A stretch of DNA of 64,000 bases, taken from positions 2,865,370 to 2,929,369 of the forward strand of contig MU057744.1 of the NCBI GenBank assembly GCA_013265495.1. Direction: 5' to 3'. Of the stretch, positions 1-64,000 are shown one piece after another; within the stretch, counting starts at the first letter, position 1, and the number at the start of each line of letters is the position of its first letter. The translations under genes were made by a program, and so were the position numbers. The stretch comes from Vicugna vicugna (lineage: Eukaryota). A model generated the notes under the pieces. That model was not told where the DNA came from, made no database searches, and saw only the letters and a list, made by a program, of their open reading frames with translations.

Positions 1-43
1 ACTACTTGTGTTAATTTCCCATTAATTACATACAGTAACTTTC

Positions 44-2324
44 TTTCTTTAAGCCCCAATATTTTTTAAATTGAAGTACAGTCAATTACAGTGTGTCAGT
101 TTCTGGTGTGCAGCACAATGTGCCACTCATGCATATACATACATGTATTCATTTTCTTATTCTTTTTCATTAAAGGTTATTGCAAGATATTGAACATAGT
201 TCCTTGTGCTATACAGAAGAAAGTTTTTTAAAATCTAGTTTTATATATAGTGGTTAACGTTTGTAAATCTCAAACTCCCAAATTTATCCCTTCCTACCGC
301 CTTTCCCCTGGTAATCATAAAATTGTTTACTATGTCTGCAAGTCTGTTTCTGTTTTGTAGATGAGTTCATTAGTGTCCTCTTTTTTCTATTTTCTTTTTT
401 TTTTTTTTAGATTCCACATATGAGTGATAGCATATGGTATTTTTCTTTCTCTTTCTGGTTTACTTCGCTTAGAATGATGATCTCCAGTTCCATCTACCAT
501 CTATGTCAAATGGCATTATTTTATTCTTTTTCATGGCCGAGTAGTATTCCATTGTATAAATATACCACAGCATTTTTATCCAGTCATATGTTGATGGACA
601 TTTAGATCATTTCCATGTCTTGGCTGTTGTATATATTGCTACTATGAACACTGGGGTGGTTGTGTCTTTTGAGTTCAAGTTCCCTCCAGATATATGCCCA
701 AGAGTGGGATTGCTGGGTCATATGGTAAATGTATTTTTAGTTTTTTGAGGAATTTCCATACTGTTTTCCATAGTGGCTGCACCAATTTATATTCCCACCA
801 GCAGTGTAGGAGGGCTCCCTTTTCTCCACAGCCTCTCCAGCATTTGTCATTTGTGGGCTTTTGAATGATATGGCCATTCTGACTGGTGTGAGGTGATACC
901 TCATTGTAGTTTTGATTTGCATTTCTCTGATAATTAGTGATATTGAGCATTTTTTTCATGTATCTATTGGCCCTTGTACGTCTTCACTGGAGAAATGTCT
1001 CTCTAGGTCATCTGCCTGTTGTTTGATTCAGCTGTCTTTTTTTGTTATTGACTTGTATGACCTGTTTATATATTCTGGAAATTAATCCCTTGTCAGTCCT
1101 ATCAGCTGCAAAGATTTTTTCCCATTCTGTAGGTTGTCATTTTATTTTGCTTATGGTTTCCTTTGCTGTGCAAAAGCTTTTAATTTTAATTAGGTCCCAC
1201 TTGTGTATTTTTGCTTTTATTTCTATTGCCTGGGTAGACTGCCCTAGGGGAACATTGCTAAGGTTTATGTCAGAATGTTTTACCTATGTTTTCTTGTAGA
1301 AGATTTATCTTGTCTTGTCTTATATTTAAGTCTTAAAGCCATTTTGAGTTTATTTTTGTGTATGGTGTAAGGGATTGTTCTAGCTTCACTAATTTACATG
1401 CAGCTGTCCAGTTTTCCCAGAACCACTTGCTGAAGAGACTGTCTTTTCTCCATTGTATATTCTTGCCTCCTTTGTCAATGATTAATTGATTGTAGGTCTG
1501 TGGGTACATTCCTGGGCTCTCTATTCTGGTCCATTGGTCCATTTGTCTGGTTTTGTGCCAATACCATGCTATTTTGATTACTGTAGCTCTGTAGTATTTC
1601 TGAAGTCTGGGAGGGTTATTTTTCCAGCTTCATTTTTTTCTTCAGTATTGTTTTTGAAATTCTGGGTTTTTTGTGGTTCCATGTAAATTTTAGGATTATT
1701 TGTTCTAGTTCTGTGAAAAATGTCATGGGTAGTTTGACAGGAATGACATTAAATCTGTAGATTGCCTTGGGCAGTATGGCCATTTTAACAATATTGAGTC
1801 TTCTAATCCAAGGGCATGGGATATCTTTCCATTTCTTTAGGCCATCATTAGTTTCCTTAATCAATGTTTTGTAGTTCTTCATGTATAAGTCTTTCACCTC
1901 CTTGGTCAGATTTAATTCTAAGTATTTTATTGTTTTGGATGCAATTTTAAAAGGGGTTGTTTCTTTACCTTCTTTTCTTGCTATTTCACTGTTAGTGTAA
2001 AGAAATGCAACTGATTTCTGTATATTAATCTTGTATCCTGCTACCTTGCCAAATTCTTTTGTCAGCTCTAGTAGTTGTTGTGTGGAGCTTTGAGGGTTTT
2101 CTATATATAGTATCATGTCGTCCGCATATAATGACAGTTTTACCTCTTGTCTTCCAATTTGGATCCCTTTTCTTTCTTTCTCTTGCCTGATTGCTGTGGC
2201 AAGGACTTCCAATACCATGTTGAATAGAAGTGGTGAGAGTGGGCATCCTTTTCTTGTTCCCCATTTTAGTGGAAAGTCTTTCAGTTTTTCACAGTTGGCT
2301 ATTCTGGCCGTGGGTTTGTCATAA
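44..2324 (-). mobile_element. 5'-truncated young LINE-1 (camelid-type), ORF2 3' half plus 3' UTR, with 14-bp TSD
   Basis: Minus-strand ORF pieces match L1 ORF2: [18 protein letters not shown] (RT) and [17 protein letters not shown] (C-terminal Cys-rich domain). T-rich tail at the left end. TSD ATACAGTAACTTTC at 30-43 and 2325-2338; the empty site TTTC/AA fits the L1 endonuclease consensus. Confidence 0.97.
675..2324 (-). pseudogene. Disrupted L1 ORF2 (reverse transcriptase and C-terminal domain remnant)
   Basis: Homology is split over frames (1616-2455, 1333-1542, 737-922, 675-959). The L1 part starts at IYDKPTA; the N-terminus of the 279-aa ORF is flanking DNA. Confidence 0.93.
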
Positions 2325-3235
2325 ATACAGTAACTTTCAAGAATGTTAAAGCTCATGGGATAAGCCCTCAGTTCCCATCGACTTTTTGTGATGTAACTAT
2401 CAATTCTTGTTGAATTTTTGGAAAATTGTGAAATGAAGGGAGTGGGCTCACACATCCATCTTGCGGTGTCTCACCCTCCATTACCTTGAATGTTTTGCTG
2501 AGTTGAGTTGAGAGGTCCAGCTGTTTTCAAGTCCAAGTGGTGATACACCTGAATTTTGGGAGTTTTAAACTAAACGTCAGAGCCTTTTCTCCTACTGCTG
2601 AAATGTACACAATTTACACTCTCGCCATAAAGTGCTGCTTGACATTGACCCTGGAACAGACCTGTCTCTATACACCCCACTCAGACTGCCTGTGGTTGAC
2701 TGAGACCAAGATGCTTCCTGAGAAGAAAGGTCACTGTGACCTTGAGAACAGAGCACTGGACACTTAGTATCAGCGAATAGGAGGTGAGCAAATCTTATGC
2801 CTGGTGGAAAAGGTATTGGGGGTCTCAGAAGAGCCCATTAGAGATGCAAGAGGCCACGTGTACATTATCTGTTGAAATATTCATGTTCTTCCTTTAAGGA
2901 GGTTTTGTCTTCTGACCTGCAAAGAAATGTCTGGTCGTTTAATGGAAACTATTATTTTTTTAGTAAGAAAAAAGATCCCACAATTTATATGAAACATTCT
3001 ACCTTTGTACAATTGTTCATTTACACTAAGAAGAAAAGCAAACCCTCTTCTTCTGAGCATTTTAAAAATTGTAAGAACCTAGTGTATTTCCTAAACAAGA
3101 TTCATTATATTACATATATTTTGGCAGGGAAAAGGAAATTATAATACAAAACCATCATTGAGTTTTTGCTTCACAGCTACGATAATTTGCCTTCTTTCCC
3201 TATCGTTGTTAATTCTTTCCTCTGGCCAAATTGAC

Positions 3236-3464
3236 ATTTTTTTCCCATTTTTTTTTAATTGAAGTTCAGTCAGTTTACAATCTTGTGTCAATTTCTGGTG
3301 TACAGCATAGTGTTTCCGTCACCCACATTTATACATACATACATATATTCCTTTTCATATTCTTTTCCATTATAGGTTACTACAAGGTGTTGAATGTAGT
3401 TCCCTGTGCTGTACAGCGTGAACTTGTTTATCCATTTTATATGTAGTAAAATCGCGAACTCCCA
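3236..3464 (-). mobile_element. Short L1 3'-end fragment (young family)
   Basis: TTTTAATTGAAGTTCAGTCAGTTTACAATC..TTTCTGGTGTACAGC is closely similar to the L1 3' UTR at 61-280. Confidence 0.92.
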
Positions 3465-4669
3465 CAAACTGCATTTTTATTGCTAAACTTGCTTTGGGAT
3501 TTGTTGGGTTAGACTAGCTTTCTCAGCTTGTTTTAATGTCTCTCTTTTGCTTATTAACCTGTATAAACATCTTACGTGTTTCCCTAAATCTTTTTCCATG
3601 AGAAAACTTACTCTTTGCAAAGATTAAACAAGCAAGGGGACTGTAATGGAAGAACAAACTGTCTTCTTTAAAATAGTATCTTAGAGTTGAACCAAAATCT
3701 TAGGCAGAGAATGCAGGGGAGAGTCTCTGCTGTGGGCCGTGTGTGAAGGCCCCCCATGTGCTGAGACCCCTAGGACGCCTTTCCTGAGGAATAAGGTGTT
3801 CTCTTGAATCTTAGATTTACACGTTTGACCTTCTCCCATAAAAGATAATTTGTTTAATGCTTAGATAAAGATAGTGAGGGTTTAGTTTCACTTCAAATAA
3901 CTGTCCCGCACAGCACTGGCCTGATAACGCAGTTACCGAAGGCCGCAGGCCCGGGCTGTTAACAATTAACCGAGGTAGGCAGCAGCGGTGCCTGTGATAA
4001 GAACGGCCTCGATGAACGACACGGCTCGCGGGGGAGCACTGCGTTTACCGCGCACCAGGCTTGCAGAAAGTGCTAAGTTAGCCCTAACGTACGTGGGCAC
4101 CCAAAACTTACAGTGTCCAGCAACTTATTCTAATATTTACAGGAAATTTTTGTTATTCTGTGACGGGATCAGCCACAAGGAAGTTTATTTTGCATGCTTG
4201 GATTTCATAAAATAATATCACCCACTTCCTTCTGTGAGCTAAAGCAGGTCGCTGTGAAACGGCTTCAGGAGAACTGACTTCCCCCTGCCATGTCTCATCT
4301 GAAATGCTTGGTGTTCACATGTCCCGCCAGCCCGTTGCGCTGCGTCCTGCAGTAAGGAGCCGTTCACGCATTTCAGACCATTCAAAGTGTCCGTTCCTCC
4401 TACCATTGATGGAAGGTGGGAAAAATTGTAAATATTGCAGCGTTTGTTCAGTGAGCAAATAAAATTGCCCAGCCCGAAGTTCCCTTTTCTTTTCTTCCCT
4501 TTTTTATAAATTGTTCTGCCTTTAGTAATTAAATATTTTAAACTACAATGATGAGTTTTCGCTGCAGAAAATATAAATTAAAAAAATACGTACTTGCAGT
4601 TTGAGAAATAAAAACGTGAGAATTTAGTCTTCCAGTGACTCACATGAACAAACAGAAAGGCCCTAACCT

Positions 4670-5460
4670 CAGATGCCTCCCCCGGGTACCGGGGGCTCTG
4701 CGCTCTGTGCTTTCTGGGGACCTGGGGGTTCGAGAGAAGACGGGTAGGCAGAGACACCTGCTGGCACCCAGGCAAGCCCCGAAGCGCTGACCGGGGGCGC
4801 CGTCAGCGCTGCGCGGGCTTTCAGAGCACCTAGTGCGCCCTGGGCGCTCCGTTTACCTCCGGGCGGCGGCTGCAGTAAGCGGAGCCCTGAAACTCCCTTG
4901 GGTGCGGCTGTTTCTCAGGTGAATGACTGCTTCTGTCTTGAGGACACTGATGGCCCGCAGATCCGTCCGGGGAAGGCTGTGGGGCTCTGCCTGGGGCAGC
5001 AGCGCTCACGTGGGGTTAGGCCCGGGGGCCTCCCCGGAGGGGCCCGGGGAGGAGGCAGGCGGGGGTCCCAGCGAAGCACGCGGCCGCTCCTGTGCCCGCG
5101 CGCCAGGCTGGGACGCGGTGTCCGCCCTGGCGAGGGGGCAGCCCTCGGGCTGACGGCACAGACCCGGGCCGCGGAGGGGACCACGGCCACAGTCCTCGTG
5201 GCAGGGCCCGAAGAGGAAGGGAAAGCCGCTCCCTGTGGCCTGTCGCTCTGCGCGGCCCTCGTTGTCGGCTGGAGAGCGTGAACACAGGAGAACCTGCACT
5301 GACTCTGCGTCCTCGTCGCGACTCCCCCACAGCCCGCTCCTGACCCGGGAGGGGGCGGCCTCTCTTCGGCAGGAGACTGTGTGTGTGTGTGTGTGTGTGT
5401 GTGCGTGCGCGCTGCCCGGAATCGACCCACACGGCGCAGCCCAGCCTCCGGCCCATCTCA
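4670..5460. promoter_or_regulatory. CpG-rich island (function unknown)
   Basis: Dense CpG and high GC between AT-rich flanks; GC-box-like GGGGCGG at ~5352. Confidence 0.6.
5378..5412. repeat. (TG)13 microsatellite running into CG/TG alternation
   Basis: Read directly. Confidence 0.97.
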
Positions 5461-6419
5461 CACTAAAAATAACCACAGAAAATGCCTGGCAGCTTGCTTC
5501 CAACACTCTTGAAACAACTGCATTTCTGGGGCTGCTGGAAGCCTGGCCCCTCCTCCTCACAGGGAGCCGCGTTTGCCCACAGAAGGAGGGCCACTAGTTG
5601 CTTCACAACTGTCCCTTTGATCTGCTCTCATTTTCTGTCTAATTAAATGTCAATATTATTTCAGATTATAAGTCAGTGGAACGAGGTGTCATTTTTCTGC
5701 CGTTCTCCACGTCTTCCTTATTTACCAGAGCAGGTGCTGTAATAGATATTCTGCAGAAATGCCTATCAGATGGAGATAATAGTGTCCCTCTTAATCTTAT
5801 TAAGAGGCTTAACTGTGGTGGCATATGTGACCGTCCCTCGTGGGGAGTACACCGCAGCTTACGCAGCGTGCATTACTGTTACGATTATGAGTGTTAACAC
5901 TAGTATTTACAAGACAATGCTCCCAACATGGAATGGACATTGAAAAGAATCAGAATATTTATAAATATATAGGGTCACAACTCCTAGCTCCCAATAATTC
6001 TTCAATAATGTTTGTTGGATCAAATATGAAATCAATACAGTACAAATGGACCACAGTGAAACAGGGGCACAGAATACAGGGTGAGTCAGAGCCTCGTTAA
6101 ACTGATGCAGAAAGTGACAGGTAATGTAATTTTTTAAAGGTGAGTGACCTAGATTCGTAGTTTGGTGAAGACACCATAAGGAAAGCAGCCTTGGCAAAGC
6201 CAGAAGGGACAGGAGTGATGCTGAGCAGGGGACTGTGGTTATGATCAGAGTCTCATCATCAGGGTGGGCGTCCGTGGTGACGGCGGTGTAGCTGGCGACT
6301 TCTCTGCGTGTAGAAGACAGAAAGAGGTGGGACGGTCCATGGTTTCAGGAGGAGACAGTTCCGTTCCACTCAGCTGTCTCAGTGAAGCATCTTAGCTTCA
6401 CTTTAAAGAAGTGTTTTCG

Positions 6420-7300
6420 TCTGTCCTCCAGCCGAGCCTCTCCTGTCAACTCCAGAGCTGGACATCTGGTTATTTAGCTTCTGTGTTTGAACAACTAACA
6501 TGTGCCTCAAAGTTAACATGTCCGGGAGTGAACAATGCTCTCCTGCCCCCGAAACCTTGGGTCCCTGGGTCTCCCCCTCTCAGCACGCAGTCCCACCTTG
6601 CACTTAAGCCCACACGCTCGGACCATTTCGAACTCCTTTGTTTGGCTCGAACCTCAACCCCAAACCATCAGCAAACACTGTCAGCTTTCCTATCGAAATA
6701 CATCCCAAAAATGTGACTTCACCACTTCTCACCGTTCCTGTCCTTCAGGGCCAGTCAAACCCACAAATTGCAGCAGGCTCTGGAGTGGTTTCCAGGCTTC
6801 CTCTCTTGCCCTGACAGAGGCCATAACCCAACCAGCAGCTCGAGTCACCCCCTCAAAGCATCACGAAGCTACTGCCAGTCTCCCCTTGCAGGCCCCGCAG
6901 CCGCACTTGGAATAAAGTCCAAACTTCATCTCAAGACCGGCGTGCACGTGGCCCTCGCCCCTCCTTCCTTCACCTCCCCAGTGGCCTGTCCCCACCTGGG
7001 AATTCTGGCACTTGCCTTTCCTTCTGTCTGGCACACCCTCCGTCCCCCAGACTGTCACGTGCTTCCTTCCAACCGCTGCCCAAGTGTCACTCCCCGAGAA
7101 AGTTCTCTGACTTCTCACCGACACGTCCCCCTTAGGCCTTCTCTGTCCGTTTACCAGGTTTCCTTTCCCTGCATGGCAGCCGTGGCTGCAGGCCTCGCCC
7201 CGGGCGGACACCGAGCGTTCGCGTGTGGCCGTCTCCCCGCGGGGCGCGGCACGTGTCTCCCTGTGGCGCTCACGGCCTGTTTGCGTGTCGCACCTACTCG
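6420..7300 (+). mobile_element. L2 (L2a-like) 3' region remnant
   Basis: Recalled L2 landmarks in order: CTCAAAGTTAACATGTCC, CCATCAGCAAACACTGTCAGCT, ACCACTTCTCACC, GAATAAAGTCCAAACT. Confidence 0.8.
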
Positions 7301-10300
7301 TCCTTAGAAACTTACTTTTTTAATCCGAGACCATCTGTTTGATAGCTGTGCTTTTTATATACGACCGTCACTTGAAGAAGAACAAGGCAAACGGAATCCC
7401 TCAGCTTTCCAGCAGCGCCCTTAGGCGCCCGCGCGGGGCTCCGGGTGCCGGCGGCGAGGCCTCCCCGCCTGGCGCGCGCTCAGGGGGGCCGGTCAGCGCG
7501 TCCCTGCGGGGGCGCTCAGAGTAGAGCTCCGGTCCACACACCCCCGGCTAGAGCGTCTCTTCATCTCTTGAGAGTTTAGAAATGAAAGCCTGTGAGGTTG
7601 ATACAGTAGGTGAGCCGAAGGGCCCTAAGAGATGGGGGGCAGGAGCAGGTAAAGGACAGAGCAGGCTGGTGAGCGCAGGTGCCGAGAGATGCCAGGACTC
7701 CCCGCGCGAGCCTCCAGGGGACCCCTGCGAGGGGTAAGAGAGGGCAGCCCACAGCTCAGCTCCGGCTGGGGGTGTCTTTTGAACAAATGCCCTGTTCCTT
7801 TAGGAGTTTGGCAGGACCGCTTTGAGCCCAGGAGAACTATGACGTAGTCTACGTGTGACCGACTGGGGACGACAGAAGGGCCAAAAGCATCCCTTGCGTC
7901 CTCTTGCTCCCAGCCAGGCAGCGATAGGGAGGAGCAGGTGTCTGGATGCTCTGCGAGGCCCCGCGGCGGCGTCTCCCCGCGGCCAGAGCAGGCGCTGCCA
8001 ACCTGCTCCCTGTGCATGGTTAGACGTTCTCGTCACCTGAGGAAAGAACACTGGGCCCAGCTGCCCGCAGAAGTTCCAGGGACGCATGTTTGAGCTGGAA
8101 TCTCTCGGGCTACCGGCGCCTTCAGCCATTTTCCCCAAGGTCAGCTGTCCATTAGCAAAAGACAGATCTGCAGCGATTATCTGGATAATTCAAGCAAAAC
8201 CAGAACTTGGACTTAAATTGCCTGAATAATTGTAAGTTAGTAACCTCTTCGCTGTTGACTTGCTCTCAGGTCCATTGTCCAGGTGAGAGGCACAAAGCTT
8301 GGTGGCGGCTTCAGTTCCCCAGGTGATGTAAGCAGGCTGCTTCACTCCACCTCCTCAGCGAGGCCTGAACCTCGGTGGACAAGTGACATGACTTGGTAGC
8401 TAAGGCCAGACCTCCCGCTGGGAGGTGGGACACACCTCCGTCAGGGAGCACGGGTGTGTGTGGCGCTTGCGTCACCATGGCGCCCCAGTCAGCAGGGCGT
8501 GGGGTGGGAGCAGCGAGGCCTCATGGTCAGAAATCCTCATACGGGGGAGATGCTTGGGGAATAACATGGCCTTTCAAATCCACCCCCACGAAGTCTGTGT
8601 AACAGTGTTAGTGGTTGATTAAAAAGAAAAGTTTTAAAAATTTAGAACCTTTGAGTCCAACATAGTGTCACTCCCGTGCCTACATGTGGGATGATTTTAA
8701 ACGCACTGTTAGTAAAATTACATCCAACAAACTAAAAGCACAAAGTACTCTCCTCTGTTCTCTGATTTTTATAGGCTTATTTTTATGTGTGATTTCCTCA
8801 ATCAAACCCTCTTTAATGCTATTTACATATGAGTAACCTGTGCCATGCTCAGTCAGCACCGACTGCGTCCCAGCACTGCGGCCTGCAGGAGGCAACGGCT
8901 CCGTGTCGTCATCGCTTAAATCCGTCTGCCAGTAAAACAGCTTCTGCTCAAAGGCTGTCGTCTTGGGAGCTACGGGACATTTACGTTATGAAACTCATAA
9001 CCAAATTATGGTTTAAGATCTACTGATTTATCATGTTCACTCAACTAGCTTTGATTACACTCCTGCAGTGTGAGGAGGGATGTGCTATCACATATCTTAT
9101 CTCACGCTCCTGTGTGCACCAGAGAGCGGAGTGTTGTCGCTGGGTTTCACCACAGCTATAGCTTCTAGATCAAAATTAAATGGAAATAAAAACAGGGTGG
9201 CGATGTCAAGGGGCCCAGTGTTCACACACGGTGCAGACTGTCGGTAACTGTGTCTGCGCTTCTGGGCTCCTACCACGTGGACACGGAGCGTCGAACTTTC
9301 CTTTCTACTAAAGATTCTATCTCATTATTATCATTAAATCTGTAACACACTTTGAATATCGGTGGTGGTAATTATTGTTTATAATGTTGCCTGAGCTTTT
9401 TCCTTTATTTCATGAGTCAAATGAATCTCCCTGACTATGTTGGCAACAGATCTGCTTTTGTGAATGAATGATTTTTGTGAAAGAAAATCAAATACGTAGT
9501 TAAGAGAGTGGCTTGGAATTGCTTGAGTTTCTGTTTTGATTTGTAGGAGTCACTCTGCCTTAAGTTTTAGGTACATTGCTAATTAGACGAAGCGTGGGGC
9601 TGTGCCAGTTTGCTCACGCCGTGTGGGCCCCTCCCTCTGTAATCCACTGGTCCAAAGTCCTAATGCTACTTGGCTTTTATTTTAGAACACATGTATTCGT
9701 ATTTGGAGACTGAATTTTGTGATTTGCTGTTCTCAGTCATTGCACACCAGATCAGGTACTGATACCGCGGGAACGAATTTCCCAAGGTCAAGGCCATGCA
9801 AACTGCTCTTAGAGGCAGGCAGGGAGAGTTTATCAGAATAAATCAGCGAGGCCTGGCACAGCCCTGAGTTTGCGTAAGAGGAGGCAGAAGGTACAAATAA
9901 TTGATACGCCAAAGCAGGTAAGGGAGCTCTAGAAGGCACGCTGCCCTGTGTAAACAGCATGTGCTTGCTCAGATGTCTGCCTTGATCATTGTCCTCCCGT
10001 TTTGTTCAAGGAGTGGAGAACCTTCAGGCTGATCGATCCCAGGAAAGGAGTCAAATGGGCTGTGTGAACGGCGGGGCGGCCCCGTTGGCAGTACCACGAG
10101 AGCAGTCACGCTCAGCTCCACGGCACCACAAGGGCAGTTGCTGGAGGCTCTCTTAGAGTCCATGTGTGTGTGTTTCTGTGTCTCCTCTGCCTCTCGTTTC
10201 TTATGCAGCCGCACTCTGCAGTTGGCACTTCTACACTGGCCCCTGGAATTTTCGATGCACCAAATGACATGCCAACGTGTTTATTTTGAGGCCATTCTGA

Positions 10301-10854
10301 GGGGTTTATTCGGAAGGCCTTCCCATTTGCATCGGGTTCAGTTTGGCTCTGGTTATGTTTGCTCTTAGATTTTTGGAACTGCTGTGTGTGCTGGAAGGGA
10401 AGTCGAATGACATTTTGTTTATTTTAAGTTGTCTTTTTGTTTCCACAAGAGCAGCAAAAGGAAGGATGTTTTAGAGAATAATCTTTTTTTAGTTACTGAT
10501 TTCTACAAGGAAAATGTTTTTCATATATTTGAATAACTCCTTTGGTAAAGCAGCCTGACTTTGGAATATAGCTGCCGTACACTTACTGACCCGGTGCAGC
10601 CATATTCTGTTGATAGGTTGTCCCAGAGCCATAGACCATCACGAAAGGGACCCTTAAAGTGCACAGACAGCCTGCTGGATCCTTGCAGCTATTTGCAAAT
10701 CGCTTTTCCCTTTCTTAACTTTTACATTGGAAAATAGCGTGTGATAATCTGAGCAAAGGAAACGTGAACCTGCATTTTACCTCTTCGATCTGTGGTGGAC
10801 GGTGCATTTGTGTTACTGTTGTTGCTTGTGTACAAGCCTTCTTCTTTCTGTTGT

Positions 10855-11330
10855 CCATTTTTCAATATTTACTGAGTTACTGGCTACGTGCAAGGCACTG
10901 ACCTGGTACACTGTAGTCCCAAACTTCAGTGACCATAGCATCGTTTATGTAATACAAACTGTGGATAAAAACACTGCCTTCCGACCCCTGCAGTACCGAG
11001 TGCCGAGGAGGAAAGATGGCTTCTGACGGGGGGTCTGAAGAGCACTCCCAGAGGGCCTGGTACCCGGGGGAGAGGACGTGTAGGGCCCACGTGCGAGGTG
11101 CAGGGTTGGGAGCCCAGCAAAGAACACGACCAGAGCAGAGCAGCCATGGGAGGCGGCATCTCACTAGGAGGCCACCCACTTTGATGAAACCGTAGAGAAC
11201 GATGTGCCCGATGCTCCACGGTGACCCGAGACTCGGGTGGTCGGTCTTGTCCTCCGTCCAGAGAGGCAGCTTGCTATTCAGTGGGTAATGAAGAAACACT
11301 GCCGGGGTTTTAAGTTAGAAATAATATTAT
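10855..11330 (-). mobile_element. L2 3'-end remnant
   Basis: TTCAATATTTACTGAGTTACTGGCTACGTGCAAGGCACTG resembles the reverse of the L2 terminus; the rest is degenerate. Confidence 0.55.
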
Positions 11331-11399
11331 TATACACCAAATACCTGCTAAAGGAAAACCCGATGGTGAGAACAGGATAAATCAACATGCGAGGATAAC

Positions 11400-12620
11400 G
11401 ATGCGTCATGACGCACTAGCGTTGCTGCAGCCGTGGTCGCTGAGACCCTGCGAAGCGCTCCCGGCTCTGGGGGGCGGGGAAGGGGAGCGGGACAGGCTGG
11501 AGTCGGATCAGGGTTAACCGGCAGCGGCGTGAAGGGGGACGGCACCGGGCGTTTGGAGGGCGAAGCAGCTGCGCCGGGTGATAAAAGCCAGCCCATCTCA
11601 CCGAGGGGAAGCGCGTCAGGCCCGGCGCCGAGAGCTCAGGGGCAGAGCGAGGGCGCCCGCAGGCCCGGCCGCTCGGGCCTCCGCCTCGCCCCGTCCGCGT
11701 GTTGCTTTGACCCGGGCGCAGCTTGGCCCGCGCCGGGTCGGCGGACACGCCAGAAGCACGGTCTGCGCCGGCGCCTCCGACACACACCCGGAGTCGGGCT
11801 GACGGAGCCGTCCCTGAAAGCTCCTGATTGGCAGTGGGGGTCGTGGCCCCCGGGGAAGCCTGGGTCGCTTACACAGGAAGGGAAGCAGACGCCCGTTTGG
11901 GGAAACGAACAGAACCTCCAGGAACCGACGCGACGTTGTAGGCTGCCCGTACTTCAGGCAAACAAGCAAGCGAACACGCCAACCTGTGCCTCCTTCTGGA
12001 GAAGGAGCAACCGTCAGCTGTGACAAGGAGACGACGGGGTGAAGGCGGGGCGGCACCCGGGGGACTCGCTGGCGCCGCGGGCGGAGGCGGCCGAGCTGCG
12101 CGGGGAAGGCGAGCGCGCACCGGGGAATATATGCGCACATTGTGCGCATATATACGCACATCTGTTGGGTTTTCACACAGGGTTTTTTTAAGTCCTGATA
12201 CTGTTACCCCAAAGCGGATGGGAAAAGACCCCAGTTCCCGTCTTACTCTGAAGATAAGAAGTCAGACGGGAGACAGACGCGTTGTGTAGCGAAAGATTTT
12301 AACGGTTTTATTACCGAGCGCGGGAGGCGGGCTGATCCGAGGGGGGCGGATGGCAGTGGTCCCCGCCTGCCCGCCTCTCACACCCTCGCTCGGAGGTGGC
12401 CTCTTGGCTGATGGACAGCTCTTGCCACAGAGTGCTTCCTCGTGCTCGCCCCCCTTTGTGCACATCCTCGCCGTGCTGCGCACGGAAAAGCCCACTGGTG
12501 GGGTGCAGTTAGGTCCCCGTCGCCACCGCGCCGTCGTGGCTGTCGGGTTCTAGCTGGTTTCTCGCTGGCCCTCCTCTAGGAGGTGAAGCCCCCTTGTGCT
12601 GGAGGCGGGCACGCTGCCAT
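11400..12620. promoter_or_regulatory. CpG-rich island (function unknown; possibly partly L2-derived)
   Basis: Dense CpG; ATTGG (reverse CCAAT) at ~11827; GGCGGGGCGG at ~12044; two palindromes (11402, 12127). Confidence 0.6.
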
Positions 12621-12879
12621 CTTCCGGGCCCTCCTCCCCCACCTCCACCCGTCTGCCCGGGGCCCCCACTCATCCAACTGCCCGACAGTGGCACTGGGCT
12701 GCAAAACACTGAGTGGCTCAGGTGACAAAACCCCTAGTATTTGGAAGGGAAATGGTAATAGGATCAATAACCGGGCATTCATTTTTGAGAATTCAGGAGC
12801 TCATTCAGCAGCATTCAAGGTCCTGGAGTTGAGCAGTGGACGTGACAGCAGTCCCAGAAGACAGAACATGGACAAATGA

Positions 12880-13680
12880 AAAATAGACGTGCATTTGGGG
12901 CAGTGATGAGTGCCACAAAGACAGATCATGTGGGGTGAACACAGAGGGCTGCTGGAGACAGAGCCCTGGCAGCGAGGACGGCCAGGGGAGGAATTCCTAG
13001 GGACACAACATTTGAGCATAAGTGTAAGGTAAGTCAGGAACCAGCCCTTTAAATATCTGGGGGAAGAGCCTGTAAGGCAAACAGATTAGTGGCCATGAAT
13101 CTAGAGGATTCTAGGAAAGTCAGAATGACAACTGGGGTGGAGGGAAGCAGGAAGTACACAGGGTGATAGAGGTGGGGATGCAGGCAGGGGCCTGGGCTGG
13201 GTGAGAAGGTGTGCTGTTCTGCGTGTGACAGGAAGGCATGGAGCGCGATCTCGTGTGGACCTGCTGCTCTGGGCACTGTGCGAATTACGAGGAGACAGAC
13301 CTGGAAAACAGCTGGTGTGTCAGGGGACTACCGGACAGAGGAAGGAGCGAGGAGGAGTCAGATTCAACACGCGTCCTCAAGATCAAGCTGAAAGACGGAC
13401 AGGGAGTACGTCCTGGGGTTCCAGAAAACGACTGAGATAAGAGAGGACACCTAAGTGTCACAGCAAAGAAGCTGAGCGAATGGCAAAGTTTCTCCAGGAC
13501 GGGAAGCACTGCAGGGCATGTCGAGGGAATGGGGAATTGGGGACAAGAGCTCAAGCTGGCAGACGCTGGGTTTCAAATACCATTGCACGTCTGGGCGCAC
13601 GGACCCAGGGCGCATCCAGAGTCTAAGTGGGAACTGGGATCTCGAGCCCAGAGGCGGCAGGGATGAGATGGGGCATGACA
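12880..13680 (-). mobile_element. L2 remnant
   Basis: Purine-rich antisense-L2 pattern, e.g. ACATTTGAGC..., ATATCTGGGGGAAGAGC, GACAAGAGCTCAAGCTGG. Confidence 0.6.
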
Positions 13681-14544
13681 GGCCCCTGTCCAAGCTTGGT
13701 CCTCTTAACAAACTGCCTTTTTTCTACCTAAGGGACTTCGATTCGGATAGCTGATGTCAGCCAGTCCCGGTTCTGGGTTTGACTTATGTATACCATAAAT
13801 AGAACATTTTCTAGTCCTGGGTTTTCCAGCCAGAGACAGAGGAGGGCATGGTCCCTTGCACCCACCACTGGCCTTGCCTGGTCCTCACGGCGTCTTGCTG
13901 GAATGCCGTGGCCCCGTTCTGCTGTTGTTCAGCCTGGAGGAATGTGGTGCATGGACTGCAGGCTGATGCTGTGGCAGCTGGATGGGAGGGTGATGATGTT
14001 AAGATGTCAAGAATTTGGTGGTGCTGACCCCCAGGACACCCAGCTGTGCCCTCCAGCTGTGAAGTGCCTGTCGTGGGCGTCAGGAGTTAATAAGCAGAGG
14101 CCGGCTGGAGGAGAAGGCCCCCCTGGCACCCGCCAGCCCACTTCCAGCCCCCAGCCAGCCTGACGTGGTCCCCAAAGACCATGGCCATTCCAGGAGCAGC
14201 CCAGCACTGTGGGTTCTCTAGTGCTGACCAATTGCCAGGAAAAGTTTCTCTGAGATTAGTGTAATGAAAAAGACACACGCGCCATCCTAGGAGAAGAGAA
14301 CTCATACTTGATCCAAGCAAACACGTCTGGAGTCTCCACCCCCTGGGCAGCGCCACAGCCCAGGTACACGGGCGGCGGGCACCTACTTGACGCGGTCTGC
14401 CGCAGAACGTCCCTCAGGTCTGCCTCAAATGACACTGGGCAGAGCCCGCCCTAGGGGTGCCGTGACCCCTAGACGTATGCTAATACCGTGAAAGTGTCTC
14501 CATTAAAAAAAAAAAGCCACTTGTTCTATCATTTATAATCCAGC

Positions 14545-14850
14545 AGTGAATCCATTAATGTAACAAACAGTTACTGAGCACCTATTACATACCAGGCTTT
14601 GTTTAAAACACTGGAGAAAAACAGTCAAAAGGCAGAATTCCTGCGCTGGTGGAACTTCTTTTCCAGTGAGGGGTGACAGGCATTAAACATGAGAAATAAA
14701 TAAATCATGTACTACATAACATGAGACAAGAAAGCAGAAGAGGGGATAGGACTGGGGGGCGGGGGGAGCTGTGACCCGGCATGCAGAAGCCGGGGGTTGG
14801 GCCTCACTCAGCTGGCAACACCTCAGCAGAGACCTGAAGCCGGAGCTGCC
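14545..14850 (-). mobile_element. L2 3'-end remnant
   Basis: AACAAACAGTTACTGAGCACCTATTACATACCAGGC is a typical reverse L2 terminus. Confidence 0.7.
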
Positions 14851-16014
14851 ACGTACGTTCTGCTCAGGAAGCTGCTCTCAGCGCCCGAATGGGGATTTGG
14901 CCGTCCTCTTCTTTTTACGCCTTATTTATTGAGGTGCATTTTGCGCGTGGTGTGGTGCGGTGCAGGTTGATCACGCTGCTTGTAAGATGTGGAATGAAAC
15001 GACGCCATTCTGGGGCCGTGTGAGAAGAGCTACGGCCGTGGCATAGGTGCTGCGCGCTGTGTCAGGGGGACACCTGGACTCGGTCACCGCCCGTTGTGGG
15101 AGGACGGCGCACCCGAGGGTGCTCCTGAGCTGGCAGGTTCTGTTGGATGGGAAGCCTTTGGCGGCAGAGACAGAGAGCAAAGAAGCAGAGTGGCAGCTGA
15201 TACCTCCGGTTCCGCCGGCCCAGAACGGTCCCGTTCCTCAGGACCTGCCCCCTCCTAGGACCCGGCCCGCGGTGCCCTGCTGGCAGCGGCCGGGTGCCGT
15301 CCTGGCGGAGCGGGCAGCCGGTCTTGCGGCTCAGGCTGGGCGGTCTGAGCCTCCCTCCAGGGGTCTGGGTTCAGGGTGTCTCTGCGCCTAAAAGGGAGGG
15401 CGCAGAGAACCTGGAGCTGAGGACACCATGCACTTTTAGGAGAGGACCTAGTCCATCAAGTGGGAAGAATAAAACTGATGTGCAGAGAGAAAAAAAGGTA
15501 TAGAGACCAGGTACCTGCAGAGAGAACGGGCTGAGACAGTCCCGCCCCTCAGAGGCTGCCCAGCCCAGCCCCAGCCCCTCCGAAGCCCAGCGGCGCAGCC
15601 TGCTCTGCGCTGGCTGGGACATCCCTGTGTCTTTAATAAACACATCCACGGGCTCTCAGGTCATAATCCTCCCCTTTCATTTATTTTCTTAAGATATTTG
15701 TAGGTTTTTTTCCCCCAAACTTACAAATGACAAAAACATGCATAAAGCCAGGAACGAAACAGGGCTTCGGTCAGCGACTCACTCATCTATCTGAACAGAC
15801 TGCAGTGGTTCCTAGAGGCAGTGAATGAAGAAAGTACAATGAAATTTCTTGCCAGATGGAGGATGGCTCAAAGGTCTGACATGACAGAGAAAGCAAAACC
15901 GAGAGTAACGGCCAGAAAAGCTAATTACCTCCTTAGCAGAGGAAAAGTCATTTACATATTCTGCTTTACAGTGATTTGTCTGCCAAGGTCAAAGTTGTCA
16001 GCTGTAGTGTTTAG

Positions 16015-16164
16015 TTTTTTAAATTTTTTAATGTATTAATTTATTTGTTTGGTTGAGGGGTAACTAGGTTTAGTTATTTATTTAATGGAGGTGCTGGGGA
16101 TTGATGGAACCCAGGACCTCGTGCGTGCTGGGCACACGCTCCACCACTGAGCTAGACCCACCCC
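16015..16164 (-). mobile_element. Vic-1-like tRNA-derived SINE
   Basis: The reverse complement has a tRNA-Ala-like head (TAGCTCAGTGG..GAGGTCCTGGGTTC) and an AT-rich tail, matching four other copies in the window. Confidence 0.9.
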
Positions 16165-16357
16165 TAGCCGGGGCATTTCAGACCATGGATGATTTAATCA
16201 CCATCTTTTACAGTTGAGATTTGCATGTTTTTGAGGTAAAAGGAGAGGGTTTCTAAATGCATCCTTAATTACAAAGTTCAAAACCAGAAATTGGTACATT
16301 TTCAGCCATGTTCATGACTAAACCCCAGAGCCATTTCAACATCATTAGTCAGAGAAG

Positions 16358-16535
16358 CAGTGGTCTAGGGTAATTCTCAGATCTGAGGGAGATTCTGGGC
16401 AGGGTGGTTAAGATGCTGTGAACACCTCTATGTTTGGACTCAACACATCGGATAAGCAGCCAGAAGTCTACGTTTTTAACAAATTCTCCAGTTGACTCTG
16501 AGGCTGGGGTCCCTAAACCAAGCCCTGGGAATTCT
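16358..16535. mobile_element. MER5-like hAT-Charlie DNA transposon remnant
   Basis: CAGTGGT start and TCTACGTTTTTAACAAATTCTCCAGTTGACTCTGA resemble the recalled MER5 consensus. Confidence 0.55.
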
Positions 16536-17339
16536 TGATCCCAAGTAGGCAGCTGGGGGCAGCCGACTGGTCACCGGCCTGCGAGTCAGAAGTCACGACT
16601 TTTCCGAGGCTGTTTGTTCAGACTAAGAAACACTAATTCAAAAAAAGAAAAAAAGAAAGAAAGAAATGCTAGTTCTAGCCATACCCATTCCAGTTATTGT
16701 CAAATCAAAACAAATAATTTTTCTGACAGAATAAAATGAACGTCAATATTAAAGTCACTGACTCTGATTGGCTATTTGCTGGTCACCATCTACGCGGCCA
16801 GTCCCAAGAGTGAAGACGGTCTCATTCCACGGGAAAGCACTCTGATTATCAGAGCGCTCCTGAGCTGCACTGTTGGCAGGGAGGAATCAGACTGCAAGGC
16901 CCAGTGTTCGCAGGGCTATTAAAAAACTCTGTTTTGATAAAAACTGGGTTTCCTTTCTCAAGACCCCATTCTTTCCCCTTGGCCAAGGGCTAACAGAATC
17001 ATGACATTTCCAGTTATTCTTTTCCCGTTTGGTTTAAAAATTCGTTTCCTCTGAGGAAATCTTCCATCAAGGTCAAGTGTTATCTCCATCACTATCCACC
17101 GCTGGCTCTCGGCCGGGCCAGCATCTGTCCACAGGCCCCCGCAGGGCCCCATGCAAACCCAGAGGGAATCCCCACATCTCTAGTGAGAGGGCTGTCTTTC
17201 CGCAGGGTAGCCCCTCGTGATGGCAAGAAAGTGACCCCCTCTTCCAGGCTCTTTCACAGGCTGCCTTAGGCCTGCTGGAAACCTAGGAATCTCTGCCGGA
17301 CTGAGCGCGTCAGGGCATAGCCATGTTTTAAATGAAAAT

Positions 17340-17990
17340 TGGATTTTGTTAAAATTAAGACTTCTCCTAATTAAAAGATGTAATTAAAAACTGAAATGGC
17401 AAGGCATAGCCTGGAAGGAAGTTTTCACAATCTGCACACATGACAGTGGGTGGGTATCCAGAATACACAAATAATCCACAAAAAGGAATCAAAACAAAGT
17501 GTTGTGTCTAGAATATGTGAAGAATTCCTACAAAGGCATAATACATTAAAAACACTATTAAGTGGACAAAATATTTCAAAAGGTACTTCTCCGAAGGAGA
17601 TATATGAATGGCCATAATGTGTCCAATATTATTAATCATCAGGGAAGTAAAAATTAAAACCAAAGGGAGACACCATTTGTCTACCACTCAAATGACTAAA
17701 ATTTAAGAAGAGGTCAGTGGAGCAATGGGAACACACTTGCTACCTTGGAAACCTTCCTGGTTTTGTGTTTCTCTCTTCCTTTATTCAGGTTTTTAATTAC
17801 ACATACATCTACCAGATCACCTGCAGTTTCACTCCCAGTATCTACATGTGAGAAGTGAAAACACAGGTCCACAAAAACAGCCGCACTAAAATGTTCATAA
17901 CAGCACAAACCTGGGAACAGCTCAGTTTCCATCCGCAGACCCAAGGACTGACAGGCTGTGGTACGGCCATTCACGGCAGGACTGCTCAGA
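17340..17990 (+). mobile_element. Old L1M (L1ME/MC-like) ORF2 3' remnant
   Basis: Degenerate matches, e.g. TTAATCATCAGGGAAGTAAAAATTAAAACC and AATGTTCATAACAGCAC. Confidence 0.75.
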
Positions 17991-18246
17991 TTTTTTTACC
18001 TGAACTAAACTAGCCCCTTCAGAACGTTTCTTAATAACAAAATGGAGTCTAGCGATTTTGCAGAAGGGAAGACTAACAGGTATCCAATGTAAGCACCACA
18101 AGTAATGGGGCCAAGTGACACCTGGAGCCTCCCACCAGGATGCACTGGCAGGGGCGCGTCGTCGCCCCCACGACACTCCTCCCCAGACGCGCAGCCGGTG
18201 TCTGATACGCGGGGGTCTCAGGCCGCCCGCGTGCAGGACCGCCAGA

Positions 18247-19981
18247 CTATTTCGGGTAGTGTGACCATTTTAACAGTATTAATTTTTCCAGTCCACGAGC
18301 ATGGGTACATCTTTTCACTATTTGTGTCTTCAGTTTCTTGCGTCAATGTCTTACAGTTTCCGGTGTGCATGTCTTCCACTCCTTGACTAAATTTACTCCT
18401 AGGTATTTTATTCTTTCTGATGCAATTGTAAATGGATCTTTAAAAAGTTCGCTTTATGACAGTTTGTTATCAGTGTATAGAAATGCAACTGACTTTTGTA
18501 TATTAATTTTGTATCCAGCAACTGTTTTGAATTTGTTTACTCGTTCTAACAGGTTTGATGTCATCTTCAGGGTTTACTGTATATAATGTCATGACATCTG
18601 AAAACAAATCTGAAAATCTTTCCGACCTAGACAGCTGGCTTGCCTTGCCTGCTTTCTCTGGCTGGGACTTCGGCGCCCTCCTGAATACAGTGGTGAGAGT
18701 GAGCGTCCTTACCTTGTTTCAGTTTCTCGCTGTTGCGTGTGCTGTAGGCCGTGGGCCTCCCTGAAGTGGCCTGCTCCACTGAAGCTCGTGCCCTTTGATT
18801 CCCACTTTGTTGAGAGTTTTTTTGTTGTTGTTGTTGGTGTTGGTTTTTTTTGAGAGTTTTTATCACGAGATGATGTCGAAGTCTGTCAAATGCTTTTTTG
18901 CATCTATTGAGATGATCATACGATTTTTTTAGCCTTCGTTTTGTTGCTGTGGCGTATCACATTGACTAACTTGTGAATGTCAAACCGTCCTTATGTCTCT
19001 GGAAAAAGTTCCACTCTATTATGGCGGACGGTCCTTTGAATATACAGTTGAATTCTGCTTCCTAACGTGTGGTTGGTGCTCTTTGTGTCCATGTTCCTCG
19101 GGGACGTCTGCCTGTGACTCAGTTTCCGTATGGAGTCCTTGGCTGGCTCTTGTATCATGGGAGTGCTGGCTTCGTCAAGCGAGTGTGGAAGTGTTTGCTA
19201 CTCTTCTGTTTTTGTAAGAATTTGAGGGTTGGTGTTAATTCTTCTCCGACTGTGCGGTAGAATCCACCAGGGACGCCATCTGGTCCTGGGCTTTTTCATT
19301 GTTCACAGGCTTTTGATTGCTGACTCCGTCTCCTCGCTGGTAAATGGTCTGTTCAGATTTTCTGTTTCTCCGTGGTTCAGGCTTGGAAGACTGTGTGTTT
19401 CTCGGTGTTTATTCACGTCTGCCCGTTTGCTCATCTGTTGGTTTGTAACTGTTCACAGCCGTTCTCGTGATCCTTTGTGTTTCTGCGGTGTCAGTTGTAA
19501 TGGTTATTTTCTTATATTTTCAAAAAACAAGCTCGTAGTTTAATTCATCTTTTTATCGTAGTTTTGGCCCCGTGTTCGTGTACTTCTGCTCTGATCTCTC
19601 TTTCCTTCCCTCCTTCTGCTAATCTCGGGCTTCACTTGTTCTTTTTCTTGTGCCTTGAGGTGTAAAGTCAGGTGGTTTCTTTGAGCTCTTTTTCCTTCAT
19701 GTAGACATGACTGCTATGCCCTTCCTTCTTCTAACCACTTTTGCTGCATCCTGGCAGCACTGATATTTTGTATTTCTGATTTCATTTGTCTTGATATTTT
19801 TTTACTTATTCTTTGACCCTTTTTTCAGTAGTATGTTGTTTAATCTCCACATATTTGTGCCTTTTCCAGTTTTCTCCTTGTAATTGATTTCTAGTTTCAT
19901 GTGATTGGGGTCAAGAAAATGCTTGATATGATTTCAAGTTCCTTAAATTTATTATGACTTGTTTTGTGGGCTATCATATGA
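18247..19981 (-). mobile_element. Older L1 ORF2 internal fragment
   Basis: 18247-18720 is collinear with the L1 at 1765-2270 (e.g. AGAAATGCAACTGA..TGTATATTAAT); it continues into upstream ORF2 sequence. Confidence 0.9.
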
Positions 19982-22900
19982 AAATGCTACATTTTTTCAT
20001 TTTTTATCAGTTAGTCATTCATGCATCTTACTCAATATGAAAGAAGCTACATTTAACTTTCTCCATCCTAAATTAGAGACCAGCATTGTGAACTTTTTAG
20101 TCCGTCTCATATTTTTTTTATCAAGTCATTTTACAACATTTGGACTGATAGAGCTCACAGGTGAAGCTTTGCATTTGGCTGCAATGGAATACTGCAGTCC
20201 CACATTGGAAAAGATATGTCTTTTAAAATAAAACACATTTCTTGGCATCATATTAGTGTGTTCAGTCTTGGTGTTTGACACGAAAGATATTCAAACTAAA
20301 GGCGAGGCCGCTCTGATCCAGCAGGTCTTTTGCACCACGTGTCAGACACCATCCACAGGTGTTTGTGATTTAAAGGAGTGCAGCCCCTGAAGATGACCGT
20401 GGCCGTCACGTCTAACTAGGCCACTTAGGGAGTAAGAGAGGTCAGACTTTGTTAACTGGTTCTTTACACCTGGATTCTTCCACACAATGTAGATAATAAA
20501 ATAGGTTTCATTTGAACAAGGTCAAAAATTTGTTTCCTGTTAAACGACAAACAAACGCAGGAGGAGATTCTCTGTTTTCACTGTCCCTTCCTTTCACCTT
20601 ATTTGTTGCCCTGTGAGGCTACGGCAGCTGGACCCTGAGGGAGAAGCCGAGAGACCGCTGCGGACGCGGGGCCGACACTGGGACATCACTGGCGTGCTGA
20701 GACAAAGCTGGGCCTGGCTTCCTCGCTGCTCTTGTCACGGGGGGTCCGTACTGAGCCGCGGCCAGCTGTTTGCTGTTTGCATCCCTACACAGTATCTTCA
20801 CTGATCTCCTTAATGCACCCCCATATACCAACTTCTTCAGGAATTCTCTTTGTGAAGTAAGAATTCACCCACGCCTCACGGCCCTCCTGTTTGTGTGTGA
20901 GTGAATTTGGCTTTTACTCTGCTCCAAACAGACCTGCCAGTAAAGATAAATTTGAAAGGCGCTCACTTTGTCTTCTTTCCAGTTTACCAGCTGTGTTCTT
21001 ATAACCGAAACACCCTTTTATCTCCCCCTTTGGTCTTGAATAAAGCCCCCCTTCCCATGGCTGAAGCGAACCTGTGTGTCTGAGGCCGTTCGGTCCCTCC
21101 CCTGAGTGTCTCTGTTCCGGACGCGCTGCACAGCTGGCGGACGCGGACTCCCTCACGCATGTACATCCTCTGCTCCGTCCTCACATTAGTCCGCGCTCGT
21201 TTTATTATGAAACAAACGGCCCAGGGTCATTCTGCTGTCCGTTTCCACGCCTCTCAAAAATCCCTCAGTGATTTATGTTCCTTCTTCACACGTAACCTCC
21301 TTTACCCAGGAGCCTGCTCACCTTAAAGTCTGCGGTTCATTTCCTGCTGCCAGATGCAGTCCTTCTGTTTGTCGTCCTCGTCCTTAAGTGCGGACGCAGT
21401 TGAACGCCGTCTCAGCCGGAGAGCGTCTTCCTCCCTCAGCCCCGTGAACCACGATACAACCCTCCCCTTCTGTGTCTGACCACCCCTGCGACTTCCTCGC
21501 TGGCTTTCCCCCTTCCCTCCGCTAACCATCTGCAGCCCTGAGTTCTTCCGCTGACATCCGTCTCCCCTCCGGGGCCTGCATCCATGCTCACTGCTAAGAC
21601 GCCGTCTTGAGGGAGATGCTGCTGGGCTGGGAGCTGGATCGGAGCCCTGAACTCAGTTCACAAGCTCATCTCTCAATTTCCCTGGACCTCAGTGTTTCAT
21701 TTGCCAGTGATGATCAGGTGTCTTTACGACAAGTGCCAGTTCTAACGCATTAGGTTGCTGCCGAGATCTGCATCCCTGACCCTTCCTACCGCCGTTTTCA
21801 CCTGGGGTCCCACCTGCTTTTTAAATCAGTGTGAGCAAGTCAAGCACCTCCTCTTCGCCTCCCAGCGTATCCCCTCCGGTCGGCGCCATCATTGCTTCTT
21901 CCGCTCCGAGTCTCCTCCATGACTATAGTCTCTCCTTTCTGTCTTAATTTTCATCAGTTATAATTTTTATCATGGTACCTCACTCATCTAAATACGTGAT
22001 AAACTGCATTTTATTTAAGACGTTAAAGGTAACTCCTGTTTTCTCACATTCAGTTCCCTTTTTTAATCGGGCCCTAGCATACCTGCAAAATGTTTTCTGC
22101 TGCCTGCCTTTATTCTCTGCACTTCTAAATCCAATTCCTTAAAGGTCTGGGGAAGAAAATCTCATGTTTGTCCCTTTTGTCTGTAGCTCTGCTTGTATAG
22201 TTCTCCTTTGGAAATTTTCTCCAGTTTCTCTAGCCCTCCAAATAATGCTCATTTTCAAAAGCCTCCCTCCATGAAGTCTTCTCAGAAGGACCCTCGCCTG
22301 CAGTCATTTCACTCTCTGGAATCCTATTCAGTTAATGATCCGCGTGTCCCAGATCACTGCCATTGCTCAGATCTTAGGATTCATCTGCGTAATGTGTTTG
22401 TGGTTTGCTAATCGTCTCCTGTGGGTGAGTGAGCACCGTCCAGTTTCCCCAAAGGCATCCTGGGAGAAGCTCCGTGCCTTTTGTCTCTACTGCTTGTCGG
22501 GCAGGACGTCAGCCGTCAATCCAGATTGACACGATGATTGAGATGAAAGCTGAGACCCGACCCCCAGCCAGCCCTACTCTGCAGCTTCTTGTTGAGCGTA
22601 GTAAACAGCCTCAGAAAATACTCGCTGAGTCGCTGTGATCATCACAGATGCTGTGACTCTGAGGGGAGCAGGGAGATAATCATTCAACTGAGGCATTTGG
22701 AGTTCCTTTTTCTCAGAGACCAAGCTTAGAGGTAGAGACACAACGCAGTGAGCAGCAGCGGCTTCCCATGCTGTACGATTCGTCAGCGTCTTCAGGATCT
22801 CACAGATCAGGTCTGTGTCAGCTTGCGGCTCATTGGGCAGCATAGCGGTGCCTCCGTCCTGTCACACACGCTGCGTAAGTTGTCCATGGACGCTAGACCA

Positions 22901-23475
22901 CTTGTCCTATTCGGCGAGTGAATGAAGGTGTGGAAAAGTAAACGTCACGGCCTTGAGAATTCTTAATTGCACAAATATGATATACTTCAAGTTGAGGATT
23001 CTTTTTCATCTTCTCTCCACGTTCTTTTCTTATTCGTACTGACCTTGATATAAACGTAGCACAGGTAATTTTTATATGAGGCTCCATTAGCCTGCATTTG
23101 AGACGTATCACCCATGGATACATTGGGTTTTGAAAACAAAAATTACCTGTGATGATAAAAGGAGAGCTTTCATTTCTGTTTACCCGTCGTGGGAAGGAGG
23201 TAAATATGAAAATGAGGTAAACTCAGGCTGTTCGGTTCACGTGGCCACAGGGAGAGCAGGAGAGGGGGTCAGCACAGCGAAGCCCTCAGCACCGGGAGTG
23301 GGCGGCGGCTCAGACCTGTCCGTTCACTGTCTCGGAGCGCCACAGCACTGTTTTTAATCATGGAGTGCAATTTGGATACCTAATGGGGCTGTGGGAGCAA
23401 ATGGAGCTTAAGTGAATGTCAGATCAACGGTCTTAGAAAATGAACTTTCCTGAGAAGCAAGCTACAATATAAAAG

Positions 23476-23596
23476 TGTGTTTATTCATTTCAACAAATAT
23501 TTGTTGACGCCTGTTCTGTGCTCTACGTTCTAGTAAGTGCTGTCGATGGGGAACATTAGCAAGACGGATCTCGGCTTTACGAATTTCAAAGTCTGA
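23476..23596 (-). mobile_element. L2 3' tip, interrupted by L1
   Basis: TTTATTCATTTCAACAAATATTTGTTGA is the reverse L2 terminus. Confidence 0.65.
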
Positions 23597-24492
23597 TACG
23601 AATGGCCATTAGGCACATGAAAAAATGCTCAGTATTGCTAATTATCAGAGAAGTGCCAATCAAAACTACAATGAGGTATCACCTCACACCAGTCAGAATG
23701 GCCATCATTCAAAAGTCCACAAATGACAAATGCTGGAGAGAAGGGAACCCTCCTCCACTGCTGGTGGGAATGTATTTTGATGCAGTCACTATGGAAAACA
23801 GTATGGAGATTCCTTAGATAACTGAAAATAGACTTACTCTATGATCCAGCAATCTCAGTCCTGTGCATATATTTGAAGGAAACTCTAGTTCAAAAGGACA
23901 CATGCACCCCAATGTTCATAGCAGCACTGTTTACAACAGCCAAGACATGGAAGCAACCTGAATGTCCATCCACAGATGACTGGATAAAGAAGTTGTGGTA
24001 TTATTTCTACAATGGAATACTACTCAGCCATCAAAAGGAATGAAAGACTGCCATTTGCAGCAACACGGATGGACCTGGAGATCGTCATTCTAAGTGAAGT
24101 AGGTCAGAAAGAGAAAGAAAAATACCATATGATATCACTTATATGTAGAATCTAAAAAAGAAAAAAAGAAAAAAGACACAAATGATCTTATTTACAAAAC
24201 AGAGACAGACTCACAGACATAGAAAACAAACTTATGGTTATCAGAGGTTATAGGAGGTGGGAAGGGATAAATTGGGAATTCAAGATGTGCAGAGACTAAC
24301 TATTATATATAAAATAAACAGCAAGTTTCTTCTGTTTAGCACAGACAACTGTACTCAATATTTTGTAGTAACTCATAATTTAAAAGAATATGAAAAGGAA
24401 TATACGTATGTACATGTATGACTGAAACATGCTGTGCACCAGAAATTGACACAACATTGTAAACTGACTATACTTCAATTTAAAAGAAAAAT
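23597..24492 (+). mobile_element. 5'-truncated young L1 with 15-bp TSD
   Basis: [20 protein letters not shown] (L1 ORF2 C-terminus), full 3' UTR and A-tail. TSD AATTTCA(A/T)AGTCTGA at 23582-23596 and 24493-24507. Confidence 0.96.
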
Positions 24493-25655
24493 AATTTCAT
24501 AGTCTGAGAAAATAAATCTTAAATTATAATGTGACATGTATTACGGGAAAAATATAAAACAGAAACTTATCAAAGGAGGTAATAAAACTGAAGCTGAGAA
24601 GCTTCCTTCTAAACACAGGTGGGATTTGAACCAAGCACTCATCCATGAGTGAGCACGTCAAAGCGCGCTTACTAACATGCTTGTAGTGGCCCGGATATGT
24701 TGCAAAATCGTTCATGATGCAGTTACTGTTACCAGTGGGCCAGGTCCGTGTCTTTTGCTCAGTATGTGATTGAAATGTGTTGAAGCTGTGAATCCCACTT
24801 TGGATGAACCTCTCCAGGGAGGTTCACAAGGCCCTTACCCTCCTCGGTTTCCACTGCACGTGTAGCATGAAGTGGGAAAAGTTAGTGCATTTGATTGCAT
24901 CGTATATACATAGAGCACAGTGTGGCTCTCAAATCAGTTTAACGTGTTTTCACAAGAAAAAAACGTGTACGAGCAATTAGCAGGAGCAGCACATCAGGTT
25001 TGGACTCCCTGGAGTGTAGGAATTTGTGAAGTGTAGGAATTGAATCTGTTATCGGAAGGCTGAACTGAAACACCAGGTTTGTCACAGGGAGCTCTGAGAG
25101 CCCGAGCATCACTGCGCCTTCTTGTCCCCGAAGCGATGTGGTGACTGCACTGTGGGCTGTTGTAAGACCTGAGAGAGAGGAGGAAAGAGAGACGGATCGC
25201 ACGTACCTCGTTTTGCATGTCGCTGCAAAGGTAAAGATACTATTGCTTTTCACGTCCTAAAACCTGATGCTGTTGTTTAAAGTGGATTGATTGGTTTGCA
25301 TGATACAGAGATCACAAGTTTTCTTCAGTTAGTAAAATATTATACTCTAGGTAATTCTTTTTGTCAAATACTTGAAAGACAACTTGTTTAAAATTGGAGA
25401 CGTGAGATTAGCATCAGTGGAGTGGACTGTTTTTACTTCTGAATAACAAAGGAAGCAAGTAAAACATTTTTGAATCGTTCTCCAGTACTTTATAAACATC
25501 AGTACTTTCGGCATTCAAGTTGAAAAAAGAACTTATGAGTGCACCTCGCCTAAAAAGCTTATGCAGAATGTCAGGATATGGACATGAAAAAGGAACAGAC
25601 TGGACTGGGAACTAAATTTTATTCTGAGACTCCATTTAAGACGTAGTAATATACC

Positions 25656-25707
25656 ACACACCAGAAATGGACACATTGTAACTGACTACACTTCAATTTT
25701 TTTAAAA
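25656..25707 (+). mobile_element. ~50-bp L1 3' tip
   Basis: CACCAGAAATGGACACATTGTAACTGACTACACTTCAATTT matches 24437-24481. Confidence 0.85.
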
Positions 25708-26895
25708 GGCATAATAATAGATATCCCAATATTGATCAATTTCTAAACTAAGAAGTTTGGGGAAAAAACCCACCTACTCAGTTCTACTCTGAAATTTAGG
25801 AATAGATAATATGATTCACATTCCTGGCATTCAACACTCTGAAACCCACATGCTTTTGATACTGGCTCAGACCTCTTTGCATTCAAGACCCGTATGCTTT
25901 TGCATAGAATTAATAATTCTCACATTCTCCCTGAGTGGGCGGGAAGCACAACAGTGCTTATGCACCTCATACAGGGCTGGCAAGACACCGCTGTCGTGTT
26001 GTCCAAAGCCACAGAGGCTGTGGCCAAGACTCCAGCTGATATCGGAAATGCAGTTCAAACACAGTCATTATGGCTCTAAGAATTCTCCGTAACCGTAATC
26101 GTCTTAAAATAAAAATGATGTAATTAAAATTTTCCTGAATAAATATGTTCATAAAACAATTTTCTTAGCTGGGAAATCAAGTTATGCTTGAGCTCAGCAA
26201 TTCACAGTAGCGGCAACAGTAGAAGTGAAAATTTTTGATCACAATACCAAAATTAGAAATTTAGTATTTTATTCCTATTCCAAATATTAATTGAAAGCCT
26301 TTTATCTGCAATTCCCCCAGCTTCAAAGAGTAAAAACACAGAAACTTATATAAACCTTATGAATTTTAGGGTCAAGTTTGGAGATAATGCTTTTGCACAA
26401 AGAAAGATAAAATCAGTGACAGTGGTAACACGGGTGATTAAATTTTCAGGGTGCTTACCGCGTGACAGGCAGCCCCGGGTGTTTCTACGACATTGTATTG
26501 TTCAATCCGTACGTCTGCCTTTTAAAGTAAATAAACCTCCATATTCCAGTAATCCAGATGAAGCTGCAAGCTCAGGAGGTCACCGTGGTCTGACCAAGGC
26601 TGTAAGGCTAGTCTGCTGTGGAGCGCGCCAGCGTTCAAGACCAGGTCTGCTGGATGCAGTCTTGCTTTATTTTCTCATTAGAGCGTGAGACATATTTACC
26701 GGAAATGCTATTAGAAATTAAAAGAATGAGCGAGGTGGTTTGGTTACCTAGGCCTGAATCAAACCCTTACAAATAGATAGGAGGCAGGCATGGAAGGCAT
26801 TCTGGGTGGGGCCAAGCTTGAGCAAAACTGGGAAGCCCTTCCCTCCACCCCCACGAGTTGACTGAAGCTCCTTAGGGCCCCTCTGCACACAAGTG

Positions 26896-27402
26896 TGTTG
26901 CCGGTGAGTGGGTTCTTGTCACATCGCAGAAAGAATTCAGAGACCAGACGCGGAGGTTAAGACAGTAAAGGGGGGGTTTATTAAGGGATGAACAGGACAC
27001 TCTCAAGGTGGGAGCAGCAAGCCCAGGTGAGCAGCGGTCCCGAGTGAATTTCTTTGGCAAGCTGGTTAGATAGGGTGTGAAAATGGATGGGTGGGGTGCT
27101 CACTGGGGAGGGAAGGGCTTGCGTTCGTGTTCCCTGATGTCCATCCCAGCTCCACCTCCCGAGGGGAGGGGGGACTTTTGTCCTCATTTGGTCTGGATCG
27201 GAAGTGTCCTGGCCTCGGTGCATGACGGGCACCTCTCATCTGCAAGGCTGATTTTATTGAAATGAGGGCATAATGAGCAAAAGGTTGCATTCGGACGCTG
27301 GAGATTCCTGCCTTTTCCCACGTTTCTTCGTCGGCTCCAGGCCACTTGTCGCCCCAAATGTGTGATCTCTTGTCGGCTCAGAGGCTGTAAGGACTCTTCT
27401 AC
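26896..27402 (-). mobile_element. Solo ERV1-type LTR (MER41-group-like); right boundary uncertain
   Basis: TG start; GGGTTCTTG..AGAAAGAATTCAG motif shared with the LTR at 28291; reverse AATAAA at ~26977. No clean TSD found. Confidence 0.75.
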
Positions 27403-28290
27403 ATGCGCATCCCATCCCGATGGTGTTTGCTCAGGGAGAATTAACAAATATGCTTGAATGAATGGGCTCCTACCTCTCCCGTAGGTGTTCATTGTGACTA
27501 GTAACTGTAGAGCAATGAAGCCGGTATGGAGAGACTTCAAATAACGGGTGTTTCAGAGCTCTGGAGTTGTTTTCCTTTTTGATGAGCAAAATAAATTAGA
27601 AAATCAGAAGATTTTAGGACATGTTAAATTTCATATTCAATTTGGGCAGATGAACAACCAAAATAGCACACGTTCAGGAGAAGCACTTTTCTTTTTGCAG
27701 ATTCGGTGGTTTTTCTGGGCAAATTTGCTCCTATTTGCTATCAGTCGTGAACACCACTCAAAAAAAAAAAAAAGAAGAAGAAGAAGAAGACGTGTAATTG
27801 ACAGCAGAGAGTGAAAGCGAATGAATTATTCACCAAAGCAATGAAATTCATAGTCTATAGTAAAACCATTTACAAAGAAATTGTAAGAGTCTAAGTCTTC
27901 TTCCCAAAGTGTAAATCCGTTTCTATAGCTAATTAAAACTTACAGATCAGCTGAAATAAAGTGAAGAAAAAAATCACCGTAATTCCACGAATTTCACCTT
28001 ACGAGAACAAAGCTGGTGTCTTGAGGACGTAGGAGTAATTTTCTCTTAAGACAAAGCTGTAGCTGTTTCTGAAATTGTCTCAAGGAGCGGTGTCATGCCC
28101 TTTGAGCAGGGATTCAAGAGATTTTTAAGGAAAATTAATAGAGAAAATGGTTAATGAAAAGAAAAGAATAATTATGGTTGTATAATAATCATAAAACTTT
28201 AGCAATCAAAGATAGCAATTAAAATGGAAGAAATGAATCAGTGAGAAAATTAGTTTTATCTTTTTGATAACATTGAATATATTTGGGGCT

Positions 28291-28822
28291 TGATACAGGA
28301 AGATGGGGCTCAAGAGGATGGCCATGTCCCAGGTCTCAGTTGAGTCCTGGGGACACGTGCCACCAAGTGAGGGTCCTTGGCTTCACGCAGGAAAGAATTC
28401 AAGAGCGAGCCACAGTTGAGTAAAAGTGGACTTATTTAGAGAGGTACACACTCCATAGACAGAGTGGGCCGTCTCAGAAGGTGAGGGTGTGAGAGGCCAC
28501 AAAGTGCGGTGTGGCAAGTTTTTGTGGGCTCGGTGACTTCATATGCTCACAAGTGGGAGGGTTATTCCAACTACCTTGGCGAAGGGGCTGGGACTCCCAG
28601 GAGTTGCGCCATCACCCACTTTTTGACCTTGAAACTGTTGTGGCGCTTGTGGGTGTGTGTCATTCATCATTCACATTACGACGAGCTCAAGGTCTACAGG
28701 AGGTTGACTCTGCAGCCATCTTGGGCCTCCCGGTCTACCGGGAGCGGAACCTCCCGCCGTCTGGGTGCTGCTTGCTGCATCCTTCCGTTAACGCTGCGCC
28801 CTGCCGCCTCCCTGCCGTCTCA
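28291..28822 (-). mobile_element. Solo ERV1 LTR (MER41-like), 532 bp, 4-bp TSD
   Basis: TG...CA termini; TSD GGCT at 28287-28290 and 28823-28826; GAGGGTCCTTGG..GAAAGAATTCAAGAGCGAG and GCCATCTTGG resemble recalled MER41-like consensus. Confidence 0.88.
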
Positions 28823-29744
28823 GGCTCGCTCAGTCAGTGAAGGCTGGGCAAGAAGGATGTTGGAGAGCAGAACATGTTTGCACAGACTCAGCTCCGTCTC
28901 CATTGCTGGGATAGCCAAGGCCCCTCCCGATTACAACGGCTCAGACCGTCCTCAGCATGGGGGCTGTCACGCTCCTGTGATCGTCATTATGACAGTGACC
29001 TAATTTCCTGACATCTGACTAGATTTATAGGATTCACTTCATGAATTAGACCGAGTATGTGTGTGCAGGTGTCAGTGAGTGTGTCAGGGATGAAGTAAAC
29101 GGCGACTACGTTATACGTGACTCTTTGTGGTTTGGAGAGGGGTTTCAGTTAGAGCTCTGACTTGATTTCCCCCCTCTCCCTTACACACTTTTACAGTATC
29201 TCTTGAACCCTGTAAGAGAATTGAGCTAAAGGGGAGGCTCCCCTTCCCTGCAGTTCATGTAAAGCTTGCCTCCTTCCGTCGCTTTCTCTGCTGACTACTG
29301 GATCCGTCTCTGCCGCAGAACACAGTACAATACACAATTGCAACCACACTTCTTTCCCATTCAAGCGGCAAGGAAAGAACACGAAGCACGTTCCTGTTAG
29401 TTCGTGCTGATCTAGAGACGCCGCTTCGCTCCCGTTCTTGGCGCGACTGCTCCCGAAGCCAGCAGCCTGGATGTGGTCGCACGAGGAATCTCCATTTTTC
29501 AGTTTCCAGGAGATGTAACCGTGTGTGAGGCTGTGTCCCTACGCTGGACACCTGCACAGCTCTTACCACCAATCCCGCCTTCCCCTTCTGTGTGCCTTTC
29601 TCAAGAAACAAGGATATTAACCCAAAGTTGTTGATAAACTATTGTTTCTAATTTACTCTTTATGGAAGTTAATCTTAAGTCATTAGCTAAACGTGGAAAT
29701 GACAGCAGTGCAGTGAGTTACACAGTATGTCTTATGTTGTGGGC

Positions 29745-29860
29745 ACTGGACCCCACACAGGAGAAACTGAGGGGGTAAGTACCTCACCACGTGTCACACA
29801 GGGACATGGGAGCTTCGGGACGTACACACAGGCTCAGCTTCTGTCAGATCCACTGCTCGG
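29745..29860 (-). mobile_element. MIR remnant
   Basis: GGAGAAACTGAGG..GTAAGTACCTCACCACGTGTCACACAG core. Confidence 0.55.
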
Positions 29861-32800
29861 CCTGCAAGCCGGCAGCTTCCGCACGTACCAGCATCTCCAA
29901 GCCACCACTTCTCACCTTCACAGCAGGATGACTCCAAAGTGTGCCTTCTAAGGATGAAGCAAACATTAAAAAATAAATGAGTATGTTGACTTCTATTTAT
30001 TTTTTGAAGGAAAAGAGAGGATCAGGGGTGTTTATGACTTTGGAAATACATTTTTACTTCTCTTTATGAATATCTCACAACCAGAACATTAATTTAAAAA
30101 TAATCCCACGATGTATGGCCGTAAGCATTTTTGTAAACACCTAATTATTGGGGTTTCGTTTCTGCATAATTTCTGGCATAATTAATAGAATGGCTCCTTC
30201 ACAGAGCTGAAAAGGAATGCAAGTCAAACTAGTTCATTTTTTAGCAGAATACGTGGCATTAAGCTTTTTTTTAAGGCTTCACCGTAGATTAAATATCAAG
30301 AGTTCATACTGATGGGCTATTGACATGGTTTTCCCTCCTTCTGACCACAACTTGAATGTTCTTGGAGGCTGCTTCTTACACACAAGTTGTTATTTTTAAT
30401 GTGATCCTTCATTTGAGTATTAATGGCTTTTTTCCATTAAAGAATGAGACAATATTTTGGACAAAGCCAATAAATGTATGAAATTAGTGTCCACATCATA
30501 AAAAAAGTAACCCTCACTATTTCAGTGGCTAGAGTTAGAATGCTACTGAAGTTTTCATACCTGTTCTCATTTGTAGTCTTGGTCTAAACTATTTCAAATC
30601 CGGGGGGGAGGTTACAGTTCCCAATGAGCTGACGTAGGCTTGTTTCTGGTGTCATTCCCAACTGTTTCTATTGAAATTAGACAAAGAAGGCAAGTTGATA
30701 AAGTAAAAATACCTGCAAAAAGGTGATTCTGGAGAAATCCAGTTGTTCAGGTCAGGCCTGCAACGAAGCGAAGAAGCAGTTAGCAGGTAAGAAGCTCAGT
30801 GGAGATGGGAGTCACGTGCTCAGGAGGCACGAAGGGCTGAAGTCCGTGCTGCACGGCAGTGCAAGCCCTGCGATCCGCGCTGTTTAACTTTCCTTAAGCT
30901 TGCTTTGGATGGAGAAAAGAAAGAACAAAAACATTCAAAGGCTGAAGTCTAGAGGACTCGGAAACAAACAGTCTCATTCATGTAATTCTGATTCGATGAA
31001 ATAAAATATATTTCAAACTAACAAGTATTGGCGTAAGAAGAATCCTTCCAAACTAGATCCCCTGAATGACTTCGTGTCCAAGGCATTAAAAACTCAGGAC
31101 ATGCCAGTAAACTTCCCTAGATCCAGGTGTGTCACAATAATTCACAGGAAATTAAATAAACTTCCCATTCAGTCATATTTTTTAAAAATTGGCTTTGCTA
31201 TTCCTCATGCAATGGCAGCTAAAACATGCTCTGTTATCCTGCGTGCAGACGTGGAAGGCACTGAAGATTGGGGCATTCTGTGCTGCATTTAGTGTGTTTA
31301 TACTGATCATGGGGTATTTTCACGTAAACCAGCCCAAAAGTTGCTTTTCCATATCTTAATCCCAGCGTAAGGTAGTGGCAGGAAGACATGCCAGCTGGAA
31401 TAACCCAAAGGAAGGCCGGTGCTTACAAAGGGGTACAGCTTCACTTCACGTCTGAAAACATATACAGGCAGGTCTGCTTGAAGAATATTCTTTAGGTTTG
31501 TCATTTGATTTGACTGAAGTCAGAAATGTGACATATCACAGTTGGTGGATTGAAACATTCTTCTGGTTTGACTAAATATCCTGTTGGTGGAGTATATGTC
31601 CACACTGTACCGTTATTTAATAGACCAAGCTCTGGCTTTTACTGTTGTACATAAATAACCATAAAGAAGATTGCATAAGTAATTGAATGTGCTGTATAGT
31701 GACTCACTGTGACTATATAAATAACCCTTGATTATGCACAGAATATATGCACATTTGCCACCTTAACAGCAACAAATGATGCAAAGTAGATGTGGGAAAC
31801 CAAAAGCCAGATGATTCACCTCTTCTTGGTACAGCAGTGAGCGTCGATAATTCACGCAGATGGTACATTAAAAATCTTGTGGGTTTTTTCCAAAGGTGTA
31901 TTAGGAAAGTCTGATGTTCGTAAACAGGATGCAGATAATGACAAGCACCATTCCAGTTACAAGCTTCGAGCAGAGAAGAGTGGTTTCCTTATTACCCAAA
32001 AGCCAGTGGTCATTTGCACTTTTCCACAAGGATCGTGAGGACAGAGAACGGTCTGGATACCGATGGTCTTTTTATTTCCACTTTGTGACCCAGCCTCACT
32101 GAAGTTAATACATCCCACTTCTTTCTACATTTGGAAAAGAACAGAAAAGGAGGGGAGAGAGAGACAGACTGCAGAAGGAGTAAAAGAAAGAGCCAGCAGC
32201 AGTAGCATGGCATCAAGCCAGAGAAATTAAGCTCCAGGAAGAACAGGGTCATCCAGTCCGATGAGCAGTGGCCCCAGAACTCAGCTGCTTAAGGAACAGC
32301 CGTTTATCTGTTCCTGACCCTGGTGGCTGGTGCCTGGGGCTGGGCGCAGCTGGGGTGGGTGGTCCCTGCTCACGCAGGTTTGTGGTCCTCAGGCCTTCAG
32401 CCCCCAGCAGGCTGTTTGTTTGTTTGTTTCACTGTGTTGTGGTTTTTAATGTTGAAAGAGCAGCAATAGAGAGCAGCCTCCAGGCAGCCGGTCCTTTTCA
32501 GGTTCCTGGTGGCCCTCTGGACCCAGCACGGCTGGAATGCAAGGAGAGCCGCACAGGCCTGAGGCTGGAGGGGGGCGCGAGCCCTTGGGTGCTGCTGCTG
32601 GGACACTGTGCCACAGGTGACGCCGCCCACGGCGTCCCAGGCTAAAGCGGCGGAGGCTGGGGGGGCGTCACTGGATTGGGTAGAGACAAGCGTTCGGAGA
32701 GTGAGGCACAGCCAGACTGAAAATGGAGACAGAGAGAGAATGGGAGGGAGGAAGCCGTCCTTTTGTGGGGGTTGTTGGCAAGAGGAGGAGGAGCAGCAGG

Positions 32801-35221
32801 CAGTGCCAGGAAGGCGGCCGCGACAGCGAAACCGGCCGCTTTGGCACCTGTTTGTTTGTTTCAGGTGGAGCGGGTATCAGCAGTTTTACACCCCCCGCCC
32901 CACCCCAGAGAGTCAGTAGAGAGGAAAGTATCAAAGGTTTGCCAGCCAGAGGCACAGCCCCTCTCTAGGCAAAGGCCAGAGATTGAACACGAGGGGCTGC
33001 CTCTGGTCCTCTTGAGCCCTGAGCTGAGGGGCAGGGCACGACGGCCGGGAAAGCGTCCACCTGCCTGTTACTGATTAAGCGTGGAGATCGTGTCGGAAGG
33101 TGTTTACGTGCACAGCAGTGTAGCTGGCGCTCGGACGGACTTCCTTGGAAATCCCCCTGACCTGCCGTCTCTCCGTAGCTGTGGAGCCCTCAAAGGCTGC
33201 CGTAATTGGCTTATCAAGAGCAATGAGAGCAGGTTCCTCAAATGATTTTCAATTTACTGTCTTCCTGATTGAGAGGAACGGGAACAAAGATTTTTCATAA
33301 CCCTGGAATTTAATCCTTGGGAACTTAAACAAAGGATTCTTTGTCAAAAAAAAAAAAAAAAAGCACGCGTAGGCTTTCCCAGCATCACGTTCATTTATCC
33401 CGTCAAACACTCCTGACACTATGGCTAATAAATGCGTGGCACTCCCTGGGCCGTGGGCAGGGAGCGGTCACATAAATCTAGTTCTCGTCGGTTGACGGCC
33501 GCGTGTTGGAGACGGGTGTTGGCCGCCTGCTCTCCGGACACAGCGTGTACACAGACTGCTTCCCATGCTTCCCTGGTGGCTGTGGATGTGAGCAGCTTCA
33601 GGGGGAAACAGCCACCTCCTGGCCCAAGGGTTCTGTGAAAGCAGCGAAATAACAGACTCACTCACCCCGTTTTGAAATGGGAATGGGAGAGAGTAAAGAA
33701 AGTCTCCTTTTCACTCTGAATTCAGGAAATCTCTCCGCCACCACGGTTAAGTTTGTTTCCAAAACTGAAAAGGCAAAAAGACCTAAGAGACTGTTGCAGA
33801 AATGGAAAGATCCCATAAAAAATAAAAAAGCAGGGAGTGGCAGGTGAGAGCTGTGCAAACCCATCCCACCTGCAGAAGGGAAGGCATTTTCTCACAAACA
33901 TCTGAGGCAACCTGATAACTGCCCTTTGCATAGTAAAAAACGCCGAGCGCGGGATTACACGGCGGCGGTTCCCAGACGTCTGCAAGCGCAAGGTTTGTCA
34001 TGTTTTTGACACTGACCAGCCCTCACCCCTGCGTCCCCCTCCCCAAAGGCTCTGGACTTTTTTAAGCACCTGGAGTCGTTGCAATGAAAGAGGCTGTAGG
34101 CACGACTCTGAAAGTGAGGGTGTCTTCTACTTGTGCGACCTCCCAGTCTAGTCTCTCCAGGCCTGCGGCCAGGCTCATCCGGCCCCAGTTCTACCCACTG
34201 GAGCGTCTGCTTCACCTCCTCCCACAACTCGGGTTGCAAGGTCCCACCTTACGCTCCCGGGCGATGCTGCACCAGTTCAAATGGTGCCCGTGGATCTTGT
34301 TTTGAAATGGTCTTGGCTTTCGGTTTTGTGTTTACCCCGTTTTCTCCTTGCTCAGTTGCTGTCAGGGAGCAGAGGGGAAAGGAGAGACAGGTGTCCCGGG
34401 CCACGCTTAACCGCTGTTCATGCAAAAGGGAGAGCCAAGGCAGAACTGGTTTCTACCAGCTACCACACAGAAGCAGAGTGTTTCTTACAGAGCCACGACT
34501 AAGATCAAGCAGGAGGGAGAATCTGAAGGGACACGCCAGCAAGTTTCAGTGTGGCATGAGGACTCCGTCCCCGGAGGCAGAGTCACCACTTCTGGGAGAG
34601 GGGCAGGGTGAGACGAGGAGGGGCCTAAGACCAATGTCCCAACCTTGACTCATCATTAAGGGCGGAGCAAAGCATCAACCATTAAGTGTTCAAACATCTC
34701 TGTCTACGGCTTCCCTTCAGCGCAGCCCCATAAGAACTCAGACACTGCTGACACTGGGCGGTGCTGGGTCTGGCACTGATGATTAAGACCAAGGCTGTGC
34801 ATTGGGGGAGCTCAAACTTCAGTAAACTGTGGGAAACACAACTGCGCACATGATGAATGTGACCGTGAGGCACCTGTAAAGCAATGCGGGAGCGTGGAGA
34901 CTAGATAAGGTCTGGAGAGCTGCAGACCGGGGGCTGGAGGGCGGGAAGCTGGCCGTAGGCAGTGACGGGAAAGGGACTCTGGACACTGCATGAGGGAGAG
35001 CACAGAAGAGGGTTAGGACGTCCCGCTTCAGAAGCCGAGTGTGGTGACAACGTAAGGTGTGGTGCCCGGGACGGCTGGGTCCTTTCAACGCTAGACAGAA
35101 GAGTGGGGTCATCACGAGAGTCACCAAACCAGTCAGCGTCTAAGTGTGTTTGGAACAGATGTTTGCTGAACAATAATATAAAAGAACATGAACACTTCAT
35201 AAAAAGTTTGTCTTTTATTCC

Positions 35222-35888
35222 TTTTTTTATTCAAGTATAGTTGATTTATAATGTTGTGTTAGCTTCAGGTGTATGGCATAGCAATCCAGTTATACACATA
35301 GATTCCTTTTCGTATTCTTTTTCACTATAGGTTATATTACAAGATACTGAGTAGAGTTCCCTGTGCTGTGCAGCAGGACCTTGTTGTTTATCTATTTTGT
35401 ATATTATAGTGTGTATCTGCTAATCTCAAACTCGTAATTTGTCCCTCCCCCCTCCCCCTCTGGTAACTATAAGTTTATTTTGTGTGTCTGGGAGCCTATT
35501 TCTGTATCTGTGGGTTTGTAAATAGGTTCATTTGTGTCCTTTTTTCGGATTCCACATGTAAGTGATTATCACATGGTGTTCGTCTTTCTCTGCCTGACTT
35601 TCTTCACTTAGTATAATAATCTCCAGGTCCATCCATGTTGTTGTTAATGGCATTTCACTCTTTTTTCTGGCTGAGTAGTACTCCGCTGTGTACATGCACC
35701 ACAGCTTCTTCATCCAGTCATCTGTCAGTGGACACTGAGTTTGTTTCCGTGTCTTGGCTGTTGTAAACAGTGCTGCTGTGAACGTTAGGGTGCACATGTC
35801 TTCTCAAATCATAGTTTTCTCAGGATACGTGCCCAGAAGTGGGATTGCAGGATCATTTGGTAAGCCTATTTTTAGTTTTTTAAAAGGA
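35222..35888 (-). mobile_element. L1 3' end (ORF2 tail plus 3' UTR)
   Basis: ORF MCTLTFTAALFTTAKT..W MDLEIIILSE; probable TSD TATTCCTT(T/C)TTT at 35216-35227 and 35889-35900. Confidence 0.92.
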
Positions 35889-36419
35889 TATTCCTTCTTT
35901 TAATAGCTGGATCTTCAAGCACAAAAATATTCCCTTAATTCACTAAACAATAACTTCTTTAAAAAGTGTGTACAGGAATTTGAAACATCTAACCAAAACC
36001 ACGTATGAAATTCCTTCACAGCCGACTGCAGTCAGGAAGGGTCTGAAATCACAGTGGATCCTTACTGTCACCAAAGGTTTAGAACTTTTTTCATGTGGGA
36101 GCTCAATAATTGAGCATGGTTTCAGTGGTCCCCCACCTGCAGAGCTCATCAAGTATAAATTTCCCAGTCAGTGAGCTGCCCCACTGTCTTTGTGATAGGA
36201 AAACACAATTCAGGAACAGAAAATAGAAATTAATCTTTTGTTCATATCTGTTCCAGTGAATTTGGCTAAATTTGGTCAGGCCTGGTTAAGACACATATGA
36301 ATTGAAGAGGAAGTTTCCCATCTTAAAAAAAGGCCTAGAAACAGTGACGGCCCAACAGCAACAGCGCACCGAGGGCCCGAGCCAGGGCCGCGTGGAGGAA
36401 CGGCTGGGTCTAAAACCAG

Positions 36420-37460
36420 GGCAGAGGAAGCGTCAGGCAAAGCTGGAGTGTCTTGTGGTGCAAGAAAGGTTTTTTTTGAAGGGCGGGATTTCAGAAAAAG
36501 ACATTAAAGTGTGTGCAAAGGCACAGGCTAGCCTAAAACAGCTCCAGTGGCTAAAGATGGAACAAACTGAGCTATGAGATAATGAAAAATATAACCTCTA
36601 GGGTAAAATAAATACCTAAGAATGCACAGTGATGTGGACAACTGATAGGGTGAATAGCGAGGAAGAGGGGACAGCTCTTCCTTGCTAAAAATTACAAATA
36701 TTAAATGTGAAAGGAACAAATTAAGGAAAAAAATCAGTAGACCACAGCAGCAGTAATTTATGCAGGCAAGGTTTACAAGTAGGTACTAAAATCGGGCAAG
36801 AGTTTAAGGGGAAACAGGTACTTGCGTAGTCCAAAATAGCTCCTCCAAGCGTTTCTTACATACTGAAAAATGCAGTGTAGACATGTGTCTGTAGGTAGAT
36901 AAGGAGATACGCTACCACTACAGTGAGAAGGTCTGGCCAGCAAGCACTGTAGCCAGACACCGTTTGGGCCAGGACTTTGTTTCACATCATCGGCGATAAG
37001 GTCTACTGACGGCACAGAGCCCCCGCTACGCGGCCCTGAGGGAGGAGCAGCACCCCTTTTGTGACATTCTGGCCCAAACACATGACCTGAATCTAATCGT
37101 GAGTGAATGCCAGACAAGCCTACGTGGGAAGGCACGCTGCAGAGTGACTGATCCGCACTCTTCAAACGTGCCAGGGACATCGAAGCTGAGCAAGACCGAG
37201 GAATTGTCAGGAAAACTAACAACCAAATGTGATGTGGAGATCTGAGTGGGAGCCTGGAGCCACAAAAGCCGTTGGCGGAAAGCAGGTGAAACCCAGACAC
37301 GATTACAATTTAGTGAGCTGCGCTGCGCTGCGCGACGCTTAACTCACTGGTTTTGCTAACTTCATTACTCTTAGGGGAAGCTACGTGAAAGGTTCACAAA
37401 ACACTACATTATTTTTGCAGCTTTTCTCTAATTCTCAAATTACTTAGAAATGTAAAAACA
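36420..37460 (+). mobile_element. L1MC4/5-like long 3' UTR remnant
   Basis: Recalled landmarks: CATGACCTGAATCTAATCGTGAG, CTCTTCAAACGTGCCAGG, ACAACCAAATGTGATGTG, TATTTTTGCAGCTTTTCT. Confidence 0.72.
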
Positions 37461-37839
37461 ATCCAGTCTTTACAGATAAAGCCCCCAGGGCTTTTGCCAA
37501 GGCCGATTCGACTTTGCCTGAGGCGTCCACGGCAGAGGACCTGCTGTAGTCCCAGGGAACACAGCTCCGGGGACGCTGAAACCACAGTTAACAATGGCAG
37601 GTCTTGGCCGAAACCCTCCCACGAAGGGGAGCTCACGGGATCAGCCAGAAGGAGAATTAGGACCCAGAAACTGGAGAAAACAGACCAGCATGAGAAAGAC
37701 CTTACAGTACGTCTTAAATGTTTAAAGAGATTAACAAAAATAAACAGCAGAAGAACAGCATATTCTGAAAGTTTAAGCAAACTTGACACAACCAAAAATT
37801 AATCCTCAAAAGAGAAACAAAGAAGTTTTAAAACATTTA

Positions 37840-37908
37840 CAGACGGTTCCCAACTTCCTATGGTTCAGTTTACGATTTTTTGACTTTACAACAGCAGGAA
37901 AGCAATAT
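37840..37908. mobile_element. Tigger-family (MER47-like) terminal fragment
   Basis: TA|CAGACGGTTCCCAACTTCCTATGGTTCAGTTTACGATTTTTTGACTTTAC: a TA target followed by a Tigger-type TIR. Confidence 0.65.
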
Positions 37909-38529
37909 CCAAAGCGGGGCCAGGGCCACAGGGGTCGATGTCAAATTCAGGGTATATTTTGAAGGTTTAAGTCCCAAGAGTTTTTGATAGAGATGATGTT
38001 TATTTAGGTATCTAGGTTATTATTGGCTTCGGTAAAGTTTTTGTTGTAATGGTAACTTTAAGTTAGGCAAAAGTTATCATTTGGCAAGTCACATTGTAGG
38101 AAATATATAGTAAACCTGTGAATGGATTCTCTACTTTACTAGTATTCAAATTTGACAACTGAAGATATAACATAATCATAAATGTCAAAAGATGGATAAT
38201 AAATAGTGTTGGCATGGATATAGGGAAATGAGCATGCTTACATGTTGGTACTGGATGATAAACTGCCCTGCCCTTTCTGGAAAGGAATTCAGCAAAAATT
38301 ATTTGATCAAGCAATAGAACTTAAAAAAAATTATCTTAGATACATAAAAACATTAATCCACCAGTATATTCTACACAAAGATATTTAAAGTAAATTGTAT
38401 TTCTAACAGTATTGTATGTCAGAGGAAAACACGGAAACATTCTAAGTGCTTATCAATAAAGGATGTTTGAAAATACAGTGCTTTATTTGTATACGGATTA
38501 AACCGTGTTTTGAAGTACTTACTAGAATG

Positions 38530-39070
38530 ATCCAAAACTACCTCATTTCTCCTCCTTTGAGCATGTGGTTTACTTTGTACTTTCTCATCCTCTTTTTTTA
38601 AAAAAATTTTTTAATTGAGGTATAGTCAGTTCCAACGTGTCGGTTTCTGGTGTACAGCACAGTGTCCAGCCATGCGTGTACAGATGTATATTTTCATATT
38701 CTTTTTCATTAAAGGTTATTACATGATATTGAATATACTTCCTGTGCGATACAGAAGTTTCTGTTTTATCTGTTTTTATATATAGTGGCTAACCTTTGCA
38801 AATCTCAGACTCCCAAATTTATCGCTTCCCACCCCCTCTCCCGGTGACCATAGGATTGTTTACTGTGTCTGTGAGTCTGTTTCTGTTTTGTGGATGAGTT
38901 CATTAGTGTCCTTTTTTCCTCTTTTCTTTCTTTTTCTTTTTTTTTAGATTCCACATTTGCGTGGTATCATATGGTATTTTTCTTTCTCTTTCTGTCTCAT
39001 CCCCTTGAAGTTAGGCATGGCCATATGTCCTGGTTTGGCCAATGAAATAAGAGCTTCTACGTTGAGCTGA
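38530..39070. mobile_element. MLT1 (MaLR) LTR remnant, split by L1
   Basis: CCCTTGAAGTTAGGCATGGCCATATGTCCTGGTTTGGCCAATGAAATAAGAGC is MLT1J-like. Confidence 0.6.
38595..38994 (-). mobile_element. Young L1 3' UTR fragment with TSD
   Basis: Collinear with 61-458; TSD TCTCATCC(T/C)CTT at 38583-38594 and 38995-39006. Confidence 0.95.
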
Positions 39071-41395
39071 AGCCTGTGCACAATTTGTGATTCTTTCCCT
39101 CCACGCAGCTGTAACTGTCTCTAATAACTGAGTAACAACAGCACAGAGCACAGACTCGAGCGACTTCAATAATAGGTAGTTGAACAACAACAACAAAAAA
39201 ACCTTTATTATTTTTTTCAAAAAGCACTGAAATTTGGGAATGAACTGAAGCACATCCCAGTCTGCCATAAATGATAAAAAGTCTTACGTGTCCCTGACAC
39301 TTTGCAAAGTGAAGAAAGCAAGTGGTCGAATAGCATGTGTAACAGAATCCCGCTTTTCAAAAAATTAGAAAAAATATATATGTTATATGAAACAGGGAAA
39401 AATCACAAGGTAACTAGTAACTTCTGGAGAGTGAGAAGTTACGAGTATTAATGTTTTCCTGTTCACCTCATTTTATTTAAAATAAGGAGAAGTAATTTCT
39501 CTCTTCTTGTTCTTTTTTTTTAATTCTGGGGAGCACTAATTTCTAAACTTGCAAGTAATACAGAAGAAGTTTTCCTGAACAACCAGACAAAAAACAATGC
39601 TATAATTCTGTATCTACCAAAAATATTGGATATTCATGAGAATAAAATGATCAATGAAAGTGAATGGCAAGTCCAGAGACAGATCCAAATGCAACTGAGT
39701 AAAGATGACTTTCTCATTTCAAGTCTGTGCAGAACGAAATAAATATTTCAGCGAATTAGGTTGATATATTGGTTATACATTTGAAAAGGATTAAGTGAAA
39801 TCCATACCTCCTCTTTTTAGCAAAATTAATTCCAGATTCATTACAGTTATGACGGTAATAAAATACATTGCATCGACAAACGGTCTATGTCCAGTGGATT
39901 GGGATGGCCTTCCAGTGGGCTGCCAAGGCCAGAAAGACTTGTGTGTAAACTGGTAGCTTTGTCTATATGATCAGTCGTTCAATCAAATCAACAATTAATC
40001 AGTTACAAATAGGAGAAATATTTGCAACACACGTAACAATGCCCTGTCAAAAATGTAGAAGCCTAACCAGTGACACAGTGACTACACTCCCAGGTGAAAC
40101 GTTGCAAAGTTTACCGGGAAAGAACTTCCCTTGCCCTGCTCGGGTGTCAGGGACAACTGGGTGCCGTTGTTGGGAGGCTGAACTTGCAACGTGATTAAGG
40201 AACAGCACAGGATATTTTGCAGAGGTCAGAAGTAACCAACTAGATACATACTCAGCAATGTGAATTCTTCTATTAAAAACATGGTGATGAATGAGCAAAA
40301 TCATGAAATAGAAGGAAATGTCTAACATATAAAATGTATGTAAACTAACTGCACAAGTGTGCACAAGGACAACACACATTCAGAAACACATGCAAACAAA
40401 AAAATGTACATGAAGTGCTTTAGAATGGCTGTCTGTGGGAGGAGAGGAGAAATAAAGCAAGGGAAATGGGATATATAAATAAACATAAAACCAAAACAAA
40501 GAACAAAGCAAAATGAGAGTTTGCAGAGACCAGGCATGATAATGTGCTGTGCCGCTGACGAGGATAAATAACTCCACTCAGTGCCCCCAAAGTTCAAAAC
40601 ACGTATCGTCAGTGTTTCAAAAATAGGCTAAGGCGTGGACGAGGGAATGAATAGCCACAAAACACAGATAGTAGTAGGTAGGTAAAAGAGAGCTCACTTC
40701 TACTCTCAATTAAATAATTACAGATTGACACAAAAGTTGCCACGTGTTTGTTTATCGACCAGTCCATTGAGAAATGTGGTATCAAGGAGGACCTACCTTT
40801 CATACCCACTGCTCGTGGACCTGGACAGTGGGAGAAACTCTCTGGACCGTTCAGACTAGTGTCAAGTGATGCTTGAACAAAGCTGTTTATTATAGCATTG
40901 GTTATAAAAGTTAGCAGCTAGGGGAGAAATAGCCACCCCTTAAGGGTTGAGTCACACAGATGCCACAGTGTGAATAGACAGACAGACAGTGGAATTCTGT
41001 ATAGCCACCTAGAGTTGACGAGGTCTGTCTTCACGTTCTGAAATCTTTCTGCAGTTGACATGCATTATTTTATGCCAAGCATGTAATGAGCAAATAGTAA
41101 AAAATTAGGATAAAATAAATCAGGGGGATTCAAAAATGAAACTCCTCTGGAAGGAAAGGTCTACTGTTTATATTCTGTGACAAATGAAAGTAGAATTTTT
41201 AGTGTATTTCATTTTGCTGCTTCTCACATAGATAACCTGAAGTGGTAATTGTTGGCTTGTAGCTTCAAAATTCCCTTCCCACAACTGAGAAATGTGTGTG
41301 CCTCCTATTAAAACTCTATGTGGACATTTACAGCACAGCTACGAGGGGAAAACTTAGGTTTTTTTCTGGAATAAAAAGGCTTTTAAGAAAATATA

Positions 41396-41492
41396 GGAGG
41401 GGATAGCTCAGTGGTAGAGCACATGCTTGGTAGAGCACATGCTTAGCATAGCACAAGATCCTGGATTCAATCCCCAGTACCTCCATTAAAAG
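41396..41492 (+). mobile_element. Vic-1-like SINE with internal 16-bp duplication
   Basis: GGAGGGGATAGCTCAGTGGTAGAGC..GATTCAATCCCCAGTACCTCCA plus A tail; AAAATATA flanks both sides. Confidence 0.92.
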
Positions 41493-41943
41493 AAAAAAAT
41501 ATATATATGTATATATCTGTGCTACATGAGGCAAAAACTTTCTTGGACAGGAAAGGGCATAAAAAGGTGTTTTTTCCCATTGAATTAATTCAGTACTACA
41601 CTTTGATAAAATGTAAAATGAAATGATTGCAAACTTGATACATTTCATGTGATTTCTTGGCTGTGGGTAAAGGTAAAATTTATGGACAGCAATTTTTTAT
41701 TAAGACTGTTTTCCCTCGGTATGCCTTCCAGTTGGTATGGAAGAGGCAAGGCTGCAGGAAGGCCGGATGATCCAGCACGCCGCCGGGTCCCCGAGGCGTC
41801 CAGGAGGTCACAAACAGGGTGATGTTGAGGACGAGGAAACAGGAGGCTCAAAGAGGCAGGCTTAGAAACGTTCGTTCATTTAGCCTCAGTCATGAACTGC
41901 TGAGCGCTTCCCCCGTGCCTACACTCCGGGAGAAGAACAAACA

Positions 41944-42615
41944 AGACTTAATTTTTAGAGCAGTTTTAGGTTCAAAGCACAGTTGACCCGAGGGTCTGGA
42001 GATGTCCCATTTCCACCCTGTCCCGCGCGTGCATGGCCACCCCGTTGTCAGCACCCCCGCCAGACGGTAAACCTGTTACCGCTGATGGACCCACGTTAAT
42101 GCATCGTAATTGCCCAACGCCCGTAGCTGACGTCACAGTTCGTCCTTGATGCTGTTCAGTCTGTGGGTTTGGAATAACGTGTCATGACGTGCATCCCTCG
42201 TCACAGGGCCATTTCACGGCCCTGAAAATCCTCTGTGCGCCGCCAGGTCCTCCCCTCACCCCCAAACCCTGGCGACCATGGGCCTTCCCCTGTCTCCATA
42301 GTCCTTTCTTCCAGAAAGTCATAGTTGTAGCTGTGCAGTCAGTATGTAGCCTTTTCAATGAACTTCTTTCACTTGGTAATACTCTTTTAAGGTTCCTCCG
42401 TATCTTTCCGTGGCTTGATAGTTCATTGCTTTTTAGTGTCGAGAGTGCTCCGTTGTCCGTGCGGTACCACAGCTTGTGTATCCGTTCCCCTACTGAAGGA
42501 CGTTGTGGTAGCTTCCAAGTTTGGGCAATTGTGCGAAGAGCTGCTATAAACGCCATGTGCAAGTCTGTGCACGAACATTAGTTTTAACTCCTTTAGTAAA
42601 TATCAAGGAAGGTGC
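41944..42615 (-). mobile_element. L1MC1/2-like 3' end
   Basis: TTTTTAGAGCAGTTTTAGGTTCA terminus; collinear with 62120-62780 (TTAAGGTTC..TGGCTTGATAG, CCTACTGA). Confidence 0.88.
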
Positions 42616-45139
42616 ATTATTTTTTTACCCAGATAATGCTTTTTTTCTTTGAACTAATCAGACGTTTCAGGTCCCCAGTATCGGACATCCCCCACTGTAA
42701 TAACTTTTTCTCCTTATGATATGGGGAAATAGTTTCCTCTGAGCTGACTGTGGAAAGATGCCTGCTCACCTGTCTTTGCCTGTGAAGCTGTCATGCACAA
42801 GGAGGAGACGTCCTTCGCACCATGTGGCCGCACAAACCTGTATTCCCCCACGCGTCCTCCCTCCTTCCCGTGCTGGACTCACTGACTTGTTAACCAGACG
42901 TTTGCACTCTTCCCGTGGGCACTCCCGTCCACAGAGATGCAGGTGATCTAAGTCACGGTACCAGAGAGTCCAGGACGCAGGTCTTGGTCAGCGGCACCCA
43001 GGAGGACGCTGAGAAACCAAGGCCTGGCGCAGAGTCTCACCCTCCATAAGGTTTAGCACTTTTTCCCCTCTGCAGCTATGAGGGACGAAGAGTTCACTCT
43101 CTTATTTGTGGTCTGACGACAGTTTAAGGTTTTACGGAGGCTGTGGTCAGGCAGAGGTAATCCATAGCCCACGCACCAGGCAGCACTCACATCTTTGTAA
43201 TTGACTGCGTACGATCAAGCGGGGTCGTTCAGAGAGCTGAGGCATCAGCGGTGGGTGTAAACTGGTTCACTAAACCTAAAGCTTAAGGGGAAAGAAGAGA
43301 CGGAATGGTTTCTTGATTCCACTTTACTTCAGGCGAACAGCAGGTGACTCAGAGCCCCTAAGAGTCCTGATTCATTCAGCCTTCATTTCTCACTGGGATC
43401 GGATGCTGGAGTCCGTGCCAAACAAGCTCGCTCTCCCCTCTGCGGTTCTGTGCGTCTCTAGAGGAGGCCTCCAGCAGGGTATGGGGGCTCTGCTTCTCTA
43501 AGTCCAAGTTCCGGCACCGATATTTTCCTTCATTCTTCTCTTTGCGTGTATGGACTGTTTGTGGACAGGGCTTCCTTTGCCCAGTGTGATGGCCCATCTT
43601 GGAAGAATTGTGTGACGGGCACCACTCTCCTTTGGTGCCTTCCCATCCTTCCCAGACTGCTCCTGCCCGGTCCTCTTGTGCTGTGTGAGCCCTGCAGCCC
43701 AGGGGGTGCTTTCATAGCAGACAATCTCTCTGGGCAGCCCTCAGCCTCCTCAACACTCCTTACCCTTCTCTCTCTAAGCACTGCTTTCTCAAGCTGCAGA
43801 TTAAAAAGTACCTGAAACTCACCCACTCAGTTGCTCATAGCAGCTCGCTGTAGTTCACTGCTACTCTGTTTGGGAGAACTTGCGATGTCAGAGGAGCCGG
43901 AGCCTTGACTTGAGGTGGCATCCCACAGCCAAGGGCAGCAGAATCGCCTGCAATGAGTGTTCCGGATGCAGCTTTCCCGCTACCAGGCTGAACGTGTGTG
44001 CTTGAAACAACGTCCGAGATCGCCGTGGGGAGTGAGACGGTTTGCCCGGGCAGACACGTAGGGAACACCATGCTCAGCTTCCAGGTCAGGGCTAAAATAA
44101 GGGGCTCTCTGGACCCCTCAAATGTTTTCCCGCATGCCCTTCAGAGGGACCTGCACCTGAGGTGTATGTTACGTGAGTGTTGTCGCTGGCCTTGTGCCAA
44201 ATGCCGAGAAGCGTAGAATCAAATAATGAGCAGTATTCATCCTCTAAGACACATGATAGTCTCGGCAGCTCGGGACCAGGTCTTAGGACACTCGTTGAAT
44301 GTATATTGCAAAACGGTGAACTCCCCTCCTTAGAGGAAGCTGCGTTCCCAGCTCGGCGATGCTCTTTTCGATACCGTTGGCTGCCCACATGGTCCAGCAT
44401 CTGGTGGTTTTGTAATATTTGTATTAGTTTATTGCAAAGTCTTTGTGGTAATTTTTTATTCCGGAAATAATGTGTGTTTCTTACAGCAAATATAGAAAAT
44501 GCAATGGAATAATTTCCTATGTTTGCTTTACTACTGTCCACGTTTTAGTGACGACCCGTTCATTCAGCCCTTTACGCATTCAGCCATCCTTTCTGTACAT
44601 GCTCCAGGAGCTTCTGTAAGCCCTGTGGAGGTGGCTGTGGACGAGCCACCTAAAGCCTGCATAGTCAAGGTAGCAGTGTGGTGCAGGAGTGCAGACAATA
44701 ATAAAACAGGGGAGTTCCGTGGAAAAGGCAAACCTGAGTAATGTGACTAGGGCGGTGCAGAGACGGACGGAAGGGACGGTTGCTTGAGATGGGTGGTATC
44801 GGGAAGACACTTCACTTTGCAGAAGGTGCTTTCCAGCTGACAGCTGGTGCTGAGAAGGAGCTTAGTGCGATGCCGTGGGGAGTGAGTGCAGACTCAGTGC
44901 AGAGGACCCAAGGTTGGAGGAAACTTGGCATATCTGAGGAGTGGACGGAAGGTCAGTTTGACTGGAGGATGCACAGAGATGTGGGGACAGAGAGCAGCAG
45001 AGGTAAGAGAAGAGATGAGGGCGCAGCCACGTGGAGCCCCATTGCCCGATAAGGGAGCACTTGAAATCAAGCTCTCTGACCTGAGATGGGCTGCAGGTGT
45101 AAGACACAGACACCACTGGATTCTGAAGACCTAGCATAG

Positions 45140-45315
45140 ACAAATAGTGTATCTCATAATTTTTATATTAATTATTTGTTGAAACTATGTTTTGGACACA
45201 TTGGACTAAACATACTTTTACTATTAAACCATTGTCGTACTTTTGCTGAAGTGGTTACTACTAAGTTTTAGACTGCGTAGGTGGCCCGCAGTACGTTTTT
45301 AAGGACAGGACCAGC
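45140..45315. mobile_element. MER33/MER3-like hAT-Charlie remnant
   Basis: TATGTTTTGGACACATTGGACTAAA..GTGGTTACTA..GTAGGTGGCCCGCAGTAC..GGACAG resembles the recalled consensus. Confidence 0.55.
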
Positions 45316-45728
45316 TGGAGCGTGTCCTAGTCTGAAGCTGTGGTTCAGATACAATGAGGAGTGTGCGGGAGAGTCTAAGGAGGTGGCACTATTTGCCCTT
45401 TAATGAGCTGACACTTGCTGTGGAGAGAAGGACAAAATGGTAGCAGGGAGCCAGGCATAAGATTGATGATGGTGGTTTAAACTAGGACAGCACAGACAAG
45501 GATGGGGAGGAAAGGATCGTTTCAGAATTTGTTTTGAAAGTGGAGCTATAGGAAAAAGAGATGATTGCCAGTTACTGAGGAACTAAGCTAGTGGGTGGCG
45601 GGGGAGCCCTTTACCGGGATGGGGAAGGTGGGGTAGCAGTGAGCCTGAGAGCAGGGACAACAGGGGTTCTGTTTCTGAGACGTTTTGAGATGCCTATTAG
45701 CCATCCTAGCAGACTTCAAAAATGAAAT

Positions 45729-46123
45729 TGGTACGGAGTCCACGCTCGTACTTCTTGCCACACAACAGGCCAGTACATCGAGAGGCGAGTTGTTGGAGCA
45801 AGGAATGGCGACTGTATTTGGAAAGCCAGCAGACAGACTGAGAAGATGGTGAAAGACTGTCCCAGAGAACCACCGTTCCCAGGTGGAATTCAGGCTTCCT
45901 TTATATTAAAAGAGGATGGGTTAATGTCTTCCTTCTTGCAGCCACTCGCAGGCGGACCTGGTCAGGATGTTTCCTGCGAGCTGCACAGAGGTGCTTCAGC
46001 TTCACACCCATCACCTGGGAGGCGGGTTCCCGGAGCTGGGCCGGGATGTCTGGTTTAAGTTTCTGGGCAACACCCCTCTAGTGATGGCCTTGTAGTGGAA
46101 CACAGAGGTTCTTCCCTCTTGCA
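45729..46123 (-). mobile_element. Solo ERV1-type LTR
   Basis: TG...CA termini; near-TSD AAAT (45725-28) / AAGT (46124-27); reverse TATA-like TTTATA at ~45900; GGAAAGCCAGCAGAC motif recalled from laurasiatherian ERV1 LTRs. Confidence 0.75.
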
Positions 46124-46472
46124 AAGTCAAGCAGGGAGGGTGGGCTGAGGAAGATGGGCCAGTAAACAGTAGGAAGATAATACATGGTGATGTCCCAGAA
46201 GTCAAATGAATAACACGCTTCAGATTATTTGAAAGTGGTTCACTATGCCCCATTCTGCTGGGCAGGTAGCAGAGTCAGCCGTACCTGTGGCGGAGTGGAG
46301 CGTGGCAGCTTCTCTCAGCAGCGGCAACGGACGTCCGACTGAGGCCGGCGGAGGTGTAGCTGGGAGGCGATAAAATCAGAAAATTACAGAGGTTACAGCT
46401 CACTCAAGATTTGTTGTGAAGATGAGCAGACGGAAGGAATGCTAGCTGGAGAGCCCTGATGTCTGTACTTCC

Positions 46473-46844
46473 TTTATTTTTTTTTACAGCTTTTATTTTA
46501 TTTTATTTTTTGCAGTATAGTCAGTTACAACGTGTCAAGTTCTGGTGTACAGCACAACGTTCCAATCATACATATACATATACATTTGTTCGCTTTCATA
46601 TTCTTTTTCTTTAAAGGTTACGACAAGATGTTGAATATAGTTCCCTGTGCTGTACAGTAGAAATTTGTTTTTTTATCTATTTATATATATATATATATAT
46701 ATTAGTATTTGCAAATCTCAAACTCCCAAATTTATCCCTTCCCACCCCTTCCCCCAGTAACCATAAGATTGTTTACTGTGTCTGTGGGTCTGTTTCTGCT
46801 TTGTAGACAAGTTCATCCATTAGTGTCCTTGTTTTTTCTTTTTT
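46473..46844 (-). mobile_element. Young L1 3' UTR fragment containing a (TA)n run
   Basis: Collinear with 70-400; (TA)~10 at 46682-46701. Confidence 0.93.
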
Positions 46845-47123
46845 GAGAAGCTAAGGTCTGTTACGGGATTATCTGTGTGTGCGCTGAAGAGTGTTATTCA
46901 GTGAAGTGGGAGAAAAACAATGCAGTAGAAAGAGAATGATTGCAGACACAGGATTCTCGAGTAAACTCGTTGTAACAGGACCCAGATCTCAGGGACCTTC
47001 TGTGGCTGGGGTGCTTCTCCCATCGTGTCTGAAGAAAAGACAATGTGGGCGAGTACAGATACCGGGAAGACTGCGTTCCCTCTCTCTCTCGCCTCCCATC
47101 TTCCACCCCCAGCCCTGCGCGCC

Positions 47124-47160
47124 TGTGTGTGTGTGTGTGTTTGTGTGTGTATGTGTGTGT
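47124..47160. repeat. Imperfect (TG)n microsatellite
   Basis: Read directly. Confidence 0.95.
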
Positions 47161-47299
47161 CCTTTACAAACCTCATGTCATTCCAAACTTACCAGGTTGT
47201 AACATTTGGAGACACAATTTTGAATGTATTGATCGATGTGCTCTAGCGTCAGGTGTCCTTACAGAGAACTCCTTCTCTGGGCCTCTGCAGAGGACCTTG

Positions 47300-47950
47300 T
47301 CACTTCACTCTGGGAAATTTCATATGATTTTTAAATGTCCTAAAAATGTGACTTGGCTAAGTCTTTTCTTAGTTCACTACTCTGAACACTTAGTGACTTG
47401 CTCCAGTTTGAAGATCTGTGTCCTCCACTTTGGGGAATGTTCTGTATTAGTTCTCTGACCATTTCCTCCTCTTCAGTGTTAATTTTCCTCACTGTGCAAT
47501 CCTGTTATTTAGATGTTCCTTGGATTCTCCCTAAAATGCTCACACCTTTATTTTTACTACCCATTTGGTTGCAGACATGACTACTTTCTAGTAGCTTCTA
47601 ATAGACTTTAACACTCCAAAATTGTTTTTGCTTTTTAAAAGAAAAAAAACCTCTCTGGTACTTTTAATTTCCTAGAACCCTTCCCTTGATCTCCATCCGT
47701 CTTCACTGCATTTTGCTCTTCCTTTCTTGGTTTGGTATCTTACCTTCCGTCTCTGAGTTACATTAATGCCAGTTTCTCTGAAGTTTGCTTTGCTTTGCCC
47801 GTTGCCTCTGCCCCTTCCGAGCTCCTTATGTATTGTTGCTTGTTAGTTTTTTCCTTTCCTGTTGAAGACTTTGCTCAGAAGTTTTGAGGTACTTAGCTGC
47901 CAGTTTATACCTGAACATTGTCTTAAGCTCTGTGTAGATTACAGAACTTA
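47300..47950 (-). mobile_element. Very old L1M/HAL1-like remnant
   Basis: Pyrimidine-rich, with weak landmarks (TGTCCTCCACTTTGGGGAATGTTCTGTATTA..ATTTCCTCCTCT). Confidence 0.4.
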
Positions 47951-49289
47951 CTGATGGCAGGATTCACTGTAAGATGATGCGGTGGCCTTTGGAAAACCCT
48001 AAATGGCAAGACCTAGGTTTTCTTTCTAGAAGGGCTCGGTTTACCTAGAGAAGAACCCCTTGAACTGCTGATCTTGTTTAAAATCTGACTCCGGCGTTCT
48101 GCAGCCCAGCAGGTGACTGTTGTTCCTCACTTAGTTGGCGCGCGTCCGTCTCACACTCCTTCCTCTTTTCATTCTGCACCTCGCCCTGTATGTTTCAGTC
48201 CCTGGTTTTCCGTAAGCTAAGCCTCTCTGGATCAGCCTCCCACTCCTGCAATGCCTGGAAGCTGTGGTCCTCCAACAGTGTGAGGCATGGGTGTGGGGCC
48301 TTGGGCTCTAACTGCTTCTATTGCAGGCTTCCAGGCTGCACGACTTCCGCCCCATCTCCAGACACACAATCCTTTCCCCATCGTGCTGCCTGAATTTATG
48401 AGTCTTTCCAGAATCCTAAAGAGCAAAGCAACTTTCTTCTCATTGATAACCCACCTTGTAGATATATATCTTTTTTATCTTTCTCTACTTTATTAAATAA
48501 TTTAATTCCTACTTTTTTCTTTCCATCTTCATACCCTGTAATTCAGAATTATAGATGTCTCCTAATTTAATGAGAAATTAAATTAGTGTTTCTACTTCCT
48601 GGCAGAAGCAGCAACATTGCTGAGTTGCAAACATTTCTAAGTTAACTGTTTACATTTAATTTTGGCAAAGGAGTTCCCTTTAACAATCAAGATTCTTGAA
48701 TACATTGCCATTCAGAAACTCTAATTAATAGCACTACTTACAGTGTTCTGTCTCCCCATGTCCATGCTAATTGGCAGCTTTTATTCTAAATATTAATCAG
48801 GAAGTGGTATGGATAGAGGAGCACCCTGTTCAGATTCTCATCCCGAAGACCCGCAGGTGTGATGGTCTTGTGAAAAAAACAGCAGAAACGAACCTCAGAA
48901 CCAGAGTGAGAGGCAGCTGATTCCGCTTTCCTAGTGGAACAGAGAGGACTTCATAAGGAAACTGATATTTCCCCTGTATCTTAAATAATTGCCTTTTTTG
49001 AAGCGCTTTAAAGAGGGGGTTACAAATCATAAGAGAGTGGAGGCAAAAAGCAGACGGCATGCTCAGAGAATGATGAGATATTTGAGAGGAAAAAAAGAGA
49101 CAACGTATGAGGAAGGATTTTGAGGAAAGTAAAAAGCTCACTAAACTCAGAGGAGCAGTACTTTTTTGGTGTCAGTTCCATCTTCTTCCAGGAGTTCTGT
49201 GTCTTCTCCGTGAACAACGCACGTGTGCTTAGCGGTCTGGTTGACGAGGAGCCCACAGATCTGCTTCCGGAGAGCCCTGGAGGCCATGC

Positions 49290-49670
49290 AGCTCCAATTT
49301 CGCGAGAACGGTTGCGGGATAAAGCAGCCTTCTGGTTGTTCACGGCCGAGAGCTGGGCTGCGCGTCGGCGGCTGCGGTGCCGCGAGTCCCGCCGAGTTCA
49401 GCTCGCTGCTGCTGGACAGCTCCGGGCTCGCCGCGCCGCCGCGCGCGCCCCCCACGGCCGCCCGGGGGCCGCCTGCGGAGGCGGCAGGGCGACCCCTCGG
49501 GGCGCCGCCCCCGGGGAGGGCCAGCAGCCCGACGAGCGCCCGGCCGTCCCGGCCTCCGTGGCGCCAGTGCTGCGCGGCTCCACCCAGCTCCCGCCGGGTC
49601 CGGGTCCGGGCGGGGAGAGCGCACCTGCCCGCAGCGGCAGCCGGACGTCAGCGCAGAGCGGCTCTTGGTG
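49290..49670. promoter_or_regulatory. CpG island, candidate promoter
   Basis: Very dense CpG; TTTCGCGAGA (one mismatch to the BANP-type TCTCGCGAGA) at 49298-49307; GGGCGGGG GC box at ~49608; CRE-like GGACGTCA at 49643-49650; no TE homology recognised. Confidence 0.65.
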
Positions 49671-49984
49671 CTTCTTTTCCTCTCCTTTGTACACTCCTTT
49701 GCGTCTGCCCCTTGAGGCTTCCTCCGGGATAATTTGCCTCCAACTAGTTTCTGTACTCGGCTCGTGCCTTCGGGGAAATCAAAATGCAACAAACGCAACA
49801 GATTCTCTGCCTCTGCTGCTCACCTGCTTCTGTTAACTCCGCGTAATTTGCAAGCATCCAGCCCTTTCTGTCTCTTTATCTTAGAGTGAAGAATAATTTA
49901 AAACCATAGGCTGTCATTCAACTTGTTGGCATTGACTTCATTGATATATTTAGAAGAAAGATTCATCTGTGGCACATAAAGGAA

Positions 49985-50160
49985 GAACACTGATCTCAGA
50001 ACCAGAAAACTCATATTTCAGTCCAAGATTTTGCGTCCCGCAGTGGGGAGACGCTCCAGAAGTCATTCTAGCTCTCCAAAGCCTCACTTTCCTGGTGCCT
50101 TGAAATGAAGGTGGTGCAGAAGGTCATTCCAAGGCGCTGGTGTTACGACTCCATGAAATT
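49985..50160 (+). mobile_element. MIR remnant
   Basis: AAGTCATTCTAGCTCTCCAAAGCCTCACTTTCC..AAATGAAGG core. Confidence 0.55.
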
Positions 50161-52409
50161 ACAGAGACAGGCCTGCGTTAGACAAAGCTGTCAGCTGAGC
50201 ACGTTGCCAGGTGGTCAGGTGGTCACGGCTTGGAGCCTCACCGACCCCTGTGGCTGGCCTTCCCCGTGCCCGGAGAAGCTCACCAGCCTCCAGTCCAAAC
50301 CGGTGCCTTGCTTGGATTGTTCCTAATGTTTCAATTACCCATGGCTTTAAATAGACATGATATTTAATTTAAGTAAATAGTGGTTCTACCTGCTTCTAGA
50401 GAATGTAATATAACAAATAAACCATGTAAGCCGGAAATCCGCTGCGGAGGACACACCGCAAATCCCACGCTAACCCCAGGTTGTTCCCCCGTTTCTTGAT
50501 TAGCCGTCTTAAGGAACAGACACGTGTGTAAGTGGCCTTCTCCATGCAAGTCTCCTGGCTTTGTACTGTCGCTCAGTCTGGACCCCAAGGGCGAAGTTTC
50601 TGGACAGAAGGGAGGAGGATCCTGGGGGTGGAGCTTGGATACAGGACAGGCTTTGCTGCTCTAGCAAATAGTCCTAGGGACGCGTTTGCCAGTTCAGCCA
50701 TCCTGAGGCCTGGCTCTGCCGGGAGGTATTACAAGGAGAAAGTAAAATAGCCCCTTTGTTCTGACTCTAGAAATGCTGGAAGGAAATTCCTGTTCATAGC
50801 AGATGATTAAACAAGCTTTATTAGGGGCCATTGCATGGAATCCGTCCAAACTGCTGCTTTGTTGCAATAAAATAGGGTCATTTTCCTATTTTTTCATTAA
50901 TTTACATTTAAATTTAAGGTAGAATTAATTCGATTGATCAATAATTTGATAACTCCAAACTGGCTGCCAGAGTCTTAGAAAGACACTTTTATAACCTGGT
51001 TCCTTAGAGCAGTATACTTCTCCACCAATTTCCCCCAAAGACAGAGGAAAAGGGAGTTAATATCTTGGGGCAAGATGTGGCCGTGGACCTCAGAGTGTCT
51101 AGCAACAAGCATGAAATGCCGCCAAAGCCGGCTCCTTCATCTTAAACCTCACAGGGATTTCCTCCTCAGTAATAAACTCAGCTTAAATCAGTTTCAATAT
51201 GATGTATACAATTATTTACTGGTTACTTTACCCCATCAAAGTGTTTAAGGAAGAATAACCATTTGGATGCTGTGTTTCAGTCTCATACCATTTGCAAGGA
51301 TAAAATAGAAAGATTTCTCCTCCTTCTCCTGACACCCCTAGACTGTCCCTGTATGACGTACTCACACTGGGAGGTAGGTGCCCCGTGCATCATGAAGCAC
51401 ATCCTCCGTGCATCTGAAATCCTATCTCATGTCTAAGTATGAAAGTCAAACGGCAACTCCATCATCCTTGCAGGAGAAACATAGGGATCAAAGGTAAAAA
51501 TTGTCTCTCAAGTGAAGTGGGAAGAGGGGGATATTATGGTCTTTATATTTTGAGGCTTCGCAATGCGTGTGTTTAGCTCCCCACCGCCTCCCTGCCGGAC
51601 GCGTCCAGGAACGCCTCCTGGCAGCTGGCATCTGACCGGCCACAGTATCGGGCATGGATTCTAAGTGAGCCCACAGGGTTCAACAAAAGCATCCATCGCT
51701 CTCCCTAGGTCCCTTTTTCCATCTCACAAATGCGCTTTTCCCTTTCTTCACCCTTGTCCTTTCCAAGCCCATCATTGCTCACATCAGAGCACATTTTTGT
51801 AATTGTTCCCACCCCACATTTCCCATGTGGTAGGGGCTGTTGTCACGTGAGAGGAAGGCAGAAATAGTCTTCCTCCTTCCCCTTCAGTCATGGTTTTTGG
51901 ATTTTGTGGTGATGAAGTCATTACATCTCCTTGCCTAACAGTTATTACCCTGCTATACATGAATCTGGTAAGTTTGATGGTAAAAATCTGCCAAGTGCTT
52001 TGGCTGTCACAGAACAGCAACCTTTCTATAATGTCTGCTGTGATTTCTATTAGATGGAGACAATTTAGGGTATGTTTTATTGGCCCATTAATAAATGACT
52101 GAAGTGGTAAAGCTCTCTGGCTAGGAGCCTCGTTTCTTGCAAGCGAGATGTGGGTTAATGGAGCAATTAAACATACTTTCATATCCCAAGGCTGTAATAA
52201 TATTGGGAAAAGTAAGTGAACTATTAGAAAGGAAAGACAACTGTAAATACCTGTGTAAAAGTGAAAAGGAAATAGATGGCGGAGTTTCAAACCGTGGGCA
52301 ATTTATAGGCCACCGGAACTGACGGCTTTACACCTTGTCTTGCCCAAGGAGGCAGCTTGCTTTAGGTCATCTTTGCATCCCAGCGTATTGCAGTAACTGA
52401 GCCGACATT

Positions 52410-53565
52410 GCACGAAAGAGAAGAGGTGCCAATGACAAACGCGCACGGACAAGATTCTCAGCATCAGTGGCCATTAGGGAAATGCAAATTAAAAACAGGG
52501 TGAAATATCACTACACCCGTTTGGCTGAAAGTAACACGAGTAACCAGAGGAGGAGCTGGAGGAACGCTCACACCCTGCGGGTGATCCTGTCAAGTGGTGC
52601 AATCTGGTCGTTTCTTTCAAAAATTAACATGAAGTTTTTGTAGGATCGAGCCATTTAACACCTTGGTATTCACCCTAGAGAAATGAAAGTGTATGTCCAA
52701 AGAAGATTTGTGCAGAAATGTTCACAGAATCTTGACGTGTAATAGTCCAAACCCAAACGTCCATTAACAGGTGACACACAGCTGTGACGCTCAGCACTTT
52801 AGAAAGCAGGAATCAGCACCTGCTGGTAACCAAAGCATGAACAAATCCCTGAACACCGGGCTGGATGGAAGAAATCAGCCCAGAAAGACTGTATAACGTA
52901 CGAGTGTTTTCATATACTCTCGCAGGAAGTGAGGACTGACCTGCAGTGACAGACAGCGGGTCAGCGGTTGCCTGGGGGAGGGGTGGCAGGGCCTGAGGGA
53001 CAAGGGGAGCGGGAGGGACAGGGCTCCGTCCCCAGGACTGCCCCCACTTCAGATGTCAATCCCAGGTCCCAGGCTATCACCTGGACTCCTGACCGATGGG
53101 CTCTAAGTCCAGGTTCCCAAGACCCCGTCTTTGGGCTCGACAATTTGCTAGAACGGCTCAGGGAGAAACTCAGTTCCACTTAGCAGTTGATTGTCCAGGA
53201 TGTAACACAGGTAACAGATATAAGATCCAGATGAAGAGAATCACAGGACGAAGTGTGTGGGGAAGGGGAAGGACCGTCTGTGCTTGCTCTGGGCGCACCC
53301 CTCTCCCAGCCCCGACCCAGAAGCTCTGCAAGCCCGTATCACGGGGTTTTCATGGAGGCTTCCTCACGCAGGCATCGTCAGTGATCAGCCCCATTTCCAG
53401 GCCCCCCTGCCCCGAGAACGGGAGGGAGGGCTGCTGGAAGTTCCAAGCTGCTAATCCTGGCTCCGTCTTTCTGGTGAGCAGCCCCACCCAGGAGCCCACT
53501 CTTACCCAAGTTTGCACTTTAATATGTGCATTTTTTGTAAGTCAGTTACACCTCAATAAACCTAT
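52410..53565 (+). mobile_element. Old L1ME-like 3' end interrupted by a MER21-like LTR
   Basis: CATTAGGGAAATGCAAATTAAAAAC, AGAGAAATGAAAGTGTATGTCCA; terminus AGTTACACCTCAATAAA at ~53545-53560. Confidence 0.75.
53015..53500. mobile_element. MER21-like LTR remnant
   Basis: GACTGCCCCCACTTCAGATG, AATTTGCTAGAACGGCTCA, CATGGAGGCTTCCTCACGCAGGCAT, GTCTTTCTGGTGAGCAGCCCC match recalled MER21. Confidence 0.8.
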
Positions 53566-54199
53566 TAACCTTCTTCTACACTTGCTTTCCTATGTATTTC
53601 TTAGCCCAATAATATTTGGTTTCTATTCCCATCACTTTAGAGAAACAGCTTCAATAAGGTCTTCACTGAGTTGCCTTCACACTGCTCTGCCTGCCTGCCT
53701 GCCCGTCTGTCTGTCTGTCTGTCATCTGTCTCTTGTGTCCTTATTTTACCAGGCCTTGCTGGTGCACCGATGATGGTGGTAATGCCCACTTCTGGGACTC
53801 CTTCACTCCACTGGCTGCCGTGACGCTGCAGTCTGCTAGTGGTCTCCTCGACCCAGCGTGCCACACACGAGGTCACCCACTCCCCGTCGCTAGCATGAGA
53901 CCCGCTTTCAGCTTCAGAGTGGTATTTCCACATGCTTGGTGGACGTCTCCACCTTCCTCCCCAAAGAACAGTGAACACAAGTGAGACACTGAAGTCGCCA
54001 CCATCACCCGAACAGGGCGCCGTGCAGGCCCAGAGCCTGGACTGTGTCTGTCCCAGGAACCCCCCCGGCAGAGCCCTCAACCGCTTCCTCATCGTCTCTT
54101 GCTTGTGTTAAGGGAACCGGCCTCCTGAGCAGCCCCTCTGCTTCTGCTCAACTCCGCGCCAAGCCCAAGCTTCACATGCTATTGGCCATTTCACAGGTC

Positions 54200-55000
54200 A
54201 GCCCAAACCCTCCAGTGGTGCTTTACTAACGGGGAGCTGAAATGCAGACACAGATCTCCCAAGGTCTGGCCTTGGCTCTCATGTTGGCGAACATCTGCGC
54301 TGACCTCCTGGCACACACACTCTGCTCTGGTGACAGCAAACGGCTTTCAGCTCTCCTCGCGCGCCGTGTCACGTACCGCGACCAGGCCACCTTCCCGCCA
54401 TCCTTCCTGCCCGAAGCGCTCTTTCTTACTCTGTTTTCCTGTGTGACCTCTGCTTGTCCCTTCAGATCTAGAGGAGGCTTTAACTCCTCTCGGAAGCCTT
54501 GCTTTAATCCCTTATCAACTCAGATCACATCATACTTATTCCTGTTGGGTCTAGACCCTTTCCGTGCTCCCCAAATGCCACCATTTGCTCAGGTCATAAA
54601 TGCGCTCAGCATTTGTGTGTGTGATGGCCACACGTCACCAGAATCACCTACGTGCTTCCTCTTCCTCATGGCTAATACGTCCCAGGCACTGCGATAGTCA
54701 CTTTATAATCAATTATTCCTCTAAACAGTCCCTTGAATCAAAATCCCCATTTTTAGGGTCTAGTTTAGTAAACTGAGACTTAAAGAGATTGAGTAAATGA
54801 CGTGAGCAGTTACTCACGGGGACTTGAGCTCACCTGACTTGAGCTTGTGTGTTTAGCCATGGGGTAGATGCTCTTACCCAGCACTGTAACCAGCCTTGTT
54901 CCTTCTCTTTCTCTCTCAGCAGACACTGTGCATTCCTCTTGGAATCCCTAAGAATGGGACCTCGCACAGCTGACATTCAACATTTGTCCAGTGAATGAAT
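54200..55000 (+). mobile_element. L2 3' remnant with nested MIR (~54720-54870)
   Basis: L2 terminus ATTCAACATTTGTCCAGTGAATGAAT at ~54975-55000; MIR core AAACTGAGACTTAAAGAGATTGAGTAA. Confidence 0.5.
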
Positions 55001-56239
55001 CAGTTCTGACATCTATATCAGTTTCTTTCCACTGTATCATTTACTGGCTATCAAAGTAAAATTGGAAAAATAATAACTTTTAGTAGGAACAATTCTGAAA
55101 ATTCATCTGCCCCAATTTGATCAAATTTTTATATCAAGAAATTAAATGTCTGATCAATCTTATTCTCCAGTGACCCTCTTCATTCCTCAGTCTTAAAAGT
55201 AGAACAAACATGGATCTGAATATTATGAGATTATTTTTTTAATGCCAAATGAAACACATCTTGTAACTGGTAAGGACTGTGGTAGAACTTGTTTTATATA
55301 CATCAGAAGACTGAGCTGGGGAGAGAATTTTGGAATGGGTACGGGGGGAAAACAAAACTGGTTGAAATGTTGGTAAAGACCTGATACCTAAGTGTCCTTA
55401 GGAACAACTTAAAGGTGCAGCAAACTAAAGGAAGGTAAAGAAAACTTGATTCCATGTGAGAGAACGATGGGGGTGAGCTCTGGTGCCAGGAGTGGTGGCG
55501 AGCCCCGAAGGGCTGCTGCCGAGCTCAGAGGGCCCAGAGACGAGGCCCCGACTTCGTGGGTCCGTGCACCTCGTGTTATCTTCCATCTGAAGGAAGCTCC
55601 CTTTAATGTGCGTCAAAAGCAGACAGACTGTCTGCAGCCGGAGGAGGTGTAGGGGGTACACCTGTCGGCAGCAGCCGACACGGACACGGAGGTGAAGAGT
55701 GGCCAGCTGATCGGCCATTAAAAGTCAGGCTGCCCGTGTCAGCGAAGGTGCCACAACTTTTGAGAGACCTGGAAGATTTTTTTTGTTTTGTTTTGCTTTT
55801 TTCTCAATTAATTCGTGTTCTCATTTATTCATTTTGAGTAACTTTACTGTTTTCGTATTTCATCGTAAGCTTTTGACTAAGTTTGGGGAGTATGTAAATG
55901 CATAAAACTTACTTTGTACCTGCAAGAAGCCTACAGTTAAGAAGATGAAAACAGCCCTGAGTACCCGATGTCCCCATGGGCTCCTCTGCTAAGTGTTCGG
56001 TCAGGCTTGTTTAAGATGGGATAGAGGCGTATATGTAGCAACATAATAGGTGAACAGGTTAATCCTCGTCATAAACAGGGTGATATGGGCAGTGATGCGG
56101 ATTGCATTAGAACATGAGAAGGATGAGCAAAATCTTCTGTGTCAGAGACTGCCTTATGCTGCAAGGAGGCAGTGTCTCAACACATGCTGTGCAGCAACCA
56201 TCGCAGAAAACGGACAATGTGGCGGAGGTTGCCGTTATC

Positions 56240-56680
56240 TGATATCCATCTTCCCTTTCTTGTTTACAAAATGCAATTATATTCTAAGCTGAAGCCCATG
56301 TTTCACAACCTCCTTTGCAAATGGGATTGCTAATGGTAAGTCAACGGGCAGGTGCTGGATGGGTCTTCTTCAGCTTAAAGTGGACTAAATCAGGCTAGAG
56401 ATTATCCTTTGTACCTCCCCGCCTTACCACTTCCTCCTCCTCCTTGCTCCCAACACAGACATCATTGCAGGAACTCCAGCAGCCACCGTAGACCATGCAG
56501 AGATCTCGGTGAAAACTACGGATTTTGGTGAAGCAGAAAGCTGGGGGGAGCATGCCTCCCTGATGCCTGTGATGTCACCACGCACCTAGATTTTTTCTTG
56601 ATAAGTTAAATAAGTCTCTGTTACACCTAACACTGAGGTTAATTTGAGGTTTTATTTTATACATAGCAAATTGAATCCAA
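56240..56680. mobile_element. MLT1J/K-like MaLR LTR remnant
   Basis: GGAACTCCAGCAGCCACCGTAGACCATG, GAAGCAGAAAGCTGG..GCCTCCCTGATG. Confidence 0.65.
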
Positions 56681-57729
56681 AAAGCACCCGTACAGAAATA
56701 GGATAGTTCGGTCACGGAAGAGTCAAGAAGTTGCCCAGACCCGCGCAGAGGGTCAGACACTGTTACTCTCGCTGACATGTGTCAGCACCACTGGTCCCCC
56801 GCACAACGGTCATTTTCCGCCTCCCCTAGATAATTATCTCTTCATTTCAGATGGCTTTGGGCCAGCTGAGTGCATAACCCCTGAATGGAACCTTCTGTTA
56901 CTGACATCTGTAGCCATCAAGCCAACTCCTCTAAGGGGAACAACTGAAACTTGTAGATAATCGTTTTTTAAGTCAAAGATACTAAACTTCTGTCAATGCA
57001 GCCTGGATTCAGGAACCAAGATGTCAAAGAAGAGAAAAGCACACTGGTTCACTGCTTGTCCCTTAGACACACGAGTGCCTGTGAGCCCAGTAGCTGTTGT
57101 TGGCTTGCAGCCTCCCGGTTTGTCAGGTGAAACTGCAGCTGTCCCCCTTACAGGGAGGGCAAGGAGAGACAGGAGGCAGAGGCAGACACTCCTCGTGGGG
57201 GAGGGGCAGGCTTCATAAGCGAGGGGACTGACACACGAGGCTTGTCTTGCATGGTCACAAGATGAGATCTCTGTCAGAAAATTAACGGTTTATGCAGAGG
57301 CCTTAGTGGGTTCAGCCCAGATGCTCTCAGCATCCCCTACTCCCTGAAGACTGTGCCCTCAGAAGAGCTCTGGCCGTGGGATGGTGGGCGGAACGTGCAT
57401 TCCAAGCACAAGGGCGAAGGTGAGGATCGGCTCACAGGTCAGTCAGCGGTCGAGTCTCCGATGACCTCCAGCAGCTGGACAGCAGGCACTGGACGGTCAG
57501 GAAGCAGAGCAGGGTTTCGGCAGTCTCTCTCAGCTGGGAAACCAAAGCTGAAGTGCATCCTGGGACCCACCCAGGTGTTCAGGTGGAGCCCCTGTCGGAC
57601 TAAGCCCTAGAAGGAGTGGCAAACTGGAACTTGGGCATCTGTCCCCAGGATTAAAACAGACTTTCCGGTCAACTCACACTAGACTCAGTTAAGGTCATCT
57701 GAGTCCACACCAGCTGCCTGCATTCTTGA

Positions 57730-57950
57730 GAAATTAAAGAAAATTAATTAATGATGGGCTGGATCACATTAATGGATTGTAAGACTCAATATGGTAGAGA
57801 TACCAGTTCTGCCCTAGATTGATCTGTGACTGAATGTGACCCCAGTCCACAATCCAGTGGGGCTTGGTGCAAAGTGACCACTGGTTATACACGTTTTATG
57901 GAAACGTAACAATTCACAGTAGCCAAGACAGTTTTAACAAGAAGAGAATC
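57730..57950 (+). mobile_element. Old L1M ORF2 fragment
   Basis: ATGGATTGTAAGACTCAATATGG and TAGCCAAGACAGTTTT correspond to the ORF2 WIGRLNIV..IAKTIL region. Confidence 0.7.
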
Positions 57951-58079
57951 GAGCCAGCAGAGCACAGTGATGAGGAAGCCAGGAGGTGCCTGCTGCCGCA
58001 GAGCACACGGTCCTGCGGGGACGTGAGAGTCGGAGCGCAAAACTTCAAAAGAAAAGCTCGTGACGTGGGGTGACACCCA

Positions 58080-58900
58080 GCCTTGCCAGGGAGCCTTCCC
58101 GAGAAAGCGATCTTTAAGCTGAGGCCTTGCGCATGAATGGTGGTTATGCAGGAGAACAGGAGAAGTGGGGGCCTCCTGGGAGAGGGGAATGCTGGCGGGA
58201 ATTCCCTAGGAAAGAGAGACAGCTTGTAAGGAGGGTGGGGGCGGAGCAGAGGGGACCGGAATGGGGGCCGGAAGCAGCGGACACAGCTGGTTGGTGCCGG
58301 CTGACACTGGCGGGCCTCACGGGGCCTGTTAAGGAATTTGTACTTTATGCTACAGGGTAATGTTTTCTGAGGGGGGAGGGCTCAGCTCAGTGGTAGAGCG
58401 CGTGCTTAGCACGCACGAGGCCCTGGGCTCAATCCCTGGTACCTCCGTTAAACAAATACATACGTACATAAATGAACACACCGACCTACCTGGGCTCGCG
58501 CCCCAGCACCTCCGTTAAAAATAAATAAATAAACCTAGTTACCCCCCCCAAAAAAAAACCCTAAGTTAGTATTTTAGAGGCTCCTCTTCTCCCAGGGAAT
58601 GCAGAGATAGAATTTGCATTATCAAAAGACTGCAAAATATTATTCTGTGTGCAGTGGGGAGGATCAGACACAGAAGCTGGCAGAGAAACGAGGAGGGTCT
58701 TCTCGCAAAAGCTGGGGGAGAACAGAACGGCAGCTGTTCGGAGCAGGGGAGTTGAGGCGGAGAAGAAGCGCCGCGGAGGCTGGGACACGCGAGGGCTGCA
58801 CGTGGTCCTGCAGTGCGGGGCGGCGGGGTGGCCTGGGGCCCTCGGGGCGCCGGAGAGGAGGGGAGGAGCCGGCGAGGGCTAGGGCAGGCGGGGCCCCAGC
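58080..58900 (-). mobile_element. L2 remnant, split by a SINE, with a GC-converted distal part
   Basis: GGCCTGTTAAGGAATTTGTACTTTAT and AATTTGCATTATCAAAAGA match antisense L2; distal collinearity is weaker. Confidence 0.6.
58371..58558 (+). mobile_element. Vic-1-like SINE with duplicated 3' half
   Basis: tRNA-Ala(AGC)-like head; a second CCTGGGCTC..ACCTCCGTTAAA unit at 58489; AAATAAAT..CCCC-A tail. Confidence 0.93.
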
Positions 58901-60689
58901 ATCCCCGCCGCCCGGGCGGCACCTCACGGGCGCCAAGCCAAGGAGGGGTCATGGGGGTCGCGGGAACAGGGACAGGAACCTCGGCTGCAGGTCAAAATAC
59001 AGCCCTGGCTCTGTCTGCAAAGGCTGCGGGCCCTTTCAGCCACAGCCTCCCAGAGCGGCTGACAGCCCTGGGAGCGCCAGCCCGTGTATTCAACAACAGG
59101 TAACTAAGAATCGCGTACAGATGCCTTTTAAACGCCTTTTATGATCGTTTCACAAGGACATTCAATTTCGAAATCACACGTTTCTTACTTTGGCGGCGGT
59201 TATCATTATTTTGTGTTCTTGGGCACACACAAACTCTGGAGCTTGTAAGATGACGGGAGAGAAATTCATGCGTTAAAATTATACCACAGATAATCCGAAG
59301 TAAATGAGGCACGTTAAAAAGTTAAATCCATATATTATAACACTTGTGTGAGTGGAGTCACTGGAGTCGTAATGAAGCACACACAGTTTTATTTCACTTT
59401 GTTTCACTTAAGAACAACAGTTCCCCTCACCAGAATAACTATTGGTGGGCAGAAGTCACCACGATGCGGTTTCAGGGGTGACGGGACACTGAACGTGAAT
59501 CCAGCTTCTGCCAGCCATTAACTTCTGCCACATTTGACAAGACATCCACACCTGGAAAGCCTGTTTCCACCCCCACAAAATGGGTTTCATCAAGAGATCA
59601 AAATAACAGAAATGAAAGTGTCCAGTGCAGTGAGACAGCACACATAAATGTTACGCACGACACTGACTGCGGTCCCGGCCATGACGCTGCCTCAGCTGCC
59701 AGGTTTAAGGCGTTCTCTTGCTTTGCAGTTGTTCTCAATCTTGATATTTCTCATGCACATTCTGATTTTTAAACCTCGATAAACGTGTAAGTTTATGAAA
59801 TTTTGGGGGACTGAATTTGAGGGCAAGGAGTGATGTGTTGAAGGTGTAAGTTGGTGAGTCCCAGGCGTAGGGCTGCTGGGCCGCAGGCGGGAGAGGCCTG
59901 TCGCCCAGTGACGTGAGTTGTGCAGCAGGAAGAAGGTGTGGAAATGGAGGTGAGGGGAGAAGAGGGGCTCCGCCGGGCCACACGGCATTGGTCACCCTCA
60001 GTCTGTGGTACGGCAGCCTTGGCTGTCGAGGGGGTGGCTTGGGTCCGGAACACGGAGCAGCGGGGCAGGGCCCGGGTCTGAGGGAAGCCCAGACGGCACC
60101 AGGAGCTGGGAGAGATGGAAACCAGAGCCCACCTTCCAGCCACACGTGGTGTCATCAGAACAACTGCAAGCAAAACAAAAGCAAGCGAAAGGGTAGAGGA
60201 AAGGAAATGCAAGCCCCCCCCCCCCGCTGGTCCCGGTCCCCTGTCTCCCTCAGCACCTTCTTGGGCGGCTGCAGGCCTCTGCCCAGTAGTCTCCTGCTCA
60301 GCTGTCCTGGGGCAGAGGGCCAGCTGTCACCTCCGCTTTCCAGCTTCTACTGGAGAAGCCGGCCGTTCGCAGGTGCTCACCAAAGGTGTTCATGATGAAC
60401 AGGTAGAGGGTGCCTGGCGAGGACGAAGCTGAGTGCAGCTCCAGCCCCTCCCTGCATGAGGGCTCTTCCTTTAGGATTCATGAGTGCATGTCATCTCTTC
60501 CCGAAGAAAACTCGCCACACCGTGGAGGCTATGGTTTGCACAAAGCCAGGGTCCGTCCCTGCCTGCAGAGTAAAGTCACAACATCTCGAGCTGGAAAGGA
60601 CTTTAAAGGCCACACGGCCCTCCCACATGGCAGGAATTCCTCTGCCAGCGTTCTCTAAGAATCACCATCTGAAGGAGGGAAGCTGCCAG

Positions 60690-60850
60690 TGGTGTTTGGA
60701 TTTGGCTCTGTCACTTACCCAGTTTCCCCAGCTCTCAAAGGGCAGTGCTATGAGTTTCCTGAAAAGGAAGTTGTGAGAATAAAGTAAAAGTTCATAGCAC
60801 CGTAGCCAGCACAAAGGTGGGGTTCCAAGGTGATTGCTACTGTCATTGTT
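60690..60850 (+). mobile_element. MIR remnant
   Basis: TGGCTCTGTCACTTAC..CAGTTTCCCCA..GTTGTGAGAATAAAGT..AGCAC. Confidence 0.6.
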
Positions 60851-61240
60851 CTCTGTTGGGACGTTTCCTGAGATGAAAATCTCACCCCGTCTGTAGGACA
60901 GACGGACACCGTGTAAAGGTCAGGCCAGGTCTTCCTTATCATGAGTGGAGCCCACGTCCCCAGAACTTCCTCTAGAACTGCATAATGTGTTTACTCTCGC
61001 TCCCAGAGTCTAAAAGGGCCATTCATGTCCTGTAAGTCTTCCAAGCAAAGCTGCGTCCTTTAACCATTAATCAACATGTCTTGCAACCCATGAGGCACAG
61101 CCCAGTGCCTGGCATTTAGCAAAGTTCAGTGAATGCTTTTAAGTAAGAGAATGACAAAGGGGACACGTGAGAAACGAAAGTGAATCTCAACCATTCGACC
61201 CTTGGCCCTCCCTTTTAAAAATCTAGTGGACAGACTCACA

Positions 61241-61380
61241 TTTTTTTTTATTTAAAAAAAAATTCTTGGTGGGGGTAATTAGGTTTATTTATTTACTTAT
61301 TTTAATGGAGGTACCGGGGACTGAACCCAGGACCTCATGCCTGCCAAGCACACACCCTACCACTGAGCTGTCCCCTCCCC
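61241..61380 (-). mobile_element. Vic-1-like SINE
   Basis: TTAATGGAGGTACCGGGGACTGAACCCAGGACCTC..CCACTGAGCT matches the other copies. Confidence 0.92.
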
Positions 61381-61649
61381 ACAACAAACCCATGCTGAAG
61401 AATCAAAGCCGTTCTGTCCCAGAGCGCCAAGGAGTCTCACTTCATACAGTCGACCTACTGCTTTTATTCTCTTACTACAAAGAAAGCTGTATAAGTTTTT
61501 AATGAGTTAATCCCAAGTATTTCTTAGTGAACTTTAGACCAGCCGGGTCTCCCCATTCTTGAGAGCAGGAATCGGGTGCTACTCAAGTTTGCATTCTCCA
61601 CCTTGTCTTGGACCTAGTGCTTTGCAGTGATTAGACACTCAACATATTA

Positions 61650-61940
61650 TTTTTAAAATTTGAACTAGGACTTAACGTGTAGAAATAGCACATTCTAAGC
61701 GTGCAGTTTGATAAATTTTTACATACGTATTTACTTTGCTAAGCACCATTCAGATCAAGAAAGAACATTATCCTCACCCACAAATTTCTTCTTCCCCCTT
61801 ACTGGTAAGTACTCCCCTCCACTCAGGTAACTACCTGCGCCACCGAAAGTTAGTTTACTCTCTTCTTGACTGATTTGACTGCTAGTCAACTTAAAATAAA
61901 TGCATGCATTTATTTCTGGGATTTCTATTATTTTCCATTG
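61650..61940 (-). mobile_element. Old L1ME-like 3' end; its sequence resumes at ~63716-64000
   Basis: Breaks at TTTCTATTATTTTCCATTG and resumes at TTGTCTCTTCC..GCCAACACCAC..GTAGCTTTATAATAAATC, which are contiguous in L1 ORF2 (compare 1520-1600). Confidence 0.65.
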
Positions 61941-61945
61941 TTTTT

Positions 61946-62078
61946 AAAAAAACTTCAAAAAAATTTCTATTTTGGGGGGGTAATTTTGTTTGTTTGTTTC
62001 AAATCGAGGTCCTGGAGATTGAACCCAGGACCTCGTGCATGCTAAGCATGTGCTCTACCCCTGAGCTACACCCTCCCC
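61946..62078 (-). mobile_element. Vic-1-like SINE with 13-bp TSD
   Basis: TSD TTCCATTGTTTTT at 61933-61945 and 62081-62093. Confidence 0.94.
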
Positions 62079-62099
62079 ACTTCCATTGTTTTTTAATTC

Positions 62100-63715
62100 T
62101 AATTTTTTTAAACTTTTTTTTTTTAGCTCAGTTTTAAGCTAACAGCTAAATCAAAGGGAGGATACCAAGATCTCCCATTACCACCTGTGTGCACACACGC
62201 ATGGCTTCCCCAAAATGAACATCACCCACCAGAATGCTACATGTGCTACAACAGATAGAGCTGCATTGGCGCATCTTAGTCACCCAGAGCCCACAGTTTA
62301 CGTTACAGTTCACGCTCAGTGCTGTGTGCTCTGCGGACACATTTACACTGATGTGCAGCCATCAGTTTGGTATTAGAGTATTTCCATTGCCCTAAGAACA
62401 CTCTGGGCTCCATCTCTTCATCCCTCCCTCCCCTCCAATTACTGGCAACCAGTAATCTTTTTACAGCCCCTGTAGTTTTTCCATTTTTTTATCTCATATG
62501 GTTGGAATCATATGTAGACTTTCCAGATCGGCTTCTTTCACTTAGCAATGTTCATTTAAGGTTCTTCCTCATCTTTTCATGGCTTGATAGAGCACGTACT
62601 TCATTTTAGTGCTGAATAACATTACATTGTCCGATGTATCAGTTTATTGATCCCTTCACCTACTGAGGGAAGTCTTGGTGGCTTCCGGTCTTGGCCACTG
62701 TGAATAAAGCTGCAGTAAATATTCAAGTGCAGGTCTTTGTGTGGACATATGTTTCCTGCTCCTCTGGATAAATACTAAGGGGTGCACTGGTTAGGTCATG
62801 TGGGGAGAGTATATTTTGTTTTGTAAGAAACTGCCAGAACGTCTTCCAAAGGCTTGTTCTGCGCTCTTCCCAGTGATGAAGGGGAGTTCCTGAGCCCCGC
62901 GTCCTGCTGAGCACCTGGCGCTCCAGATTTGGTCCCCCTCGGGGTGCGCAGTGGGGCCTCCCGCTCGCCTTAATCTGCATTTCCCTGATGCCGCAGTGTG
63001 GAGCGTCTTTCACACGCTGCTTTGTCATGTGTGTGTGTTCCTCACTGAGGAGTCTGTTAAGGTCTGTGGCCCACTGTTTGGCAGGATTGTTCTTTTCTTA
63101 CTGAGTTCTAAGAATCGTCTGTATGTTCTGAATAATGGTCCTTTATCCAGTGTGTCTTCTGCGAATGTTTTCTCCCAGTCGGTGGTGGCGTCTCTTCTCA
63201 ACCTTTCGGCGTTGTCTTTCACGGAGCAGAAGGTTTTAACTTTAATGAAGCCCGCCTTATCAATGATCCCGTCCGCGAATCCTGAAAACTCGCGGCCACG
63301 CCCCAGGGCGCCGAGGTTTTCTGTGCCGCCTTCTGGGGGTTGCGCGGTGGTGCGCGCGCGGCGCGCTGCCCCGTGGCGGGGCTGGGGGTGGGGGGTCCGC
63401 GCCGGGTCGCAGCGTGAGGCCCGGGGTGGCTGTGCGCTGCCGCCGGAGGGGCTCGTCCACCGTCTCGCCTTTGTTCCTCTGCCCACGGGGAGTCGGCCGC
63501 CTCCCCGGCCTGCCCTGCGCTCTCTGTGTCTACCTCTGCTCCGCGCCACCGGCCCTCTTCCTCTCCGCGCACAGCGCCCACGGCGACTTGGCGACGCAGC
63601 TTTGCCGTCTGTCCGGAGCCGGGCGATGTCTAGTCTTCAGCCTCGCCGCCTCCGTCAGCGCGTTTCGGCCGTTCTGCGTCCGCTGCCTCTTCGCGTGAAC
63701 CTGAGACTCTGCATC
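62100..63715 (-). mobile_element. L1MC1/2-like element whose 63.28-63.7 kb part is GC-converted
   Basis: 3' UTR collinear with 41944-42615; minus ORF reads IDKAGFIKVKTFCSVKD..DWEKTFAEDTLDKG (L1 ORF2). Confidence 0.88.
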
Positions 63716-64000
63716 GCTGTGTTGTCTCTTCCTTCTGCCAACACCACGATGTCCTAATTACGGTAGCTTTATAATAAATCTGGTAGGAAGTCTAAAAGCC
63801 CAATGTTTAAATTCCTCAGTATTGTTCTAGCGCCTCTATTTCCCTGCATTTACCAAAAAAAGTTAGGCTGCCCGTTAGTTTATACACACGTGCAGCGCAC
63901 GGACTTCGCCTGGGGTCCCGCCACAGCTGTAGACCGGAGAGACCCAGCACCCTGCAGTGCTCAATGTTTGCTGGCGGAACCTGTTCCATCTTTTTTATTT

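Follow-up and report, generated by a model that had tools for sequence, protein, structure and literature searches.

The locus examined here raises the question of how a CpG island came to lie in the remains of an old L1 element. It sits near the right end of a 64,000-nucleotide stretch of the Vicugna vicugna genome, the whole of which is referred to as the window. With 446 bp (positions 63270-63715), a GC content of 0.72, 61 CpG and a CpG observed/expected ratio (o/e) of 1.05, this segment, hereafter the patch, is a CpG island by the usual definition (length ≥200, GC ≥0.5 and CpG o/e ≥0.6). In 200-bp windows along the sequence, the GC content rises sharply here to 0.70-0.78, from 0.42-0.47 at a distance of a few hundred bases on both sides, while the 64 kb as a whole have a GC content of 0.47 and a CpG o/e of 0.55. 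A sequence-only reading had proposed that the patch is an old L1 ORF2 segment rewritten chiefly by A/T→G/C (W→S) substitutions. It counted 51 G+C among the 60 bases at 63361-63420 and 17 among 60 at 1321-1380, in a younger L1 of the same window, and both counts are exact. This younger L1 is a 3' fragment on the minus strand (60..2330), which is not intact and whose longest ORF has 279 aa.

The whole patch is collinear with the 3' part of L1 ORF2. From this genome we took 29 L1 copies covering the segment in full, aligned them and made them into a profile for nhmmer. In the homology test, the patch was globally aligned to each paralog and compared with dinucleotide shuffles of itself. Under an asymmetric score that expects W→S changes, the alignment to the 29 paralogs reached a z of 19.8 (63324-63705; 200 dinucleotide shuffles), and under purine/pyrimidine coding it reached a z of 10.1, with none of 300 shuffles scoring as high. 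A cruder and weaker test, MAFFT identity, gave 0.511 against 0.438±0.020 in 60 shuffles, whose maximum was 0.485. Four of six 72-bp blocks were significant, namely 63274-63345 (z 15.0), 63418-63489 (z 4.8), 63562-63633 (z 7.2) and 63634-63705 (z 11.6). The remaining two had no L1 homology above that of shuffles, with z values of 0.7 and -0.3 at 63346-63417 and of 0.6 and 0.6 at 63490-63561 (W→S and purine/pyrimidine scoring, respectively). The collinearity asserted by the sequence-only reading thus holds for the patch as a whole and for four of the six blocks, and these two blocks are silent. Its three anchors (63456/1449, 63596/1583 and 63671/1659) were found where it had placed them, with an offset of 62007-62013 and ungapped identities of 18/30, 18/28 and 18/36, and all three fall in significant blocks. 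The length is also collinear, as 436 patch bases correspond to 482 majority columns, the differences being six deletions, each 6-18 columns long, and 24 bases that were inserted. No Pfam family, and hence no ORF2 protein domain, was matched by the ORFs across the patch (63028-63636 and 63222-63629 on the minus strand, and others), as one would expect of so heavily altered a sequence from this portion of ORF2.

Ordinary searches lose the L1 alignment at 63267-63323 and pick it up at 63722 on an AT-rich copy. With blastn against the younger L1 (1-2330), 62476-63258 was aligned at 58.6% (E 4e-23) and the next match was 63722-63826, with the sequence from 63722 onward placed at 1543-1652. With nhmmer, a hit at 62768-63323 (E 4.6e-76) was followed by one that resumes at 63722-63866 (E 1.3e-9). 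Among 39 L1 paralogs of the genome recovered with 63100-63900 as the query, all alignments end at 63261-63270, which is the start of the patch. For nine of these 39, taken together with their flanks, the alignments begin at 62080-62086 and end at 63264-63274.

The arrangement of these matches points to one L1 nested in another. The patch already reaches profile position ~1010, and the alignment at 63722 restarts back at 857. Accordingly, ~150 bp of L1 sequence are doubled side by side, once at 63562-63705 with a GC content of 0.68 and once at 63722-63866 in AT-rich form. We interpret the first copy as part of element A (62089-63706, minus strand), an old L1 3' fragment comprising the 3' part of ORF2 and the 3' UTR, and the second as part of an older L1, element B, into which A, truncated at its 5' end, appears to have inserted. 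The poly(A) tail of A is represented by a T-rich run at 62089-62125, near the host L1 remnant. The patch is the 5' end of A, forming its last ~440 bases as read here, with an uncertainty of ~10 bp in the position of that 5' end. The left remnant of B (61905-61940, minus strand) has 36 bp, with an nhmmer E of 0.027-0.08 and a 28-bp match at 93% to paralog L004, adjoins the tail of A and ends at profile position 850. The right part of B (63707-64000, minus strand) resumes at profile position ~851-857 and extends past the window to at least 64330. Because the host ends at 850 beside the tail of A and resumes at ~851-857 after A, a tandem duplication as the source of the doubled segment was dropped in favour of nesting. 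The candidate target-site duplication (62082-62088 and 63710-63716) has only 7-8 bp with 2 mismatches. The B/A junction is further occupied by a tRNA-derived SINE (61946-62080, minus strand) with a 13-bp direct repeat (61933-61945 and 62081-62093), whose tRNA-like part (62004-62076) was called tRNA-Ala-like by ARAGORN. A second tRNA-derived SINE head lies at 61306-61377 on the minus strand, and an Rfam search of 60000-64000 returned nothing but two tRNA-like SINE heads. The nesting explains why the second and third anchors have an AT-rich double 130-170 bp to the right, since B carries its own copy of the same L1 segment. The sequence-only reading had taken the AT-rich sequence near the patch for the same element. 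This is correct to the left, where it is A, and incorrect to the right, where it is B; the nesting and the two silent blocks had been overlooked. With one copy on either side of the edge of the GC-rich patch, the doubled segment forms a natural pair for comparison.

As a proxy for the ancestor we took whichever base 50% or more of the 29 paralogs share, so that substitutions were polarized by paralogs rather than by orthologues. As background, each paralog was compared with the other 28 over the same columns (leave-one-out). The reported counts come from the MAFFT alignment retaining inserted bases, in which 412 patch bases were aligned and 216 were identical to the paralog majority. W→S changes were found at 161 of 257 ancestral A/T sites (120 transitions and 41 transversions), a number that is somewhat inflated because ancestral CpGs are partly missed when the majority is taken over old copies. 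G/C→A/T (S→W) changes were found at 17 of 155 ancestral G/C sites. The four homologous blocks alone gave 104 of 176 and 15 of 110, respectively. Over the patch columns, the W→S and S→W fractions are therefore 0.63 and 0.11, compared with 0.07 and 0.18 in the paralogs; no paralog exceeds 0.12 for W→S, and the patch is more extreme than any of the 29 in both directions, higher for W→S and lower for S→W. The decay usual for old L1 copies is seen in the flanks of A and in the 29 paralogs, which belong to the same family. The count of W→S against S→W changes that the sequence-only reading had suggested as a check, run here against the paralogs, thus gave a strong W→S bias.

Broken down by class, W→S transitions amount to 0.467 in the patch against a paralog mean of 0.059 (maximum 0.103), a 7.9-fold rise, and W→S transversions to 0.160 against 0.015 (maximum 0.035), a 10.7-fold rise. 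A↔T (W↔W) changes remain at background (0.023 against 0.022, 1.0-fold), and S→W transitions amount to 0.084 against a mean of 0.151 and a minimum of 0.104. As W→S transitions and transversions are both raised with A↔T at background, the pattern suggests a fixation bias, not hypermutation. On the other hand, S↔S changes are raised 3.9-fold (0.077 against 0.020, maximum 0.045), which hints at some misalignment. Misaligned columns produce apparent W→S changes from composition alone, so the two silent blocks and the S↔S rise make the counts for part of the patch uncertain. The majority sequence over the patch columns contains a single CpG and has a GC content of 0.37. Of the 61 CpGs of the patch, just 1 falls on a CG of the majority, and 22 fall on TG or CA. 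Nine paralogs picked by flank similarity alone carry 1-6 CpG in the corresponding 450 bp, at GC contents of 0.33-0.37. Judged against these paralogs, the CpGs of the patch arose de novo, and the proposal of an old L1 ORF2 segment rewritten chiefly by A/T→G/C changes into a CpG island was borne out.

The bias extends beyond the patch at lower strength. In the flank of A, the W→S and S→W fractions are 0.297 and 0.149 against backgrounds of 0.092 and 0.209, and a minor GC peak within A (62868-62967) has 26 of 52 ancestral W sites now S. In B, the W→S fraction is 0.33-0.50 for ~300 bp past the junction and 0.19-0.27 further out. Across the right edge of the patch, it drops from 0.48-0.60 to 0.33. 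This edge (~63716; 63700-63725) and the A/B junction coincide to within 10-20 bp.

We consider GC-biased gene conversion (gBGC) to be the best explanation of the patch and probably the correct one, an agent that we infer from the substitution pattern alone. Class-specific W→S change, lowered S→W change and flat W↔W change are the pattern that gBGC predicts, and the W→S-enriched flank of A together with the overall composition of the window is as expected in a high-recombination region. According to this explanation, A, truncated at its 5' end, would have landed in the still older B, and its first ~440 bases would afterwards have accumulated W→S changes at ~12-13 times the rate of the family's other copies. 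G/C→A/T changes would have been slightly less frequent than normal, and A↔T changes would have kept to the ordinary rate. Repeated initiation of meiotic recombination at or beside the patch would have favoured G/C alleles in heteroduplex repair, and this transmission advantage may have fixed W→S mutations far more often than neutral ones. Such a hotspot would have persisted for long and would probably belong to the PRDM9-independent, CpG-island type. It may also have reinforced itself, as more CpG would bring less methylation and hence more breaks. Under the assumption of an even bias since insertion, the relation B/(1-exp(-B)) gives an estimated strength B of ~12. S→W changes are only 0.6 times the background, which is not consistent with a single constant strong B; either an episodic history or changes older than the hotspot would account for this. 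The coincidence of the patch edge with the A/B junction counts against gBGC, which does not predict it.

The alternative that survives best concerns the two silent blocks. The GC-richest core (63346-63417) has a GC content of 0.85 and is G-rich, and it may be either saturated L1 or replaced sequence. With its CGCG stretches and its runs of 4-6 G, it may represent a seed of G-quadruplex type or one derived from slippage. In the replacement reading, which we hold to be possible but doubtful, the core and 63490-63561 would consist of GC-rich sequence put in the place of L1, for instance through slippage or expansion of CG or G runs or through small insertions, and the core may have seeded the hotspot. 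The near-zero block scores given above speak for replacement, as do three deletions inside the core, in which 6, 10 and 12 majority columns are lost. Its G-richness, with a GC skew of +0.15 at 63300-63499, points the same way, since T→C changes on this strand should give C-rich sequence. However, patch and majority remain roughly collinear in length, Tandem Repeats Finder reported nothing in 62000-64000, and saturation alone could wipe out the L1 signal at a GC content of 0.85. Replacement would in any case cover 144 of the 436 bases and is compatible with gBGC as the main explanation. The seed of the putative hotspot may have been this G-rich core or the L1-in-L1 junction.

Less probable, in our judgement, is a working promoter or orphan regulatory island, the GC and CpG content of which would come from selection or germline hypomethylation and not from conversion bias. 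The CpG o/e of the patch is at the level typical of unmethylated islands, and the surrounding 82 kb (the window and the sequence beyond it, to 82000) contain ~30 CGI-like segments. Four RNA-labelled sequencing runs contained 5-9% of the sampled words of 62900-63950; these are word shares alone, from which no inference is drawn. Nevertheless, hypomethylation merely slows the loss of CpG and does not convert ~160 A/T sites to G/C, and selection for ~160 changes in 440 bp is implausible. Furthermore, none of the 112 ORFs of at least 90 aa within 44000-82000 reached the Pfam cut-off, with one sub-threshold GGN match. The neighbourhood thus shows no sign of a known coding gene, with the proviso that such a search passes over short exons. 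A promoter or regulatory role would also be compatible with gBGC, because default hotspots sit in such islands.

The other GC-rich segments of the region were surveyed as well. Large islands lie at 11341-12670, 49181-49790 and 68021-69850, and those examined are single-copy. Ancestry from transposable elements was not seen for the GC peaks at 48600-50400 and 14200-15900, both single-copy, and at the peak of 58000-59700 the only such ancestry seen was a SINE at ~58360-58560. An old L1 fragment on the opposite strand was found at 57730-57945 (nhmmer E 1.6e-16). The GC-rich sequence beside it (58000-59100) was considered as a second converted L1 and rejected, as it gave no coherent alignment. TTAGGG was absent from the last 5 kb of the contig, which was inspected for a subtelomere.

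There is only a slim chance that A was GC-rich before it arrived, as a retrocopy of a transcript that started in a CpG island grown on an L1 elsewhere. Prior GC-richness would explain why the patch begins exactly at the 5' end of A and why the W→S fraction falls across the A/B junction. Yet the patch, used as a query, finds only itself in the 2.03-Gb assembly, so that no second patch-like locus is available as a source. A retrocopy would merely relocate the same W→S process, its 61 CpGs would still need maintenance in place, and B itself is W→S-enriched for ~300 bp past the junction. An assembly artefact or chimeric join, which the sequence-only reading had thought raw reads might reveal, can practically be dismissed, because 87-100% of the sampled 31-mers of 62900-63950 are present in 16 independent sequencing runs (at least six studies and two organism labels, several not marked as a possible source) and the L1 alignment passes through both edges of the patch. 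A 24-mer from the patch had no match in a metagenome scan.

A long-lived hotspot has to be reconciled with the PRDM9 status of this genome. PRDM9-directed hotspots are expected to be short-lived, so the presence of a PRDM9-like gene counts against a long-lived one. Such a locus was found at C4951:23343-36386, with KRAB (34.1 bits), SSXRD (64-67 bits), PR/SET split over two exons (44 and 80 bits) and a zinc-finger ORF of 399 aa. All domains lie in open frames of a possibly intact gene; a 207-N assembly gap interrupts the zinc-finger array, and finger matches occur in two frames. A Ribosomal_L39 match (54 bits) in an ORF at L045:4158-4397, flanked by the exons for KRAB and SSXRD, probably represents a processed pseudogene. 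Given this gene with its KRAB, SSXRD, PR/SET and zinc-finger domains, a loss of PRDM9 as in the dog is not the explanation. The fullest version of the gBGC explanation would thus place, in a mammal that keeps PRDM9, a default hotspot born in a dead L1, which fed itself for tens of millions of years until an orphan CpG island resulted, with ~160 biased fixations at B ~12. We put this history forward tentatively and regard it as rather unlikely in its entirety.

The individual elements of this explanation have precedents. According to the available text of Joseph et al. (10.1101/2023.11.17.567540 = PMC11161765), most placentals have active PRDM9-independent hotspots in hypomethylated CpG islands, and sharp GC* peaks result from them. 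There, and for the dog in the available part of Berglund et al. (PMC4350167), gBGC is offered as the explanation of the GC-richness of CpG islands. Like the GC* peaks described in these texts, the patch is a sub-kb W→S peak with reduced S→W change and is CpG-rich. Unlike these studies, which as far as their available text goes use whole-genome alignments and maps of linkage disequilibrium (LD) or double-strand breaks (DSB), our analysis concerns one genome, takes the ancestry from paralogous L1 copies and deals with a putative hotspot. The available text of PMC11170920 proposes that orphan CpG islands can originate through gBGC and notes that a considerable fraction of them overlaps phastBias tracts, and the patch resembles that idea of gBGC generating a new non-promoter CpG island. 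Repeat-derived islands such as the patch are, by the design given in that text, excluded there because CGI calling there used genomes in which repeats had been masked. In human hotspots, strong local gBGC favours both CpG and non-CpG W→S changes, according to the available part of Glemin et al. (PMC4510005). Human hotspots are short-lived, whereas the patch, with ~60% of its W sites changed, needs a very long or very strong episode.

The patch alone illustrates an accepted process in unusually clear form, and the process is not new. Most work on the origin of CpG islands and on gBGC masks repeats and infers ancestry from species alignments; here, dozens of paralogs supply the ancestral sequence. 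As the ancestor is known from them, the locus shows the passage from AT-rich, CpG-free sequence to a full CpG island by what appears to be fixation specific to the W→S class, with no other substitution type elevated except the S↔S class noted above. Such loci, gathered genome-wide, could record the sites and strengths of long-lived hotspots, including in species without recombination maps. If the self-fed hotspot is true, junk DNA would here have become a true orphan CpG island, and the L1 family would be its base-by-base record.
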